Below are positions 1-64,000 of a DNA stretch of 64,000 nucleotides, piece by piece. Numbering within the stretch: the stretch's first letter is position 1; every line of letters starts with the position of its first letter. The notes beneath the pieces are model-generated. The model was not told the DNA's origin. It did no database searches and was given only the letters and a program-made list of their open reading frames with translations. The DNA is from Candidatus Raskinella chloraquaticus (lineage in GTDB: Bacteria; Pseudomonadota; Alphaproteobacteria; Rhizobiales; UBA4765), in NCBI GenBank assembly GCA_002365175.1, contig DEZK01000012.1, forward strand, positions 3,330-67,329. The letters are read 5' to 3'. Position numbers and translations under genes: made by a program.

Positions 1-208
1 ACCGCCCATGCCGGGTTGATACGATAAGCCCGGCACGATCTAGCTCCTTGAGGTGGAACGACGCTCCGGTGGGGCTGATCCCGACGGCTGCGGCAATATC
101 CGAAGACGGAACGCCAGATGGCCCTGCCATGACCAAAAGACGGAATATCTTGATGCGATGCTCGTGCGCCAGCGCGCCCAGCATTTCAACGGCGAGATGG
201 TCTTCCAT
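1..208 (-). CDS. ArsR/SmtB-family winged-helix transcriptional regulator. The N-terminal part is present and the C-terminus lies beyond the window start.
   Basis: This ORF is open to the window edge and absent from the supplied track. The ATG at 208-206 (minus) translates MEDHLAVEMLGALAHEHRIKIFRLLVMAGPSGVPSSDIAAAVGISPTGASFHLKELDRAGLIVSTRHGR, a typical ArsR HTH pattern. The supplied ORF 40..243 is a different frame of the same DNA. Confidence 0.75.
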   Translation of the reverse strand, partial: MEDHLAVEMLGALAHEHRIKIFRLLVMAGPSGVPSSDIAAAVGISPTGASFHLKELDRAGLIVSTRHGR

Positions 209-223
209 ACTGCAATAATACAA

Positions 224-249
224 CAATAATTGTAATATTGCAATTATTT
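224..249. promoter_or_regulatory. AT-rich imperfect inverted repeat just upstream of the ArsR-family gene, a candidate autoregulatory operator
   Basis: CAATAATTG (224-232) and CAATTATTT (241-249) match 8/9 as an inverted repeat with an 8-nt spacer. It sits in a local AT-rich patch 16 nt upstream of the ATG. Confidence 0.35.
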
Positions 250-596
250 TGTCACATGGCGAACCTCGGACTCGTTCGCACAGGCAGTCGGGGCGGCGTC
301 GTGGTCAGTCGATCAGGCTTCCTGCACAGTGAACCCGGCTCCGCCTGCTTGGCCCGCCCGGCCTGATCATTCCAGGATCGGCCCCTCAGGCCCGCCGTGA
401 AGGCGGGCGCAACTGTCGCACCCCGATACAGGTCCGGCGCCGATACATGACCTTGCTTCCCAACGCCGTTTGGGTGGATAGATAGAGACAGGGCGTTGGC
501 TGAAAGGAAACGGGCTTGCGCGATAACCGCATGAGGGTTGGTGGCAGGCGGCCTTGGTTTGTAAGGTGCGCCAGTGTCCGCTCGAGCCATCGCTGG

Positions 597-1427
597 ATGC
601 GGCTGTCAATTGCGCTTCAGGCCGCCCTGCTTGCCGCCTCATGCGCGCAATCACCGCTAACGCGTAGCGGTTCGCTGTCGTCTTACGAGGGGCTTGAGCG
701 CAGCGATGGGGTACTCACCCAGACCAAATTCCGCGTCAGCAAGGAACCCGTTCTCGCCGCCCGCACGGTAAACCTCCTGCCGGTGGTGATTTCCGATGCG
801 GCCCGCAGTTCCGGGTTGAGCGCCGAACAATACGCGCTTGTCAGCAACACCATCAATCGGGCGCTGTGCGCGGGCTTGAGCGAGCGCTTCCGCGTGGTGC
901 TGTCATCCGAGCCGGCCGATCTGACGGTCCAGTCATTCGTCACCGCCCTCAGCCCGACCGATGTAGCAGCCGCAGGCGTCTCCAGCATCGCCAGCATTGG
1001 CGGCTCGGTCGCGGGCGCGGTCATCGGCGTGCCGCTGCGCGTTCCCCGCCTGCCGATCGGCCTCGGCGGTCTGTCGGTGGAAGCACAGGCCGTGACGAGC
1101 ACCAAGCGCCAGCTCGCGGCCATGACCTGGGCGCGCGGCGCTGACGTCATCACCACGCGGGCGCGGGCCTCCGAGGAGGCCGACGCCTATGCGCTTGCCG
1201 CCGAGTTCGGCGGGGATTTCTCCTATTTGCTGGTGACGGGCGATGATCCGATCAAGCGCCCCGCTTTGGCGCTTCCCAGTGCAGCGAGCGTTGGTGAATT
1301 CCTCGGCTCTGATCCCAAGGAAGCGCTGTGCGGAACCTTCGGCCGCAATCCCGGCATTTCAGGCGTGCTTGGTGGCATTGTCGGCTTGCCGCCGAGCGCG
1401 ACCGATGCCGGCGCCACCCGGCGATAG
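597..1427 (+). CDS. Exported lipoprotein, DUF3313-like
   Basis: The internal ATG at 597 gives MRLSIALQAALLAASC with a lipobox (LAAS-C). The following SGSLSSYEGLERSDG... resembles the N-terminus of DUF3313 lipoproteins (family recalled from memory). The longer track ORF starting at 516 lacks a signal peptide. Confidence 0.6.
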   Translation: MRLSIALQAALLAASCAQSPLTRSGSLSSYEGLERSDGVLTQTKFRVSKEPVLAARTVNLLPVVISDAARSSGLSAEQYALVSNTINRALCAGLSERFRVVLSSEPADLTVQSFVTALSPTDVAAAGVSSIASIGGSVAGAVIGVPLRVPRLPIGLGGLSVEAQAVTSTKRQLAAMTWARGADVITTRARASEEADAYALAAEFGGDFSYLLVTGDDPIKRPALALPSAASVGEFLGSDPKEALCGTFGRNPGISGVLGGIVGLPPSATDAGATRR

Positions 1428-1736
1428 AGCAGGGTTGGCCGATCAGTTCGCGGATTTTTGATCGCACCGGCGATTTTTATTAACCATGGCAGGCAAAGCA
1501 TTAAACCGCGCTGATACCGCGCCCTGATCGAGTTTAGGCGCACTCTTTCTCGTCAAAACGCTGCGTTTGGAGCGATTCTGGACGGGCTATCCGACCTGTT
1601 TTCATAAAACCGTCGTTTGTTCCCTGACGAAAAAATAGCCCCGATTGCAAAGAGCCGCTTGCTAGCGGCCGGAAGCCGGCCTAATAGCCACAGTCTGGGA
1701 TATGCTAAGCCCAGGCAAGGTCATGAGGAGACTATT

Positions 1737-1949
1737 ATGGCTACAGGTACGGTTAAGTGGTTTAATTCGCAAAAGGGCTTTGGCTTTATTCAGCCCGATG
1801 GCGGTGGACCGGATGTTTTTGTGCATATTTCTGCGGTCGAACGCGCCGGTCTGCCGGGGCTCAATGACGGACAGAAGATTTCATATGAACTTGTTGCGGA
1901 TCGTCGCACGGGCAAATCTGCGGCGGACCAGCTTGTTGCAGTTCGCTAA
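1737..1949 (+). CDS. cspA: Cold-shock protein, CspA family
   Basis: MATGTVKWFNSQKGFGFIQPDGGGPDVFVHISAV carries the RNP1/RNP2 motifs. GAGGAG lies 6 nt upstream of the ATG at 1737. About 300 nt of upstream non-coding DNA is consistent with a long csp leader. Confidence 0.95.
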   Translation: MATGTVKWFNSQKGFGFIQPDGGGPDVFVHISAVERAGLPGLNDGQKISYELVADRRTGKSAADQLVAVR

Positions 1950-2202
1950 TATCTAATCTGACCTTGCCGGCTAAAACTATCTTTCAGGGCTGAGACCAAT
2001 GTCTCGACCCTGGAAGACCTGATATACAAGGCAATCGTCCGCGCGCCGGCTGGCTGAGTTCTGTTCTTTTCGCCAGCCCGCACGCTTCACTTTCATCACG
2101 CAATACCCTGCCGCTGCTCGTCACGAGTGGCGTCAGAGTTGCGCTGAACAAGCGCCACGACACCGTCGTGCGAGGCTCGCAAGCGCCGGGCGCTCTTGAG
2201 AG

Positions 2203-2246
2203 CATGCTGCGGAAAAGTGAAAACCGGTTTTTCCGATAACAGCATG
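2203..2246. repeat. Nested palindromic intergenic element
   Basis: CATGCTG (2203-2209) and CAGCATG (2240-2246) enclose the perfect 12-nt palindrome AAAACCGGTTTT (2220-2231). It resembles short repeated intergenic elements of Bradyrhizobiaceae-like genomes (recollection only). Confidence 0.4.
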
Positions 2247-2298
2247 TGAAAGCCATAAGACAAGAACAGTCTTCGCTGCCGCTTCAGCGCAATCTGCT

Positions 2299-4002
2299 CT
2301 AGCCGATCTCGCCCTTCAGCGAAGCCGCCATCACCATGGCGATGTCCGTGTCCGACAGACCGTAAAGCGCTCTTGCCATGTCTTCCGAAATGTAACCCAG
2401 CGCCAGATCGCGGCGGATGGCGGCTCTGTCGCGGCGTGTCACATCGCCATACCCGGCTCCACCCGGAAAGGCCATGACAACACGTCGGCCGCTCGGCACG
2501 AACTGTTTGCCCTTGCCCTTCATCGCCGTCCCGTCATCACGAACGATGGTGGTGGGCGCGCCTGGCGCTCCGCCGCGACGCCCGCGGGCGGGATGGTGGA
2601 CGCGGTCGAACATCGCCTGAAAATCGAATTCATGTCCCTCGCGCGCGCCGACCTCCATGTATTGGCCAAGGCCGCCGCGAAACTGCCCCGCCCCGCCGCT
2701 GTCGGGGCGTAATTCCTTGCGCCAGATGATGACGGGGCCAACCTGTTCGGTGGCCTCGACCGGCATCGTCATCACGCCTGAAGGAAAGGCGGTCGCCGAC
2801 ATGCCGTCAAGCGTCGGGCGGGCACCGGTCCCGCCGGAATTGAAGGTCAGCACTTCGGCCCGCCCCGCCCCCTCCGCCGCCGGCTGATCGCTGCGCGGGC
2901 GCAGCGAGAGCTGGAAATTGCACAGGCAGCCCGCCCCTTCCGCCGGCACCACTGCGGGCAAAATCTTGTCCAGCGCGTCATAGACCGTATCGGGCACCAT
3001 ATGGCCGATGATGTGGCGCAGCGCGACAGGCGCCGGATGCAGGGCGTTGACGATGGAATGTTCGGGTGCGGTGACATGAAAGGGCGCCAGAGACGCCGTG
3101 TTGTTAGGAATATCCGGCGCAATCGCGCATTTCAGCGCATAGCAGGAATAGGCCTTGGTATAGACCAGAGGGACGTTGATCCCCTTCTTGTCAAGGCCGC
3201 TGGTGCCCTCCCAGTCGCACAACACATGGTCACCGTTGAACGACACCTTGACGGCCAGAAGGATCGGCCTGTCATACCCATCGATCATCATGCTGCCGCT
3301 GGCTTCAGCCCTCGGCAGGGCACCGATGCGCGCCAGCGTCGCTTCACGCGAGTTCGTGAGGATGAATTCGGAAATACCGGTGAGATCAGCCAGCTGGAAT
3401 TCGGTCATCATATCGCTGAGCCGCCGATGGCCGATATCGTTGCAGGTGGCGAGGGCGTAGATGTCGCCGACCAGCTGATCAGGCTCACGCACATTGCCGC
3501 GGATGAGCCGGATGAGCGTCTGATCGACCGCGCCGCGCACCATCAGCTTCATGATCGGGATATAGAGCCCTTCCTCATAGACGGAATTGGCGTCGGCCCC
3601 GAAGCCGCGCCCGCCAATGTCGACGATATGCGCGGTGCAGGCGAAAAACCCCACCAGTCGCCCGTGATGGAACGAGGGTGTGCAGACGGTGATGTCGTGC
3701 AGATGGCCGGTTCCCTCCCAAGGGTCATTGGTGATGTAGACATCGCCCTCATGGATATTGTCCCGGCCGATGCGGCGGATGAAATGCGGCACCGCGTCAG
3801 CCATGGCATTGACGTGGCCGGGCGTTCCGGTGACGGCCTGCGCCAGCATGTCGCCATGCTCGTTGTAGACGCCAGCGGAGAGATCGCCGGCTTCGCGCAC
3901 GCTGGTCGAAAAGGCCGTGCGCACCAGCGCCTGCGCCTGCTCCTCGACGACCGAGATCAGCCGGTTCCACATCACCTGATAGGCGATTGTCGCGAGGCTC
4001 AT
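2299..4002 (-). CDS. Hydantoinase B/oxoprolinase family protein
   Basis: MSLATIAYQVMWNRLISVVEEQAQALVRTAFSTSVREAGDLSAGVY is a typical HyuB N-terminus. The ATG at 4002 lies 5 nt after the upstream gene's stop. The track's longer start (4395) would overlap hyuA by about 390 nt. Confidence 0.9.
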   Translation of the reverse strand: MSLATIAYQVMWNRLISVVEEQAQALVRTAFSTSVREAGDLSAGVYNEHGDMLAQAVTGTPGHVNAMADAVPHFIRRIGRDNIHEGDVYITNDPWEGTGHLHDITVCTPSFHHGRLVGFFACTAHIVDIGGRGFGADANSVYEEGLYIPIMKLMVRGAVDQTLIRLIRGNVREPDQLVGDIYALATCNDIGHRRLSDMMTEFQLADLTGISEFILTNSREATLARIGALPRAEASGSMMIDGYDRPILLAVKVSFNGDHVLCDWEGTSGLDKKGINVPLVYTKAYSCYALKCAIAPDIPNNTASLAPFHVTAPEHSIVNALHPAPVALRHIIGHMVPDTVYDALDKILPAVVPAEGAGCLCNFQLSLRPRSDQPAAEGAGRAEVLTFNSGGTGARPTLDGMSATAFPSGVMTMPVEATEQVGPVIIWRKELRPDSGGAGQFRGGLGQYMEVGAREGHEFDFQAMFDRVHHPARGRRGGAPGAPTTIVRDDGTAMKGKGKQFVPSGRRVVMAFPGGAGYGDVTRRDRAAIRRDLALGYISEDMARALYGLSDTDIAMVMAASLKGEIG

Positions 4003-4006
4003 GGGT

Positions 4007-6091
4007 TCACCCTTCTGTGATGGTGATGTCGATGCAGCCGTCAGCGAGCGCGGTCGCGAAACGGCTTGCCGGTATGATGATGGTCGTTTCATCCTCGGTG
4101 ATGACCGCCGGCCCGGCGATGCGATGACCGGCAGCAAAAGCCGCACGGGAAAACACGCCTGCAGGGCCTGACCGGCCAAGCGCAGCATCAAACAGCGTGC
4201 GCTCATCGCTGCGCGCTGGCGCCCCGCCTGCCCGCACCGCCTCGACCCTGGTGATGCCAGGTGAGGGCGTGGCGGCGTTGACCGACCACACCGTGATCTC
4301 GACATCCATGCCGGCAACGGTACGCCCGAACAGATTCGCATAATCAGCCGTGAAGCGGGCAAGGAACGTCGCAGCATCTGCCGCCTTGACGTCATCTGGC
4401 GTCAGCGTGACCGGTATCTCCCAGCCCTGGCCGGCATAGCGCATATAGACCTTGAATTCAGCCGCGATCCGGGCGGTTGGCGCGCATAGGCGCACGAAGC
4501 GGGTAGCCTCGCTCTCCATCTCGGCAAAGAGCCGGCGGACCATGCCGGCATCGAACGCCGAGAGTTTCATGTAGGCGGTGCGGTTTGCTTCAAAGCTGAA
4601 CGGCGCCCGCAAAAAGCCGATCGCCGATCCAACGCCAGCCCCTGGCGGGACGAGGCAGCGCGAGACGCCGATTTTCTCGCACAGCCGCGCCGCATGGAGC
4701 GGGGCCGCCCCGCCAAAAGCGATCATGGTGTACTGGCTCAGATCCTCGCCATTTTCCACCGCGTGGACGCGGGCGGCATTCGCCATGTTTTCATCCACCA
4801 CTTCAGCAAGGCCGAAGGCAGCCTCCATTGTCGTGAGGGCAAGAGGCTCCCCCAGCACGCTGTCAAGGGCGCGCGCTGCCTGCTCGGGGTGAAGCGTCAT
4901 CGTCCCGCCGGCGAAATGCGCCGCCTCGAGCTTGCCGAGGAGGAGATCGGCATCAGTCACCGCAGGCCGCGTGCCGCCGCGCCCGTAACAGGCTGGCCCG
5001 GGCTCGGAGCCGGCACTTTCCGGCCCGACGCGGATCTGCTTCAGCCCGTCGATATGGGCAAGCGATCCGCCGCCGGCGCCAATCTCCACCATGTCGATCA
5101 CCGGGATCGAGATCGGCATGCCCGACCCCTTCTTGAAGCGGTAGGTGCGTGCCACCTCGAAGACCCGTGCCGTCTTCGGCGTCTGGTTCTTGATGAGGCA
5201 GATTTTCGCCGTCGTGCCGCCCATGTCGAAGGAGAGCACCTTGTCGAGGCCATGGCGCGCGGCGATATCAGCAGCAAACACAGCGCCGCCCGCCGGCCCG
5301 GATTCAACGAGGCGCACCGGGAATGCGGCCGCCGTCGCGATATCGATGATGCCACCACCCGAATGCATGAGAAACACCGGACAATCCGCGCCCTCCGCCC
5401 GCAAACGACCGGCGAGCCGCTCAAGATAGGACGCCATCAACGGTTTGATATAGGCGTTGGCAATCGTCGTGTTGAAGCGCTCATATTCGCGCATCTGGGG
5501 CGATACCTGCGATGACAGCGACACCATGACGCCGGGCAGGCGGGCGGCGAGAACTTCATGGATGAGCCGCTCATGGCTGTCATTCACATAGGCGTGCAGC
5601 AGGCCAACGGCGATGCTCTGGTAGCGCGCCGCGCGCAAGGTGTCGGCAAGGGCCTCGACTTCGGCGCGCGCAAGGGAAATCAGCACCTGGCCGCGCGCAT
5701 CCATGCGCTCGTTCACCACATAGCGACGGTTGCGCGCCAGCAGCGGCTCGGGAAGGGTGAGGTTGAGGTCATATTGCTCGAAGCGGCTTTCGGTCCGCAT
5801 CTCGATCACATCGCGGAACCCTTTGGTGGTGATGAGGGCCGTCCGCGCGCCGCGCCGCTCGATCAGCGCATTGGTCGCCAGCGTCGTGCCGTGGATGATC
5901 TGGCCAATCGATGAGGGCGTGAGGCCGGCCTTGGCGCAGACCATATGCATGCCGGCGATCATCGCCTCCTCGGGGGCTGCATAGGTGGTGAGCACCTTCG
6001 CCGAATAGCGCGCCGTGCCGATCTCCAGGACGACATCGGTAAACGTACCGCCGATATCAACGCCGAGCCGCGCCGTTTTATCCGTCATCAC
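4007..6091 (-). CDS. Hydantoinase A/oxoprolinase family protein
   Basis: The 694-aa product begins MMTDKTARLGVDIGGTFTDVVL (an ASKHA-type GGTFTD motif). It is tightly coupled to the HyuB-like gene downstream. Confidence 0.9.
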   Translation of the reverse strand: MMTDKTARLGVDIGGTFTDVVLEIGTARYSAKVLTTYAAPEEAMIAGMHMVCAKAGLTPSSIGQIIHGTTLATNALIERRGARTALITTKGFRDVIEMRTESRFEQYDLNLTLPEPLLARNRRYVVNERMDARGQVLISLARAEVEALADTLRAARYQSIAVGLLHAYVNDSHERLIHEVLAARLPGVMVSLSSQVSPQMREYERFNTTIANAYIKPLMASYLERLAGRLRAEGADCPVFLMHSGGGIIDIATAAAFPVRLVESGPAGGAVFAADIAARHGLDKVLSFDMGGTTAKICLIKNQTPKTARVFEVARTYRFKKGSGMPISIPVIDMVEIGAGGGSLAHIDGLKQIRVGPESAGSEPGPACYGRGGTRPAVTDADLLLGKLEAAHFAGGTMTLHPEQAARALDSVLGEPLALTTMEAAFGLAEVVDENMANAARVHAVENGEDLSQYTMIAFGGAAPLHAARLCEKIGVSRCLVPPGAGVGSAIGFLRAPFSFEANRTAYMKLSAFDAGMVRRLFAEMESEATRFVRLCAPTARIAAEFKVYMRYAGQGWEIPVTLTPDDVKAADAATFLARFTADYANLFGRTVAGMDVEITVWSVNAATPSPGITRVEAVRAGGAPARSDERTLFDAALGRSGPAGVFSRAAFAAGHRIAGPAVITEDETTIIIPASRFATALADGCIDITITEG

Positions 6092-6226
6092 CCGCTCCTG
6101 CCGCCTGGCGCCCGAACCTAACTATAGCAGCGCCGGTTCTGAAGCGGTAATTTGCGCGATCGCGCGCCAGCGGTGGAGTCGACCTGCCGGCAATCTGCGC
6201 TAGGCTGGTGGCTTGAGGAGCGCATC

Positions 6227-7429
6227 ATGAGTAATCCCCCGCCAGCCAAACGCGCCCGGCGCCAGGCCAATGACAACCCATGGTATGTGCTGGCGACGCT
6301 CCATGGCGAGCAGCCGAGGGGAGCGAAGCCCTTGGATAGTAACCTTCACATCAGAAACCGCCGGACATGGAACCGTTTCATGGCCGGGTTGATCGATGAC
6401 GATGAGCGACAGAGGCTGGCAGGTCTCAAGGATGGCGAGGGCAAGCCCCGCTTTTCGCCTGAGGAATTAAAGCCCTACAGCGACAAGGAAAAGGCCGGTC
6501 TTCTCTTGACGTTCAATGCTCGCCGCAACAAGGCACTTCCTGAAGGCCCTATCGACTTCCGCAATACGGATTTTCTGTGTATTTTTAGCGCCGCAGGCTT
6601 CCTGTTTTCCGACACGGTCAGTTTCAACGGTGCCATTTTTTCTAACTGGGCCACTTTCGAGGGCGCCATTTTTTCTGGCGCGGCCGATTTCGTAGGCGTC
6701 ACCTTTTCTCACTTTTCTCTTTTCTTCGGCGCCACCTTTTCTGACTCGGGCGATTTCGACGGCGTCACCTTTTCTGACGCGGCCAATTTCGCCGGCGTCA
6801 TTTTTTCTAGCCAGGCTCATTTCATCAACACCTCATTCACAGGCAGGACAAGCTTCGCAGACTGCAAGTTCAAAACCGACCCGCCCGATCTGCGCGGTGC
6901 TGATCTCCATGAGGCGAGCGAATGGCATGGCGTCACCTGGCCGCCGATCCCTGAGAACACAGAACAAGCGCAAGCGCATCTCTACGCTTATGAACATCTG
7001 AAGAAGGAGATGGAGCGCCTGAAAAAGCATGAGGACGAGCATGTCTTTTTTACCAGGGAACTCCGATGCCGCGAGGTGATTGCCGGCTTTCCGCGCCATC
7101 TCGTCTCGCGCCTTTATGGCGGACTGAGCGCCTATGGCTGGTCGATCCTGCGCCCGCTTCAGGCCATGCTGGCCCTGTGGGCGGCGGGGCTGATGGTGCT
7201 GTGGCCGCTCGGCGGGCCGGATTACAGCGCGCTTGCCCAGCACACCGCCATGGGGCTCAGCTTCGCCAATCTCTTTGCGCTGCTGCCGCTGCGCAAGGAG
7301 GTGTTCGCCACGACGCTTGAGACCCTGTCGCCGCTGGCGCATGTGGTCAGCGCCGGCCAGATGCTCGCCGGCATCGTCCTCCTTTTCCTGCTGGGTCTGG
7401 CGCTGCGCAATCGCTTCCGCATGAAATAG
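6227..7429 (+). CDS. Pentapeptide-like repeat protein with a C-terminal multi-helix membrane domain
   Basis: The ATG at 6227 is preceded by GAGGAG. The central region is G[AV]xFSxxAxFx repeated about 7 times. The C-terminus has hydrophobic helices (LQAMLALWAAGLMVLWPLG, GLSFANLFALLPL, QMLAGIVLLFLLGLAL). GC content is visibly lower than in the neighbours. Confidence 0.8.
   Translation: MSNPPPAKRARRQANDNPWYVLATLHGEQPRGAKPLDSNLHIRNRRTWNRFMAGLIDDDERQRLAGLKDGEGKPRFSPEELKPYSDKEKAGLLLTFNARRNKALPEGPIDFRNTDFLCIFSAAGFLFSDTVSFNGAIFSNWATFEGAIFSGAADFVGVTFSHFSLFFGATFSDSGDFDGVTFSDAANFAGVIFSSQAHFINTSFTGRTSFADCKFKTDPPDLRGADLHEASEWHGVTWPPIPENTEQAQAHLYAYEHLKKEMERLKKHEDEHVFFTRELRCREVIAGFPRHLVSRLYGGLSAYGWSILRPLQAMLALWAAGLMVLWPLGGPDYSALAQHTAMGLSFANLFALLPLRKEVFATTLETLSPLAHVVSAGQMLAGIVLLFLLGLALRNRFRMK
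6629..6859 (+). repeat. Seven consecutive 33-bp (11-codon) tandem units inside the repeat-protein gene
   Basis: The core GGYGYCAYYTTTTCT recurs at 6629, 6662, 6695, 6728, 6761 and 6794, exactly 33 bp apart. A degenerate seventh unit starts at 6827. Confidence 0.85.
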
Positions 7430-7512
7430 GCGGCGCGGCCGCGCCGATCATCGCCGGCGATTGACAACATAAAACGCCGCGCCGCAGGGTGCGCTCAACC
7501 GGAGGCTCAACC

Positions 7513-9009
7513 ATGACCGCCTATGTCGGCGCCATCGATCAGGGGACGACCAGCACCCGCTTCATGGTTTTCGACCGCAGCGGGCGGGTCATCGCCAGCG
7601 CCCGGAAGGAGCACCGGCAGATCTATCCGCAGCCGAGCCAGGTCGAACATGACGCAGAGGAAATCTGGCGCAACACGAAAACGCTCATCGCCGCTGCCCT
7701 GCGCAAATCTGGCCTGAAAGCGCGCGATCTTGCCGCCATCGGCATCACCAATCAGCGCGAGACGACGATGCTGTGGGACCGCCGCACCGGCCAGCCGCTG
7801 CACAATGCGCTGGTGTGGCAGGATACGCGCACCGATCAGCTGGTGGGGGCACTCGCGGCTGAGGGCGGCAAGGACCGGTTGCGGAAAAAGACCGGCCTGC
7901 CGCTTGCCACCTATTTCTCCGGCCTGAAGCTGCGCTGGCTGCTGGACCATATCCCCGGCGCGCGGGCGCGGGCGCAAGCAGGCGATATCCTCTTTGGCAC
8001 CATCGACAGCTGGCTTGCGTGGAACCTGACAGGCGGCGTTGCGGGCGGGCGCCACATCACGGACGTGACGAATGCCTCGCGCACCCAGATGATGAACCTG
8101 CATACGCTCGCCTGGGATGAAGATATCCTCACCCTCTTCGACATTCCGCGCGCCTGCCTGCCGGTCATCGTGTCATCAAGCGCTCTCCACGGCGAATGCG
8201 CGGGGGCGCTTGCCGGGGTCCCGCTTGCCGGCATGCTGGGTGATCAGCAGGCCGCCCTCTTCGGCCAGGCCTGCCTTGCGCCCGGCACCACCAAGAACAC
8301 CTATGGCACTGGCTGCTTCCTGCTGATGAACACAGGCGAGGCGCCCTCTGTTTCCAGGCACGGCCTGTTGACGACGCTGGCCTACAAGATCGGCGAGGCG
8401 CCGGCCATTTACGCGCTGGAAGGCGCGGTCGCCATCGCCGGCGCGCTCGTGCAATGGCTGCGCGATAATCTGAAACTCATCCATCGCTCCGCCGATATCG
8501 AGGCGCTCGCCGCCTCTGTTGCCGATAATGGCGATGTCTATGTCGTTCCGGCCTTTTCCGGGCTTTATGCGCCGCATTGGCAGGACAGCGCGCGCGGCAT
8601 TATCTGCGGGCTGACGCGCTATGCGACGAGCGCGCACATCGCCCGCGCGGCTCTGGAGGCAACCGCCTATCAGACGCGCGAGGTGATCGACGCCATGGCC
8701 GCCGATTCGCGCGTCGCCATCAGTGAGTTGCGGGTGGATGGCGGCATGGCGGTGAACGGTCTGCTGATGCAGTTCCAGGCCGATATCCTGAACGTGCCGG
8801 TGGTGCGCCCGCACATCATCGAGACGACGGCGCTCGGCGCTGCCTATGCAGCCGGGCTTGCGGTCGGCTACTGGCACTCAGGCGATGACATCATCACCAA
8901 TTGGGGCGTTGGCAAGCGCTTTGACCCGCAGATGGAACCAGCTCGGCGCGATCACCTGCAGCGGCGCTGGACGAAGGCTGTCCAGCGCTCGCTTGACTGG
9001 GTTGACTGA
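7513..9009 (+). CDS. glpK: Glycerol kinase
   Basis: [21 protein letters not shown] and full-length FGGY-kinase similarity. GGAGG lies 8 nt upstream of the ATG at 7513. Confidence 0.95.
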
Positions 9010-9025
9010 CCACGTCCGGTGGTCA
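9007..9025. terminator. Hairpin between the convergent glpK and tadG-like genes, a possible bidirectional terminator
   Basis: TGACCAC-gtccg-GTGGTCA forms a perfect 7-bp stem. Both stop codons (TGA at 9007-9009 plus strand, TCA at 9023-9025 minus strand) lie within the arms. There is no U-tract. Confidence 0.3.
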
Positions 9026-10384
9026 ATTCGTCAGCCGCACATTGTTGATGTCATTGGCGATCTTCTGGAAGGCTGCCTGAAGATCGCTCACCGTCGTTGA
9101 ATCGTAGTAATTGGGCGGCACCGACGCGCAATTGGCAAGAATGGTCTTGATCGTCGTGTCAGTGACGCTGAAAGCGACCGAATAGACCTCGATACCGGCG
9201 CTCTTGACGTTGGCGCAGGTCTTGGTCGTCAGTTCATTGGCAAGCGCCACGTCGCCACCCTCATGGTCAGGATAATTCGGCGATTTGGTGTTGGCGCCAT
9301 CCGTCATCACCACCATGATTTTGCGCGTCTTGCCGTCAAAGGCTGCACCATCGGCAAAGGGCTGGTTGGGCGACAGGAGACGCCAGCCCCACAGGACGCC
9401 CGGGGCGATATAGGTGTTGCCATTGGCGACCAGACCATCAATCTTCGTCTTCAGCGCGTTGCGGTCGTTCGTCAGGCGCTGCAAGGGGGCGCTGCAGCCA
9501 ACGTTGAGGATGGCGGGAACGGGATTGGCGGCGGTGACGGTATCGCCGAGATCAAGCGGCGAGGCGCGCGATCCGACGCAGCCATTCCATGTAAAATTGG
9601 CGGTGACAGGCCCGCATTGCTGCACGGCTGCGCCCAGGGTGACGTCATAATCAGTCCACGTGCAGGTGTAGGGCTGCCCGTCATTATAGCAGGTTCCCGA
9701 GCGCGGCCGCGGATTGGTGTAGGTGGCGGAAGGATAGGTATCCCAGCACTGGTTGGAGGTCGTCGAGTAATCGCTTGCCCCGTAGACCCAGGAAGCGGTG
9801 CGATATTGCGTGCCGATATTGACGTAATCGGTGAAGGGAACGATGCCGATTTTTAGCGAGTTGGCGGCGTTTGGCGACGAAAACAGCGTGGTGACGAAAT
9901 CATTGGCGGCTTGCTGCAGGCCGCTGATCTTGCTGCCGGCCATTGATCCGGTCGTGTCGAGGACAAGGATCACCTCAGCGTTGCCGGTTCCGTAGACAGC
10001 CGTCGAGGTGATCCGGATCGGCAGCGACGAAATGCCCATAACGCCCAGCAGGGTGGTCGGGACGTCACCGGTGAGTGTCGCCGTGATGCGGTTATCAGTC
10101 TTGGCGATCGTAATCGTCGGGGTGATGCCGTTGGGGATGCTGCGATCGACGTGGGCGTGTACAACCGTGTCAGCATTGGCGGTATAAAAAGACAGGGCCG
10201 CCGCCAGAACGCCTGAATCAACCGCCGCCTGCAATTTGGAGCGGATGCGAGCGGTTGTGCTGTAGTCAACGGCGGCGCCGGCAAGACCGATCAGCACTGT
10301 TGTAACAAGCCCGAAGGTCATGACGACATTGCCGCCGCTTTCACCCGCAAAACGTCGAATGAACGAGCCTAATGACATTTTCAT
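9023..10384 (-). CDS. TadE/TadG-like pilus-assembly protein with a von Willebrand factor A domain
   Basis: Start MKMSLGSFIRRFAGESGGNVVMTFGLVTTVLIGLAGAAVDYS is a TadE/G-like N-terminal helix. VILVLDTTGSMAG is a vWA MIDAS DxTxS motif. Confidence 0.8.
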   Translation of the reverse strand: MKMSLGSFIRRFAGESGGNVVMTFGLVTTVLIGLAGAAVDYSTTARIRSKLQAAVDSGVLAAALSFYTANADTVVHAHVDRSIPNGITPTITIAKTDNRITATLTGDVPTTLLGVMGISSLPIRITSTAVYGTGNAEVILVLDTTGSMAGSKISGLQQAANDFVTTLFSSPNAANSLKIGIVPFTDYVNIGTQYRTASWVYGASDYSTTSNQCWDTYPSATYTNPRPRSGTCYNDGQPYTCTWTDYDVTLGAAVQQCGPVTANFTWNGCVGSRASPLDLGDTVTAANPVPAILNVGCSAPLQRLTNDRNALKTKIDGLVANGNTYIAPGVLWGWRLLSPNQPFADGAAFDGKTRKIMVVMTDGANTKSPNYPDHEGGDVALANELTTKTCANVKSAGIEVYSVAFSVTDTTIKTILANCASVPPNYYDSTTVSDLQAAFQKIANDINNVRLTN

Positions 10385-10546
10385 GCGTGATCCCCTGCAC
10401 CGTTTCGGGGATAGCGCAGATAAATTTCCTCTCCGTGAAGTGCACGATTCAATTTTTAGCAAATGCGTATAAATGTCGAAGAGCGCGCCGCAAAGGGCCG
10501 CTGGAGCTGACCCCGGCGGCCCTCTGGTCATCGACCCTGCTAAGCG

Positions 10547-11998
10547 TTATTCAGCTGCCGCCTGGACGCTAGCCCCCGCACGCTTGGCAACGCCAGCGCC
10601 GTAGGCCGGATCGACCTTGGTAAAATGCGCCACCTGGCGGGCGATGATCTCGGCGGGCACGCCTTGCATCGCTGCGGCGATGTTGTCGAAGAGCGCTTCC
10701 TGCTGCGCCTTGCTCATGAGACGGAAGAGCGCGCGCGGCTGGCTGTAATCATCGTTTCCATCGCGATGGTTCCAGCGGTCGATGGCGCCCTCGTTCTTCA
10801 GCGGCGGTTCGCCAACGGACTTGTCCTCGACGGGCCCTGCAAACGAGTTGGGCTCGTAATAGGCGTTCCCGCGCTCGGGCACGCTCGCCAGCATCGAGCC
10901 ATCAGCATGGTAATGGTCGACCTTGTTGCGCGGAGCGTTCACCGGCAGGCTCTCATAATGCGTGCCGACGCGGTAGCGATGGGCATCCGCATAGGCGAAG
11001 ATGCGCGCCTGAAGCATTTTGTCGGGAGAAAAGCCAATGCCCGGCACAATGTTTGAAGGCGAGAAGGATGATTGCTCCACTTCGGCGAAATAATGCTTCG
11101 GGTTGCGGTTGAGTTCGAGCACGCCGACATCGATCAGCGGAAACTCACCATGCGGCCATACCTTGGTGAGATCGAAGGGGTTGTAGGACGTCTTCTCCGC
11201 CTGCTCTTCGCTCATGATCTGGACGCAGACTTTCCAGCGCGGGAAATCTCCCTTTTCGATCGCCTCGTAAAGATCGCGCTGGGCGCTCTCGCGATCATTG
11301 GCGATCACCGCATTGCCTTCAGCATTGGTCCAGTTCTTGATGCCCTGCTGGGTCTTGAAGTGAAATTTGACCCAATGGCGTTCATTGGCGGCGTTGATGA
11401 AGGAATAGGTATGCGACCCGTAGCCGTTCACATGGCGATAGCCCTGCGGCAGCCCGCGATCGGAAAACAGGATCGTCACCTGGTGGAGCGATTCAGGCGA
11501 CAGCGACCAGAAATCCCACATCGCGGTCGGCGAGCGCATATTGGTGGTGGGATGGCGCTTCTGGGTGCGGATGAAGTCGGGGAATTTCAAGGGATCGCGG
11601 ACGAAGAACACGGGCGTGTTGTTGCCAACAAGATCCCAATTACCCTCCTCGGTGTAGAATTTCAGCGCAAAGCCACGGACATCGCGCTCGGCATCTGCCG
11701 CGCCGCGCTCGCCCGCCACCGTTGAGAAACGCAGCAACGTGTCGGTTTTCTTGCCGATTTCGGAGAAAATCTTTGCTTTCGTGTACTTGCTGATGTCGTG
11801 GGTGATGGTGAGTGTACCGAAGGCCGCCGAACCCTTGGCGTGAACGACGCGCTCGGGGATACGCTCACGGTTCTGGTGCGCCAGCTTTTCCAGCAGCTGG
11901 TAGTCCTGCATCAGCACCGGACCACGCGGACCGGCGGTCTGTGAATTCTGGTTGTCGGCTACCGGCGCACCCGCCGTCGTCGTCAGTGTGCGTTTCAT
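10547..11998 (-). CDS. katA: Monofunctional haem catalase
   Basis: [61 protein letters not shown]. The ATG at 11998 has GGGAGA 7 nt upstream. An alternative ATG at 12013 would add 5 aa. Confidence 0.93.
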
Positions 11999-12093
11999 GT
12001 CGTCGTCTCCCATTTGTTGTCGTTCTCTTTTGACGTGTCGACGTCATAATGTCTAATTGTAATAATCCTCATCGTTCATAAGTTTTTCAAATC
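11999..12093. promoter_or_regulatory. Divergent katA/oxyR control region, the expected site of OxyR binding
   Basis: AT-rich 95-bp spacer between divergent catalase and OxyR genes. The exact OxyR tetrad was not resolved by eye. Confidence 0.4.
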
Positions 12094-12981
12094 ATGACGC
12101 CGACTTTCAAACAGCTAAAATATTTCGCCGCGCTCGCTCACCACCGTCATTTCGGGCGGGCGGCGGATGAATGCGCGATCAGCCAGCCAGCGCTCTCCCT
12201 GCAGATACAGGAACTGGAAAAGGCCCTGGGCGCATCACTCGTCGAACGAGGCCGTCACATGGTGACGCTGACACCTCTTGGCCAGGACGTCGAGGCGCGG
12301 GCAAGAACCATTCTGGCAAATGTGCGCGATCTGGTTGATCTGGCACAGCATCATAACGGCCTCCTGACCGGAGCGTTGCGTCTTGGCGTCATTCCCTCTT
12401 TGGCGCCCTACATCCTGCCACGGGCTTTGCCGCTGCTGCGCCGCGACTACCCTGCCCTCGTGCTGCATCTGCGCGAGGCACAGACACGCTATCTGACGGA
12501 CGAGCTTCTCGCGGGGCAGCTGGACGCTGTGCTGTTGTCGCGCCCCCTTGCCGATGACAGGGTGGAGATCAAGGATCTTTTCGATGACCGCCTTTTGCTG
12601 GTGACCGCACCTGATGGCGGGGAGGACAAGCCGGCGCAGCTGAGCGACATCAAGGCGGACTCGCTTCTGCTGCTGGATGAGGGGCATTGCCTGCGTGATC
12701 AGGCCCTTGCCTATTGCGGAGCGGATGACGTTTCGCGCCCACGCCCGGGGGTGGCGAGCCTTGCCACCATCATTCATATGGTTGCCAATGGCTATGGCTC
12801 GACGCTGCTGCCGGAGATCGCCCTTGATACCGAATTGCGCGGCAAGCCGCCGGTGAGGGTACGTTCCTTTGTCAATCCGCAGCCAAGCCGTCAGGTGGCG
12901 CTTGCGTGGCGCGCGACCTCGCCGCGCCGCGGCGATTTTTTATCCCTTGCCGACAGCCTGGTCAAAGCCATGAAGCGGTGA
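12094..12981 (+). CDS. oxyR: LysR-family peroxide-sensing regulator OxyR
   Basis: N-terminal LysR HTH (FKQLKYFAALAHHRHFGRAADECAISQPALSLQIQELE). The redox cysteine context is LLLLDEGHCLRDQALAYC. The gene is divergent from the catalase. Confidence 0.88.
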   Translation: MTPTFKQLKYFAALAHHRHFGRAADECAISQPALSLQIQELEKALGASLVERGRHMVTLTPLGQDVEARARTILANVRDLVDLAQHHNGLLTGALRLGVIPSLAPYILPRALPLLRRDYPALVLHLREAQTRYLTDELLAGQLDAVLLSRPLADDRVEIKDLFDDRLLLVTAPDGGEDKPAQLSDIKADSLLLLDEGHCLRDQALAYCGADDVSRPRPGVASLATIIHMVANGYGSTLLPEIALDTELRGKPPVRVRSFVNPQPSRQVALAWRATSPRRGDFLSLADSLVKAMKR

Positions 12982-13000
12982 ACGGCGCCAACGATGCATG

Positions 13001-13618
13001 CTACGCTGCGGCAGCCTCACGGATCGTCACCTTGATCGGCGTCGGATTGAAGCCATTGCACGGATTATTCACTTGCGGGCAATTTGAAATCACAAACAGC
13101 ACATCTGTGTCCATGGTGATGTCGACGTGATTGCCGGGCGCCGAGATGCCGTCGACAACGGTGAAATTGCCGGAAGGATCGATCGGCACGTTCATGAAGA
13201 AATTGAGATTGGCGGGAATGTCACGCTTGCCCAGCCCGTATTTTGACAGCTCAAGGACGAAGTTCTCCCGGCAGGCATGCTGATATTTGGTTGCCTCGCC
13301 AAAGCGCACCGCATTGCTCTCACACGAGCAGCAGCCGGCAGACGTGTCATGGCGCCCGCAGCTGTCTGCCGTAATCCGCGCCATCACGCGGCCGCGATTC
13401 GATATGAGCCTGGTGCCAAGTTCGATATAGGCAGCCCCCTGAACGCGCATGGTGTCCTGGGCGCTGTAGCGTTCCTCCATATCGCTTGCATCGTAAAGAA
13501 GCGCATCAACCGCCTGCTGGCCTTCGCTGTCGATGATGCGCAGCGTCTGCCCGCGCTTGATGATGCAGGACCACGGGCGCTCGGCGGGAATATCGAAAGA
13601 ATAGATCAGCTCTGACAT
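13001..13618 (-). CDS. DUF1989 protein, urea-carboxylase-associated protein 2 / CgdB-like
   Basis: MSELIYSFDIPAERPWSCIIKRGQTLRIIDSEGQQAVDALLYD...NLNFFMNVPIDPSGNF...VLFVISNCPQ. The ATG at 13618 lies 10 nt after the previous stop. Confidence 0.8.
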   Translation of the reverse strand: MSELIYSFDIPAERPWSCIIKRGQTLRIIDSEGQQAVDALLYDASDMEERYSAQDTMRVQGAAYIELGTRLISNRGRVMARITADSCGRHDTSAGCCSCESNAVRFGEATKYQHACRENFVLELSKYGLGKRDIPANLNFFMNVPIDPSGNFTVVDGISAPGNHVDITMDTDVLFVISNCPQVNNPCNGFNPTPIKVTIREAAAA

Positions 13619-13628
13619 GGGGCAATCC

Positions 13629-14450
13629 TCAGGCAAACAGGCGGTCGGTGAAGGTGAAGGCACGCATCGCTTCCGCCGACCCGGTCCGGCAGGGGTCATC
13701 GCTACTGGCAGCGGGCGCCCGGTAATGGACAAGCTCGATGGCGTTTGCGCCGGCAGGGCGGGCGGGATCAAGCGGATGCGGACAATTTGATACGACCAGA
13801 ACCAGGTTCATTTCAGCGCGCAAATCGACAAAATCCCCTGCCTTCTTGCGCGCCTTGTTCCATTTGAACCGCCCTGCCTTGTCGAGCGAAACGGGCGCGA
13901 AAAAGGTGATGCAGCCGGGGATGTCGCCAAGCCCCAGGCCGAGCTTCGCAGCAGCGGCCAGAAAATTCTCATGGCTGTTGCGCGCATAGTCAACGCCGTA
14001 GGCGGCCTGTGTTGACGCCGGCGTGGAGGCGCCCATCAGCAGATCATGGGCGCCGCTGGTATCTTCGATCAGAGACAGAAAGACGCGGCCCATATCGGTG
14101 AGCAGGACGCGCCCCTTTGCCATCGTTGCCGTCCACTGGATCTTGGCTGTATCGGCGCAATTGAGCCGCTCGCTCATATCCTCCTGGCGCCAGCCGATCA
14201 GGGCAGCGCTGGCGGCGCCCGACGGGTCCTTGATGCGCAGCGCTTCCCCCCGCTTCAACGTCAGCGTCGTATACCAGCCAGCCGGCACCGTTTCGCTGCG
14301 CACGATCATGTCTTTGGTGATACCGGCACTGTCGCGCGGTGTGGCCTTCGGTAAACTTTTGGGCGTTGCCTCCTGTCCGGCGGCACGAAGTTCTTCATAG
14401 CGGCGCCGATTGGCCTCGGCGATGGTCTGTTTCTGCTGCGATGGTTTCAT
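13629..14450 (-). CDS. DUF1989 protein, urea-carboxylase-associated protein 1 / CgdA-like
   Basis: The 273-aa product contains VPAGWYTTLTLKRGEALRIKDPSGAASAALIGW...ITFFAPVSLDKAGRF...NLVLVVSNCPHPLDP. Confidence 0.8.
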   Translation of the reverse strand: MKPSQQKQTIAEANRRRYEELRAAGQEATPKSLPKATPRDSAGITKDMIVRSETVPAGWYTTLTLKRGEALRIKDPSGAASAALIGWRQEDMSERLNCADTAKIQWTATMAKGRVLLTDMGRVFLSLIEDTSGAHDLLMGASTPASTQAAYGVDYARNSHENFLAAAAKLGLGLGDIPGCITFFAPVSLDKAGRFKWNKARKKAGDFVDLRAEMNLVLVVSNCPHPLDPARPAGANAIELVHYRAPAASSDDPCRTGSAEAMRAFTFTDRLFA

Positions 14451-14470
14451 GGTGCGTTACTCTCGGCGAT

Positions 14471-15067
14471 TCAGCTGATGGTGAAATGGGCTTCGACGGG
14501 GCGCCCGGCCGTGCCGTTGATTGGCAGAATATCCTGCGGGCAGGCTGAAAAGGCGATGACCAGATCCATTTCGGCGCGCAGGCGGACATAGCCGCCGGGC
14601 AGAGGCGCCGGTGGAGCGGCAAAGCGCAACGTGCCGTCATTCTGCCAGGGGATATTCATGAACAGATTGAGCGGGCTTGGCACTTCCGGCGGGGTGAGGC
14701 CGAGTTCAGCCATGCCGGCGAACAGATTGTCCTCGCAATTGTCATGATGGCCCTCGACCCCGAGGAAGGCATAGCGATGCCTGTCGCAGGCCGCGATAAG
14801 CGTGTCGTGGACACCGCCCGACGTGTCTTCAATCAATGTCAGCATCGGGCGCCGGCGATTACTGCGCAGGATATCGCCGGGGCGTGGGCTGAGATGCAGC
14901 GAGTGTGCTCTCGTATGCTCGTTCGACATGAATTCGCCAAGATCAGCCCGGCTGAACGCCCAGGTGTCGACAACCTGCTCGCCATGCGTGTTGATGACCG
15001 TGATGATCTGACCAAAATCGACAAGGGCCGCCTTGCCGCGCCGCGCCGGGATTTCGATCTGGTCCAT
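14471..15067 (-). CDS. Third DUF1989-family paralog
   Basis: MDQIEIPARRGKAALVDFGQIITVINTHGEQVVDTWAF...LNLFMNIPWQNDGTL...DLVIAFSACPQD shows the same fold signature as the two genes downstream. Confidence 0.75.
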   Translation of the reverse strand: MDQIEIPARRGKAALVDFGQIITVINTHGEQVVDTWAFSRADLGEFMSNEHTRAHSLHLSPRPGDILRSNRRRPMLTLIEDTSGGVHDTLIAACDRHRYAFLGVEGHHDNCEDNLFAGMAELGLTPPEVPSPLNLFMNIPWQNDGTLRFAAPPAPLPGGYVRLRAEMDLVIAFSACPQDILPINGTAGRPVEAHFTIS

Positions 15068-15072
15068 GGCTG

Positions 15073-15465
15073 TCAGCTCCGCACCGCGATCATATCGATT
15101 TCAACGATGCCCCCGCGCGCCAGTCCGGTGACGCCGATAGTGGTGCGCGCCGGGCGCCGATCAGCCTTGAAGTAGCTTGCATAGATCGTGTTCATGGCCG
15201 GGTAGTCGCGGTCGAAAGCGGTGAGAAAAATACGCGCCTGCACGACGTCGTCGAAGCCAAGCCCGCAGCCCTTGAGCACGCGTGCCAGATTATCCATCAC
15301 CTTGACCGTCTGCGCTTCGATCCCGGCGGGCACGGGCAGGCTGTCATTATCCGGGTCGGTGGCAAGCTGCCCGGTGATGAACACGAAGCCGCTTGCCTCC
15401 ACCGCATGGCTGTAGGGGGCGACCGGCTTCGGGGCGTCAGGCAGAAGGTGGAAGATCGGATGCAT
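15073..15465 (-). CDS. ridA: RidA/YjgF-family reactive-intermediate (enamine/imine) deaminase
   Basis: MHPIFHLLPDAPKPVAPYSHAVEASGFVFITGQLA...PARTTIGVTGLARGGIVEIDMIA. The track's longer N-terminus (start 15660) overlaps the upstream ABC ATPase gene (15494-16270) and is rejected. Confidence 0.85.
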   Translation of the reverse strand: MHPIFHLLPDAPKPVAPYSHAVEASGFVFITGQLATDPDNDSLPVPAGIEAQTVKVMDNLARVLKGCGLGFDDVVQARIFLTAFDRDYPAMNTIYASYFKADRRPARTTIGVTGLARGGIVEIDMIAVRS

Positions 15466-15493
15466 GGTAAACCTCAAGGCGGTTGGCGGAACG

Positions 15494-16270
15494 TCAGGCG
15501 GCTGCAACGCCGGCGTAACGCTGGATGAACAGGCGGGCGCGCTCGGTCTGCGGCCTGGTGAAGAAATCCGCAGGCGTCCCGCTTTCAATGAGCCTGCCCT
15601 GATCAAGAAAGAGAATACGGCTGGCGACATCGCGGGCAAACGCCATTTCGTGGGTGACAATCACCATCGTCATTCCTTCGCTGGCAAGCGCACGCATCAC
15701 CAGCAACACCTCGCCGACAAGCTCGGGGTCAAGGGCGCTCGTCGGCTCATCGAACAGCAGGACATCCGGTTTCATGGCGAGCGCGCGGGCGATGCCGACG
15801 CGCTGCTTCTGCCCGCCCGAGAGCCGCGCGGGGAAGACATCGCGCTTGTCCGACAGGCCGACCTTGGCAAGGAGTGCCAGGGCCTCGGCCTCTACTTCCG
15901 CTTTCGCCCGCTTCTGCACCTGGACCGGCGCCTCCATGACATTTTGCAACACGGTGAGATGCGGCCACAGGGCGAAATGCTGGAACACCATGCCCATGCG
16001 GGTGCGCAGCTTGGACAATTCACTGTCCTTCATCACCAGCCCGTGGCCGGTGACGCCGATCTCGCTGCCATTGAGATAGATGCGCCCCGCATTGGGTCGC
16101 TCCAGCCAGTTGATGCAGCGCAGAAGCGTCGACTTGCCGGAGCCTGATGGCCCCAGCAGGCAGATCGTCTCGCCGCGCTCGACCGAAAACGAGATATCGC
16201 TCAAAACCTGCAGCTTGCCGAAACTCTTCGACAGGCCGGCAATATAGAGGATTTTCTGCGGATCATTCAT
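15494..16270 (-). CDS. Polar amino-acid ABC transporter ATP-binding protein
   Basis: Walker [10 protein letters not shown], signature [15 protein letters not shown] and Walker [12 protein letters not shown] are all present. Confidence 0.93.
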
Positions 16271-16279
16271 GACATTGTC

Positions 16280-16936
16280 CTAACGTCTGGCCTCCGCCAC
16301 CCGCCCCACGACACTGACGCCGGCTTCAACCAGAAGGCATAGCCCCCAATAGAGCAGAACAGCGCTGATGAAGGCGGCAAACGGCACGTAATGGCGTGAC
16401 TGGATCGAGCTTGCGGCATGGGTCAGCTCGGGCAGGGCGATGATGGTGAGAAAAGCGCTGTCCTTGATGATCTGGATCATCTGATTGCCGATGATCGGGC
16501 TGACATTGAGGAGGAGCGGCGGCAGGATGATGCGGCGGAAAAGCAGAAAATCGGAAAAGCCGAAGGCGCTCCCCGCTTCGATCGGCTCACGCGGTTGCGC
16601 CACCCAGGCGCCGCGCAGGATTTCAGCCATGTAGGCGGCATTGTAGATCGTCAGCGCCAGCAGGCCCGAACTCCAATTGTCAAAGCGCAACCCGAGCGAG
16701 GGCAGGCCATAATAGACGATATAGGCAAAGAGCAGGAAGGGGACGCAGCGCATGCCGTCGACAAAAAACCGCATGGCAGCTGCAATCGCCTTGCGCTTGG
16801 ACATCAGCCCGGGCACCAGAATGATCCCCAATGCCAACGCCATGATAGCCGACAGGACCGACAGGATGGTCGTATTGGCAAGCCCGCTCAACAGCAGGCC
16901 TCGCTCGCTCCACACCACGAGGAAATCGTGAATCAT
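16280..16936 (-). CDS. Amino-acid ABC transporter permease (His/Glu/Gln/Arg/opine family)
   Basis: The 218-aa multi-pass membrane protein has the EAA-type loop (IEAGSAFGFSDFLLFRRIILP). Its start overlaps the upstream stop in ATGA. Confidence 0.88.
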   Translation of the reverse strand: MIHDFLVVWSERGLLLSGLANTTILSVLSAIMALALGIILVPGLMSKRKAIAAAMRFFVDGMRCVPFLLFAYIVYYGLPSLGLRFDNWSSGLLALTIYNAAYMAEILRGAWVAQPREPIEAGSAFGFSDFLLFRRIILPPLLLNVSPIIGNQMIQIIKDSAFLTIIALPELTHAASSIQSRHYVPFAAFISAVLLYWGLCLLVEAGVSVVGRVAEARR

Positions 16937-17580
16937 GTGCTCGCCTCCGCCGCAGCACGCCGCTTTTCAATGAAGCGCTGGAGCGCAACCAGCGCGTAGA
17001 CGATGGGCGCATAGATGGCCACGGCTACCAGAAAGGGCGGCAGGGGTTCATACGTCTGCGCGCCGATGCGGACCGCTGCCCGCGTGATGTCGACGACACC
17101 GACAACAGCCAGCACCGGCGTCACCTTGATGAGGAGCGACATTTCGTTGACGAGGCCCGGCAGGCTGTCGTGAATGATTTGCGGCAGGATGATGCGCCGG
17201 AAGCGCTGGCCGGCCTGCATGCCGAAGGATTGCGCTGCCTCGTACTGGTCTTTCGGAAAATTGACGAGTGAGGAGCGCCATACTTCACAGTTGAATGCTG
17301 ATGTGTTCATCGTCAGTGCCAGGATCGCCGCCGAGATCGGCCCGAGCGGGATGCCGATATTGGGCAGGGCGAAGAAGAGCAGCAGCAACAGGGTCACCAG
17401 CGGTGTCGCCCGCAGCACGCTGACATAGACGGCAACGATGCCAGACAGGACCGGCACCCTGGCCCAGCGGATGAGGGCCAGTCCCAGACCGATCGGCAGA
17501 CCGATCAGGATGCCGATGGCAGACAGCGTCACTGTCGCCAGGGCACCCTGAAGGATCGCCAGGACGTCATTGAGGCTCAT
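16933..17580 (-). CDS. Amino-acid ABC transporter permease
   Basis: The 215-aa product contains YEAAQSFGMQAGQRFRRIILPQ, a permease EAA loop. Confidence 0.88.
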   Translation of the reverse strand: MSLNDVLAILQGALATVTLSAIGILIGLPIGLGLALIRWARVPVLSGIVAVYVSVLRATPLVTLLLLLFFALPNIGIPLGPISAAILALTMNTSAFNCEVWRSSLVNFPKDQYEAAQSFGMQAGQRFRRIILPQIIHDSLPGLVNEMSLLIKVTPVLAVVGVVDITRAAVRIGAQTYEPLPPFLVAVAIYAPIVYALVALQRFIEKRRAAAEAST

Positions 17581-17621
17581 GGCCGTTCCTGCGGTTGCGA
17601 AAGGTCACGAGCCACGGAGTT

Positions 17622-18488
17622 TCAGAACTCCGGATCGAAGGATACCGGCAGATCGGTGAAGGCTTCGCCAAACCACGTCTTCTGCAGCTCGTAGAATTTG
17701 CCGCTGGCCTTCTGCTTGGCGATGAACTCGTTGAGGAAGGCCTGCAGCGACGTATTGTCCTTGGCGATCGCCCAGGCCGGATATGACTTGCCGGAAACTG
17801 CCTGACCGATCTCGAAGACGTCCGGCTTTTCGCCGACCAGCGCCTTCAGATTGATGATAGTGTTGACGACGTAATCGGTGCGCCCGAGCGCGAGGTCCTG
17901 ATAGGCTTCCGGGTAGGAGGTATATTCCACCACCTTGCCGAGCTTGCCGCCCTGCTTTTCCAGCATCGCTGCCAGTTCAGGAAGGCGTCCGAGAAGCGCC
18001 GAGCCCGATTGCACGCCAACCGTCTTGCCGCTCAGATCCTTGATCGACGTGATCGAGGTGTCCTTCTTGCGCTTCACGTAAAAATGCGTCGCATCCGCGA
18101 TCGGGCTGGTGAAGCTCAGCGATTTGGTACGCTCCTTGGTGATGATCGCCGCCGTGATCGCCACATCATATTTGCCGGTGCTGACGCCAGCCAGAATTCC
18201 CGTCCAGGGCAGAATTTCCTGGCGGATTTCGAAAGGCGCGAATTTGCGCAGCTCCGCCACCAGATCATTGTCAAAGCCGGTTGGCTTGCCATCCTTGACG
18301 AATTCGAAGGGGCGGAAATCGTCTTCGGTGGCGACGATCAGGTAGCCGCGCTTCTTGATTTCCTCAAGCGTCGCGGCCTTGGCGCTGGTAACCATGCCGG
18401 CAAGGCCCATGAGCGGCAGCGCAACGGCTGCCGCCACAAGGCCGGTTGTGACGCGGCGGGTAAGGTGACGGGTCAGATAGTCAATCAT
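17622..18488 (-). CDS. Periplasmic substrate-binding protein, family 3 (polar amino-acid type)
   Basis: A signal peptide is followed by TLEEIKKRGYLIVATEDDFRPFEFVKDGKPTGFDNDLV. Confidence 0.88.
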   Translation of the reverse strand: MIDYLTRHLTRRVTTGLVAAAVALPLMGLAGMVTSAKAATLEEIKKRGYLIVATEDDFRPFEFVKDGKPTGFDNDLVAELRKFAPFEIRQEILPWTGILAGVSTGKYDVAITAAIITKERTKSLSFTSPIADATHFYVKRKKDTSITSIKDLSGKTVGVQSGSALLGRLPELAAMLEKQGGKLGKVVEYTSYPEAYQDLALGRTDYVVNTIINLKALVGEKPDVFEIGQAVSGKSYPAWAIAKDNTSLQAFLNEFIAKQKASGKFYELQKTWFGEAFTDLPVSFDPEF

Positions 18489-18518
18489 CGCATATCCTTT
18501 CAGTCAGGGTGGGAAACG

Positions 18519-19352
18519 TCAGGAAAAATCAAATCCGTGGGCAAGCAGGTATTTTGGAAAGGCCGCGCCCTCGCCCTCGCAGGCATGGCGCGTCTTGTCT
18601 TCCGACCAGCCGTAGAACGCGGCCTCGCCGAAACGGGCCTTGGCACGTTGCTGGTCGGGAGCGATGGCGCGGATCGCGGCGCGGCGTCGGTCGTAATCGT
18701 CGATCGCCCCGGGGAGCGCTTCATCGTCATAGCGGTCGCGATGGATTGTGATCTGACGTGGCAGACGCAAGCTGATATGCGCTTCGCCCGAAGGGTAGCC
18801 AAGGCACAGGCCGGCAACCGGAAAGACAAGATCAGGAAGTGAGAGGATAGCGGCGACGGTATCGATCTTGTTGCGCAATACCGAGATGGGGCAGGTGCCA
18901 AGGCCACAGGCTTCGGCAGCCAGGATCATCGTCTGCAAGGCAAGGGCGGCGTCGACACTGGCGTTGAAAAAACCTTCAAGACTGCCATTGCGCACCGGCT
19001 TGCCGCGCATCGCTCCCAGACGCTGGAGGCGCCGCGCATCAGCGAGAAAAACATAGAAGACCGGCGCAGCGCCAATCCATGGCATGGCCGGAAACAGGGC
19101 GGCCAGGGCGGTGCGCTGGGCGACATCCCTCAAGCGCAGCAGCGAGACCTGCTGATAGTCCGACTTCGACGAGGCGCTGAGGGCAGCGGCGGCCAGCACG
19201 TCGAGCAGCGCTTCGTCGGGCAACCGGGCCTCAAAGCGCCTGATGGTCCGCCGCGACAGTATTGCCACGACAGCATCCGGCACCGATGAGCCTGTCAATG
19301 CCGGGCCATTATCGCCAAAGCGCTGGTCAATCAGATGGTCGAATGTGCTCAC
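18519..19352 (-). CDS. Nitroreductase-family flavoprotein
   Basis: GTG start. ILSRRTIRRFEARLPDEALLDVLAAAALSASSKSDYQQ...AEACGLGTCPIS is typical of the nitroreductase fold. This is the first gene of the nine-gene operon. Confidence 0.8.
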   Translation of the reverse strand: MSTFDHLIDQRFGDNGPALTGSSVPDAVVAILSRRTIRRFEARLPDEALLDVLAAAALSASSKSDYQQVSLLRLRDVAQRTALAALFPAMPWIGAAPVFYVFLADARRLQRLGAMRGKPVRNGSLEGFFNASVDAALALQTMILAAEACGLGTCPISVLRNKIDTVAAILSLPDLVFPVAGLCLGYPSGEAHISLRLPRQITIHRDRYDDEALPGAIDDYDRRRAAIRAIAPDQQRAKARFGEAAFYGWSEDKTRHACEGEGAAFPKYLLAHGFDFS

Positions 19353-19570
19353 CTGGCCTCGCTACTCAACGACCCCGGAGACCGGTTAAGCCTCTTGATC
19401 AGGGCGTGCCTTTCCACGACTGGTGAAGCAAGGCGTGTGCCAAGCAGCGCTCGCCGTGCGTTGCGGCAATCGGCAGGTTATTTTCATGAAAAACAGCATT
19501 ATGCCTTGTCGGTAAGCAGGATGGTGTGCCCGTTCTGCCCGCTGTCGCGACGTCCCGCGATCCTGGAGCC

Positions 19571-19614
19571 TTAAATTGTATGCAATTTAATTTTATGTGC
19601 CTATTATATAGGCA
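19571..19614. promoter_or_regulatory. Two adjacent perfect palindromes in an AT-rich patch upstream of the nitroreductase operon, candidate operators or promoter
   Basis: TTAAATTG-tatg-CAATTTAA spans 19571-19590 and TGCCTAT-tat-ATAGGCA spans 19598-19614. On the minus strand the second palindrome contains TATAAT. Confidence 0.4.
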
Positions 19615-19720
19615 ACATTCGATCTGCAGTGGGCGAAGCCCTGGTTCGGGAGAAACGGCTCGCCATATCCCGCGCTCGATTTGGCTTTGGTGAACGATGG
19701 CGCTGCCCATTCGCTCTTCC

Positions 19721-22700
19721 TCAATGAAAATCGCGGCTTTTTGGCAGAAGCCGGGCATCGCGCGGATGGCGGTTGCGTGGCGGCGGGGCCAGATGAAGAG
19801 GAGGCGGGAGGAGGACGCCTGTGCTCGTCCCCGCTCCGGCAGGCGAATGGAGGGTCGCGCCCTCATCGCCCGGCGACAGCAGGGAGGCGGTAAGGGTCTG
19901 GCCGCTGCCATGGTCCTCCCACAGGCGTTCAAGCATGGCCGAGCGATCGATGATGTTGCTTGCCATCAGATGCACCACGCCTTCAGGGCTTTTCTGCACC
20001 CGCCCCTCCACCAGCATCAATCGCGCCGCCATCACCGGGCGGCGCAGGCTTTCAAACTGACGCGCCCATAACACGCAATTGGTGACACCGGTCTCATCCT
20101 CGATGGTGATGAAGATGGCATTGCCCTTGCCGGGACGCTGGCGCACCAGAACAAGGCCGGCCGTCCGCGTGAAGCGCCCATCGCTGCGTGCCGAAGTCTC
20201 AGCGCAGGAGCACACATCGCGCGCTGGAAAAAACCGGCGCAGCAACGCCATCGGATGAGCTTTGAGCGAGAGCCTCATCGTCTGGTAATCATTGGCGACC
20301 TGCTCGCCAAGCCCCATCACCGGCAGCCGGGCATCAGGTTCGACCCCCAGTTCGCGCGCTTCCTGGACCGCAAAAAGCGGAAGCGGATCGTCTTCAGGCA
20401 GCCGCCGCACCTCCCAGAGCGCGGCGCGTCGGTCAAGGCTGAGTGAGCCAAACGCATCCGCCTCCGCCAGCGCCCGCATGGGTCGCCCATGAAGTTTTGC
20501 CCGCCGTGCCACCTCCTCGATCGTTGCATAGCCCTCACGCCGTCCAGCCGTCAGCCGTGTGGCTTGCGCTTCATGAATGGCGGCCGCCTGGCGAAATCCA
20601 AGACGCAACGCCAGCCTCGCGCGCCCCGTTTCTGCCGGCTGGCCGGGCGCGGCCGGTTCAAGCGTATTGTCCCAGAAGCTGTGGTTGACATCGACAGGGC
20701 GCACCTCCACCCCATGGTCTCTTGCATCGCGCACGATCTGGGCTGGCGCATAAAACCCCATGGGTTGCGCATTCAGGAGAGCGGCGGCGAAGATGTCCGG
20801 GTAGTGGCATTTGAGCCACGATGAAATATAGACCAGCTTGGCAAACGAGGCGGCATGGCTTTCCGGGAAGCCGTAGGAGCCGAAACCCTTGATCTGGTTG
20901 TAGCAGTTTTGCGCAAAATCCCGTGTGTAGCCACGCGCGACCATGCGCTCCACCATCATTGCCTCGAAGCGATGAATGGTGCCGGTATGGCGGAAGGTTG
21001 CCATGGCGCGGCGCAGCTGGTTGGCTTCGACGTCGGAAAATGTCGCAGCCACCATCGCAAGCTGCATCGCCTGCTCCTGGAAAAGCGGCACGCCCATCGT
21101 CTTGCCAAGCACGGCACGCAGCTCATCCGCCGGCCCGTGCTGGGGCGCAGGCGCAGGATAGCTCACCTTTTCCGCGCCCGAGCGTCGCCGCAGATAGGGG
21201 TGCACCATATTGCCCTGGATGGGGCCGGGGCGGACGATCGCCACCTGGATCACGAGATCGTAGAATACGCGCGGCTTGAGACGCGGCAGCATGTTGATCT
21301 GCGCCCGGCTTTCCACCTGAAAGACGCCAATCGAATCGCCACGCCGCAGCATGGCGTACGTATCAGGATCGTCCGCCGGCACATCGGCAAGAGCCATATC
21401 GATCCCGTGGTGATCGCGCATGAGATCGAAAGCCTTGCGGATGCAGGTCAGCATACCAAGTGCCAGGATATCGACCTTCATCAGGCCCAGCGCATCGATA
21501 TCGTCCTTGTCCCATTCGATGAAGGTGCGCTCCGCCATCGCCGCATTGCCAATCGGCACCAGCTCATCAAGACGCCCGCGCGTCAGCACAAACCCGCCGA
21601 CATGCTGCGACAGATGGCGGGGAAAGCCGATCAGGCGCTTGGCAAAGGCAACCGCCCGCGCGATTGCCGGACTGTCGGGATCAAGACCTGCCTGCCTCAC
21701 CTGCGCCCGGGTGATGTCAGACCCCCAGCTTCCCCATTGCGTGCCGGCGAGGGCGGTGGTGATGTCTTCCGACAGGCCGAGGACCTTGCCAACCTCGCGG
21801 ATGGCGCTTTTGGGCCGGTAATGGATGACGGTGGCGGCAAGCCCTGCCCGCTCGCGGCCATAGCGCGCATAGATATGCTGGATGATCTCCTCGCGCCGCT
21901 CATGCTCGAAATCGACATCGATATCCGGCGGTTCCCGCCGCTCCTCCGAGATGAAGCGCGCAAACAGCACATTATGCTCGGCCGGATCGACGCAGGTGAT
22001 ACCAAGCACATAGCAGACGGCGGAATTGGCGGCTGAGCCCCGCCCCTGGCAGAGAATACCCTTGTCGACAGCCACCCGCACGATGTCATAGACGGTGAGG
22101 AAATAACGCGCGTAATCAAGCTTGGCGATGAGCGCCAGTTCGCGGTGCAGCAGGGCCTCCACCTTGTGTGGAACGCCGTCTGGATAGCGCATCGCCGCAT
22201 GGCGCAATGTCAGCTCTTCCAGCCAGCTCTGCGCCTGCCAGCCCGGCGGCACCGGTTCCTCGGGATAATCATAGGTGAGCTCGCCAAGATCGAAATCAAG
22301 ACGGGCAAGAAGCGCCTGTGTTTCGCTGATCGCCTCCGGGCAATCGCCAAACAGGCGTGCCATCTCGGCTGGATGCTTGAGGTGGCGCTCGGCATTGATC
22401 TCAAGGGCACGTCCGGCGCTTTCAATCGTCATGCCCTGGCGGATACAGGCGAGAATATCCTGCAGATCGCGTGCATCAGGCGTGGCATAGAGAACATCAT
22501 TGCTGGCAATGAGCGGCACGCAAGCTGCCTGTGCCCTCTCCCTGAGCTTTACCAGCCGGCGCCGGTCATCGCCGCGCCGGGGCATGGTGGCACCAAGCCA
22601 GAGCGCGCCGGGGAAGGCATCGCCCAGCTGCGCCAGCAAGGCGGGGAGAGGCGCCAGATTGCGCTCTGGCATGACGATCACCAGCAGATCGCCGGCATGC

Positions 22701-23197
22701 GACAGAAGATCGCCGAGGCTCAGATGAAAATCGCCTTTTGCAGCCCGCCTGTTCCCCGTTGTCAGCAGGCGGCACAGACGCGCCCAGCCCGTGCGGTTTT
22801 GCGCATAGGCGACGATGTCGGGCGTGCCATCGCCAAAGGCTAGACGGACGCCGGTTGCCAGTTTGAAGCGTTGCGCCCGCTGCCGCACCTGGGCGCGTAA
22901 CGCCTCCATCGCCGGCGTGTCGTCATCAAGCGCAGAGGAGATGTAATGATATTCGCCCGGCCCCGCTCCCTGGCGCTGCTTCACCGCAGGCAGGATCCCG
23001 CCCGCGCGCAATTCCCTGAGCGCTGACCACGCCCTGACCACCCCGGCCAGCGTGTTGCGATCAGCAATGCCAAGACCGGTATGTCCGAGCAGCAGCGATG
23101 TCAGCACCAGATCGGCGGCAGGAGAGGCGCCGCGCAGGAATGAGAAATTTGTTGCCGCGACCGGTTCGGCATAAGGCGGCACCGGGTGATCCTTCAT
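19721..23197 (-). CDS. dnaE2: Error-prone DNA polymerase DnaE2 (ImuC)
   Basis: MKDHPVPPYAEPVAATNFSFLRGAS... with PHP and pol III alpha core motifs throughout. The C-terminus ...HPRDARLLPKSRDFH is a DnaE2 hallmark. The start overlaps the imuB stop in ATGA. Confidence 0.95.
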   Translation of the reverse strand: MKDHPVPPYAEPVAATNFSFLRGASPAADLVLTSLLLGHTGLGIADRNTLAGVVRAWSALRELRAGGILPAVKQRQGAGPGEYHYISSALDDDTPAMEALRAQVRQRAQRFKLATGVRLAFGDGTPDIVAYAQNRTGWARLCRLLTTGNRRAAKGDFHLSLGDLLSHAGDLLVIVMPERNLAPLPALLAQLGDAFPGALWLGATMPRRGDDRRRLVKLRERAQAACVPLIASNDVLYATPDARDLQDILACIRQGMTIESAGRALEINAERHLKHPAEMARLFGDCPEAISETQALLARLDFDLGELTYDYPEEPVPPGWQAQSWLEELTLRHAAMRYPDGVPHKVEALLHRELALIAKLDYARYFLTVYDIVRVAVDKGILCQGRGSAANSAVCYVLGITCVDPAEHNVLFARFISEERREPPDIDVDFEHERREEIIQHIYARYGRERAGLAATVIHYRPKSAIREVGKVLGLSEDITTALAGTQWGSWGSDITRAQVRQAGLDPDSPAIARAVAFAKRLIGFPRHLSQHVGGFVLTRGRLDELVPIGNAAMAERTFIEWDKDDIDALGLMKVDILALGMLTCIRKAFDLMRDHHGIDMALADVPADDPDTYAMLRRGDSIGVFQVESRAQINMLPRLKPRVFYDLVIQVAIVRPGPIQGNMVHPYLRRRSGAEKVSYPAPAPQHGPADELRAVLGKTMGVPLFQEQAMQLAMVAATFSDVEANQLRRAMATFRHTGTIHRFEAMMVERMVARGYTRDFAQNCYNQIKGFGSYGFPESHAASFAKLVYISSWLKCHYPDIFAAALLNAQPMGFYAPAQIVRDARDHGVEVRPVDVNHSFWDNTLEPAAPGQPAETGRARLALRLGFRQAAAIHEAQATRLTAGRREGYATIEEVARRAKLHGRPMRALAEADAFGSLSLDRRAALWEVRRLPEDDPLPLFAVQEARELGVEPDARLPVMGLGEQVANDYQTMRLSLKAHPMALLRRFFPARDVCSCAETSARSDGRFTRTAGLVLVRQRPGKGNAIFITIEDETGVTNCVLWARQFESLRRPVMAARLMLVEGRVQKSPEGVVHLMASNIIDRSAMLERLWEDHGSGQTLTASLLSPGDEGATLHSPAGAGTSTGVLLPPPLHLAPPPRNRHPRDARLLPKSRDFH

Positions 23198-24837
23198 GCA
23201 AAAAGCCCGTGCAGAAACCAGCGCGGATGAGTGGTGCTGTCCTCGTAAAGCCCTTCGCGAAAAATCCAGAAACGTTGACCCGTGGCATCTTCCACCCGGT
23301 AATAATCGCGGACGGCCGGCGGGTGATCGCCGCCAGCGATGTGGCTGTGCCACCATTCAGGGGCGATCCGCTCGGGTCCCTCCGCAAGGGCCACCTCGTG
23401 GAGCTGACGGCGCCAGCGAAATCTGCGGGGAGGGCTGTCTGGCACCTCGGCCAGCGCCTCGATGAGCTGCGGGCGCTCAAAGAGCGTCAGCGGGCGAAGC
23501 GGCGGATGGCCGGGCTCAAGGGGCGGCCAGGAGGCGGAAGAGGCCGGTGAGAGATAGGGCACGACCCCTCCGGCCTCCCCCGGATCATGGGTCGCGCGCG
23601 CTACAAACCGCTGGACATGGTCACGCCCGAACCGCGCCACCAGCCGGTCGACGAGATCGGCAAGACCGCGCTTCTCCTCATCCGCCACCTGCCCGCCGGA
23701 GAGATGATGCTGACGCTCGTCAAGCGTCTCGCCCCATGTCACGGCAAGGCGCAGGGCGTCAAACCCGAAGCCGGGATCGAGAGGATCGGCGAGTGTGGTG
23801 ATCTTCAGTGCGATGAGGCGCATCAGCCGGGCGCCATCGCGCATGGCTTGCGCTGTTTCAATTGTCAGCCGCCGCACGGCCCCATCGGCACGAAAGAAGA
23901 TGACCTCAAACCCCCGCCCGCCCGCGCCGCGCCGCTCCAGCAGGCTCATCACATCGCCCGCCAGCCTTGCCAGCTCTGCCAGCAATCCCTCCATGGCGGT
24001 GATGGGCGTGGCAAAATGCTTGTCTGCCATGATCTCCGGCGGTGGCCGAAGCGGCGTGATGCGGATATCGTCGCGCCCCAGAATCCGCTGCAGGATGTCC
24101 ACCAGCCCTGCGCCGAAGCGTGCCGCCAGCAAGGAAGACGGGCGGTCGGCAAGATCGCCCAGCGTTCTGAGCCCCGCCCGCGTCAGGGCCAGCGTGATAT
24201 GTCTTTCCTGCTCAAGGGCTGCCACCGGCAACGCCCGCGCCGCCCTCTCCTCTGTGGCGGGTGGCAGGCGTTCGGTGGATGAGAAACGAGCGAACGCCCA
24301 TGCCGCATCAGGAGTATTGGCAAGGGCAGCACGCGTCGCCAGCCCGAGGCGATTGAGGTTGCGCCGGGCCTGGATCAGAAGCGCTTCCTCGCCGTCGAAA
24401 AGATGGGCGCAGCCGGTAATGTCGAGGATGAGGCCCTCTCTTCCCCTGAGAGTCACCAGCGGCGTAAATTTCTCGCAGACCGCCGCAGCTGCCAGCAGAT
24501 AATCTGCATCAGCGGCATGGTCCATGGCCGCTGTCATCAGGTTCGGGACCAGGGCGCGCGCCTCGGCAAGGGCCATGTCGAGGGCAAGTTTGCAGCGCCT
24601 GGCAAGCGGGTCGAGGGCAGCAATCCGCAGCGCGCCCCGCTCTTTCTGCGTGAGAACAAAGGGCGGCTCATCAGCTGTGCCGCTGCGCGGCCGGTTCAAT
24701 GCCCGGCATGCCCGGTCGGTTGACAGGAAGGGCAGCCACAGCCCGAGATAGCGGCGCGGTTCCGTCAATGCCGGTGCGATCGTCAATGAGGGAATCGGCG
24801 ATGGTAACAACGGAATGGATGACGAGGTCTCGGACAT
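23194..24837 (-). CDS. imuB: ImuB, Y-family-polymerase-like SOS mutagenesis protein
   Basis: It contains RRYLGLWLPFLSTDR near the N-terminus. Position is between imuA and dnaE2. The start is uncertain (ATG 24837, ATG 24879 or an internal TTG), and every option overlaps the imuA 3' end. Confidence 0.85.
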   Translation of the reverse strand: MSETSSSIPLLPSPIPSLTIAPALTEPRRYLGLWLPFLSTDRACRALNRPRSGTADEPPFVLTQKERGALRIAALDPLARRCKLALDMALAEARALVPNLMTAAMDHAADADYLLAAAAVCEKFTPLVTLRGREGLILDITGCAHLFDGEEALLIQARRNLNRLGLATRAALANTPDAAWAFARFSSTERLPPATEERAARALPVAALEQERHITLALTRAGLRTLGDLADRPSSLLAARFGAGLVDILQRILGRDDIRITPLRPPPEIMADKHFATPITAMEGLLAELARLAGDVMSLLERRGAGGRGFEVIFFRADGAVRRLTIETAQAMRDGARLMRLIALKITTLADPLDPGFGFDALRLAVTWGETLDERQHHLSGGQVADEEKRGLADLVDRLVARFGRDHVQRFVARATHDPGEAGGVVPYLSPASSASWPPLEPGHPPLRPLTLFERPQLIEALAEVPDSPPRRFRWRRQLHEVALAEGPERIAPEWWHSHIAGGDHPPAVRDYYRVEDATGQRFWIFREGLYEDSTTHPRWFLHGLFA

Positions 24838-25447
24838 CACGGTCCCACTCCACAAGATAGCGCAGACCTTCCCGGCCATGGCGGGTGCGCAACAGGGTCA
24901 GATCAAAAAGCGGGTGGCCAGGGGCACGTGCTGCCAAGGCCCGCGATGGTGCCGGGTGGATCAGCCAACGCGTCTCGGCCGCGCTGGCATGGGGCGTGGC
25001 GGCCATCCGCGTGATGAAAACGCCGATGCCTGAAGCCTTCGCCGCCAGCACCAGACGCCGGCTTGCGGTCAGATCATAGGCTTTTGCCTCGCCCCATAAT
25101 TCGATCATCACCGCCCCGAGGCCGTGGCAGCGTGCGCCTTCAAGCCCTGCCTGGAGCGCGCCGGTGACATCAGGCGTCCGCACCAGGATCACCTGCGCCG
25201 GATCAACACCGAATTCCGCAAGGCCCGCCGCATAGGGCGCGCCATGTTCCCGATCAAGGGCGGCGTGGCGAACCCACAGCTTCGGGCCGCGTTTGGCCAG
25301 GTGCATCAGGGCCAGGACCCCGCCTGTCATGGCCATGCTCCGGATGCCGGTGCCGGCATAGAACTCATGCACCGCCTCGCCCGCCAGCGTGAATTGGGGC
25401 CGTGCATCCGGGTCGGCATGGGGTAACGGTCTTGGCATGAGGGTCAT
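24671..25447 (-). CDS. imuA: ImuA, RecA/SulA-like SOS mutagenesis protein
   Basis: It is the first gene of the cassette. HEFYAGTG...LWVRHAALDREHGAPYAAGLAEFGVDP...LRYLVEWD matches ImuA organisation. A LexA box lies 17 nt upstream. Confidence 0.85.
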   Translation of the reverse strand: MTLMPRPLPHADPDARPQFTLAGEAVHEFYAGTGIRSMAMTGGVLALMHLAKRGPKLWVRHAALDREHGAPYAAGLAEFGVDPAQVILVRTPDVTGALQAGLEGARCHGLGAVMIELWGEAKAYDLTASRRLVLAAKASGIGVFITRMAATPHASAAETRWLIHPAPSRALAARAPGHPLFDLTLLRTRHGREGLRYLVEWDRDVRDLVIHSVVTIADSLIDDRTGIDGTAPLSRAVAALPVNRPGMPGIEPAAQRHS

Positions 25448-25463
25448 GACAGCACGATCAAAT

Positions 25464-25478
25464 GTTCATGGTACGTTC
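25464..25478. promoter_or_regulatory. Alphaproteobacterial LexA (SOS) box
   Basis: GTTCatggtacGTTC is an exact GTTC-N7-GTTC match immediately upstream of imuA. Confidence 0.85.
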
Positions 25479-25503
25479 TTATCATCAGCACCCCGCTCCA
25501 AGA

Positions 25504-25535
25504 GTCAAGCGCGGATATGGTCAAGCGTGGATATG
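25504..25535. repeat. Tandem 16-bp direct repeat in the imuA upstream region
   Basis: GTCAAGCGCGGATATG and GTCAAGCGTGGATATG are adjacent and match 15/16, followed by GATGG...GGATGG. On the minus strand each copy carries CTTGAC (-35-like). Confidence 0.7.
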
Positions 25536-25656
25536 GATGGAAACGATAAGGATGGTTAAGACCGCGTGATGCCGCGTCTCGATCGGCGTGCTCAGTCGCT
25601 CCGCCGCCTCGCCTCCTGCCAGCGGGCGGTGCACCAAAAAAGGATGGGTTTGGGCT

Positions 25657-25854
25657 CTACACTTCGCCCGAACGTCGCGGCATGGTGGCGTTCTCCAGCA
25701 AAAACGCCTCAAGATCCTTGTGAGCAACCCGCCATTCCCGCCCGAATTTGATCGCCCGGATCTGGCGCTGCGCAATCCAGCTGCGCACGGTCGCTTCCTT
25801 GACCTTCAACAGTTCTGCAACCTCGTGAAGAGTGAGCAAGGGTCGAGACAACAT
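25657..25854 (-). CDS. Excisionase-family (MerR-like) helix-turn-helix DNA-binding protein
   Basis: The ATG at 25854 gives MLSRPLLTLHEVAELLKVKEATVRSWIAQRQIRAIKFGREWRVAHKDLEAFL, the canonical HTH_17 pattern. Confidence 0.8.
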   Translation of the reverse strand: MLSRPLLTLHEVAELLKVKEATVRSWIAQRQIRAIKFGREWRVAHKDLEAFLLENATMPRRSGEV

Positions 25855-26192
25855 CGCGGAATTCTCCCGTTTTGCTCGTTTCGGTACGCGTACACGCCGA
25901 TCGAACCAAGATGACACCGCCTCAGCGTATCATACCCGTCGCCAAACCGCTGTCATCGCATCCACCGCATCGCATCCACAGCATAACGCCGTTCTGCCAG
26001 CTCAATATAGGCGATATTACTGGCGTTATAAGATCGTTTGTATTGGTTTGTATCTGTTTAAAAATGTTTATAGTTGTCAAGATATCTCCATATGTGTATG
26101 AAAATTTTTACGCAGAGCTCCTCAAGCAGGAGAGTGCCAACAAAATCCAGCCTGAAGGCTGGCCGAGGATGCTGACAGGGAGGGTATTAATC

Positions 26193-27938
26193 ATGACCGA
26201 TACAACCATCGCCGGGGCGGGTGCTGCCGAGCGGGCCCGGCCGATGACACGAGAGGAACGCAAGGTTATCGCTGCGTCCTCCGCCGGTACTATTTTTGAA
26301 TGGTATGATTTCTATCTTTATGGATCGCTGGCGGCGATTATCGCCAACCAGTTCTTTTCGCCTTTCCCCGAAGCAACCCGCAATGTTTTCGCCCTGCTGG
26401 CGTTTGCTGCCGGCTTCCTCGTACGCCCTTTCGGCGCCCTCTTCTTTGGCCGTCTTGGTGATATCGTCGGGCGCAAATATACCTTCCTCCTCACCATCAT
26501 GATCATGGGCATTTCGACCTTCATTGTCGGCTTGCTGCCAACCTATGCCTGGCTCGAAAGCAATTTCGCTATTGGTTGGCTGGCGCCCGTCATCCTGATC
26601 GTTCTGCGCATGTTGCAGGGCCTGGCGCTCGGCGGTGAATATGGTGGCGCCGTTGTCTATGTGGCCGAACATGCGCCTCACGGTCGCCGCGGCTATTTCA
26701 CCAGCTGGATCCAGACCACAGCCACACTTGGTTTGCTCCTTTCGCTCATGGTCATCCTCGGTGTTCGCACCTGGACCGGTGAGAAGGAGTTCGCCGAATG
26801 GGGTTGGCGCATCCCCTTCCTGCTGTCGATCTTCCTGCTGGCAATTTCCGTGTGGATTCGCTTGCAAATGGAAGAAAGCCCGATCTTCAAGAAGATCAAG
26901 GATGAGGGCAAGCAGTCAAAAGCGCCGCTCAGCGAAGCTTTCGGGCAATGGAAGAACGCCAGGTTTGCGCTCATCGCTCTCTTGGGACTTGTCGCTGGCC
27001 AAGCGGTCGTGTGGTATACGGGACAGTTCTACGCCCTGTTCTTCCTGCAAAGCATCTTGCGTGTTGATCCCTTCACCGCCAACGTGCTGATTGCCTGGTC
27101 GCTCATCCTGGGTACGGCAGGGTTTGTGATCTTTGGTTCGCTGTCCGATCATATCGGTCGCAAGCCGATCATTCTGGCTGGCATGGTCCTGGCTGTCCTC
27201 ACCTATTTCCCGGTGTTTCAGTTCATTACCGCCACCGCCAACCCGCAGCTTGACCGGGCCCAGCAGACAACCAAGGTAACGGTCATCGCCGCCAAGGATG
27301 ACTGCTCGTTCCAGTTCAACCCGACGGGTACGTCCAAATTCACCAATTCCTGTGATGTGGCGAAGGCTCTGCTGGCCCGCAACTCAGTGAATTACTCGGT
27401 CGAACCTGCACCCGCTGGCTCAATCGCGAAAATCAAGGTCGGCAATACCGAAGTACCGGCTTATGATTTGAGCAAGCTGACGGGGGACGCGGTCCGCACC
27501 ACACCTGCGGCCTTCACCAAGTCTGTCAATGAAGCGCTTGCGGCGGGTGGCTATCCGATGGCAGGCCAGCCCAATCCGGAGCTGGTGAAGATGTCTGGCT
27601 TCTTTGACATCTTCCGCGCCCAGACCTTCGGGCTTGTCCTGGTTCTGACCTATCTCGTCATCCTGGTAACCATGGTCTACGGACCAATTGCTGCAGCCCT
27701 GGTCGAGCTCTTCCCGACCCGCATCCGCTACACCGGTATGTCGCTGCCCTACCACATCGGCAATGGCTGGTTCGGCGGATTGATGCCGGCAACGGCCTTT
27801 GCCATGATCGCCCAGACTGGCGACCCCTATTTCGGTCTCTGGTATCCGCTGGTGATTGCTGCCGGATGCTTCGTGATCGGTCTGTTCTTCTTCACTGATA
27901 ATTACAAGAAGGACATCTTCGCCGAAGACAACAAGTAA
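26193..27938 (+). CDS. MFS transporter, metabolite:H+ symporter-like, with a large extra loop domain
   Basis: The ATG at 26193 follows GGGAGGG. FEWYDFYLYGSLAA and GRLGDIVGRKYTF are MHS-family motifs. I count 12 TM segments, with about 125 aa inserted between TM9 and TM10. Confidence 0.88.
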   Translation: MTDTTIAGAGAAERARPMTREERKVIAASSAGTIFEWYDFYLYGSLAAIIANQFFSPFPEATRNVFALLAFAAGFLVRPFGALFFGRLGDIVGRKYTFLLTIMIMGISTFIVGLLPTYAWLESNFAIGWLAPVILIVLRMLQGLALGGEYGGAVVYVAEHAPHGRRGYFTSWIQTTATLGLLLSLMVILGVRTWTGEKEFAEWGWRIPFLLSIFLLAISVWIRLQMEESPIFKKIKDEGKQSKAPLSEAFGQWKNARFALIALLGLVAGQAVVWYTGQFYALFFLQSILRVDPFTANVLIAWSLILGTAGFVIFGSLSDHIGRKPIILAGMVLAVLTYFPVFQFITATANPQLDRAQQTTKVTVIAAKDDCSFQFNPTGTSKFTNSCDVAKALLARNSVNYSVEPAPAGSIAKIKVGNTEVPAYDLSKLTGDAVRTTPAAFTKSVNEALAAGGYPMAGQPNPELVKMSGFFDIFRAQTFGLVLVLTYLVILVTMVYGPIAAALVELFPTRIRYTGMSLPYHIGNGWFGGLMPATAFAMIAQTGDPYFGLWYPLVIAAGCFVIGLFFFTDNYKKDIFAEDNK

Positions 27939-27958
27939 CTCCTGCACCTATCGTCATT

Positions 27959-27999
27959 GCGGGCGTCAGGACGTCGATCCTGACGCCCGCACCTGTTTT
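27959..27999 (+). terminator. Rho-independent terminator of the MFS gene
   Basis: GCGGGCGTCAGGA-cgtcga-TCCTGACGCCCGC forms a perfect 13-bp stem, followed by ACCTGTTTT. Confidence 0.8.
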
Positions 28000-28349
28000 G
28001 TCGCATTGTTTCCGGCCAACCGTTATTCACCTGGCCGCAAAAGGCTCTGGCGCCGGTGCTGATGGCCGAGTGTCATCGAAGCACCCCGACCAGGCTGAAC
28101 TCTCTTTGGCCGCGCTCGTGGCCTGAAGGCGACGCAGGCAGTCGAAAGCCGCCATCCCGTTAATTCAAGACAGCGATGACAGGCGCGGGCATCATCGCCC
28201 CGGCCATTGATGCTCTCGACGCACCCGGTTACGTTTGGCACAGTCGACTGATGCCGCTAGCCTGCTTCTCCGACCACGGACCTGAAACCACTGATGATGA
28301 CACATGCAACGGTAACACGGGTTGACGGGCACCATGTGAGCAGAGGCCC

Positions 28350-29171
28350 GTGACCGGGATATCCATCCGTTTCTGGGGCGTTGGCGGCTCGATGCCGGCG
28401 CGCGCTTCCAGGCGCCGCATGTTTGGCGTGCAGACATGCTGTTTTGAAATCCGCGCCGGCCATCAGCGTCTTATCATCGATGCCGGCACCGGCATTGCCG
28501 ATCTCGGCCACAGCCTGGCGGACGATGACGCCGCCGCGCTCGACATTCTGCTCACCCATTGTCATTGGGACCATATCTTCGGCTTGACCGGCTTTTCGCC
28601 CATGTTCGCCAGCGGGCGGAAGATCAATCTGCGCTTTGCCGCCCTGTCGGGCGAAAGTCCTGCGGATGTTCTCGATGCCTTGTTCAAGCCGCCCTATTTT
28701 CCGCTTGCCCCGGGTGATCTGCGCAGCACGATTTCACTGCAGACGATCGCGCCTGCAATCCCCTTCACCCTGGATGCCCTGACGGTGCGCCCCATCGCGC
28801 TCAATCATCCAAACGGGGCCAGCGGATTTCGGATCGACAGCAGCGATGCCGCGATCGCCATCATCACCGACCACGAACACGGCGTGGGGGCAATCGATGA
28901 CGAGATCGTCAAGCTGTGCGCCAATGTCGACCTGCTCATCTATGATGCCATGTGGGACGGCGATGTCGACTATCAGGCGCATCGCGGCTGGGGCCATTCG
29001 ACCTGGCAGGCCGGCCTTGACATCCTGCGGCGGGCAGGGGGCAAGCGGCTCGTCTGCGTCCATCACGATCCACGGCTGAGCGATGAGGACCTGTCCGCGC
29101 GCGAAAGGCGGCTGCAGAGCGAGCATCCGGACAGTCTGTTTGCGCGCGAAGGGATGACGTTGAGGACATGA
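28350..29171 (+). CDS. MBL-fold metallo-hydrolase, a candidate class-II-like cyclic-nucleotide phosphodiesterase
   Basis: GTG start. The metal motif is LLTHCHWDHIFGLTGFSP (HxHxDH). It ends 10 nt upstream of the cNMP-binding ABC-type gene. Confidence 0.75.
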   Translation: MTGISIRFWGVGGSMPARASRRRMFGVQTCCFEIRAGHQRLIIDAGTGIADLGHSLADDDAAALDILLTHCHWDHIFGLTGFSPMFASGRKINLRFAALSGESPADVLDALFKPPYFPLAPGDLRSTISLQTIAPAIPFTLDALTVRPIALNHPNGASGFRIDSSDAAIAIITDHEHGVGAIDDEIVKLCANVDLLIYDAMWDGDVDYQAHRGWGHSTWQAGLDILRRAGGKRLVCVHHDPRLSDEDLSARERRLQSEHPDSLFAREGMTLRT

Positions 29172-29181
29172 GCGCAGCGCG

Positions 29182-32100
29182 ATGAAACCATTGTTTGCCT
29201 ATATCTGGGAGCATTCAAGGCGCGAGCAATTGCTTATCCTGCTCGTGGTGCTTCTGTCGTTTCCGTTCTATTTCTATTCGCTCGATCTGCCGAAATATAT
29301 CGTCTCGGACGCCATTCAGGGCCGCGCCTTTGCGGCTGGAAAAACCGAAGCCGTTCTGTTCCATCTGGCGCTGACCCTGCCAGGTTTTCTGGGTGGCGCC
29401 CATGTCGAGCTTTTCTCCGGCATCAGCCTGTCGCGGCTGCCTTATCTCTTTGCCTTGAGCGCGCTCTTCCTGCTGCTTGTCGTTATCAACGGCGTGTTCA
29501 AATATATCATCAATATGCGCAAGGGGGCGCTCGGCGAGCGTCTGCTGCAATATCTGCGCTTTGATCTTTTTTCGCTCCTGCTGCGCTTCTCGCCCGAGGC
29601 TCTGCGCAACGTCAAGGCGTCGGAAGCCGCCACCATCATCAAGGACGAGGTCGAACCCATCGGTGGCTTTGTCGGCGATGCCTTCATTCAACCCGTCTTC
29701 CTCGGTGGTCAGGCGCTGACGGCTCTCACCTTCATCCTCCTGCAAAGCCCGATTCTTGGATTTCTGGCCGGGCTGATTGTCTTTGTTCAGGCAGCCGTCA
29801 TCCCGCGCTTGCGCCGCGAGCAGATACGGCTCGGCAAGGAGCGCCAATTGCGCTCACGCGCCCTGGCCGGGCGTATCGGCGAAGTGGTGGACGGCATCAG
29901 TGAGGTCGGCAATCACGGTACCAGCGCGTTTGAGCGCCAGCGCATCGGCGGCATGCTCGAACAACTCTTCACCATCCGCTACCGGCTCTACGGCCGCAAA
30001 TTCGCAGTCAAATTTGCCAATAATTTGCTGGCCCAGATGACGCCCTTCCTCTTTTACACGCTGGGTGGCGTCGCTGCCCTGCGGGGCGAGATCGATATTG
30101 GTCAGCTGGTCGCTGTCATTGCCGCCTATCGCGAATTGCCGCCACCCGTGAAAGAACTCATCGACTGGGACCAGCAGCGCCTCGATGTCGATGTCAAATA
30201 CCAGCAGGTCGTGGAACAATTCAGCGCCGGCGTGGCGCCGAGCGTCCCATCCCCCTCAACCGCCGACATGCCCGACCTCATCAACGGCTCGATCGTCATC
30301 CAGGGCCTGAAGGTGATGAGCGCAAGTGACGACGTTCTGGTCGATGGCATCAATCTTACTTTGCCGCTTGGCAAGCACGTCGTGCTGGCTGAGCGGGCTG
30401 GCGATGGCGCGCGCACCCTGGCGCAAATCCTTGGCCGCCGCCTCAGCCTGTACACAGGCTCGATCCGCATCAACGGTGCTGATCTGTCAACCCTGCCCGT
30501 CTCGCTCCACGGGCGCCACGTCGCCCACGCCATCCCTGATGCCGCCATCTTCGACGGCAGCATCCGCGACAATCTCATTTACAGTCTGCAGCAGCGGGTC
30601 AACGAGCCCGACATGCATGGTGTTGCGGTGGCGGCGGACTGTGTGGATTATTCACTGGCGGGCGTTGAGGACGCAGCCGGCCTTGATCACGCGATTGGCG
30701 AGGTTCTGCGCGATGTTGGTCTCGACGAGGCGGTCTTCCGCTTTGGTTTGGCCCGCAAGCTTGAGTCCGGTGGCGATGGGCTCGTGGAGCACATGGTGGA
30801 ATTGCGCGGCGATGTGCGCCGTCAACTTGATGAAAGCGGGCTTGCCGCGCTGGTCGAACCCTTCGATGCCGATGCCTACAACGACAATTCGACCATTGGC
30901 GAAAACCTGCTGTTCGGCGTTCCTCTCGGTGAAGCGATGCGTGACACCAACCTCGCCATGTTGCCGTTCACCCGCCAGCTGCTTGATCAATGCGGGTTAA
31001 GCGAAGGCCTGGCGCTGACCGGCCGGCGCATCGCGGTAACGATGGTCGAGATTTTCACCGGCGTCTCGTCCGACCATTTCCTGTTCGAGCAATTCTCCTT
31101 CATTTCGGCCGACGAACTCGACGATTTCCGCGACATGCTGGGCCGCACCGACGGTCCCGTCGCCACGTTCAGCAGCGCCGACCGTGACCGCCTGGTGGCG
31201 CTCGCTTTCCTTTACGTTGAACCGCGGCACCGCCTGGGTCTGCTTGATGCCGCGCTGCGCGACAAGATCCTGTTGGCCCGTCACCAGTTCCGCCGTGGCG
31301 CGCCAAGTGACCTGGCAACCAGCATCGAATTCTACGACAGCGAACGCTATTGCACGGCCGCGCCGCTGCGCGACAACCTGCTCTTTGGACGCATCACCTA
31401 CGGAGCGTCTGGCGCGGCGGAGAAAGTGACAACCGCCATTCGCCAGTTATTGATCAAGCGGGGCTTCGATGTCGCCGTCTTCCGCCTGGGCCTCGAACAG
31501 CCCTGCGGACACGCCGGGCGTCTGCTGTTCCCCGCCCAGCGCAGCGCCATTGCTCTTGCCCGCTGCCTGATGAAACGCCCGGATATTCTGATCATCAACG
31601 AAGGCGTTCTCAACGCCAGCGAACCTGATGGCGCTGCCCTGCTTGAGAGGCTTCGCCGGCGCATGGCGGGCAAGTCCCTGTTTGTCGTCCTGCGTGCCGG
31701 CGACCCGGCAACCGGCTTCGATGCGCGCATCGAGCTTGCCGCGGGCAAAGTCGTCAGTGGCCTTGCTGCCGCCGAACGCGACACGCCCGAACCAGCCGCG
31801 CGCGCCGCCAGTGACAGTGCCGAATTGGGAGCGCTGCAAGCAGTGCCTATGTTCGCTGATGTCGATCTTGCCCGTCTCAAGCTGCTGGCCTTCACCAGCG
31901 AGCGTTTGACCTATCGGGCGGGCGACGTCGTGTTCAGGCAGGGTGATCCATCCGATTCGGCCTATGTTCTGATTTCCGGGAGAGCCGACATCATCATCAA
32001 CACGGCCGACGGCCCGATGACCGTCAACACCGTCAGCCGCGGGGCGATCGTCGGTGAGATCGGTATCATTACCGGTGCGCCCCGTTCCGCAACCATCCGC

Positions 32101-32250
32101 GCGCTTGAGGATATCAGCGTGCTTTGCCTGCGCCAGGATATCTTCCTCAGCCTGATGAGCGAATTCCCTGAAATGTCGCTTGCCGTGACGCGCCTCGTCG
32201 TCCGCCGCCTGCAGGATAACATTGCCACCCTGCAATCACAGCGGCGGTGA
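29182..32250 (+). CDS. ABC-exporter-type membrane protein with a degenerate nucleotide-binding domain and a C-terminal cyclic-nucleotide-binding domain
   Basis: The N-terminal roughly 330 aa is an ABC transmembrane domain. The NBD motifs are altered: AERAGDGART for Walker A, LFPAQRSAIALARCL for LSGGQ, ILIINEG for Walker B. The C-terminal CNB domain reads FRQGDPSDSAYVLISGRADI...GEIGIITGAPRSATIRA. Confidence 0.8.
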   Translation: MKPLFAYIWEHSRREQLLILLVVLLSFPFYFYSLDLPKYIVSDAIQGRAFAAGKTEAVLFHLALTLPGFLGGAHVELFSGISLSRLPYLFALSALFLLLVVINGVFKYIINMRKGALGERLLQYLRFDLFSLLLRFSPEALRNVKASEAATIIKDEVEPIGGFVGDAFIQPVFLGGQALTALTFILLQSPILGFLAGLIVFVQAAVIPRLRREQIRLGKERQLRSRALAGRIGEVVDGISEVGNHGTSAFERQRIGGMLEQLFTIRYRLYGRKFAVKFANNLLAQMTPFLFYTLGGVAALRGEIDIGQLVAVIAAYRELPPPVKELIDWDQQRLDVDVKYQQVVEQFSAGVAPSVPSPSTADMPDLINGSIVIQGLKVMSASDDVLVDGINLTLPLGKHVVLAERAGDGARTLAQILGRRLSLYTGSIRINGADLSTLPVSLHGRHVAHAIPDAAIFDGSIRDNLIYSLQQRVNEPDMHGVAVAADCVDYSLAGVEDAAGLDHAIGEVLRDVGLDEAVFRFGLARKLESGGDGLVEHMVELRGDVRRQLDESGLAALVEPFDADAYNDNSTIGENLLFGVPLGEAMRDTNLAMLPFTRQLLDQCGLSEGLALTGRRIAVTMVEIFTGVSSDHFLFEQFSFISADELDDFRDMLGRTDGPVATFSSADRDRLVALAFLYVEPRHRLGLLDAALRDKILLARHQFRRGAPSDLATSIEFYDSERYCTAAPLRDNLLFGRITYGASGAAEKVTTAIRQLLIKRGFDVAVFRLGLEQPCGHAGRLLFPAQRSAIALARCLMKRPDILIINEGVLNASEPDGAALLERLRRRMAGKSLFVVLRAGDPATGFDARIELAAGKVVSGLAAAERDTPEPAARAASDSAELGALQAVPMFADVDLARLKLLAFTSERLTYRAGDVVFRQGDPSDSAYVLISGRADIIINTADGPMTVNTVSRGAIVGEIGIITGAPRSATIRALEDISVLCLRQDIFLSLMSEFPEMSLAVTRLVVRRLQDNIATLQSQRR

Positions 32251-32263
32251 TCGACGCGCGGCG

Positions 32264-34495
32264 TTACTTGTCGTCCATCGTCGTACTGCCATCCCAATCA
32301 GCAGGTGGTGGCGCAAGCAGCAGGGCGGTAGCCCGCTTGCTATAGACGTCATAAAGCCCGGCAAGCCGCAAAGGTGCTAGCGCGCGCGCCGCGTTCGCCT
32401 TGTCGATGACGGCCTCGAAGCGTCGTTCGCGATAGGCGTCAAGCACCTCGTGATGGGCAAGACGATACGCGGCGAAATCGCCGCGCGCGGCCTCTTCCTC
32501 GCTGCCCATCAGCGTGAAGAGACGCGTTGCCTGCACCTTGCCCTTGAGCCGCACGAGATCGACTTCGATCCACGGCAGGTCAGGCGCGAGATCGTGCGTG
32601 GTCTCCGCCGCCAGCAGATCAACGCCCAGATATTTGGTGGCCCCTTCCAGACGGGAGGCGACGTTGACTTCGTCCCCGATCGCTGAGTAGTCGAACCGCC
32701 GGGTTGACCCGAGATTGCCGACGCAGCACTCGCCCGTGTTCAGTCCGATACCGAAGCGGGCAATCGGGAAATGTCGCCCCTGGGCGCTTGCCTGCGCCTG
32801 CCAGCGCTGGTTCAGTTCCGCCAGCCGGTCGATCATCAAAAGCGCGGTCCGGCCTGCATTGATGGCGTGCTTGTCGTCATCAAGCGGCGCGTTCCAGAAC
32901 GCCATGATGGCGTCCCCCATATATTTGTCGACCGTGCCATTGTGATCGAGGACAAGGTCGGTCATCGGCGTCAGATAATCATTCATGAAGCGCGTCAGTT
33001 CCTGCGCGCTCATGCCTTCGGAGAGCGTGGTGAAGCTGCGCAGATCGCAGAACATGAGGGTGAGCGTGCGGTTCTCTCCGCCAAGGACAAGACGGCTTGG
33101 ATCACCCGCAAGCCGCTCGACGACGGCCGGCGCGACAAAGCGCTCAAAGGCTGAACGCACCTGCCGCTTCTGCGCCTGCTCCTGCCAGTAGAGGCACGAT
33201 AGCCCGGCGAGATAGATGACGCCCCCGGAGGCGCTCGGCACCACCGGGTCAACGAGGATGCCGCCTTGATGAAAAAGGTACCAGCTGCCGCCAACCAGCA
33301 CAGCAACAACGCCAGCCCCGAGAAGGCCAAGGATAATGGCCGGCGTGCGCGGCAGGAACACCATGAAAATGACGCAGGAAAGGATAGCCAGCGCCGCTTC
33401 AGCGCCCAGCGCCCAGTCCGGCCGGCTGAGTTGGCCGCCGGCGATGATGTGCTCGACCAGCTGGGCGTGAACTTCGACACCCGGGATGGTCGCGTCGATA
33501 GGTGTGGTGCGCTGGTCAAGCAGCCCTGCCGCGCTGGAGCCGATGAAGAAAATGCGCCCTTCGATCTCGTCTGGTTTGATCTCGTCGGCGAGGATCTGCC
33601 AGGCCGGCACGAAGCGTCGCGGTTCATGAGCGGAGAACCGCACCCGGACATCGCCGCTTGACCCCGTATCGATCACAAATTGCCCGATCTTGACGGCGTT
33701 GACACCGGTTGCAGCGCCAAAGGCGGTTTCCCCGCTGGCGTTGGATGATTTGACGATGACCGTATCGACGCCCTGCGCCACCCTGAGCGCTTCGGCGGCA
33801 AGTCCAAGAGCTAATTTTCCGCCAACTCCGAGAAGGACCGGCACCCGCCTGATCGTCTGATCGCGATCAGGCAACCAGTTGAGCATGCCGATGCCGCTGG
33901 CCTGCGCCGCGAAGTCGGGCAGTGGCAGAACGGCAGAGGCGAACCGTGGCACGAACTGCGCCGGATCATCGCCCGCCGTTACCCATCCATGCTTTTGCGG
34001 CAAGGTGATCGTGAGCGGCGAGGCGGTGGCAATAGCCCCAAGAACGACGGGCTTGCCGGCGATGGCCGCAGCAAACACCGCATCATTGGTCGGCAGATCA
34101 ACGATATCGCGCGCCACCGCGTCACGTGCAGCCGATGGCGGCAGGAGCGACAATATCTGGTCAGGGCTCGTGCGATCGCCCTCGGCAAGCGCGATGTCGA
34201 AGGCGACCACGGCAGCGCCCATCGCCGACAGCTTGTCGACCAGTTGCGCCATGCGGGTGCGCGGCCAAGGCCACTGGCCGATGCGGGTAAGCGAAGCATC
34301 ATCGATATCGATGATGCGCACCGGGGCGTCCGCATCCCATTGTCGCGGCGACAGGCGCTGGTAGCTGTCGAATACCAGATCGCGCAGCGGCGCGAGGGCG
34401 TGCGGTGCGGCGATCTCGAAAAAGACAATAAGGGCAAAGGGAATGCCGACCGCCAGCCAGTATAATCGGTTCGCGTAGCGCATGCCCGGCTTCAA
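32264..34495 (-). CDS. CHASE2 sensor domain-containing class III adenylate/guanylate cyclase
   Basis: CHASE2 is seen in VRIIDIDDASLTRIGQWPWPRTRMAQLVDKL...AFDIALAE, followed by TM helices. The cyclase core is LTLMFCDLRSFTTLSE...VDKYMGDAIMAFWNAP...GLNTGECCVGNLGS...YSAIGDEVNVASRLE. The TTG start at 34495 overlaps the upstream stop; an ATG at 34483 is an alternative. Confidence 0.9.
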   Translation of the reverse strand: MKPGMRYANRLYWLAVGIPFALIVFFEIAAPHALAPLRDLVFDSYQRLSPRQWDADAPVRIIDIDDASLTRIGQWPWPRTRMAQLVDKLSAMGAAVVAFDIALAEGDRTSPDQILSLLPPSAARDAVARDIVDLPTNDAVFAAAIAGKPVVLGAIATASPLTITLPQKHGWVTAGDDPAQFVPRFASAVLPLPDFAAQASGIGMLNWLPDRDQTIRRVPVLLGVGGKLALGLAAEALRVAQGVDTVIVKSSNASGETAFGAATGVNAVKIGQFVIDTGSSGDVRVRFSAHEPRRFVPAWQILADEIKPDEIEGRIFFIGSSAAGLLDQRTTPIDATIPGVEVHAQLVEHIIAGGQLSRPDWALGAEAALAILSCVIFMVFLPRTPAIILGLLGAGVVAVLVGGSWYLFHQGGILVDPVVPSASGGVIYLAGLSCLYWQEQAQKRQVRSAFERFVAPAVVERLAGDPSRLVLGGENRTLTLMFCDLRSFTTLSEGMSAQELTRFMNDYLTPMTDLVLDHNGTVDKYMGDAIMAFWNAPLDDDKHAINAGRTALLMIDRLAELNQRWQAQASAQGRHFPIARFGIGLNTGECCVGNLGSTRRFDYSAIGDEVNVASRLEGATKYLGVDLLAAETTHDLAPDLPWIEVDLVRLKGKVQATRLFTLMGSEEEAARGDFAAYRLAHHEVLDAYRERRFEAVIDKANAARALAPLRLAGLYDVYSKRATALLLAPPPADWDGSTTMDDK

Positions 34496-35625
34496 GCCCC
34501 TCGTCTGGCGATGTCCGTCTGGCGCAAGGCATCCTTGATCCCGGGTGCGCGCTCGATTACCGCTGCAAGATCACGCTTGGAGAGCGATAACAATTTCGTC
34601 CGGCCCTTTGCATTCACCGTCGCGCTCCGTGGCTCGTCGGTGAGCAGGGCATGTTCACCGAAATAATCACCGCTGTCGAGACGGATCGGTCCCCCTTCGG
34701 TTGCAACCTCGACGCTGCCGCCAAGGATGAAATACATGCGCTCACCCGGTTCGCCACGACGGATGATGACCGCGCCGTCTTCAAATGATTCTGCATTGAG
34801 CTGCTCGGCGATAGCCGCGATGGCGGCGGCCGGCAGGCTCCTGAACAGCGGGACGCGCGCCACCATGTTCCACGTCACCACGAAGCTGCGCTTTGCCAAT
34901 GTCGCGTCAAACGCGGACGCAATGACGCCCATGGGGAGCGCCAGCACGAGAAAGCCGCTGATACTGAGAATGACATAGAGCACTTGCCCGAGGCGGGTAT
35001 CGGGCGTGCTGTCATCGCCGCTGGCACCCGTCACGGTGCTGATCGTCCACCAGATGACACTGGTCAGATGGCCGAATTCCTCTGGCTGACCGGCCCGCTC
35101 AAGCAGGAAAATCGCACTGCCGAAGATCATCCCGATCATGCCAACGATGATGGCGCTGGCAAAGAGGGCTTGGCGACCCAGCATCAGCGCCTGGCCAAGC
35201 GCGCTCAGCATCGGCGAATAACGCACCAGTTTGAGGCAGCGCGGCAGGGCGAGCGCCGTGGCGCGTTCAAGCGAAAGAGAGCCCGTGAGGAAGGCAAGAA
35301 TGCCGGCCAGAATATAAAGATCGAGCAGGGCACCGGCCGATGAGGCATGCATCCATCGCGCCGCGACAGGTCCCATCGCCGCAAAACGGGGATTGTCGGG
35401 TGCCGCCCACAGGCGAAAGCCGTATTCGCTGCCAAGAACGATCAGCATGAGGGTTTCGCTGAAGGGCGGCACCCGGGAGGAAATGCCAAGGTCAGGCTCG
35501 ATTGCCAGAACCAGAATGAGCAGGCTGACGATGATCGAGGCTGCCAGAAAATGATGAAGCCTGCCGCCCCAGGCACCCGCAAGGGCTCCATCCTCCAGCA
35601 ACGTGAAATACTGCGCCCTGGTCAT
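34492..35625 (-). CDS. Cyclic-nucleotide-gated ion-channel homolog (MloK1-like: 6-TM ion-transport domain plus C-terminal CNB domain)
   Basis: The S4-like segment is LPRCLKLVRYSPML. The pore region WWTISTVTGASGDDSTPDT lacks a TxGYG filter. The CNB domain reads GEPGERMYFILGGSVEV...FGEHALLTDEPRSATVNA. The ATG at 35625 is preferred over the TTG at 35658. Confidence 0.85.
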   Translation of the reverse strand: MTRAQYFTLLEDGALAGAWGGRLHHFLAASIIVSLLILVLAIEPDLGISSRVPPFSETLMLIVLGSEYGFRLWAAPDNPRFAAMGPVAARWMHASSAGALLDLYILAGILAFLTGSLSLERATALALPRCLKLVRYSPMLSALGQALMLGRQALFASAIIVGMIGMIFGSAIFLLERAGQPEEFGHLTSVIWWTISTVTGASGDDSTPDTRLGQVLYVILSISGFLVLALPMGVIASAFDATLAKRSFVVTWNMVARVPLFRSLPAAAIAAIAEQLNAESFEDGAVIIRRGEPGERMYFILGGSVEVATEGGPIRLDSGDYFGEHALLTDEPRSATVNAKGRTKLLSLSKRDLAAVIERAPGIKDALRQTDIARRGA

Positions 35626-35688
35626 CGCCACATTCCGGGTTAGCCAGCCGCCAGCCAATAAGGCGACGTCGACAGAAGGGCGCGCCGT

Positions 35689-38133
35689 CTAGCGCCGCGC
35701 CGCAAAGATGCCGGCGGCGTTGTAAACCCCCGGCCCGCTTGGCGGCGTGCCGGTGATGGTAAATTGTCCGCCCTGTTCAAGCGGTGCGGTGCCAGCCCCG
35801 GTATTGGGGCCGAAGAACGAGCCCTGGAGCGATCCGCTGGCAGGGACAGGACTTCCACTCGTGGCGAAACTGCCGTTGAAATTGGCCCGGTTGGCTGAGT
35901 TCAGCGTACTCGTCCCGGCATAATTGCGCTGGTCGAAGGTGAAGGCGAGACTGCCCGTTCCCTGGCCGAAATTGACGGTATGATTGAAGGTGCCGCCCGC
36001 GACGTAATTGGTGCCCGTATTGGTCACAGGCGCGCTGGTACTGCCTGGTCCGAATTGCACGTTGCCGATGATGTGGCCGTTATAGGTAGCACTGCCGGTC
36101 GTCGGGATAAGCGAGCGATCAGACAATTGTCCGGCGACCCACGTCAGAAGATGTCCGCGCTCCTGATCATTGCCGCCACCAGCATTGTCGCGGACCGCGC
36201 GAGTTGACCAGAAGCCCCATTTGGTGAATTCGCACTGGCAAGGCGTGATGTCGGTCGCGGCGATGACAGCCTGTGCCGCTGCCGGATTGGTGCCGGTGAT
36301 CGTATCCCAGCTGGTCAATCCCGATTGAATGTTTCGATAGGTGCCACTGCCGGTGGAACTGATGTAAGGGGCCGGCGAATCGGTTTGGGGGGCCGTTGTG
36401 TTTGGATCGCGGACCGTGCGATCACGAAGGGCAAAGGTATTTGTGTCGATATAGGTGCTGCGCGCTGCCTGTGTCGTGTTGAGATTGCCAAATTGATAGG
36501 TGCCGTTCACCAACCGAGAGCCAGCCGTACGGCTGGCCAGTTGAATATCGGCCGAGGCGCGCGATGTGCCGCCATCTAAAACGAGCGCAACATCGCTGCC
36601 ATCTCCGTTTCGTCCCGTCACAGTCACAAACTGCGTGGCGATGCGATTGCCCGAGGCATCAAATGTTCCCGTCTCCAGGATTCCGCCCGCATAGCCGGCG
36701 AGCGACAGATTTGGTCGGTTTGCTCCAAGGCTGGCGGGAACCGAGGTCGAAGCAACTGATTGAGTGAAGGTATAATTTTGTCCATTGCCAGGTATGGTAC
36801 CACCGAACTGGGAGGCAACATCGGCAACGGGCTGGTTGGCGCGATTGTAATCGTTTTGATCAATGGTCAAAGATACGGGAATGCGGCTGCCATCGCTCGC
36901 TAATTGCACGCTTCCTGGAACAGACGAGATAGCTGAAACCGCGAAGGCTGCTCGTTGTGTTGCTGATTGCCGCGAAGACGCTTGAATCCCGCCATTATAG
37001 ATCGTTTCCTGTCCTGCCGTGAAGAACGCTTCGGTCACGACCGAGAACACCGAGGTCTGCGCTGCGCCGCGCCCGGTGATGCCAAAGCCGACCTGCAGGG
37101 TGCGGATGGTTTCGCTGGAGGCTAAATTGTCAGCACCGCCAACTCTGTAACCAAGAAGGGGCGTGGTGGTAACTTGCGTTGGGCCGACAAAAAGCGCGGT
37201 CAGATAAGGGACAGAGGACCCAGCTCCCGCACTCACACTGTAGGCGAGGGCGCGCGGGGCAAGAGAAGCTTGGATGTTTTGAACAAGTGGCGCTGCTGCT
37301 GTCGTCGTCGATGTTACCTGCGTTGACTGGCGGGTGTCGGTGACGCTTTGATTGGTGGAGCCGGTTTGCTGCGCCACCTGATTGGTCGATTGTGTCGTCG
37401 ACAGCACCACATTTGACTGCGAGCGATCGCCTGCCAGCTGCGTGTTGGCTGTGGTGTCGCTGGGGGGCGTGGCGCTGCCGCCTGTTTGTCCTGACTGGCT
37501 CGTCGTCTGGCCGGTTGCGGTTGCCAGCACCTGCGGGGGGGTGCGTGTTGGCTGCGAGGGCGACTGGCCCTGGCCAACGGTTGTCGTATAGCCCTGCACC
37601 ATCGTCACCGTGCCGCCGGCAAGGCCGGTGACGGTCGCAGAGCCAACGATGCTGGACGTGGTCTGCGTCTGGCTCTGCGGGTTGAACGACGTGGTGGCGA
37701 CCGCCCCGCGCAGGCCGATGGTGGCGACCGGTGTCTTGATTTCGGCATTGCCATTATGGCTGATCTGCCCGCCGACGAAGCGCAGCGCCCCCTTGGCAAG
37801 GCCGATGCTCATTTTGCCGTCGCGCTTTGCTGGATCATAGACGTATTCATTGATCACAACATCGCTGTTGGGGCCGATATTGAGCGTCGATTTATCAAGA
37901 AACACCAGCTGCAGCGAGCCTGCGCCTGAGGTGACAAAGCGCTCCTTGAAGATGACCTGACTGCCTAGCGTCACCTGTTTTGTCCCACCGCCCGGCGGCG
38001 TGCTTTGGGTGAGCGGATTGACCGCGCCGGTGGTGCCGACATTCTGTGCCAACCCGTTGCTGGCAAGCGCACACACGCTCGCCCCCATCAGGAGAACGGC
38101 GTGACGGGTTTTAATCATGGATGAGCTTGCCAT
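35689..38133 (-). CDS. Secreted FecR-domain protein with a T/S/Q-rich linker and a C-terminal TbpB-type (Slam-cargo-like) beta-barrel domain
   Basis: The ATG at 38133 has GGGGAAAG upstream. The signal peptide MASSSMIKTRHAVLLMGASVCALASNGLAQ has no canonical lipobox. The FecR region reads GSQVIFKERFVTSGAGSLQLVFLDKSTLNIGPNSDVVI. The C-terminus reads GSATYNGHIIGNV...FNHTVNFGQGTGSLAF...FNGSF...LQGSFFGPNTGAGTAPLEQGGQFTI...AAGIFAARR. Confidence 0.8.
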   Translation of the reverse strand: MASSSMIKTRHAVLLMGASVCALASNGLAQNVGTTGAVNPLTQSTPPGGGTKQVTLGSQVIFKERFVTSGAGSLQLVFLDKSTLNIGPNSDVVINEYVYDPAKRDGKMSIGLAKGALRFVGGQISHNGNAEIKTPVATIGLRGAVATTSFNPQSQTQTTSSIVGSATVTGLAGGTVTMVQGYTTTVGQGQSPSQPTRTPPQVLATATGQTTSQSGQTGGSATPPSDTTANTQLAGDRSQSNVVLSTTQSTNQVAQQTGSTNQSVTDTRQSTQVTSTTTAAAPLVQNIQASLAPRALAYSVSAGAGSSVPYLTALFVGPTQVTTTPLLGYRVGGADNLASSETIRTLQVGFGITGRGAAQTSVFSVVTEAFFTAGQETIYNGGIQASSRQSATQRAAFAVSAISSVPGSVQLASDGSRIPVSLTIDQNDYNRANQPVADVASQFGGTIPGNGQNYTFTQSVASTSVPASLGANRPNLSLAGYAGGILETGTFDASGNRIATQFVTVTGRNGDGSDVALVLDGGTSRASADIQLASRTAGSRLVNGTYQFGNLNTTQAARSTYIDTNTFALRDRTVRDPNTTAPQTDSPAPYISSTGSGTYRNIQSGLTSWDTITGTNPAAAQAVIAATDITPCQCEFTKWGFWSTRAVRDNAGGGNDQERGHLLTWVAGQLSDRSLIPTTGSATYNGHIIGNVQFGPGSTSAPVTNTGTNYVAGGTFNHTVNFGQGTGSLAFTFDQRNYAGTSTLNSANRANFNGSFATSGSPVPASGSLQGSFFGPNTGAGTAPLEQGGQFTITGTPPSGPGVYNAAGIFAARR

Positions 38134-38144
38134 CGTCTTTCCCC

Positions 38145-39525
38145 TCAGAACCGTAACGTCGGACCGACCACCACCGTCCAATTGTGGTAGCGGAAATTGG
38201 GCAGGGTGGAGGCGTTGTTCTGCAACAAGACCTGAGCCGCAAACCCGAGATTTTCAGTAAGCGGCGCATCAAGCGACAGACCGACGCGGAATTCGCGATC
38301 CCGACGGTTGGTCGCCGGATCAATCAGCTGGTTGGGCAGCCCGTATCGTGTCCAGATCTGGCCGACAGTCGGTGTCAATGTCCAGCGCAAGGGGGCATCA
38401 ATAAACGGCGCGCGGAACTCCCACTGAATGCCGATATCATAGGATTGCTGGACAAAAGCATTATAGGCAAAGAGCGAATTCGTCGCGTTATCGGCATAAG
38501 CGATACGACCAAACACCCTGAGCCCGTCGACGACCGGAACGAGAGCCGATAGCGACCCCGTCGACAGCACGCCCGTCTGCTCTCCAGCGACCGGGAATTT
38601 GTTTGAATTCTCAAAGGCGCGACGCCGCGAATCACCCACCGCTTCGAAGCTCACCCAGGGCGTCGGGATGGTGATGGCCGCGCCATAGCCGGTCGCCGTC
38701 TGGTAGCCCGTGCGGCCGAGACTTGTCACATTCACCAGCCCATAGGGGCGCACCGTCACACCGGGAAAAACATCGGGTGCCACATTGATGCGTGGCCCGG
38801 AGGTAATCTCAACCAGACCGATATCGAATTCAGGGTTGCGGTTCTGGCGTGAGATATAGCCCGACACTGTCGTCTCGAGCGTGTCGCCGCGCCCGTTCTC
38901 GATGGTCTGGACATGGCGCACGCCACCGAGGAAAAAACTGTTCCAGTCATTGCGCCGGCCGAATTGCTGATTGAGCACGGCATCAAAGCCAAGCGCTCTG
39001 ACGTTCAGCGATGATGGCCCGGCATTGACGTTGGACTGATAGCGCGCGCCAGACTGGAAATAGCCTGAAAACTGGCTGGGATTATCGCGACGATCGATCT
39101 CCTGGATGAAGGCCTGGGCGCGCGCGCACTTCTTCCGGCACGCCCTCGCCCTCGACCGCGCTGGTGAAGTAGACGCGTGCCTGGCCGTAGGCTTTGAGCT
39201 TGTAATAAAGAACGCCGAGTTCGAGCCGCACGCGCGACAATTTCGGATTGTAGAAGAGCAGGCGTTCAAGCGCGCCAATCGCCGCTTCGTCCTCGTCAAG
39301 CGCGGCGGCCACCTGGGCAAACCTGAACGACGCGTCAAGATCCGACGGGTTTTTCAGCGTGATCAGAAAGAGTTGTTCGTATTGCTCGCGCGATGGCGGG
39401 GCCGTGGCCGTTTGCGCCTGCGCAGAGGATATCGTGGCAACAACGGCGCACAGGCCGGCCACAAGCCAGTTTCGGTGACCGAACCGGCGCCGTCCCCCAC
39501 CCTGCCTGAAATTTGCAATCACCAT
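38145..39525 (-). pseudogene. Slam-like (surface lipoprotein assembly modifier, DUF560-type) outer-membrane protein with a signal peptide, TPR region and beta-barrel, interrupted by a frameshift at a (GC)5 tract
   Basis: The N-terminal frame (track ORF 39082..39621) gives MVIANFRQGGGRRRFGHRNWLVAGLCAVVATISSAQA plus TPR-like helices and stops just after ...VPEEVRAR. The barrel continues in the +1 frame (track ORF 38145..39338) as AQAFIQEIDRRDNPSQFSGYFQSGARYQSN... and ends ...VVVGPTLRF (terminal aromatic). The junction is at 39116-39127. Confidence 0.7.
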
Positions 39526-40116
39526 GACCACCAAAACTCCGGATGAAGCGGATCGACACATTTCAAAACTCTTCGAAACCGTCTCGGCCTGCAAAAAAGA
39601 CCGCAATGGATCGGATCGCATACAAATTTCGTAAATCCATACTCCAATCCGGGGAAATTGCCTCGTTTCTTACGAAATTGTAAACGCCCGGGCAGGCGCG
39701 GAAAAACTGCTGAAATCGTCGTCAACGTCGAAGTGATGAAAAGTTTGAAGAATTTATAACAACTTACGAGCGTAAATTGAGCGCGCAAGAAATGCCACAC
39801 CTATGACGTAACGGAAGATTTGTGCGAATTGTTGCAAAATAAGCACAATGAATCGAGCCTTCGGCGCAACAAAAAGGGCGGCAAATCGCGACCGGAGCCC
39901 GGCTGTTTGGTCAGCCTGGCCGTATCTCAAGCGGCGTGTTGCTTGACAGCGACACCGGCATACCGTGAAGGCGCTAAAGCGCATATTGCTCTTGCGTTGC
40001 CGGCGCGATCTACTAAAAGTGCTTTTTCATGAGCAAAGGATCAGCCGGATCACCGCATTTGGTTTGTCGTCGTGCCAAGGTTCAGGGCCAAAGTTCAGGA
40101 TAGAGATACGCAACCA

Positions 40117-40722
40117 ATGAAAAAGACAGCCTTTGCGGTTCTGTTGATGTGCCAGCTGATGGTCTTTGGGCGCCCAGTTCATGCAGCCGACCTTCTGAAC
40201 ACCACGCCTGCGCCGCCACCGGCGGCGCCAGTCGCGCTATCGCCCTTTTCCGGCTTCGAGGCCCGCTTCGGCGGTATCGCGCATTCCCTGCTGCACCGCG
40301 CCGAGCAGAGCGCCGACATCAATCTCGAAATCCTCAGCCCGCGCTACGGAAACGCTTCCGGCAATCCCTTTCTTGATTTTGTCATTCGCCCGCGCCTCGT
40401 CGCCGGTGGCAACATCAACCTCGACCGTTTCCGCAATCAGGCTTATGCCGGTCTCGTCTGGACCTTCGACTTCAATGATCGTTTTGCCTTTGAACTGGGC
40501 TGGAACGCTCTCGTCCATGACGGGCCGAACAATCCCGGGGTCGGATCAAACCAGCTTGCCCTGGGTTGCAGTCTCCTTTTTCGTGAATCCTTCGCCTTCA
40601 CCTACAAATTTGCCGATAACTGGAAAGTTGTCGCCTCCTTCGATCACGGTTCGAATGCAGGATTCTGCCGGCGCAATGTCGGCATCAACAATGCCGGCGT
40701 AAAGATCGGCTATACGTTCTAG
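40117..40722 (+). CDS. Acyloxyacyl hydrolase / lipid A 3-O-deacylase (PagL-like) outer-membrane protein
   Basis: Signal peptide MKKTAFAVLLMCQLMVFGRPVHA, catalytic-type FDHGSNAG (HxSN) and C-terminal ...GVKIGYTF. Confidence 0.7.
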   Translation: MKKTAFAVLLMCQLMVFGRPVHAADLLNTTPAPPPAAPVALSPFSGFEARFGGIAHSLLHRAEQSADINLEILSPRYGNASGNPFLDFVIRPRLVAGGNINLDRFRNQAYAGLVWTFDFNDRFAFELGWNALVHDGPNNPGVGSNQLALGCSLLFRESFAFTYKFADNWKVVASFDHGSNAGFCRRNVGINNAGVKIGYTF

Positions 40723-40779
40723 TTTTTGCCATGGCGGCTGAGGTCGGTGATCGGACGCCAGGCCTCGCGATTGCTTCCG

Positions 40780-41133
40780 TCAGGGGGCCATGGTGAGTGC
40801 GAGATTATCGCTGTAGGTATTCACAAGCAGTGTGAACGGGTCGCCTGATCGCAACAAATCGACCTTGAGGCGATTCCAGATAACCTGGTCGCGGATAAGC
40901 CGCGCCACCTCGCGCCCCGGGTCGGTCATGTGCCTGACACGCCACGAGCGATTGCCATCCCAGTCAGAATGCAAAACGATATCGATGGCACCGGCAGCGT
41001 CAAGCTGATGGATGGCGGTGGTTGCGGCAGGTGTATCGAATAACGGGGGCGTTGTTGCCAGCGCCGAGGATCCGAGCTGGTCGGCCTCGGCAATCGCCAA
41101 CAGCGTCAGGCGCGTCATATCCATCTGGTGCAT
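40780..41133 (-). CDS. Hypothetical protein with no recognisable family
   Basis: The roughly 117-aa ORF (MHQMDMTRLTLLAIAEADQLGSS...) has host-like codon usage. The start is ambiguous (GTG 41139, or ATG 41133, 41124 or 41118). Confidence 0.4.
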   Translation of the reverse strand: MHQMDMTRLTLLAIAEADQLGSSALATTPPLFDTPAATTAIHQLDAAGAIDIVLHSDWDGNRSWRVRHMTDPGREVARLIRDQVIWNRLKVDLLRSGDPFTLLVNTYSDNLALTMAP

Positions 41134-41327
41134 TGACACAAGGTATCCTTCCTTGCGGAAAAGCGCAGGTTGAAGCCCTGGTTAAACCAGCTGCGCCCTA
41201 AAGCTGATCTAACCCGTTCATTCAAATGCGTTGCAATCGCCACTTTCCAGCGCTGGCGTGGTTGTTCGCTGGCGCCGCTTCGGCTAAAGCGCGTGCTTCC
41301 TTATACCTTTGAGGGCATCCTGCAGCG

Positions 41328-43085
41328 ATGACGCCGACAGCCGCCGACAAAGCCTCACCCACTGCGCCCCTGCGCCGGCTTTGGCATGGCTGGCTGAAAC
41401 CCTATTCCGGGTGGATTGCTCTCAACCTGGTGGCCATTGCCGGTGTCGCCGCCAGCACGTCGGGTTATCCGCTGCTGATCAACTGGGCCTTCGAGCGCGT
41501 CGCCGTGGCTGATGCGTCAGCCCTCCTCTTCACGCCGCTCTGGGTGATCATGCTGACGAGCGGCAAGGGCATCAGCCTCTACGCCCACAACGCGCTCACC
41601 AACCTCGTTGCATCCCGCGTTGTCCGTGACCTGCAGATCGCCATGTTCGGGCATCTCATCCGCGCTGACCTGCTTGATCTGCGCCACGAGGGGACGAACG
41701 CCCTGACCCAGCGCTTCTCGACCGACCTCGTCTTTGTGCAGAATGCCGTCAGCCGCACCATCACCAGCCTCGTTCGCGACGTGCTGATGATCATCGGGCT
41801 CGTTGGCGCCATGTTCTGGCTCGATTGGCAATTATCTCTTGTCGGCCTGCTCATCCTGCCGATTGCCGCCTGGCCTGTCGCGGAAATCGGCCGGCGTTTG
41901 CGCCGCACCGCGCGGCGTACCCAGGAACGCATGGGCGAGATGGCCGGGATCATCGGCGAAAGCCTGTCCGGCGCCCGCATGGTGAAAACCTACCAGCTGG
42001 AGGATTATGTCGATCATCGTGCCCGCGATTCCTTCGAGGCTCTGCATCATTTGCGCGTGAGCGCCGCCAATCAGTTTGGACGCGTCGAGCCCATACTTGA
42101 GGCGCTGGGCGGCTTTGCGGTGGCGGGCATCCTCATTCTCATCGGCTGGCGTCTGTCGTCAGGCGGATCGACGATCGGACAATTCACCGGGTTTGTCTCT
42201 GCCTTGCTGATCGCTGCCCAGCCCATGCGCTCCTTGGGGTCGATCAACGCCGTTTTGCAGGAAGGCAGTGCCGCGCTTGACCGTATTTTCCAGCTCATTG
42301 ATCGCCCGCCAGCCATCACCGACGCGCCAGGCGCCCGACCGTTGGCGATCAGCGACGGACGCCTCGTTTTCTCCGCCGTCTCGCATCGCTTCGCCGATAA
42401 CACGCAGGCACTCGATGATGTGTCGTTTGCGGTTCCAGGCGGCACCACGCTTGCCCTCGTCGGTCGGTCGGGCGCGGGCAAATCAACGATCTTCAATCTT
42501 ATTCCCCGCCTTTATGATGCAAGCGCCGGCTCGATCACCATCGACGGACAGGCTGTCATGGCGGTAACCCTTGCCTCCCTGCGCTCGCAGATTGCGCTGG
42601 TGAGCCAGGACGCGGTGATTTTCGACGATACCATCGCCGCCAACATCGCATTCGGCAGACCGGGCGCGGCGATGGCGGATATCGAAGCGGCCGCACGGGC
42701 CGCGGCAGCCCATGATTTCATCATGGCATCATCGCAAGGGTATCAGACACCGCTCGGCGAGGGCGGCGCCCGATTGTCAGGCGGCGAGCGTCAGCGGCTG
42801 GCGCTGGCCCGTGCCATTCTCAAGGACGCGCCGATCCTGCTTCTCGATGAAGCGACATCAGCGCTTGACGCGGCGTCCGAGCAATTGGTGCAGGATGCCT
42901 TGAAGAAACTGACCGCCGGGCGCACGACGCTCATTATTGCCCATCGTCTGGCAACGATACGTGATGCTGATGCCATCGTCGTGCTTGATGAGGGCAGGGT
43001 GGTTGAAAGCGGCACGCATGAGACGCTGCTTGCCGCCGATGGCGCTTACGCGGCGTTCCATCGCCTGCAGTTTCGCATCGACTGA
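41328..43085 (+). CDS. ABC transporter permease/ATPase fusion, MsbA-like lipid exporter
   Basis: The 585-aa product has six N-terminal TM helices. Walker A is GRSGAGKST, signature LSGGERQRLALARAI, Walker B LLLDEATSALD, H-loop TLIIAHRL. Confidence 0.88.
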   Translation: MTPTAADKASPTAPLRRLWHGWLKPYSGWIALNLVAIAGVAASTSGYPLLINWAFERVAVADASALLFTPLWVIMLTSGKGISLYAHNALTNLVASRVVRDLQIAMFGHLIRADLLDLRHEGTNALTQRFSTDLVFVQNAVSRTITSLVRDVLMIIGLVGAMFWLDWQLSLVGLLILPIAAWPVAEIGRRLRRTARRTQERMGEMAGIIGESLSGARMVKTYQLEDYVDHRARDSFEALHHLRVSAANQFGRVEPILEALGGFAVAGILILIGWRLSSGGSTIGQFTGFVSALLIAAQPMRSLGSINAVLQEGSAALDRIFQLIDRPPAITDAPGARPLAISDGRLVFSAVSHRFADNTQALDDVSFAVPGGTTLALVGRSGAGKSTIFNLIPRLYDASAGSITIDGQAVMAVTLASLRSQIALVSQDAVIFDDTIAANIAFGRPGAAMADIEAAARAAAAHDFIMASSQGYQTPLGEGGARLSGGERQRLALARAILKDAPILLLDEATSALDAASEQLVQDALKKLTAGRTTLIIAHRLATIRDADAIVVLDEGRVVESGTHETLLAADGAYAAFHRLQFRID

Positions 43086-43088
43086 CGC

Positions 43089-43811
43089 CTATTCACGCCG
43101 CAGGATCTTGTCGACGATGAAGCTGCCGATGGCGGCTGGCTTGAAGGAGGCCTTCAACGCCTTCTGATCATAGACGGTGTCAACCCAGTGCATGAAGTCC
43201 ATCGGTTGCTCGTGCGTGTCGCTGAGATAGCGCGCGAAGAACGCATCGAGCACACCTGTCGGCCCGGCCTTCATATGGCCGTTTCCTGATAATTGGCGCG
43301 CTGCGGCTGCGACCGGTACTCCCTCGCGCAGGATCAGATAAAGCGCCGAGGCGATACCGGCACGATCCGCCCCCGATTTACAATGGAAGAGGGCGGGATA
43401 GGTAATCCGCTCGATGATCGCTTTGAAGGCATGAATCTGTTCGCGGGTCGGCGGGTCGCGCGACCATAGAATGCAGTTCTCGAGGCTGATGCCCCGCCGC
43501 TCGCAGGCCTCCCGCTCAAGCGCGTAGGAGCCAAATTCAGTCGCTCCCCGCAAATTGACGATCGTTCGTATGCCATAGCGCCATTTGAGATAGGCTATCT
43601 GCACGGGGTTGGGCTGCGGACCGCGGACAACCTTGTCGCCTACTTTGGCGACATTCCAGTAGACGGGCCGGATGAAGCCATGATCAGCGAATGTCAGGCT
43701 GAGCCAGGCGCGGATACGCCGCCCCGGGCTGTCGATGGGCTGCGCCCAACGTTGCCGTGCCGCTTCCACGCGGGTGAGGGGCGGTGAGATCTGGCGGTCA
43801 GGCGCGTTCAA
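43089..43811 (-). CDS. Cys-based protein tyrosine/dual-specificity phosphatase family protein
   Basis: The CX5R active site is HCKSGADRAG. The start is TTG, with no in-frame ATG near the 5' end. Confidence 0.75.
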   Translation of the reverse strand: MNAPDRQISPPLTRVEAARQRWAQPIDSPGRRIRAWLSLTFADHGFIRPVYWNVAKVGDKVVRGPQPNPVQIAYLKWRYGIRTIVNLRGATEFGSYALEREACERRGISLENCILWSRDPPTREQIHAFKAIIERITYPALFHCKSGADRAGIASALYLILREGVPVAAAARQLSGNGHMKAGPTGVLDAFFARYLSDTHEQPMDFMHWVDTVYDQKALKASFKPAAIGSFIVDKILRRE

Positions 43812-43901
43812 GCAAAAATCCCGTTCAGCCCCGGCAAGACGGCGGGACTGATTAGAGGTCTATCGCCGCCAAGGCAACCGCGCCGTGGCGGCCGCGTTGT
43901 C

Positions 43902-44477
43902 TCAATCACGCACCATCGTCATATATTCCTTGTTCGGGCGCATGTCGCTTGCGCTTGCCAAACGGTTGGTCATGTTGAAGAAACCGGCGACGGCAGACAT
44001 ATCCCAGATATCCCGATCGCTGAAGCCGGCAGCGCGAAGCGCTTGGCGATCCGCTTCCTCGATCAACTCGGGTGATTTGCTGAGCTTCCACGCGAAATCG
44101 AGCATGGCACGCTGGCGCGGCTCAAGGTCGGCGGCGCGATAATTCATCACCAGCTGTTCGCCGAGCGCCGGTGATTTGGCCAGCCGCCGCACTGCAGCCC
44201 CGTGCGCCGTCAGGCAGTAATAGCAATGATTGGCACTTGATACGACGACCGCGATCATTTCGCGCTCCAGCTTGCTGAGGCCCGATGGGCCGATCATCAG
44301 CTCGTCGTGGAAAGCGACAAAATTTTTCAGCTTTTGCAGATCGAAGGCATAGGCCTGCAGAACATTGGGAATGAAGCCCAGTTTCTCCTGGCACTTGGCG
44401 AAATAACCCTCCATGTCGGCATCCAGCGCCGCCTGGCCGCCAAGTTCAAGGGCAATTACATCCTGCGAATCCGTCAT
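43902..44477 (-). CDS. Carboxymuconolactone decarboxylase / AhpD-like peroxidase-related protein
   Basis: The ATG at 44477 follows GGGGAGAGGAAG. MTDSQDV...EREMIAVVVSSANHCYYCLTAHG contains the CxxC of the AhpD-like family. Confidence 0.8.
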   Translation of the reverse strand: MTDSQDVIALELGGQAALDADMEGYFAKCQEKLGFIPNVLQAYAFDLQKLKNFVAFHDELMIGPSGLSKLEREMIAVVVSSANHCYYCLTAHGAAVRRLAKSPALGEQLVMNYRAADLEPRQRAMLDFAWKLSKSPELIEEADRQALRAAGFSDRDIWDMSAVAGFFNMTNRLASASDMRPNKEYMTMVRD

Positions 44478-44568
44478 CTTCCTCTCCCCGCTGCCGTCTT
44501 TCTCGGCTAGAGCTAGCAGAAGGCCGCCATTTGTCGAAGCGAGCACGGCCATATCAGGGGAGGCTCCC

Positions 44569-47500
44569 ATGCGGGACGACGAAGCAAGCAAGGTCAAACT
44601 GATCGCCGACAGCAGCAAGTTGGCCGCAAAGCTGTGCGACGCCCCGCCAGCCTTTGTCCGAACGCTTTTCAAGAGAGCTGCGGCCGAAGACATCCTGGTT
44701 TATTCGCCGCAGGACCTCGCCTCCCTCATCGCCACCAGCTGGCGAAATCTCAAGAAGCGCACGGCTGGAAAGCCGGTGATTTCCGTTTTCAACACCGGAG
44801 CCGAGGGCAGCCCGCTCGCGGCGGTGACGGTCATCGAGATCCTCAACGACAACATGCCCTTCCTGCTCGATTCGCTGATGGCCGAGATCACGGAAGCAGG
44901 CCATGAAATCCGCTTTGTTGTGCATCCTATTCTGCGCGTTGGACGCAGCGAATCAGGCGTTTTGAAGCGGCTTGCCGGCAGCGATGACGAGACGCCCGAT
45001 ATCCGGCAGGAAAGCCTCATTCATCTCCATATCGAGCGCCTTGACGAGGCGGCGCTGACGCGCCTGCGCGATGAGCTGGCAACCACGCTGCGCGATGTGC
45101 GCCTTGTCGTCACCGACTGGAAGCCGATGATGGGTCGCGTCCAGCGCGTCGTTGAAGAACTCAAACGCGTACCACCACCCTTGCCGGTCGGCGAATTGAG
45201 CGAGGCCATTCATTTTCTCGAATGGCTGATCGGCAATAATTTCACCTTCCTTGGTCTGCGCGAATACGTCGTCGATGGCCGCGGTGCGCGCAGCAAGCTT
45301 GCGCCCATGAACAATAGTGGCCTTGGCCTGCTGCGCGATCCAGCCGTCGGCCTGCTGCGACGGGGCCGCGAACCGGTGACGATGACACCTGAATTGCGTG
45401 ATTTCCTCAGCCAGCCGCGCTCGCTCATCATCACCAAGGCCAATCTGCGCTCGCGTGTGCACCGCCGCACCCATCTCGATTATGTCGGCGTCAAGCTTTT
45501 CGACCCCAAGGGCAATCTCACCGGCGAGTTGCGTATCTGCGGCCTCTTCACCTCAACCGCCTATACCGGCGCCGCTCACGCCATCCCCTATCTGCGGCGC
45601 AAGGTCGAGAAGGTGATTTCGCAGAGCGGTTTTGATCCGCAGAGCCATTCGGGCAAGGCGCTGGTCAACATTATCGAGCAATTTCCCCGCGATGAGCTGT
45701 TCCAGATCGACGAGGAAACGCTGTCGACCTTCGCCCAGCGCATTCTCCAGCTCGATGAGCGCCCGCGCGTGCGCGTGCTGCTGCGTGCCGACAAATTCGA
45801 CCGCTTCCAGTCTGTCCTCGTCTACCTGCCGCGTGACCGCTACACGACAACGACACGCCTGGAGATCGGCAAGATGCTGGCAGAACGGCTGAGCGGGCGC
45901 GTGTCATCGTGGACGGCCGATTATCCCGAAGGCCCGCTCGCCCGACTGCATTTCATTATCGGCCGGCGCGATGTGCCGTTCACCACCAGCGATGCCGGTA
46001 CACTTGAGACGGCGATCTCGGCGATCCTTAAAACCTGGCGTGACAGCCTCGCCGACGATCTCATGGCGCAATACCCGCCAGCCCGGGCCCGCGCCCTGCG
46101 CGCCCGCTATCAGGATGCGTTCGGTGCCGCCTACAGCGATATCCATACGCCCGCTGAAGCGGTCGACGATATCCGTATCCTCGAGCGTCTGCATGAGGGC
46201 AGGGAACTGGCGATCAGCTTCTACAAGCCGGACGGCGCGCCTGCCCACGAGCTTGGCCTGAAGCTTTTCCATCGCGGCGGGGCGATCGCGCTGTCAACGC
46301 GCGTGCCGCTGCTCGAAGCGATGGGGTTCAAGTCAATCGAGGAATATTCGGTCGACATCATGCCGCAGGGCGACACCAAGGACCCGGTGACGCTTCACGA
46401 TGTGCGCCTGTCGCGCGGCAGCGACCAGACAAGCGACTTCGCGCCATATTATGACAAGCTCGAAGCCCTGTTCATGGCTGTATGGCAGGGTCGCGCCGAA
46501 AGTGATGGCTTCAACGAACTGGTGGTGACAGCCGGCCTCTCCTGGCGGGAGATTGCGCTTGTGCGCGCCATTGCCCGTTATCTGCGGCAGGCACGCCTCC
46601 TCTATTCTCAGGACTATATGTGGGCGACCCTGGTCAAGCATGCGGTCGTTGCGGCCGATCTCGTCGCGCTCTTTTCAACCCGCTTCGGGCCGCTGCCCGG
46701 CGCCAGCCTGAACGCCCGCTCAGCCCGCCAGGAGGCGATCACGGCGCGCATTCTGGGTCGACTTGCCCATGTCGACAGCCTGGACGAGGACCGCATCCTG
46801 CGCCGCTTCCTCAACGTCATTCAATCGATGCTGCGCACCAATTACTACCAGCTCGACGACAACGGCCTGCCCAAGGCGACGATTGCCTTCAAGCTCGATT
46901 CGCAGAAGCTTGATCAGCTTCCAGCCCCGCGCCCGTTGGTGGAGATTTCCGTCTATTCGCCGCGCGTCGAGGGCGTTCACCTGCGCTTTGGCAAGATCGC
47001 CCGCGGCGGCATCCGCTGGTCCGACCGTCCGCAGGATTTCCGCACCGAGGTCCTGGCGCTGGTGAAAGCCCAGCAGGTGAAGAACGCGGTGATCGTTCCC
47101 GTCGGCGCCAAGGGCGGCTTTGTTCCCAAGCATTTGCCACCAGCCTCGGACCGCCAGGCCTGGCTTGCCGAGGGCACGGGCGCCTATCAGGATTTCATCG
47201 CCGCCCTCCTCGACCTCACCGATAATATCGATGTCAGCGGCAAGACGGTTGTCCGCCCCAATATCGTCCGCTGGGACGGCGATGATCCCTATCTCGTGGT
47301 TGCAGCCGACAAGGGCACCGCCACCTTCTCCGATACGGCAAACGCCATTTCGGCGCGCTATAACCACTGGCTGGGCGATGCCTTCGCCTCGGGTGGCTCG
47401 GTTGGCTATGATCACAAGAAAATGGGCATCACCGCGCGTGGCGCCTGGGAAGCGGTGAAGCGCCATTTCCGTGAAGGCGATGTCGATATCCAGTCAACAC

Positions 47501-49377
47501 CCTTCACCGTCGCCGGCGTGGGCGACATGTCGGGGGACGTCTTCGGCAACGGTATGTTGCTGTCAACCAAGATCAGGCTGGTGGCCGCCTTCGACCACCG
47601 CGACATCTTCCTCGATCCGTCCCCCGACCCGGCCAAAAGCCATGCCGAGCGCCAGCGTCTGTTCAATCTGCCGCGCTCCTCATGGGCCGATTATGACAAG
47701 CGCCTCATCAGTGCGGGCGGCGGCATCTTTCCGCGCAGCGCCAAATCAATCTCGCTGTCGCCGGAAATCCGCGCGCTGCTTGATATCGCCAAGGCGGAGG
47801 CGACCCCCCAGGAGGTGATGACCGCCATCCTGCGCGCCCGCGTTGACCTCCTGTGGTTTGGCGGTATCGGCACCTACATCCGTGCCGCCGGCGAGAGCAA
47901 TGAGGAAGCGGGTGATCGCGCCAATGATGCGATCCGCATCCTTGCAACTGACTTGCGCTGCAAGGCGATCGGCGAGGGTGCCAATCTCGGCATGACACAG
48001 CGTGCCCGCATCGAGGCGGCAGGTCAGGGTATCCGGCTCAATACCGACGCCATCGACAATTCAGCCGGCGTCAACACCTCCGACGTCGAGGTCAACATCA
48101 AGATCGCGCTGGGAGCGGTCGTGCGTGCGGGCAAATTGACCGAGAAGACCCGCAACACGCTTCTGGCCAGCATGACCGATGAAGTTGGCGCGCTGGTGCT
48201 GCGCAACAACTACCTGCAATCGCTCGCGCTCTCCCTGGCCGAGCGGCGTGGTGCAGAGGACCTTGGCTTTGCCCGCCGCCTGATGCGCAATCTCGAACAG
48301 GAGGGACGGCTCGACCGGGCCGTTGAATACCTGCCGCAGGACTGGGTGATCGATGAGCGCGCGAGACAGGGCAAGGGGCTGACGCGGCCTGAACTCGCGG
48401 TGCTTCTGGCCTATGCCAAATTATCGCTCTTTGACCGTCTGCTGGATAGCCCGGTGCCTGATGACGCCTATCTTGGCAAGGAGCTGGCGCGTTATTTTCC
48501 CGTTGACCTCACGCAGCGCTACGCAAGCTTCATTGAAGGTCACCGGCTGCGTCGCGAAATCATCGCCACCATGCTGTCGAACTCGATCATCAATCGCGGA
48601 GGGCCAACGCTGGTGCCGCGGATCGTCGACCAGACCGGTGCCAGCGCTGCCGATATCGCCGCAGCCTTCGCTGCAGTGCGCGATTCCTTCAAGTTCACGG
48701 CTCTTAACACCGACATTGATCGTCTCGACACGATCATCCCCGGCCAGTTGCAACTCGGCCTTTATGCCGACATTCAAAGCGTCATGATCGATCGCATCGT
48801 CTGGTTCCTGCGCAACGCTGCGCTCGACAGGGGATTGACGATTGTGATCGACCGCTTCGGCAAGGCGGTTGATGCGGGCGCTGGTTTTCTTGCGAAAATT
48901 CTGCCCGAGGCGGATGCCGAGCGGTTCAGTGCCCGCAAGGCGGAACTGGTCGGCTATCACGTGCCGCCCGTGCTCGCTGCACGGCTCGCCGCCTTGCCCT
49001 ACCTTGCCCTTATGCCCGACGTCGTGCTGGTTGCCGATGCAACCCGCAAGGATCTGGACGTGGCCGCGCGCACGTTCTTTGCCGTCAGCGCCCATTTCCG
49101 TCTGGGTGAGATCGCTGCCCGCGCCGGAACGCTGGCGACCCCGGATTACTACAGCCGCCTGGCGCTTGATCGCGCTTTGTCGGATCTCTCAACCGCCGCG
49201 CGGCGCATCGCGGCCGCGGTGCTGAAAGCCGGCGGTATGGCAGGCTGGGCAAAACGCACCGGCCCGGCGGTCGAACGCACCCACAATGCCGTGAGCGACA
49301 TTGCCGGAGGCGGCGATCTGTCGGTCGCCAAGCTTGCTGTCGCCGCCGGTCTGCTGGGGGATCTCGCCGGGAACTGA
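44569..49377 (+). CDS. gdhB: NAD-specific glutamate dehydrogenase, large (about 180 kDa) class
   Basis: The 1602-aa product starts at ATG 44569 after GGGGAGG. Similarity to Bac_GDH extends along the whole length (..RGGIRWSDRPQDFRTEVLALVKAQQVKNAVIVPVGAKGGF..). Confidence 0.92.
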   Translation: MRDDEASKVKLIADSSKLAAKLCDAPPAFVRTLFKRAAAEDILVYSPQDLASLIATSWRNLKKRTAGKPVISVFNTGAEGSPLAAVTVIEILNDNMPFLLDSLMAEITEAGHEIRFVVHPILRVGRSESGVLKRLAGSDDETPDIRQESLIHLHIERLDEAALTRLRDELATTLRDVRLVVTDWKPMMGRVQRVVEELKRVPPPLPVGELSEAIHFLEWLIGNNFTFLGLREYVVDGRGARSKLAPMNNSGLGLLRDPAVGLLRRGREPVTMTPELRDFLSQPRSLIITKANLRSRVHRRTHLDYVGVKLFDPKGNLTGELRICGLFTSTAYTGAAHAIPYLRRKVEKVISQSGFDPQSHSGKALVNIIEQFPRDELFQIDEETLSTFAQRILQLDERPRVRVLLRADKFDRFQSVLVYLPRDRYTTTTRLEIGKMLAERLSGRVSSWTADYPEGPLARLHFIIGRRDVPFTTSDAGTLETAISAILKTWRDSLADDLMAQYPPARARALRARYQDAFGAAYSDIHTPAEAVDDIRILERLHEGRELAISFYKPDGAPAHELGLKLFHRGGAIALSTRVPLLEAMGFKSIEEYSVDIMPQGDTKDPVTLHDVRLSRGSDQTSDFAPYYDKLEALFMAVWQGRAESDGFNELVVTAGLSWREIALVRAIARYLRQARLLYSQDYMWATLVKHAVVAADLVALFSTRFGPLPGASLNARSARQEAITARILGRLAHVDSLDEDRILRRFLNVIQSMLRTNYYQLDDNGLPKATIAFKLDSQKLDQLPAPRPLVEISVYSPRVEGVHLRFGKIARGGIRWSDRPQDFRTEVLALVKAQQVKNAVIVPVGAKGGFVPKHLPPASDRQAWLAEGTGAYQDFIAALLDLTDNIDVSGKTVVRPNIVRWDGDDPYLVVAADKGTATFSDTANAISARYNHWLGDAFASGGSVGYDHKKMGITARGAWEAVKRHFREGDVDIQSTPFTVAGVGDMSGDVFGNGMLLSTKIRLVAAFDHRDIFLDPSPDPAKSHAERQRLFNLPRSSWADYDKRLISAGGGIFPRSAKSISLSPEIRALLDIAKAEATPQEVMTAILRARVDLLWFGGIGTYIRAAGESNEEAGDRANDAIRILATDLRCKAIGEGANLGMTQRARIEAAGQGIRLNTDAIDNSAGVNTSDVEVNIKIALGAVVRAGKLTEKTRNTLLASMTDEVGALVLRNNYLQSLALSLAERRGAEDLGFARRLMRNLEQEGRLDRAVEYLPQDWVIDERARQGKGLTRPELAVLLAYAKLSLFDRLLDSPVPDDAYLGKELARYFPVDLTQRYASFIEGHRLRREIIATMLSNSIINRGGPTLVPRIVDQTGASAADIAAAFAAVRDSFKFTALNTDIDRLDTIIPGQLQLGLYADIQSVMIDRIVWFLRNAALDRGLTIVIDRFGKAVDAGAGFLAKILPEADAERFSARKAELVGYHVPPVLAARLAALPYLALMPDVVLVADATRKDLDVAARTFFAVSAHFRLGEIAARAGTLATPDYYSRLALDRALSDLSTAARRIAAAVLKAGGMAGWAKRTGPAVERTHNAVSDIAGGGDLSVAKLAVAAGLLGDLAGN

Positions 49378-49392
49378 CACGACCGGGTCAGC

Positions 49393-50985
49393 TCAATGCC
49401 GGAAGTGACGGGTGCCTGTGAAGACCATGGCAAGCCCGGCGGCATCGGCAGCAGCGATCACGTCTTTGTCGCGGATCGATCCACCAGGCTGGATGACGGC
49501 TGTCACGCCCGCTTGAATGAGGACATCAAGCCCGTCGGCGAAGGGGAAGAAGGCGTCGGATGCGGCAACAGACCCGCGCGTTGACAACGCCTCGTCACGA
49601 GCCGCGCTCACCGCATCGCGCGCTTTGCGAACGGCGCTCAGGGCCGAATCAACCCGGCTCATCTGCCCGGCGCCGATGCCGACCGTCGCGCCGTCCTTCG
49701 CATAGACGATAGCGTTCGATTTCACGTGCTTGGCGACGCGGGCAGCAAACACAAGATCGATCGTTTCACTGGTCGTTGGCGCGCGCCTCGTCACGACTTT
49801 AAGCCCATCGGCCTGCGCCGAGAGATGATCTCGCGTCTGCACCAGCATGCCGCCGGCGACCGATTTGAAACTTGTGCCGGCGGCGGCGGGATCGGGAAGC
49901 GCATCGGTGATCAGAAGGCGCAGATCCTTGCGGGTGGCAATGATGCGCCGCGCTTCCTCATCAGCACCCGGCGCGATGATGACCTCGGTGAAAATCTTGA
50001 TCATGGCGCTCGCCGCCGCGCCGTCGAGCGGGCGGTTGGCGGCGATGATGCCGCCGAAGGCCGAGACCGGATCGCAGGCAAGGGCCCGCTGATAGGCCTC
50101 CGCCAAAGTAGCACCCTGCGCCACGCCGCACGGATTGGCATGCTTGACGATGACAATCGCCGCAGTGCTGGCAGCGTCGAATTCAGCGACGCATTCGAAC
50201 GCAGCGTCCGTATCGTTGAGGTTGTTGTAGGACAGCTCCTTGCCATGGAGCTGGATGGCGCTTGCCACCCCGGCGCGAACCTCGCCAGTGCGGTAGAAGC
50301 CTGCCTGCTGGTGGGGATTTTCGCCATAGCGTAATTTCTGGATCAGCGGCCCGCCGAAAACGCGGCGCGAAGGCTCTGTGACGCCCAGCGCCGCATGCAT
50401 CCATTCGCCGATACGCGCATCGTAATGGGCGGTGCGGGCAAAGGCCTTGGCGGCCATCTCCTTGCGAAAGACGAGGCTCGTCCTGCCATGATGGGCATCC
50501 ATCTGCACTAGCAGTGCCTGATAATCCTCGATATCCGTCAAAACGACGACATGGTCATGATTTTTGGCTGCGGCGCGGATCATTGCCGGCCCGCCAATGT
50601 CGATATTCTCGACGATGTCGTCATAGGCCGCGCCCCGTGCCAGCGTCGCCTCGAAAGGATAAAGATCAATCACGGCCAGATCGATGGGGCGGATCCCGTG
50701 GTCCACCATCGCTGCCTCATGCGTGGCCTGCCCGCGTCTTGCCAGCAGGCCGCCATGGATCGCCGGGTGCAGGGTCTTCACCCGTCCATCCATCATTTCA
50801 GCCATCCCGGTGAGGTCGCTCACATCAGCAACGCTGAGCCCGCCTTCAATCAGGGCGCGGCGCGTGCCCCCCGTGGATACCAGCTCGACTCCCCGCTGCG
50901 ACAGACCCAGCGCCAATGCCAGCAGGCCATTCTTGTCGGACACCGACAAGATCGCCCGCCTGAGCGCAACCAAATCATCAGCCAT
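49393..50985 (-). CDS. purH: Bifunctional AICAR formyltransferase / IMP cyclohydrolase
   Basis: [25 protein letters not shown]...; the C-terminus ...[10 protein letters not shown] is canonical. The ATG at 50985 has AAGAGGTGG upstream. Confidence 0.95.
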
Positions 50986-51061
50986 CACCACCTCTTTCAC
51001 CAATCCTGTGTCGCTAACACGCTGTCATCGGGTTGCAAACCGGGCGCCCGGCTGCTGCCAG

Positions 51062-52762
51062 CTAGCTCGCCGATCCGGCCTTGAGCAGTGCAAAAAACCA
51101 TGAGATCGCCACATCGCGCCCGCTTTCGCCACGAATAACCAGCTGGGCACTGCGCGGCGCGCGGCCCATTTCACCGAGAAAGGCGGATTCCTCGATTTCC
51201 ACCCGCCCGCCAGGCACCCTGAACGCCCAGTAACTGCCGCCAGGCGTGGCAAGAATGACCGTGTCACCGGTATCAGCGAGGCTTGGACGGATATCGGGAT
51301 GGAGATGAAAGCGGATGGCGAAGGGATGGGTGTTTCGTCCCGACCAGGCGTTCAGCGCCTCCAGCCGGTCCTCGCCATCGAGCCGCCGCCCGTCCTGCGC
51401 GAGCCACAGGGTGCGCTGATGAATGAGGCCGAAGAGTTTGGCGTAGCCATCATGCGAGGCCGACACCATGGTGATTTCGCCATCCTTGGCCCTGACGACG
51501 GGAATATGGGTCGGACCGGCGTCAAGAATTTCGCGCCCGGCGAAGCGGATGATCCGGCTTGAGGTCCGGTCATCGACGGTCAATGTCGAATGGGCGGCTG
51601 TGCGCCGCGTGAAATGGCGCCAGGGCGCGCGCTGATAAGCGGGAATGCCGCAATTGACGACCAGCCTTTCACCCTGGGCTGAAAATTCGAAGGCAAGCGT
51701 GCCGGCATGCGCCTCCGCCGCATTGCGCGCCGGTGGCGTAAAGCCACAATCGAGGATGAGGGCACCGCCGGGTGCTTCCAGACGCTGATAGCCCGAACCC
51801 TGCGCTTCGAGCGCCGGGCGCCCCCCTACATCATCGCTTCCCAGCACATTGGCGAGCGTCTCGCTGTCAGTTGGCCCCATGCCGTTCATCATCACCAGCG
51901 CCCCATCGGGATGGCTGAAGAAACGCAGCATCGGCAGCATGCGCTCGACCGCCAGCAGCAGCCCGCTCGGTGGCGGCACTTCGCGTGTCACATAAAGATC
52001 GCGCAGGGGAATGAGGGCAACCAGCAACTCCAGCACTGCTTCGGGGTTGCGCGACACATGACCGCCATCGGTATAGAGATCGCGACCCAGCACACGCTCG
52101 AGCTTTTTGCTGAAATAGGCAAGCGAGGCTGGCAGGGGGTCGATGACGAGGTGTGCCTGGGTGACGGCGACAAGCGCCAGAATCTCGTCGCGGCTTGAAC
52201 TTGCAAGCCCAAGCCAAACCCCGTTGCGCAGATAGGCCACATGATCGGCGATCATGTGACGAAATCGCGTATAGAAGCTGCGGTCAGCCCCGCCCAGAAG
52301 GAGGGGCGCGTCGCTGAGGATGGCAATCAGGCGGGTTGACGCGAGCGGCAATGTCCACGCCTTGCTGCGGACGTTCATGCGCACCCAGCTGTCGACGAGA
52401 AGGCGAGCCATGCTCTCCGCCTCGCCGCCCTCGATTGCCGCGAGGTCGCGCAGCCATGCAAAGCCATGGATATAGCTTGCCCAATCGGCAGTCGGCGGGG
52501 CGAGCGCCAGAGCTTCGCTCGCTTCATTCTCGATGATCCGGCCGGCAACCGTGAATTTGCCGGCAAGCAACGACTCGCCGCGCCGCAAATTTCCCGCCCG
52601 CAGCGGATTGGGAACCGCGACCATCGGCGCCGACGGCGACCAGCCATGCATCATGCGCCGCAGCGGGCCTTGTGCCGCTGCCGCCACGAACCCGCGCACG
52701 ACATCCCCCAGCACCTGGCGGCGAACGCTCCTCGCCCCTGCTTCGCTCTTTGCCCTTGCCAT
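51062..52762 (-). CDS. Heparinase II/III-family protein
   Basis: NPLRAGNLRRGESLLAGKFTVAGRII... and FAWLRDL motifs. Its position between rsmB and purH recurs in alphaproteobacteria (recollection). The ATG at 52762 is preferred to the TTG at 52780. Confidence 0.75.
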   Translation of the reverse strand: MARAKSEAGARSVRRQVLGDVVRGFVAAAAQGPLRRMMHGWSPSAPMVAVPNPLRAGNLRRGESLLAGKFTVAGRIIENEASEALALAPPTADWASYIHGFAWLRDLAAIEGGEAESMARLLVDSWVRMNVRSKAWTLPLASTRLIAILSDAPLLLGGADRSFYTRFRHMIADHVAYLRNGVWLGLASSSRDEILALVAVTQAHLVIDPLPASLAYFSKKLERVLGRDLYTDGGHVSRNPEAVLELLVALIPLRDLYVTREVPPPSGLLLAVERMLPMLRFFSHPDGALVMMNGMGPTDSETLANVLGSDDVGGRPALEAQGSGYQRLEAPGGALILDCGFTPPARNAAEAHAGTLAFEFSAQGERLVVNCGIPAYQRAPWRHFTRRTAAHSTLTVDDRTSSRIIRFAGREILDAGPTHIPVVRAKDGEITMVSASHDGYAKLFGLIHQRTLWLAQDGRRLDGEDRLEALNAWSGRNTHPFAIRFHLHPDIRPSLADTGDTVILATPGGSYWAFRVPGGRVEIEESAFLGEMGRAPRSAQLVIRGESGRDVAISWFFALLKAGSAS

Positions 52763-52786
52763 ACTCTTCCGTTTCGGCAACCCGGC

Positions 52787-54112
52787 TCAATCCTGCGCTA
52801 TTTTGCGCAGCCGGGCGACAAAGAATCCATCGATACCCCCATCCTCTTTGAGCATATCGGGGCGGCTGCGCAGCGTGCCCACGCCGGCAACCATGTCGCT
52901 AAAGCCGCCGATCTCGTCCGGCGCGATCGGGTCAAGGGCAAAGCCACGGTTGCGGACGAGAAAGGATGTCACCTGCTGCTCACCCTCTTCCGGTTCAAGC
53001 GAACAGGTGGAATAAATCAGCAGGCCGCCATCGCCGACCTGCGCCGCCGCGCGATCCAGCATTGCCGCCTGCTGGCGCGCGAGCGTGGCGATATCGCTTT
53101 CGCGCTTCAGCCATGCGACGTCGGGATGGCGGCGCAGCGTACCCGTTGCCGAGCACGGCGCGTCGAGAAGAACGACATCGTAAGGCCCGCCAAGGTCGAC
53201 CTCCATCATGTCGCGCACCACCGGCTGAACCTTGAGGTGCAGCCGGTCCATATTACGCATGAGGCGCGCCAGCCGCGCCGGGTCGCGGTCAACCGCCGTT
53301 ACTTTGGCGCCCCGGGCAGCCAGCGCCGCAGTCTTGCCGCCGGGTGCAGCACACAGATCAAGGACGCTCGCGCCCTTGAGCGCGCCTGCCGCCAGCACCA
53401 CCAGCAAGGCTGCCGCGTCCTGCACCCACCACGCGCCCTCCTCATAACCCGGGAGCGCTGAAATCGGACCTGAATGGCTGGTGAGGCGGATGGTCCCCTG
53501 CGGCAGGAGTTTGCCACCGAGTGTGTCGGCCCATGCTTTGGCGTTGGAGCGCGCCGTCACATCAAGTGGTGGCTCGCTCAGTTGAGCGGCGGCCATCGCC
53601 TCGGTGACGTCCGCCCCGTAGGCCCTCATCCACCGCGCCATCAGCCATGGCGGGAGATTGGCCAGGGGTTGTGCCGCCGGCTTCTCCTCACGTGTGATGG
53701 CCCGCAAGACCGCATTGACAAGGCCGGTGAAGTGGCCTGCGTCCTTGTCCTCGCGGGCAAGGCGCACCGCCTGGTCAACGGCGGCGTGTTCGGCGACATC
53801 CATATACAAAAGCTGGGCAGCGGCACAGGCGAGAATGGCCTTGAGCGGCCCACCGCGCGACGGCCAGCCGCGCGCCAGATGGCCTTCCACAAGGGCAAGG
53901 ACCTCGCCAAGACGCTGCATGGTGGTCCGCGCAAGGGCGGTTGCAAAGGCGCGGTCGCGGGGCTCGAGCCGTGCCAGCCCGGGGTCGCTTTCCATAGCCT
54001 CATCCAGGCGCTCATGCCGGTTCAGCACCGCGTCGATGGCGCCAACCGCCACCCGGCGCGCGGCAAGGCCCGGTATTTCGGGTAATTGATGACGTTCGGC
54101 CTTGATGCGCAT
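52787..54112 (-). CDS. rsmB: 16S rRNA (cytosine-C5)-methyltransferase RsmB/Sun
   Basis: The NusB-like N-terminus is followed by SAM motifs VLDLCAAPGGKT and LLDAPCSATGTLRRHPD. The ATG is at 54112. Confidence 0.9.
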   Translation of the reverse strand: MRIKAERHQLPEIPGLAARRVAVGAIDAVLNRHERLDEAMESDPGLARLEPRDRAFATALARTTMQRLGEVLALVEGHLARGWPSRGGPLKAILACAAAQLLYMDVAEHAAVDQAVRLAREDKDAGHFTGLVNAVLRAITREEKPAAQPLANLPPWLMARWMRAYGADVTEAMAAAQLSEPPLDVTARSNAKAWADTLGGKLLPQGTIRLTSHSGPISALPGYEEGAWWVQDAAALLVVLAAGALKGASVLDLCAAPGGKTAALAARGAKVTAVDRDPARLARLMRNMDRLHLKVQPVVRDMMEVDLGGPYDVVLLDAPCSATGTLRRHPDVAWLKRESDIATLARQQAAMLDRAAAQVGDGGLLIYSTCSLEPEEGEQQVTSFLVRNRGFALDPIAPDEIGGFSDMVAGVGTLRSRPDMLKEDGGIDGFFVARLRKIAQD

Positions 54113-54167
54113 GTCGATCGCCCCTGCCCTGCTTGACTTGCGTGAGTGGCGAGGCTTATCCCCAATC

Positions 54168-54383
54168 ATGGACAATGGAAACGTCAAAGACACACCGTCC
54201 GCAACTCCGGCGCGGTCCGTAAACCCGACGCCAGCCGCCCAACGCGCCCTTGCCGAGGCCGAAGCCCGCCGCCGTGAGGCAGCACTCGTGCCCTCCGCGC
54301 CAGGCGAGATCAATGGCCGAGGTGGTCTTGATCCGGCCCGCTTTGGCGATTGGGAAGTGAACGGTATCGCCTGTGATTTCTAG
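54168..54383 (+). CDS. DUF1674-family small protein (SDHAF4-like)
   Basis: The C-terminus ...EINGRGGLDPARFGDWEVNGIACDF matches the DUF1674 signature (GP.GxEPTRYGDWExKGRxxDF). Confidence 0.75.
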   Translation: MDNGNVKDTPSATPARSVNPTPAAQRALAEAEARRREAALVPSAPGEINGRGGLDPARFGDWEVNGIACDF

Positions 54384-54536
54384 CTGCGTCATTTTTGCAA
54401 CAAATTTATTTTCACACACGCCCCGCCGACGTCTAATCGCCGGCATTTGATCCTGATCAATTTCTTTTGTCGCCACCGGCTTCATGAATGCGACACGTCG
54501 TCGCGATGACATGCACTGTCGGCAAAGGAAAGCATC

Positions 54537-55232
54537 ATGAAAGCTGATTGGGTCGTAACCACCGCGCTGTTGGGCGCGCTCGCCACGACGCAGGCCATTG
54601 CGGCTGATCTTGCTGCCGGGCCGGAGGTTCCAGCAGCCGTCAAGGCCGAACCCGGACCCTGGCAGGTGCGCCTGCGCGGTATCTATGTGTTGCCGGAATT
54701 CAGCAACAGGACCTTGACGGTGAACGCAGCCCCGCTGGCCGGCGCGCGCATCGGGGTGACCGACAGCATCATCCCCGAACTCGACATCACCTACTATTTC
54801 ACCAAGAACATCGCCGCTGAATTGATCCTTGCCGTCACGCGCCACACCGCTTACGGCGCCGGCTCGATCTCTGCCCTTGGATCACTGGGCCGCTCCTGGC
54901 TGCTGCCACCGACGCTGACGCTGCAGTATCATTTCACTGATTTCGGAGCCTTCAAGCCCTATATCGGCGGTGGTATCAACTATACCTGGTTCTTCAATAC
55001 CAACTCGAACGCGCTGAGCAATTTCAGCCTGCGCGACAATGTCGGCTATGTCGCCCAATTTGGCTTCGACTACGCGCTCGATGATCATTGGGGATGGAAT
55101 GTCGATGTCAAGCGCGTATTCCTGCTGACGACCGCCAGTGGCAATCTGGGAGCCTCTAACGGGCCGCGGGTTACCGCACCTTTGCGCCTTGATCCCTGGC
55201 TGATCGGCACGGGTTTGACATATCGCTTCTAG
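54537..55232 (+). CDS. ompW: OmpW-family outer-membrane protein
   Basis: A signal peptide ends AIAA. Motifs are WQVRLRGIYV, PTLTLQYHF and YIGGGINYTWFF, with C-terminal GTGLTYRF. Confidence 0.9.
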   Translation: MKADWVVTTALLGALATTQAIAADLAAGPEVPAAVKAEPGPWQVRLRGIYVLPEFSNRTLTVNAAPLAGARIGVTDSIIPELDITYYFTKNIAAELILAVTRHTAYGAGSISALGSLGRSWLLPPTLTLQYHFTDFGAFKPYIGGGINYTWFFNTNSNALSNFSLRDNVGYVAQFGFDYALDDHWGWNVDVKRVFLLTTASGNLGASNGPRVTAPLRLDPWLIGTGLTYRF

Positions 55233-55272
55233 CCCACCCGGCAAAAATTGCGGCGCGAGCCGGTCAGCCGGT

Positions 55273-56169
55273 CTATCCGCGCAGCCAGGCGGAGCGCGGA
55301 AGGCGCAGACGTGCTTCTGCCGCATTCAGCGTATTGGCAAGAAGGCAGGCAACCGTCATCGGCCCCACACCGCCCGGCACGGGCGTGATGGCGCCGGCCA
55401 CATCTGCAACGCTCGCAAAGTCCACATCGCCGACGAGCCGGCTTTTGCCCTCACGCTCGATACGGTTGATCCCCACATCGATAATGGTGGCGCCGGGCTT
55501 GACGAAGTCCGCCGTGACAAATTCCCGCCGGCCGACGGCGGCAACCAGAATATCCGCGCGCTGGCATAGCTGCGCCAGGCCGCGGGTGCGCGAATGCGCC
55601 ATGGTAACGGTGGCGTTCTGCTGCAGCAGAAGAAGGGAAAGCGGTTTGCCGACCAGTGTGGAGCGACCGATGACAACGGCGTCCAGCCCGTCAAGCGTCG
55701 GATGGATCTGCGCCAGCAGCATCATCGCTCCAAGCGGCGTGCAGGGCACCAGCCCGGGCTGATCGGCAACCAGCCGCCCGGCGTTGATGGGATGAAGCCC
55801 GTCCACGTCCTTGGCTGGATCGATGGCGGCGATGAACTCCTGGGTACGCGCTCTCAGGCTGTCGGGCAGCGGCAATTGCAGCAAGATGCCGTCGACCGCT
55901 TCATCGCTGTTCAGCATCGCGATCTGCGCCAGAAGCGCTGCCGCGCTGACATCGGATGGCAGGCGGTACTCGAACGAGCGCATGCCAGCTTCAATCGTCT
56001 GTTTGCTTTTCGAGGCGACATAGACCTGGCTCGCCGGGTCATCGCCAACCAGAATGACCGCCAGTCCGGGCGCCCTGCCGCTGGCGGCGGTAAAGTTGTG
56101 AGCCGCCGCCGCAACCTGACGGCGCAGACGCTCGGCGAGGCTTTTTCCGTCGATCAGGCGGGCCGTCAT
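55273..56169 (-). CDS. folD: Bifunctional methylenetetrahydrofolate dehydrogenase/cyclohydrolase
   Basis: [16 protein letters not shown]...[18 protein letters not shown]...GGVGPMTVA. Confidence 0.95.
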
Positions 56170-56483
56170 GAGCGGGGTACCTTGAGGTGTTCGAGGGCGG
56201 ACAATATGGCGGGCGGATCACCGGCGATATCGACGAGCTTGCGCCGCGAGCTGGCGCCCTGCGCCAGGTCAAAACAGCGCCGCGGCAGGGCGAGCGCTTC
56301 GGCCAGAAGGCGCAGCAGGGCGTCATTGGCCTTGCCATCCTCAGGCGCAGCACGCACCCGCACCTTCTGCATGTGCCCGCCATCGCCAGCGATGATGCCG
56401 CCGATCGCGTCGCGGTCAGCCTTCGGTGTCAGGCGAACTGCCAGCCTCACGCCGTCGGCTGTGACATTCCAGGCATTTTGCAA
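56166..56483 (-). CDS. DUF167 (YggU) family protein
   Basis: [16 protein letters not shown]...[22 protein letters not shown]. The start is TTG. The stop overlaps the folD start. Confidence 0.8.
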
Positions 56484-56486
56484 ACC

Positions 56487-56834
56487 TCAGAGCCCGGCGC
56501 TGGCCACTGCCGGAATAAAATACCGGCCAATCAGGTCCTGGAGGAACCAGATGGCAAAAAGCGCCACCACCGGCGACAGATCAAGCCCGCCAAGATTGGG
56601 GATGACGCGCCGCAAGGGCCGCAATACCGGTTCGGTCAGACGATAGAGCAGATCGACAATCGAAGCGACGACGCGGTTATGCGTGTTGACGATATTGAAA
56701 GCGATCAGCCAGCTGGCGACCGCCGAAATAATCAGGATCCACGCATAGAACCCGAGAATCATATTGATCAGCAGAAGGACGGAAACCACGGACGGCTCCT
56801 TTTCGCGGTGAAACCATGGCGGTTCTATCTGCAT
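56487..56834 (-). CDS. yggT: YggT-family membrane protein
   Basis: ILIISAVASWLIAFNIVNTHNRVV...LTEPVLRPLRRVIPNLGGLDLSP is the YggT signature. The start is uncertain (ATG 56834, or a shorter GTG start). Confidence 0.8.
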   Translation of the reverse strand: MQIEPPWFHREKEPSVVSVLLLINMILGFYAWILIISAVASWLIAFNIVNTHNRVVASIVDLLYRLTEPVLRPLRRVIPNLGGLDLSPVVALFAIWFLQDLIGRYFIPAVASAGL

Positions 56835-56908
56835 GGCTCCCCAGCGGCAAGTCGCAAGCATCCTTGACACCTCGCCAATGCGCAACCTAAATGCCGCCTG
56901 TTCGGATC

Positions 56909-56984
56909 GGGGCTGTAGCTCAGTTGGGAGAGCGCCGCAATCGCACTGCGGAGGTCAGGGGTTCAAATCCCCTCAGCTCCACCA
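56909..56984 (+). tRNA. tRNA-Ala, anticodon CGC
   Basis: The cloverleaf was resolved by hand: acceptor GGGGCTG/CAGCTCC with the G3:U70 alanine identity pair, D arm GCTC-AGTTGGG-AGAGC, anticodon stem CCGCA/TGCGG with loop ATCGCAC, T arm AGGGG-TTCAAAT-CCCCT, and an encoded CCA. Confidence 0.95.
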
Positions 56985-57199
56985 CCGCTTCCGACCTATG
57001 ATTGACGCTGATACCGCGTGCTGACGCACGGCAGTGCTTCATGATCAGCACTGGTCAGCGCCCTGTGATGGTTCTACAAAATATCCAGAGCTTGTTCAGC
57101 GAAGTGCACTTTTCCACTCCTGGCGGCGGACAGGTGACCGGCCCAGACGGTGCAAGGGCCGTGGAAATGACAAGACGTGAACGGCAAACAGGATTGGTC

Positions 57200-57661
57200 A
57201 TGGGGTTCGACAAGACATTTTCGCTCCTGTCCCGGCTCATCGGTGGCAGCAGTGCGACTTTCGCGGACGACGACCCCCGCACGATATCCACCGCCCTGCT
57301 GTTGCGCGTCGCGGAAGCCGACGGCGTTGTCGCGGCAAGCGAGAACGCTGTCATACTCAATGTCATTCGCCGCGATTTCGGGCTCAGCGCCAGAGCTGCG
57401 AACGCGCTTGCGCTAGCCGGCGACAAGCTTGCGGCAGAAACCGATGACATCGCCCTTCTCGTGGAGCAGGCAAATCGCGGGCTTGATGCGCCAGGCCGCC
57501 TTCACCTCCTTGATCGTCTGTGGCAGGTGACGGTTGTCGATGATCGTGTCCACGAATTCGAGGATAATCTCGTCTGGCGCATTTCGGATCTCCTCGGTGT
57601 GCCGGTGCATGAACGCCTCGCCGCGCGCCAGCGCGCCGGCAAAGCGCGGCAGCCGCGTTGA
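57200..57661 (+). CDS. TerB-family (tellurite-resistance-like) protein
   Basis: MGFDKTFSLLSRLIGG...ALLLRVAEADGVVAASENAVILNVIRRDFGLS...HLLDRLWQVTVVDDRVHEFEDNLVWRISDLLGV. An alternative start lies at 57167. Confidence 0.7.
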   Translation: MGFDKTFSLLSRLIGGSSATFADDDPRTISTALLLRVAEADGVVAASENAVILNVIRRDFGLSARAANALALAGDKLAAETDDIALLVEQANRGLDAPGRLHLLDRLWQVTVVDDRVHEFEDNLVWRISDLLGVPVHERLAARQRAGKARQPR

Positions 57662-57696
57662 GACAGCGTTGAGAATTGGCGGTTAAGATAGGTCGG

Positions 57697-58482
57697 ATGT
57701 CGAAAATATTGATCATTCTCCATCAGGAAAATTCCTCGCCCGGTCGCGTTGGGCTGGCGCTGGAGGCGCGTGGTTACAGTCTCGATATCCGCCGCCCGCG
57801 CTTTGGCGATGCCTTGCCCTCGACCATGAGCGAGCATGCCGGCGCGGTGATTTTCGGCGGGCCGATGAGTGCCAACGACAATGATGATTTCCTCAAAACG
57901 GAAACCGACTGGATCGGCATTCCCCTGAAGGAGAACAAGCCCTATCTCGGCCTTTGTCTGGGGGCCCAGATGCTGGCGCGCCATCTCGGCGCCCGCGTCT
58001 ACAAGCACGCCGAAGGGCGCGTCGAGGTCGGCTATCATCCCATCCGCCCGACCACCATCGGCGCTGAAATGATGAGTTGGCCGGAGCGCGTCTATCAATG
58101 GCACAATGAGGGGTTCGACTGCCCGCACGGGGCAACGCTGCTGGCTGAGGGGGACGAATTTCCCGTTCAGGCGGTCCGCGTCGGTGCGGCAGCCTACGGG
58201 CTGCAGTTCCACCCCGAGCTGACCCACGCCATGATGTATCGCTGGACAGTCCGTGGCGCTCATCGTTTTTCCTCGCCTGGCGCGCAGGATCGCGACCAGC
58301 AATTAGCGTTGCGCTATGAGTATGATCCGCCGCTGGTACAGTTTCTCGGCGCGTTTCTTGATCTCTGGCTGCACCCTCAAAAGGCGCAGGCGGCAGCGAG
58401 CGCCGGTGCCGGCGCGCCGGCGCAGCGTGCCTTCAGCGCCACTTGCGATGAAGCCACAGCCATTGCCCGGGATATTCGCTGA
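57697..58482 (+). CDS. Class I glutamine amidotransferase-like protein
   Basis: MSKILIILHQENSSPGRVG...PYLGLCLGAQMLARHLGA (nucleophile elbow GxCxGxQ)...LQFHPE. Confidence 0.85.
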   Translation: MSKILIILHQENSSPGRVGLALEARGYSLDIRRPRFGDALPSTMSEHAGAVIFGGPMSANDNDDFLKTETDWIGIPLKENKPYLGLCLGAQMLARHLGARVYKHAEGRVEVGYHPIRPTTIGAEMMSWPERVYQWHNEGFDCPHGATLLAEGDEFPVQAVRVGAAAYGLQFHPELTHAMMYRWTVRGAHRFSSPGAQDRDQQLALRYEYDPPLVQFLGAFLDLWLHPQKAQAAASAGAGAPAQRAFSATCDEATAIARDIR

Positions 58483-59362
58483 TCCAGCTTTCAAAGCGTC
58501 GGTTCATCACGTCGACCGCGCCCGCAGGATCAATACGCCCGCTCTGATCGCGCGGGAGCGCCAGCGGCTCCGATAATTCAACGCGAAACCTGTAGCCGGG
58601 CAGGCGCACCACGCGCACCGCATGGACTGGACAATCATGGAGGCGGGCCAGCCGCGCGAATGCCTGATTATTCAGCGTTTCAATACCGAAAAAGGCTGAC
58701 CGGATACCCGCATAGAAATATTGATCCGTCAGCATGCCAAGATGCACGCCCCTCTCCAGCACCGCGCTCAGAGCGTGCATCGAGCCGTGGCGCGAGGCGA
58801 TGAGTTCGCCCATCGTCACCTCGCGCTGGGCATAGACCCAGCGGGCGATCCAGCGATTATTCGGCGCGCGGAAGAGGGCCGCCGCCTCCAGCCCGTGGGC
58901 GCTGGCCGCGACCATCGGCAATTCCCAATTGCCGAGATGGGCGGAGATGATGATCGCCGGCTTGTTATCATCGCGCAGCGCGTAAAAATGCTCAGTGCCG
59001 ACAATGTCGATCCGGCCGGCCGCCGGGTCTTCAGGACGAAGGTCCCAGATATGATCGAGATGGCAATATTCGACAGCGACCCGGCCGAGATTGTCCCAGC
59101 ATTCGCTCAGCACGGCGCGGTGCCACGCCTCATCCTTGTGGGGAAAGGCGCGCCGCAGATTGGCCATGCCGACCCGCTCCGACACCGGCAGCATCCGCCC
59201 GATTTTTCGTGCGATGAAACCACCCCATCCCGCCGCTTTCTCCGCCGGCACCAGGCGGACGACATGAAAAACGGCGGCGACGGCTAACGCAGCAGAAAAA
59301 TCGCGAAGGTCGCGGCTCCAGCGGTAAAGCCGCGCCAGGATGCGGCGCAGGACCGGTGTCAC
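58433..59362 (-). CDS. lpxXL: Lipid A very-long-chain acyltransferase (LpxL/HtrB family)
   Basis: IISAHLGNWELP (HX4-type acyltransferase motif) and C-terminus ...YPGQWLWLHRKWR. The GTG start overlaps the upstream stop. It is the last gene of the acpXL cluster. Confidence 0.8.
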   Translation of the reverse strand: MTPVLRRILARLYRWSRDLRDFSAALAVAAVFHVVRLVPAEKAAGWGGFIARKIGRMLPVSERVGMANLRRAFPHKDEAWHRAVLSECWDNLGRVAVEYCHLDHIWDLRPEDPAAGRIDIVGTEHFYALRDDNKPAIIISAHLGNWELPMVAASAHGLEAAALFRAPNNRWIARWVYAQREVTMGELIASRHGSMHALSAVLERGVHLGMLTDQYFYAGIRSAFFGIETLNNQAFARLARLHDCPVHAVRVVRLPGYRFRVELSEPLALPRDQSGRIDPAGAVDVMNRRFESWISEYPGQWLWLHRKWR

Positions 59363-60381
59363 AGCTTCACAACAACCTTGCCGAAGACGCGTCGGCTTTC
59401 CAGCCGCTCAAGTCCGACGCCGAAATCGTCAATGGCAATTTCAGTATCAATTGTCGGCTTGAGACCGATTGCCATCTTCTGCAGCCCGTCGGCGATGTTG
59501 CGCATGGACGCGCCGAAGGAGCCGAAGATGTGATATTGCTGCTGGAAGAGCTGCATCAGATTCATCTGCGTGGAAATGCCCGATGTCGAGCCGCAGGTCA
59601 CCAGCCGTCCACCGCGCTTCAGGGACAGGAGCGACCCGTTCCACGTATCAACACCCGTATGCTCGAAGACAACGTCGACACCCTTCTTAGCCGTAAGCCG
59701 CCTGACTTTGCTCTCGAAGCGATCCTCGCGGTAATTGATGACATGGTCAGCGCCAAGCGCCCTTGCCTTGGCGGCTTTTTCGTCATCGCCAACGGTCGTG
59801 ATGACGGTCGCTCCTATCGCCTTGGCAAGCGTGATGGCGGCCGTGCCGATGCCCGACCCTCCCGCCTGCACGAGGATCGTCTCGCCGCGCTCCAGCCGGG
59901 CATTGTCAAACAGCATGTGCTCGACGGTGGAGAAGGTGATCGGCGCACAGGCAGCATCAACCGCGCTGACGCCCTTGGGTACCGGTATGGCAAGGCGCGC
60001 CGGCATGTTCAGAACGTCCCGGGCAAAACCGTCGATGTGGAAGCCCATGATGCCGGCGACATTCTCGCACAGATTGTCGCGACCCGCCCGGCAGGCCTTG
60101 CAGGTACTGCAGGTGATTGCACCATACATGACGACAAGATCGCCCTGCGCAAAACCGTCCACCCCGACACCAAGGGCTACAATTTCGCCCGAGGCTTCCG
60201 CCCCCACGACAATCGGCAGCGTGCGCTTGGCGAACGCCATGCCGCGAAAACCCCAGACGTCAATGTGGTTGAGCGCAATCGCCTTGATGCGAATTTGGAC
60301 CTCGCCGGCGGCAGGCGGCGGCGGCGCTGGGATATCGACCAGTTCAAGCTGACGTTCGGCAATGAGGCGAAGGGCGCGCAT
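59359..60381 (-). CDS. adhA2XL: Zinc-dependent alcohol dehydrogenase family protein of the acpXL cluster
   Basis: MRALRLIAERQLELVDIPAPPP...GHEASGEI-like GAEASGEIVALG, a CSTCKAC zinc site and GGSGIG Rossmann motif. Its position matches the rhizobial cluster. Confidence 0.75.
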   Translation of the reverse strand: MRALRLIAERQLELVDIPAPPPPAAGEVQIRIKAIALNHIDVWGFRGMAFAKRTLPIVVGAEASGEIVALGVGVDGFAQGDLVVMYGAITCSTCKACRAGRDNLCENVAGIMGFHIDGFARDVLNMPARLAIPVPKGVSAVDAACAPITFSTVEHMLFDNARLERGETILVQAGGSGIGTAAITLAKAIGATVITTVGDDEKAAKARALGADHVINYREDRFESKVRRLTAKKGVDVVFEHTGVDTWNGSLLSLKRGGRLVTCGSTSGISTQMNLMQLFQQQYHIFGSFGASMRNIADGLQKMAIGLKPTIDTEIAIDDFGVGLERLESRRVFGKVVVKL

Positions 60382-60405
60382 GGGAGGTACCTGCTGTTGG
60401 CTCGT

Positions 60406-61680
60406 TCACACCGGTTCGCCGGCAAGCACGAGCGCGACATTCTGTCCGCCAAAGCCGAAGGAATTCGACATGACGCGCCTGACGCGGGCGGCTCGTGCGG
60501 AGTTGGGAACAACGTCGAGGCTGATCGTCGGGTCCGGCAGAGCATAATTGATTGTGGGTGGCAGTGTCTGGTTGGCAATCGTCATCAGCGAGATCACCGC
60601 CTCGACAGCGCCAGCTGCCGTCAACGTATGGCCGATCATCGATTTGTTCGACGAGATCGGCACGCTCGCCATATGATCGCCGAAGACGGCGCTGCAGGCC
60701 AGCGCCTCCATCTTGTCGTTTTCCGGTGTGCTGGTGCCGTGCGCGTTGATGTAATCGATATCACCTGCCGTGACGCCGGCATCCTCGAGCGCCAGCGTCA
60801 TCGACGCCATCATCGCCTTGCCGTCGGGATTGGGCCGGGTGCGGTGGAAGCTTTCCGCCCGCTCGCCGCAGCCCTCAACCACGCCGAGAATGGTGGCGCC
60901 CCGCGCGCGGGCTGATGACAGGCTTTCCAGGACCAGCGCCGCCGCGCCCTCGGCCATGACAAAGCCGCCACGGTTTTTCGAAAAGGGACGGGAGGCTCCC
61001 TCCGGCGGATCATTCTGGGTGGACAGCGCCGACAGCAGCGAAAAGCGGACGAGGGTTTCGGGATGGATCGAGCCATCCGTGCCGACCGTCAGCGCGGCGT
61101 CCGTTTCACCGCGCCGGATCGCCTCGACGCCAAGCTGTATGGCGGTCGCCCCTGACGCGCAGGCGGTCGACAGCGAGATCGGCGAGCCGAGCGTCCCGAA
61201 GCGATCAGCGATACGCTCCGCAACCCCGCCATAAAGAAAGAGAGGGTGCCAGTCGCCGTGACGCCCGGCAACATTGCGCCACAGATCGGGATAGGTGATG
61301 GGCCCGTCCGCGTTCAGTTCGCGCGCCAGGGTTTCACGATGCGGCCATTCAACCTCGACCGGGGGAACGGCGATGAACAAGGGGCCGGGGAAACGCCCCG
61401 GTGCGCCGATCTTCGCCTGCACGATGGCCTCGTCTGCCGCCGTTTCGGCCAGCGCATGTGACAGTTCAGGGCTGGAGACTGCCTCCTTGAGCAAAAAGTC
61501 GACGGTGCCGCCAATCCGCGTCTTGAGCCCGTCGGTGGGAAAGCGTTCGATAAGCTTGATGCCTGATTGTCCGGCGGCAAGCTGGCGCCAGTTCTCGTGC
61601 TTTCCGGCGCCAAGCGAGGTGATCATGCCAGCGCCGGTGACGACGACGATCGGACGACCTTGTGAATCATGATCCTTCAT
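60406..61680 (-). CDS. fabF1XL: Beta-ketoacyl-ACP synthase II-like
   Basis: The ATG at 61680 follows GAGGAGA. MKDHDSQGRPIVVVTGAGMITSLG..., active-site STACASG, and HGTSTP...IGHTLTAAG...SNSFGFGGQN. Confidence 0.8.
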   Translation of the reverse strand: MKDHDSQGRPIVVVTGAGMITSLGAGKHENWRQLAAGQSGIKLIERFPTDGLKTRIGGTVDFLLKEAVSSPELSHALAETAADEAIVQAKIGAPGRFPGPLFIAVPPVEVEWPHRETLARELNADGPITYPDLWRNVAGRHGDWHPLFLYGGVAERIADRFGTLGSPISLSTACASGATAIQLGVEAIRRGETDAALTVGTDGSIHPETLVRFSLLSALSTQNDPPEGASRPFSKNRGGFVMAEGAAALVLESLSSARARGATILGVVEGCGERAESFHRTRPNPDGKAMMASMTLALEDAGVTAGDIDYINAHGTSTPENDKMEALACSAVFGDHMASVPISSNKSMIGHTLTAAGAVEAVISLMTIANQTLPPTINYALPDPTISLDVVPNSARAARVRRVMSNSFGFGGQNVALVLAGEPV

Positions 61681-61690
61681 TGCCGTCTCC

Positions 61691-62890
61691 TCAGGCTTTG
61701 CCAACCATGATCAGGCCTTCGCCACGCCAATGCCCAACGCTTGTCACCAGGATATGCGATGGCGTTGCAGCAGCGGTTTCGATGACGTCGTTTCCAAAAG
61801 CCGGCAGGAAATCGTCGCGCGACAGGGCAAGCGCTGCAAGCGCCACATTGGCTGGCGCGCTGGCTTCGAACGAATGGCCAAGACGTGAGCCGGTGGCGCG
61901 CACCGCAATCGCGCGTTCCCTGGCAAGTGTCGTGAGAAAGGCATGCTCCTCGGTGGTTGCGGTCGCGATACCGCTGGCGCCCGAAAGGACGCCCATGGTC
62001 TCGTTCGTCATCGCCGGCGCCACGCCCCGCCACAGCCGTGACAGCCGGTCGGCAGTGGCGCCCGGTGAGCGCGCGCCACGATCAACCGCAATGGCGCCGA
62101 GACTGGCGAGCACCCGCATGTTACGCGCCTCGGCATGTTCGCGCGCCTCGATGACCAGAAATGCGCCCACCCCGCCCATGATCATGCCACCACCCTGTGC
62201 CGCCCGCTCCCATACGGGCACATAGTGATCCTTGATCAGCCCGTTGGCGAAGGCATAGATGATGCTCATATCCGGGCGATGCGCCGAATAGGAGCCGCCG
62301 ACGAGCCCAAGATCGGCCTGGCCGGCGCGGATGCGTGCCGCCATGATGCGCAGGGCATCGAACCCCGCCGGTTCTTCCCCCATGAAGGTCCGCGACGAGC
62401 CGACGACGCCGTGCACGATCGAGATGTTGCCAGCCAGCAGGTTTGACAATTGTGCCAGAAAGAGCGTCGGGCGCAGATCATTGGCCAGCCGCTCATTGAG
62501 ATAGGCACCCTTGTTCTGCGCCTGGCGCATGCCCGACATGATCGCTTCATCAACCGCGATATCGCGCTCGCCGCCACCTGCTGCCGTCACCATATGCGTG
62601 CGGCCCAGAAGCTCGCCATTGCCAGCAACGCCCGCATCCTGCAGGGCAAGTCCCGCCGCATAGACGCCGATGCGCTGCCACGGCTCCATCTGCCGCTGAT
62701 CACCCTTGCGCGGAATCTGCTGATCATAGTCAATGGGCGCGATGGGGTGGACGGGAAAAGGTGGCGTCACGGCGAGATCGATCACCGGCGCCACGCCCGC
62801 GCGCAAGGCCTGCCAGTTGGCGTCATTGCCAACCCCCAGAGATGTCACCAGACCGATCCCGGTGATGACCACGTCACGCGGATGTCTCAT
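61691..62890 (-). CDS. fabF2XL: Beta-ketoacyl-ACP synthase-like partner subunit
   Basis: MRHPRDVVITGIGLVTSLG... shows the KAS fold, with a divergent active-site region compared with the downstream paralog. Confidence 0.75.
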   Translation of the reverse strand: MRHPRDVVITGIGLVTSLGVGNDANWQALRAGVAPVIDLAVTPPFPVHPIAPIDYDQQIPRKGDQRQMEPWQRIGVYAAGLALQDAGVAGNGELLGRTHMVTAAGGGERDIAVDEAIMSGMRQAQNKGAYLNERLANDLRPTLFLAQLSNLLAGNISIVHGVVGSSRTFMGEEPAGFDALRIMAARIRAGQADLGLVGGSYSAHRPDMSIIYAFANGLIKDHYVPVWERAAQGGGMIMGGVGAFLVIEAREHAEARNMRVLASLGAIAVDRGARSPGATADRLSRLWRGVAPAMTNETMGVLSGASGIATATTEEHAFLTTLARERAIAVRATGSRLGHSFEASAPANVALAALALSRDDFLPAFGNDVIETAAATPSHILVTSVGHWRGEGLIMVGKA

Positions 62891-63357
62891 GAGCTGCCTG
62901 CCTCTGTGAGCAGGCGCAGTTGCTGCGCCCGCTTGCGCATCACACCTGCAAACGCGTCATCGGGAAACGGCATGATACGAAAGAGGATTTCCGCGTCGCA
63001 CACTTTCTTGCCGCCGCTGGCAATCGCCGTTTTGGCAATCGAATAGCCCGACCCCTCGTGGATGAGGCGCGCGTCGATATCGAGCATCTGGCCGGGCTCA
63101 ACGAAGGAGCGCAGCTTTGCTTCCTTCACGCCGGACAGAAAAGGCATGCGGGTAAATCCGTTGAGCGCGAGAATGAGATAGCCCGCCGCTTGCGCCTGCG
63201 TCTCGATCAGCATAACGCCCGGCATCAGGGGATAGCCCGGAAAATGGCCCTCGAATACCGGGCTCGTGAGCGGCACTGTCGCCCGCGAACGCGACGTGGC
63301 GGCCGCCTGATCAAGCGCCACCACTTCGTCGATCATCTGGAAATATTCAAGTTCCAT
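62887..63357 (-). CDS. fabZXL: 3-hydroxyacyl-ACP dehydratase (FabZ/FabA hot-dog fold)
   Basis: FEGHFPGYPLMPGVMLIETQAQ is the catalytic His motif. The ATG at 63357 is preferred to the TTG at 63363. Confidence 0.85.
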   Translation of the reverse strand: MELEYFQMIDEVVALDQAAATSRSRATVPLTSPVFEGHFPGYPLMPGVMLIETQAQAAGYLILALNGFTRMPFLSGVKEAKLRSFVEPGQMLDIDARLIHEGSGYSIAKTAIASGGKKVCDAEILFRIMPFPDDAFAGVMRKRAQQLRLLTEAGSS

Positions 63358-63403
63358 GGTCAACGAGCCTCAAGCGCAGCGACGGCCCGGCGCTGGAACC
63401 GGC

Positions 63404-63682
63404 TCATGCCGTTTTGGCGGCGACCAGCCTGTCGATTTCAGCCGACAGATTTCCAAGCACGAAATATTGTTCGGTCTTGGCCCGACCATCCGAGATATCC
63501 TGCGTCCATTGCTCGACCGGCAGCTTGATGCCGAATTTCTTGTCGATAGCATAGGTGACATCGAGGAAATCCAGGCTATCAATGCCAAGCTCATCGATGG
63601 CATGGCTCGCCGGCGTGATCTTGTCACGCTCGAGACTGCATGTCTCGGCAATGATGTCGGCGATGGTTTCGAAAGTCGACAT
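63404..63682 (-). CDS. acpXL: Specialised acyl carrier protein for lipid A very-long-chain fatty acid
   Basis: The 92-aa product has the phosphopantetheine site [11 protein letters not shown]. It is the first gene of the cluster. Confidence 0.85.
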
Positions 63683-63846
63683 GCGAACTCCTGATAGAGG
63701 CTTTGTGGCGACGCCAGAATGCGCCCTGCCCCGTTGACGGGAAGCATTTAACCAAGGTCGCGCTTTGGCGCAACGCTTGATCGATCGGAAGGCCGGGCAT
63801 CCGAAACAGCGTGCGCGTCGTATTGTCAGATAACCGGGAGAAAGTC

Positions 63847-64000
63847 ATGAAGCAAATGAACCTTGGCCGTTGGCGCTGGAAAGAGACGTGCCTTGCCCTC
63901 ACTGTGCTGGCGGGCAGCTTCAGCGCGCTGACGCCGGCGAATGCTGCGCCGCTTGTCCTTGAGCGCTGGTTTGCGGGTCAGACCATTGGCGAAGGGACGG
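63847..64000 (+). CDS. Exported protein of unknown function. Only the N-terminal 51 aa lie within the window.
   Basis: The ATG at 63847 gives MKQMNLGRWRWKETCLALTVLAGSFSALTPANAAPLVLERWFAGQTIGEGT. A signal peptide is evident and the ORF is open to the window end. Confidence 0.5.
   Translation, partial: MKQMNLGRWRWKETCLALTVLAGSFSALTPANAAPLVLERWFAGQTIGEGT

What the first reader, a model, noticed from the sequence alone, without database searches (positions are those of the whole stretch)
35689..39525. Slam-type translocon paired with a FecR-domain cargo carrying a TbpB-like C-terminal barrel, sitting directly upstream of the CHASE2 cyclase
Seen in sequence: the upstream gene encodes a signal peptide, TPR-like helices and a roughly 330-aa beta-barrel ending in ...PTLRF. 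The next gene (814 aa) has a signal peptide without a lipobox, an N-terminal FecR-like domain, a T/S/Q-rich low-complexity linker and a beta-rich middle. Its last roughly 170 aa carry the motif series of the TbpB/fHbp-type 8-stranded barrel: ATYNG, TVNFGQGTGSL, FNGSF, GSFFGP..AP.EQGGQF, GIFAARR. Established knowledge: Slam (DUF560) outer-membrane proteins export surface lipoproteins and the non-lipidated hemophore HphA, and they recognise cargo through exactly this kind of C-terminal barrel. Slam and its cargo genes are typically adjacent. Inference: a FecR sensor domain may be displayed at or beyond the outer membrane by a Slam-type pathway, then report to the CHASE2 domain of the co-transcribed cyclase. 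That would be a new function for Slam cargo, which is so far mostly nutrient piracy or immune evasion.
Basis: partly seen in the sequence, partly recalled or inferred. Interest (0 to 1): 0.8.

Follow-up and report, generated by a model that had tools for sequence, protein, structure and literature searches.

The report
Slam-like secretion pair wired to cyclase
A soil-type alphaproteobacterium encodes a divergent Slam/type-11-secretion outer-membrane protein next to a partner that joins a FecR sensor-type domain to a TbpB-like barrel, in one operon with a CHASE2 nucleotide cyclase. This points to an undescribed outer-membrane input route for a sensor domain whose signal is unknown, although in this window the outer-membrane gene is broken by a 2-base frameshift.

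Summary
The 814-aa gene (38133..35689, minus strand) encodes a Sec signal peptide without a lipobox. It then has a FecR-fold domain, a disordered T/S/Q/P linker, a confident beta-rich middle and a C-terminal TbpB/fHbp/NHBA-type barrel. The upstream gene encodes a signal peptide, TPR helices and a predicted 14-strand barrel.

In this window the outer-membrane gene is split by a -2 frameshift in a (GC)5 run, while a 99.96%-identical contig with (GC)6 is intact. A cNMP-gated channel gene also lies between the FecR gene and the CHASE2 cyclase.

The window protein itself does not hit Pfam SlipAM/DUF560. Its barrel is nevertheless homologous (BLASTP 2e-26) to family members that pass the SlipAM threshold, and those members are also followed by FecR–TbpB-barrel genes.

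Across 80 species genomes the outer-membrane gene is followed by a FecR gene in 58 of 75 loci, and a CHASE2 cyclase lies nearby in 26 of 60.

The best reading is a divergent type-11 secretion pair that serves as the outer-membrane arm of a CHASE2 cyclase. Barrel-less TPR + FecR + CHASE2 modules suggest the FecR domain acts in the periplasm rather than outside the cell. I rate it a new variant of a known kind, interest 0.65.

The parts
38145..39525 (-). Gene for the TPR + 14-strand-barrel outer-membrane protein, a divergent Slam/T11SS-type protein. It is interrupted in this window by a -2 frameshift. An alternative upstream ATG lies at 39621.
   Evidence: Two overlapping ORFs in different frames. 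The reconstructed 460-aa protein is 94% identical over 100% of its length to the intact P0001. The AF2 model of P0001 has pLDDT 90.7.
39118..39127 (.). (GC)5 run that holds the frameshift. Relatives have two more bases here, and L095 has (GC)6.
   Evidence: DNA comparison with L001-L004 and with L094/L095. L095 is 99.96% identical over 9.6 kb and encodes an intact 492-aa ORF.
39084..39390 (-). Periplasmic TPR domain of the outer-membrane protein (residues ~46-148). It spans the frameshift.
   Evidence: Pfam TPR_9/16/19 hits. Six to seven helices in the AF2 model. Weak TPR_Slam (PF24575) hits in 46/60 and 31/98 family members.
38148..39077 (-). Predicted 14-strand beta-barrel (residues 151-460), ending in GPTLRF.
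   Evidence: 14 long strands by DSSP on the AF2 model. Best PDB matches are the 14-strand barrels CymA, FadL and OmpG. BLASTP gives 2e-26 and 3e-26 to the SlipAM-positive P0387 and P0383.
35689..38133 (-). Gene for the 814-aa FecR–linker–beta-rich–TbpB-like-barrel protein, the putative T11SS partner or cargo.
   Evidence: P0121 is a 100% identical product in JGI metagenomes.
38014..38043 (-). Mature N-terminus NVGTTGAVNP with invariant G33/A37/V38/N39/P40. AF2 predicts it to be disordered, so it is a candidate linear binding motif.
   Evidence: Invariant columns in the 44-sequence alignment. pLDDT is below 50 for residues 1-60. The motif is also present in FecR-only relatives.
37564..37950 (-). 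FecR-fold domain (residues ~62-190).
   Evidence: Pfam FecR 33.3 bits against a cutoff of 24. Foldseek matches the PupR C-terminal cell-surface signalling domain 6ovk at E 2.2e-6, rmsd 2.7 Å, TM 0.53.
37267..37536 (-). Disordered T/S/Q/P-rich linker (residues ~200-289) with the invariant SQxGQTGG motif.
   Evidence: pLDDT below 50 for residues 214-288. Invariant S212, Q216, G218 and G219.
36253..37266 (-). Beta-rich middle region (residues 290-627). It may be a handle or pedestal, and it has no family assignment.
   Evidence: pLDDT above 90. No Pfam hit. No profile similarity to the C-terminal barrel. It is absent from the ~560-600-aa family members.
35692..36252 (-). C-terminal TbpB/fHbp/NHBA-type barrel domain (residues 628-814), preceded by a conserved CxC-x4-WGFW motif.
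   Evidence: TbpB_B_D 28.4 bits against a cutoff of 26, plus FHBP_C. slam_lipo 1.7e-9. PDB profile hits to NHBA, fHbp, TbpB and LbpB. Eight strands between residues 681 and 813 in the model.
34492..35625 (-). Gene for a cyclic-nucleotide-gated ion channel, lying between the FecR gene and the cyclase.
   Evidence: Pfam Ion_trans plus cNMP_binding. Gene call in L094.
32264..34495 (-). CHASE2 class III adenylate/guanylate cyclase, the last gene of the putative operon.
   Evidence: Pfam CHASE2 5.1e-53 and Guanylate_cyc 7.1e-16. The start lies within 10 nt of the channel stop.
28350..32250 (+). Convergent pair: an MBL-fold hydrolase (28350-29171, a candidate cNMP phosphodiesterase) and an ABC transporter with a C-terminal cNMP-binding domain (29182-32250).
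   Evidence: Pfam hits. Similar companions sit next to the CHASE2 cyclase on an Ensifer plasmid and are reported in Campylobacterota clusters (PMC9239204).

Best explanation
The first two genes of a four-gene minus-strand operon (outer-membrane protein, FecR–TbpB-barrel protein, cNMP-gated channel, CHASE2 cyclase) encode a divergent type-11-secretion (Slam/DUF560-like) protein and its adjacent non-lipidated partner.

**Shown**
- The outer-membrane protein has the Slam architecture and is homologous to proteins that pass the Pfam SlipAM threshold.
- The partner ends in the 8-strand barrel type that marks Slam/T11SS substrates.
- The outer-membrane gene, the FecR gene and the CHASE2 cyclase recur together in many genomes.

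**Inferred**
- The barrel of the outer-membrane protein engages the partner's C-terminal TbpB-like barrel and brings the C-terminal, ligand-binding part to the cell surface.
- The N-terminal FecR domain and its invariant N-terminal peptide make protein contacts in the periplasm, with the TPR domain and with the periplasmic CHASE2 domain.
- These contacts would set cyclase activity.
- The cyclic nucleotide would then act on the co-encoded channel and the cNMP-binding ABC transporter, and would be removed by the neighbouring MBL-fold hydrolase.

In the assembly this window comes from, the outer-membrane gene carries a 2-base deletion. Here the system is either switched off or mis-assembled.
For: **Outer-membrane protein**
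- The AF2 model has pLDDT 90.7, with a signal peptide, TPR helices and 14 long strands.
- SlipAM (PF04575) is hit by 6 of 60 close and 16 of 98 distant family members.
- P0383 scores 34.4 bits and P0387 33.1 bits against a cutoff of 22, and P0387 covers the model end to end.
- The window barrel aligns to both over its full length, at 2e-26 and 3e-26.
- Both SlipAM-positive proteins are followed by FecR genes. Those in L007 also end in the same C-terminal barrel, at 1.7e-32 and 5.1e-30.

**Partner protein**
- FecR passes the Pfam cutoff, and TbpB_B_D passes it on the domain alone.
- slam_lipo gives 1.7e-9.
- PDB profile hits go to four Slam substrates: NHBA, fHbp, TbpB and LbpB.
- Foldseek hits go to TbpB, HphA, hemophilin, LbpB and fHbp, and separately to the PupR signalling domain.

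**Synteny in 80 species genomes**
- A FecR gene is the first downstream gene in 58 of 75 loci.
- FecR plus the barrel is found in 41 of 67.
- A CHASE2 cyclase lies in the flank in 26 of 60.
- Only 4 of 60 have neither.
- The same triad sits on a Paracoccus plasmid in a different order, Rhodobacterales.
- In Nitrobacter the outer-membrane gene sits directly next to the cyclase, and the FecR gene is elsewhere in the genome.

**Periplasmic role for FecR**
- An Ensifer plasmid has a 104-aa TPR-only protein (3e-7 to the TPR part of the outer-membrane protein), a 220-aa FecR-only protein and a CHASE2 cyclase.
- FecR–CHASE2–TPR clusters are noted in Campylobacterota (PMC9239204), and a FecR–CHASE2 kinase operon in Burkholderia (PMC5192318).
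- An outer-membrane barrel protein, NsrA, is required for signal perception by CHASE2 cyclases in S. meliloti (PMC7529298 and PMC13001267).

**Operon**
- All four genes are on the same strand with gaps of 11, 63 and under 10 nt.
Against: - The window protein itself gives no SlipAM hit even at E<=10.
- Most family members carry only TPR annotations.
- PF04575 also picks up PgaA-type polysaccharide porins (PMC8406197), so a SlipAM hit alone does not prove a protein translocon.
- In 10 of 67 loci the FecR partner lacks the TbpB-like barrel and ends in a Gly/Cys-rich or poly-Pro tail. The pairing therefore does not always depend on that barrel.
- In 34 of 60 loci with at least 8 kb of downstream flank, no CHASE2 cyclase lies within the retrieved flank.
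- Nothing here tests localisation, binding or cyclase output.
- The outer-membrane gene is frameshifted in this window.
Confidence: 0.55

Rival explanations
1. This is plain type-11 secretion with no signalling. The whole 814-aa protein, FecR domain included, is exported by the outer-membrane protein and acts outside the cell as an adhesin or a nutrient- or ligand-binding protein. The cyclase is only a neighbour or a regulator of expression.
For: - This is the canonical behaviour of T11SS cargo: an N-terminal effector, a pedestal and a C-terminal barrel, with non-lipidated cargo released (PMC12282271 section 15; bioRxiv 10.1101/2023.03.29.534853).
- A weak NCBIfam hit to the Leptospira surface adhesin Lsa33 (E 0.017) covers the FecR region.
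- 21 of 60 loci have the FecR–barrel gene but no CHASE2 cyclase nearby.
Against: - No TonB-dependent receptor or uptake genes lie near the pair.
- A CHASE2 cyclase lies in the flank of 26 of 60 loci, and the triad also occurs in another order. This is more often than I would expect for a gene family with few copies per genome (my estimate, not measured here).
- Nitrobacter keeps the outer-membrane gene next to the cyclase without the FecR gene.
- Barrel-less TPR + FecR + CHASE2 modules exist.
Confidence: 0.15
2. This is a periplasmic scaffold with no translocation. The barrel only anchors the TPR domain at the outer membrane. The FecR–TbpB-like protein stays soluble in the periplasm, binds a periplasmic ligand through its beta-rich part and docks on TPR and CHASE2.
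For: - Known FecR/PupR domains act in the periplasm (Foldseek hit to 6ovk).
- The protein has no lipobox.
- Minimal modules need no barrel.
- FecR partners without a TbpB-like barrel still pair with the full outer-membrane protein.
Against: - The C-terminal domain belongs to the family that marks Slam/T11SS substrates.
- It sits next to a SlipAM-related barrel, including in loci whose outer-membrane protein passes the Pfam cutoff.
- A conserved 14-strand barrel is more than an anchor needs.
Confidence: 0.15
3. The outer-membrane protein is a TPR-porin of the exopolysaccharide-export type (PgaA, BcsC or PelB-like), and the neighbouring genes are unrelated to it.
For: - Foldseek lists BcsC (7.6e-8) and PelBC (2.3e-7) among the top matches.
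- PF04575 is known to hit PgaA homologues (PMC8406197).
Against: - TM-scores to BcsC and PelBC are low (0.30-0.41), against 0.5-0.69 for the 14-strand barrels CymA and OmpG.
- There are only about three TPR pairs.
- The model has 14 strands, not 16-18.
- No polysaccharide synthase genes are nearby.
- The gene is conserved next to FecR genes.
Confidence: 0.03
4. In this particular organism the module is a decaying pseudogene cluster, and the frameshift is real and fixed.
For: A -2 indel relative to five related contigs splits the ORF.
Against: - The rest of the gene and the three downstream genes are intact.
- The window is 99.96% identical to a contig with an intact gene.
- The indel is one unit of a short GC repeat, a typical site for sequencing, assembly or population variation.
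- Only one assembly shows it.
Confidence: 0.1

Closest known systems
Slam / type 11 secretion system outer-membrane proteins (Neisseria Slam1/2, HsmA, NilB, HrpB; Pfam SlipAM PF04575 plus TPR_Slam PF24575)
   Same: - Sec signal peptide, N-terminal periplasmic TPR domain and predicted 14-strand C-terminal barrel (definition in PMC5449769).
- The gene sits immediately upstream of a gene whose product ends in a TbpB-type barrel.
- The barrel is homologous to SlipAM-positive proteins.
   Different: - The window protein and most of its roughly 2000-cluster family fall below the Pfam SlipAM threshold.
- The hosts are free-living Hyphomicrobiales and Rhodobacterales rather than animal-associated beta- and gammaproteobacteria.
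- These genera do not appear in the published DUF560 network tables that are held.
- The neighbours are cNMP-signalling genes, not TonB-dependent receptors.
Non-lipidated T11SS cargo (HphA, hemophilin) and Slam lipoproteins (TbpB, LbpB, fHbp, NHBA)
   Same: - C-terminal 8-strand barrel of the TbpB_B_D / lipoprotein-C type, running to the extreme C-terminus.
- Signal peptidase I type signal peptide, as in HphA.
- The general layout of effector, disordered region, beta-rich pedestal and barrel.
   Different: - The N-terminal effector is a FecR-fold domain, which is not among the roughly ten cargo architectures catalogued.
- There is no haem- or transferrin-binding handle that I could recognise.
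- The middle region shows no profile similarity to the barrel, so a TbpB-like two-lobe build is not shown.
FecR/PupR anti-sigma factors of cell-surface signalling (C-terminal periplasmic signalling domain)
   Same: - Pfam FecR domain above the cutoff.
- Fold match to the PupR periplasmic domain, rmsd 2.7 Å.
- In both cases the domain is expected to relay information from an outer-membrane protein to an inner-membrane signalling protein.
   Different: - There is no cytoplasmic anti-sigma domain, no transmembrane helix, no ECF sigma factor and no TonB-dependent transducer nearby.
- The protein is a secreted Sec substrate.
S. meliloti NsrA–CyaK/CyaD1/CyaD2 pathway, and the smc02177 FecR-domain gene next to cyaD1
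   Same: - An outer-membrane beta-barrel protein encoded next to a CHASE2 cyclase is needed for signal perception (PMC7529298 and PMC13001267).
- A FecR-domain gene lies beside a CHASE2 cyclase.
   Different: - NsrA is a single protein of about 1200 aa whose barrel spans residues 600-1200.
- My FecR-domain search did not retrieve it, and I could not read its primary paper.
- Homology to the present pair is untested.
CHASE2–FecR–TPR gene clusters (Campylobacterota cAMP cluster; Burkholderia LysM-FecR + CHASE2 histidine kinase operon)
   Same: Recurrent adjacency of a CHASE2 sensor protein with a FecR-domain protein and a TPR protein, plus a phosphodiesterase (PMC9239204; PMC5192318). The window has the same cast.
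   Different: Those reports do not identify the TPR protein as Slam/T11SS-like, or the FecR protein as carrying a TbpB-type barrel. No paper in the searched library holds CHASE2 together with Slam, T11SS or DUF560 terms.

Membership tests
Slam / T11SS outer-membrane protein (DUF560, SlipAM) | Match to Pfam SlipAM PF04575 at or above the gathering score (22 bits) | tested here: not met
   The reconstructed window protein has no hit at E<=10. Homologues P0383 (34.4 bits) and P0387 (33.1 bits, model positions 11-288 of 288) pass. They align to the window barrel at 3e-26 and 2e-26. Membership of the wider homologous family is therefore supported, but membership of the Pfam-defined set is not.
Slam / T11SS outer-membrane protein (DUF560, SlipAM) | N-terminal periplasmic TPR domain after a Sec signal peptide | tested here: met
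   The signal peptide ends in AQAQ. TPR Pfam hits. Six to seven helices at residues 46-148 in the AF2 model. Sub-threshold TPR_Slam hits in 46/60 and 31/98 relatives.
Slam / T11SS outer-membrane protein (DUF560, SlipAM) | C-terminal 14-strand outer-membrane barrel | tested here: met
   14 long strands between residues 151 and 459 by DSSP on a pLDDT-90.7 model, and a terminal Phe. Best PDB matches are 14-strand barrels. This is a prediction only.
Slam / T11SS outer-membrane protein (DUF560, SlipAM) | Adjacent gene encodes a Sec-dependent protein with a C-terminal TbpB-type barrel | tested here: met
   True in the window, in 41 of 67 species loci, and in the SlipAM-positive locus L007.
Slam / T11SS outer-membrane protein (DUF560, SlipAM) | Necessary and sufficient for surface exposure or secretion of the neighbouring protein | not testable with these tools
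   This needs reconstitution in E. coli or a mutant in the native host.
Slam / T11SS outer-membrane protein (DUF560, SlipAM) | Fold superposes on Slam1 or HsmA models better than on other barrels | not testable with these tools
T11SS cargo (TbpB_B_D / lipoprotein-C barrel proteins) | C-terminal 8-strand barrel matching TbpB_B_D or FHBP_C | tested here: met
   TbpB_B_D 28.4 bits against a cutoff of 26 on the domain, and 23.7 on the whole protein. slam_lipo 1.7e-9, but only 38 bits against a cutoff of 80. PDB profile hits to NHBA, fHbp, TbpB and LbpB. Foldseek hits. Eight strands at residues 681-813.
T11SS cargo (TbpB_B_D / lipoprotein-C barrel proteins) | Sec signal peptide, lipidated or not | tested here: met
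   A signal peptidase I type site, AQ|N, that is conserved across the family, and no lipobox. This was read from the sequence; no predictor was run.
TbpB proper (bilobed transferrin-binding lipoprotein) | Lipobox and two handle-barrel lobes | tested here: not met
   No lipobox. hhalign finds no similarity between the middle region and the C-terminal barrel. The whole-TbpB Foldseek alignments have TM 0.17-0.25 and rmsd of about 19 Å.
FecR-type anti-sigma factor | FecR periplasmic domain | tested here: met
   Pfam FecR 33.3 bits against a cutoff of 24. Fold match to PupR and BDI_1681.
FecR-type anti-sigma factor | N-terminal cytoplasmic anti-sigma domain, a transmembrane helix, and ECF sigma and TonB-dependent transducer partners | tested here: not met
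   The protein starts with a cleavable signal peptide followed directly by the FecR domain. No sigma-70 or TonB-dependent receptor genes lie in the neighbourhood.
PgaA/BcsC/PelB-type polysaccharide porin | Long TPR array, a 16-18-strand barrel and linked polysaccharide synthase genes | tested here: not met
   A short TPR region and 14 strands. Low TM-scores to BcsC and PelBC. No synthase genes nearby.

The most novel reading that the evidence does not exclude
The pair forms a signalling device that spans the cell envelope. The Slam-like barrel does not release its partner. It holds it across the outer membrane, with the TbpB-like ligand-binding part outside, the long disordered linker running through or along the barrel, and the FecR domain inside.

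Ligand binding at the surface would then be passed through TPR–FecR contacts to the periplasmic CHASE2 domain. CHASE2 would be a sensor of a partner protein rather than of a small molecule.

Variants whose FecR protein ends in a poly-proline or Gly/Cys-rich tail would be simpler tethers of the same kind.
Probability: 0.2. Interest if true: 0.85.

Novelty: new variant of a known kind. Interest (0 to 1): 0.65.

Why it matters
- **CHASE2.** CHASE2 is a widespread extracytoplasmic sensor domain of cyclases, kinases and diguanylate cyclases, and its signal is not known (PMC5192318).
- **Type 11 secretion.** It has been characterised only in animal-associated bacteria, for nutrient capture, adhesion and immune evasion. 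The role of the many environmental family members is open (PMC8406197 and PMC12282271).
- **What this module offers.** A conserved module joining a Slam-like outer-membrane protein, a FecR–TbpB-barrel protein and a CHASE2 cyclase gives both questions a concrete, testable candidate.
  - The outer-membrane family gave tblastn matches at 517 places in the species-representative genome collection.
  - The triad also occurs in culturable genera such as Rhodopseudomonas and Paracoccus.
- **A wider family than Pfam detects.** Pfam's SlipAM model misses most of a large branch of the family: about 2000 cluster representatives match the barrel profile.

Tried and rejected
- **Fold comparison with Slam.**
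  - The PDB holds no Slam chain, so Foldseek only showed generic 14-strand barrels and TPR-porins.
- **Direct Pfam and NCBIfam tests of the outer-membrane protein.** Only TPR hits came back. Homology to SlipAM had to be shown through family members.
- **Locus search with the barrel-only alignment.** It failed for lack of a conserved stretch. The full-length alignment worked.
- **Two-lobe TbpB reading of residues 290-814.**
  - I reject it as unproven.
  - hhalign finds nothing between the middle region and the barrel.
  - Pfam finds nothing in the middle region.
- **NsrA comparison.**
  - The primary paper is not held.
  - A FecR-domain tblastn of plasmids did not retrieve pSymB nsrA.
  - I did not pursue its sequence.
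- **Homologue search with the C-terminal domain alone.** It returned only three fragments.
- **Promoter and terminator scan of the operon.** Counts were near those of shuffled sequence (3 promoter-like sites against 2.3±1.5; 12 terminator-like sites against 7.8±2.8), and no site marks an operon boundary.
- **Phase-variation reading of the GC run.**
  - It is not supported.
  - The tract has only 5-6 units.
  - (GC)>=5 runs are no more frequent than chance: 2 observed against 4.5 expected.
- **Literature.**
  - The T11SS network supplements do not mention Rhodopseudomonas, Nitrobacter, Bradyrhizobium, Afipia, Methylobacterium or Paracoccus.
  - FecR appears in the cargo paper's supplement only as a neighbourhood domain, listed alongside sigma-70 domains.

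Full report
**What is in the window**

On the minus strand, four genes follow one another with gaps of 11, 63 and under 10 nt:

- an outer-membrane protein gene (39525..38145);
- an 814-aa gene (38133..35689);
- a cyclic-nucleotide-gated ion channel (35625..34492; Pfam Ion_trans plus cNMP_binding);
- a CHASE2 class III nucleotide cyclase (34495..32264; CHASE2 5.1e-53, Guanylate_cyc 7.1e-16).

Two further genes converge on the cyclase from the plus strand. One is an MBL-fold hydrolase (28350-29171). The other is an ABC transporter with a C-terminal cNMP-binding domain (29182-32250). The finding therefore sits inside a small cyclic-nucleotide signalling island.

That is off by one gene, because the channel lies between them.

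**The frameshift**

The outer-membrane gene is not one ORF here.

- The signal peptide and TPR part are in one frame (ORF 39621..39082). The barrel is in another (ORF 39338..38145).
- The switch lies in GTGCGCGCGCGCCCAGG. Adding one GC unit gives a continuous 460-aa protein.
- That protein is 94% identical, over 100% of its length, to the intact P0001.
- Four related contigs (92.6% DNA identity) have two more bases at this spot.
- The window is identical to JGI contig Ga0119947_100002, which carries (GC)5.
- A contig from another sample is 99.96% identical over 9.6 kb. It has (GC)6 and an intact 492-aa ORF.
- The tract is short, and such tracts are not enriched in the window: 2 observed against 4.5 expected.

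I read this as strain variation or an assembly error. I do not read it as a designed switch or as long-term decay.

**The outer-membrane protein**

- *Model.* AlphaFold2 was run on P0001 with 60 homologues and gave pLDDT 90.7.
  - It shows a signal peptide and six to seven TPR-type helices (residues 46-148).
  - It shows 14 long strands (151-459), ending in a terminal Phe.
- *Fold search.* Foldseek against the PDB returns 14-strand barrels first.
  - CymA, FadL and OmpG give target TM-scores up to 0.69.
  - The TPR-porins BcsC and PelBC score lower.
- *Direct sequence test.* The window protein does not hit Pfam SlipAM (PF04575) even at E<=10.
- *Family members.*
  - 6 of 60 close relatives and 16 of 98 distant relatives hit SlipAM at E<=1 and E<=0.01 respectively.
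  - 46 of 60 and 31 of 98 give sub-threshold hits to TPR_Slam.
- *Bridging proteins.*
  - P0383 (34.4 bits) and P0387 (33.1 bits, covering positions 11-288 of the 288-position model) exceed the cutoff of 22 bits.
  - Both match my barrel profile at about 1e-66.
  - Both align to the window barrel over its full length, at 3e-26 and 2e-26.
- *Conclusion.* The barrel belongs to the same homologous family as Pfam-defined SlipAM proteins, on a branch that the Pfam model mostly misses.
- *Size of the family.* About 2000 representatives of 50%-identity clusters match the profile at E<=0.001.

**The 814-aa protein**

- *N-terminus.* It starts with a signal peptidase I type signal peptide and has no lipobox.
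- *FecR domain.* Residues 62-190 pass the Pfam FecR cutoff (33.3 against 24 bits). They superpose on the periplasmic signalling domain of the anti-sigma regulator PupR (E 2.2e-6, rmsd 2.7 Å).
- *Linker.* Residues 214-288 are disordered.
- *Middle region.* Residues 290-814 are modelled with pLDDT mostly above 90. Residues 290-627 have no Pfam hit and no profile similarity to the barrel. I therefore do not claim a TbpB-like two-lobe build.
- *C-terminal barrel.* The last ~187 residues are TbpB-like by four independent routes.
  - Pfam TbpB_B_D gives 28.4 bits on the domain against a cutoff of 26.
  - NCBIfam 'Slam-dependent surface lipoprotein' gives 1.7e-9, partial and below its own cutoff.
  - A profile of 24 family members hits NHBA, fHbp, TbpB and LbpB in the PDB, at 1.2e-5 to 5e-3, aligned to the very C-terminus.
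  - Foldseek hits TbpB, HphA, hemophilin, LbpB and fHbp.
  - All of these are Slam/T11SS substrates.

**Conservation**

A scan of one genome per species gave tblastn matches to the outer-membrane protein at 517 places. The best 80 are all Hyphomicrobiales-type genomes: Rhodopseudomonas, Nitrobacter, Bradyrhizobium, Afipia, Microvirga, Methylocella and Beijerinckiaceae.

I searched the six-frame translations of these loci with profiles built here.

| Feature near the outer-membrane gene | Loci |
|---|---|
| FecR gene is the first downstream gene | 58 of 75 |
| FecR gene also has the C-terminal barrel | 41 of 67 |
| FecR gene lacks the barrel | 10 of 67 |
| CHASE2 cyclase within the flank | 26 of 60 |
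| CHASE2 cyclase downstream on the same strand | 23 of 60 |
| Neither a FecR gene nor a cyclase | 4 of 60 |

Four other arrangements are informative.

- The locus of the SlipAM-positive P0383 has two ~1030-aa genes, each with FecR at the start and the same barrel at the end (1.7e-32 and 5.1e-30).
- A Paracoccus plasmid (Rhodobacterales) carries the outer-membrane gene, a FecR–barrel gene and a CHASE2 cyclase in a row, next to a cNMP-binding patatin gene.
- Nitrobacter genomes keep the outer-membrane gene next to the cyclase. In N. hamburgensis the FecR–barrel gene is elsewhere in the genome.
- Afipia-type loci pair the outer-membrane gene with a ~320-aa FecR protein that ends in a Gly/Cys-rich tail. 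In another lineage the tail is a long poly-proline run.

**How it most likely works**

*Shown:*
- the Slam-type architecture and the homology to SlipAM-positive proteins;
- the substrate-type barrel on the partner;
- the three-way genomic linkage.

*Inferred:*
- The outer-membrane protein handles the partner through its C-terminal barrel, as Slam and T11SS proteins do.
- The system feeds the CHASE2 cyclase.

An Ensifer plasmid has a 104-aa TPR-only protein, a 220-aa FecR-only protein and a CHASE2 cyclase. The TPR-only protein matches the TPR part of the outer-membrane protein at 3e-7.

This minimal set has no barrel, so its members must meet in the periplasm. The structural match to PupR points the same way.

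The barrel and the TbpB-like part then look like an add-on that extends a periplasmic TPR–FecR–CHASE2 core to the cell surface.

Two further features are candidate contact sites, but this is speculation:
- the invariant peptide VGTxGAVNP at the mature N-terminus, in a region AF2 leaves disordered;
- the invariant SQxGQTGG motif in the linker.

The canonical T11SS outcome, export of the whole protein, remains possible and is my main rival.

**Comparison with the literature**

- Slam is defined by a TPR N-domain and a 14-strand DUF560 barrel, with substrate genes adjacent (PMC5449769).
- Non-lipidated substrates are established (bioRxiv 10.1101/2023.03.29.534853).
- The latest cargo catalogue lists about ten architectures, and none has a FecR effector (PMC12282271). 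FecR appears in its tables only as a neighbourhood domain, listed alongside sigma-70 domains.
- FecR–CHASE2–TPR adjacency has been noted in Campylobacterota (PMC9239204), and a LysM-FecR + CHASE2 histidine kinase operon in Burkholderia (PMC5192318).
- In S. meliloti an outer-membrane barrel protein, NsrA, is required for CHASE2 cyclases to perceive a plant signal.
- The FecR-domain gene smc02177, next to cyaD1, was not required for that perception.
- No paper in the searched library holds CHASE2 together with Slam, T11SS or DUF560 terms.

What appears to be new:
- recognising the TPR protein of these clusters as Slam-like;
- recognising the FecR protein as carrying a Slam-substrate barrel.

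**Verdict**

- Observation: partly confirmed.
- Interpretation: partly supported.
- Novelty: a new variant of a known kind, namely type 11 secretion coupled to second-messenger signalling.
- Interest: 0.65. There is no experimental test, the Slam assignment rests on remote homology and a predicted structure, and the local copy is frameshifted.

Noticed in passing
window 39118-39127: The outer-membrane gene differs from a 99.96%-identical contig of another metagenome sample by one GC unit, (GC)5 here against (GC)6 there. That single unit decides whether the gene is intact. It could be population variation or an assembly error.
   Followed up: partly
window 28350-35625: A compact cyclic-nucleotide island surrounds the finding. 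It holds an MBL-fold hydrolase (a possible phosphodiesterase), an ABC transporter with a cNMP-binding domain, a CHASE2 cyclase and a cNMP-gated ion channel. The channel accompanies the module in only 4 of 81 loci (the 80 genome loci plus the window).
   Followed up: partly
window 38014-38043 (residues 31-40 of the 814-aa protein): The mature N-terminus VGTxGAVNP is invariant in 44 homologues and is also present in FecR-only relatives. AlphaFold nevertheless leaves it disordered, so it looks like a short binding motif.
   Followed up: no
window 37476-37499 (residues ~212-219): An invariant SQxGQTGG motif sits in the otherwise variable, disordered linker.
   Followed up: no
window 36232-36240 (residues 632-634): A nearly invariant CxC pair (FCQCxYTRWGFW) lies just before the TbpB-like barrel. 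These are the only cysteines of the mature protein, and the periplasmic CHASE2 domain has none.
   Followed up: no
L092 (Ensifer sp. PDNC004 plasmid NZ_CP070354) 735-10833: A barrel-less version of the module: a 104-aa TPR protein, a 220-aa FecR protein, a CHASE2 cyclase and an MBL-fold hydrolase. They sit next to NHLP-type bacteriocin export ABC transporters and a cNMP-binding protein.
   Followed up: partly
L009 9366-10340 and L011 9369-10430: Short FecR partners of the outer-membrane protein end in low-complexity tails instead of a TbpB-like barrel. The Afipia-type tail is GGGGGYxC repeats. The other is a run of more than 40 prolines that resembles the periplasm-spanning spacer of TonB.
   Followed up: partly
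L093 5886-7853 (Paracoccus aminophilus pAMI5): The FecR–barrel protein of this plasmid has a linker made of about 25 PTGPTG/PTDPTG repeats. This resembles the proline-threonine repeat cargo classes described for Sphingomonas and Psychrobacter T11SS cargo.
   Followed up: no
L007 9405-15721: A metagenome locus with a Pfam-positive SlipAM gene carries two tandem ~1030-aa FecR–barrel paralogues. FHA, PP2C phosphatase and multihaem cytochrome genes lie upstream, and a very large TPR protein lies downstream.
   Followed up: no
window 40072-40722: A PagL-type lipid A 3-O-deacylase gene is transcribed divergently from the outer-membrane gene. It is conserved at that position in the closest relatives (L001-L004, L094, L095).
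   Followed up: no
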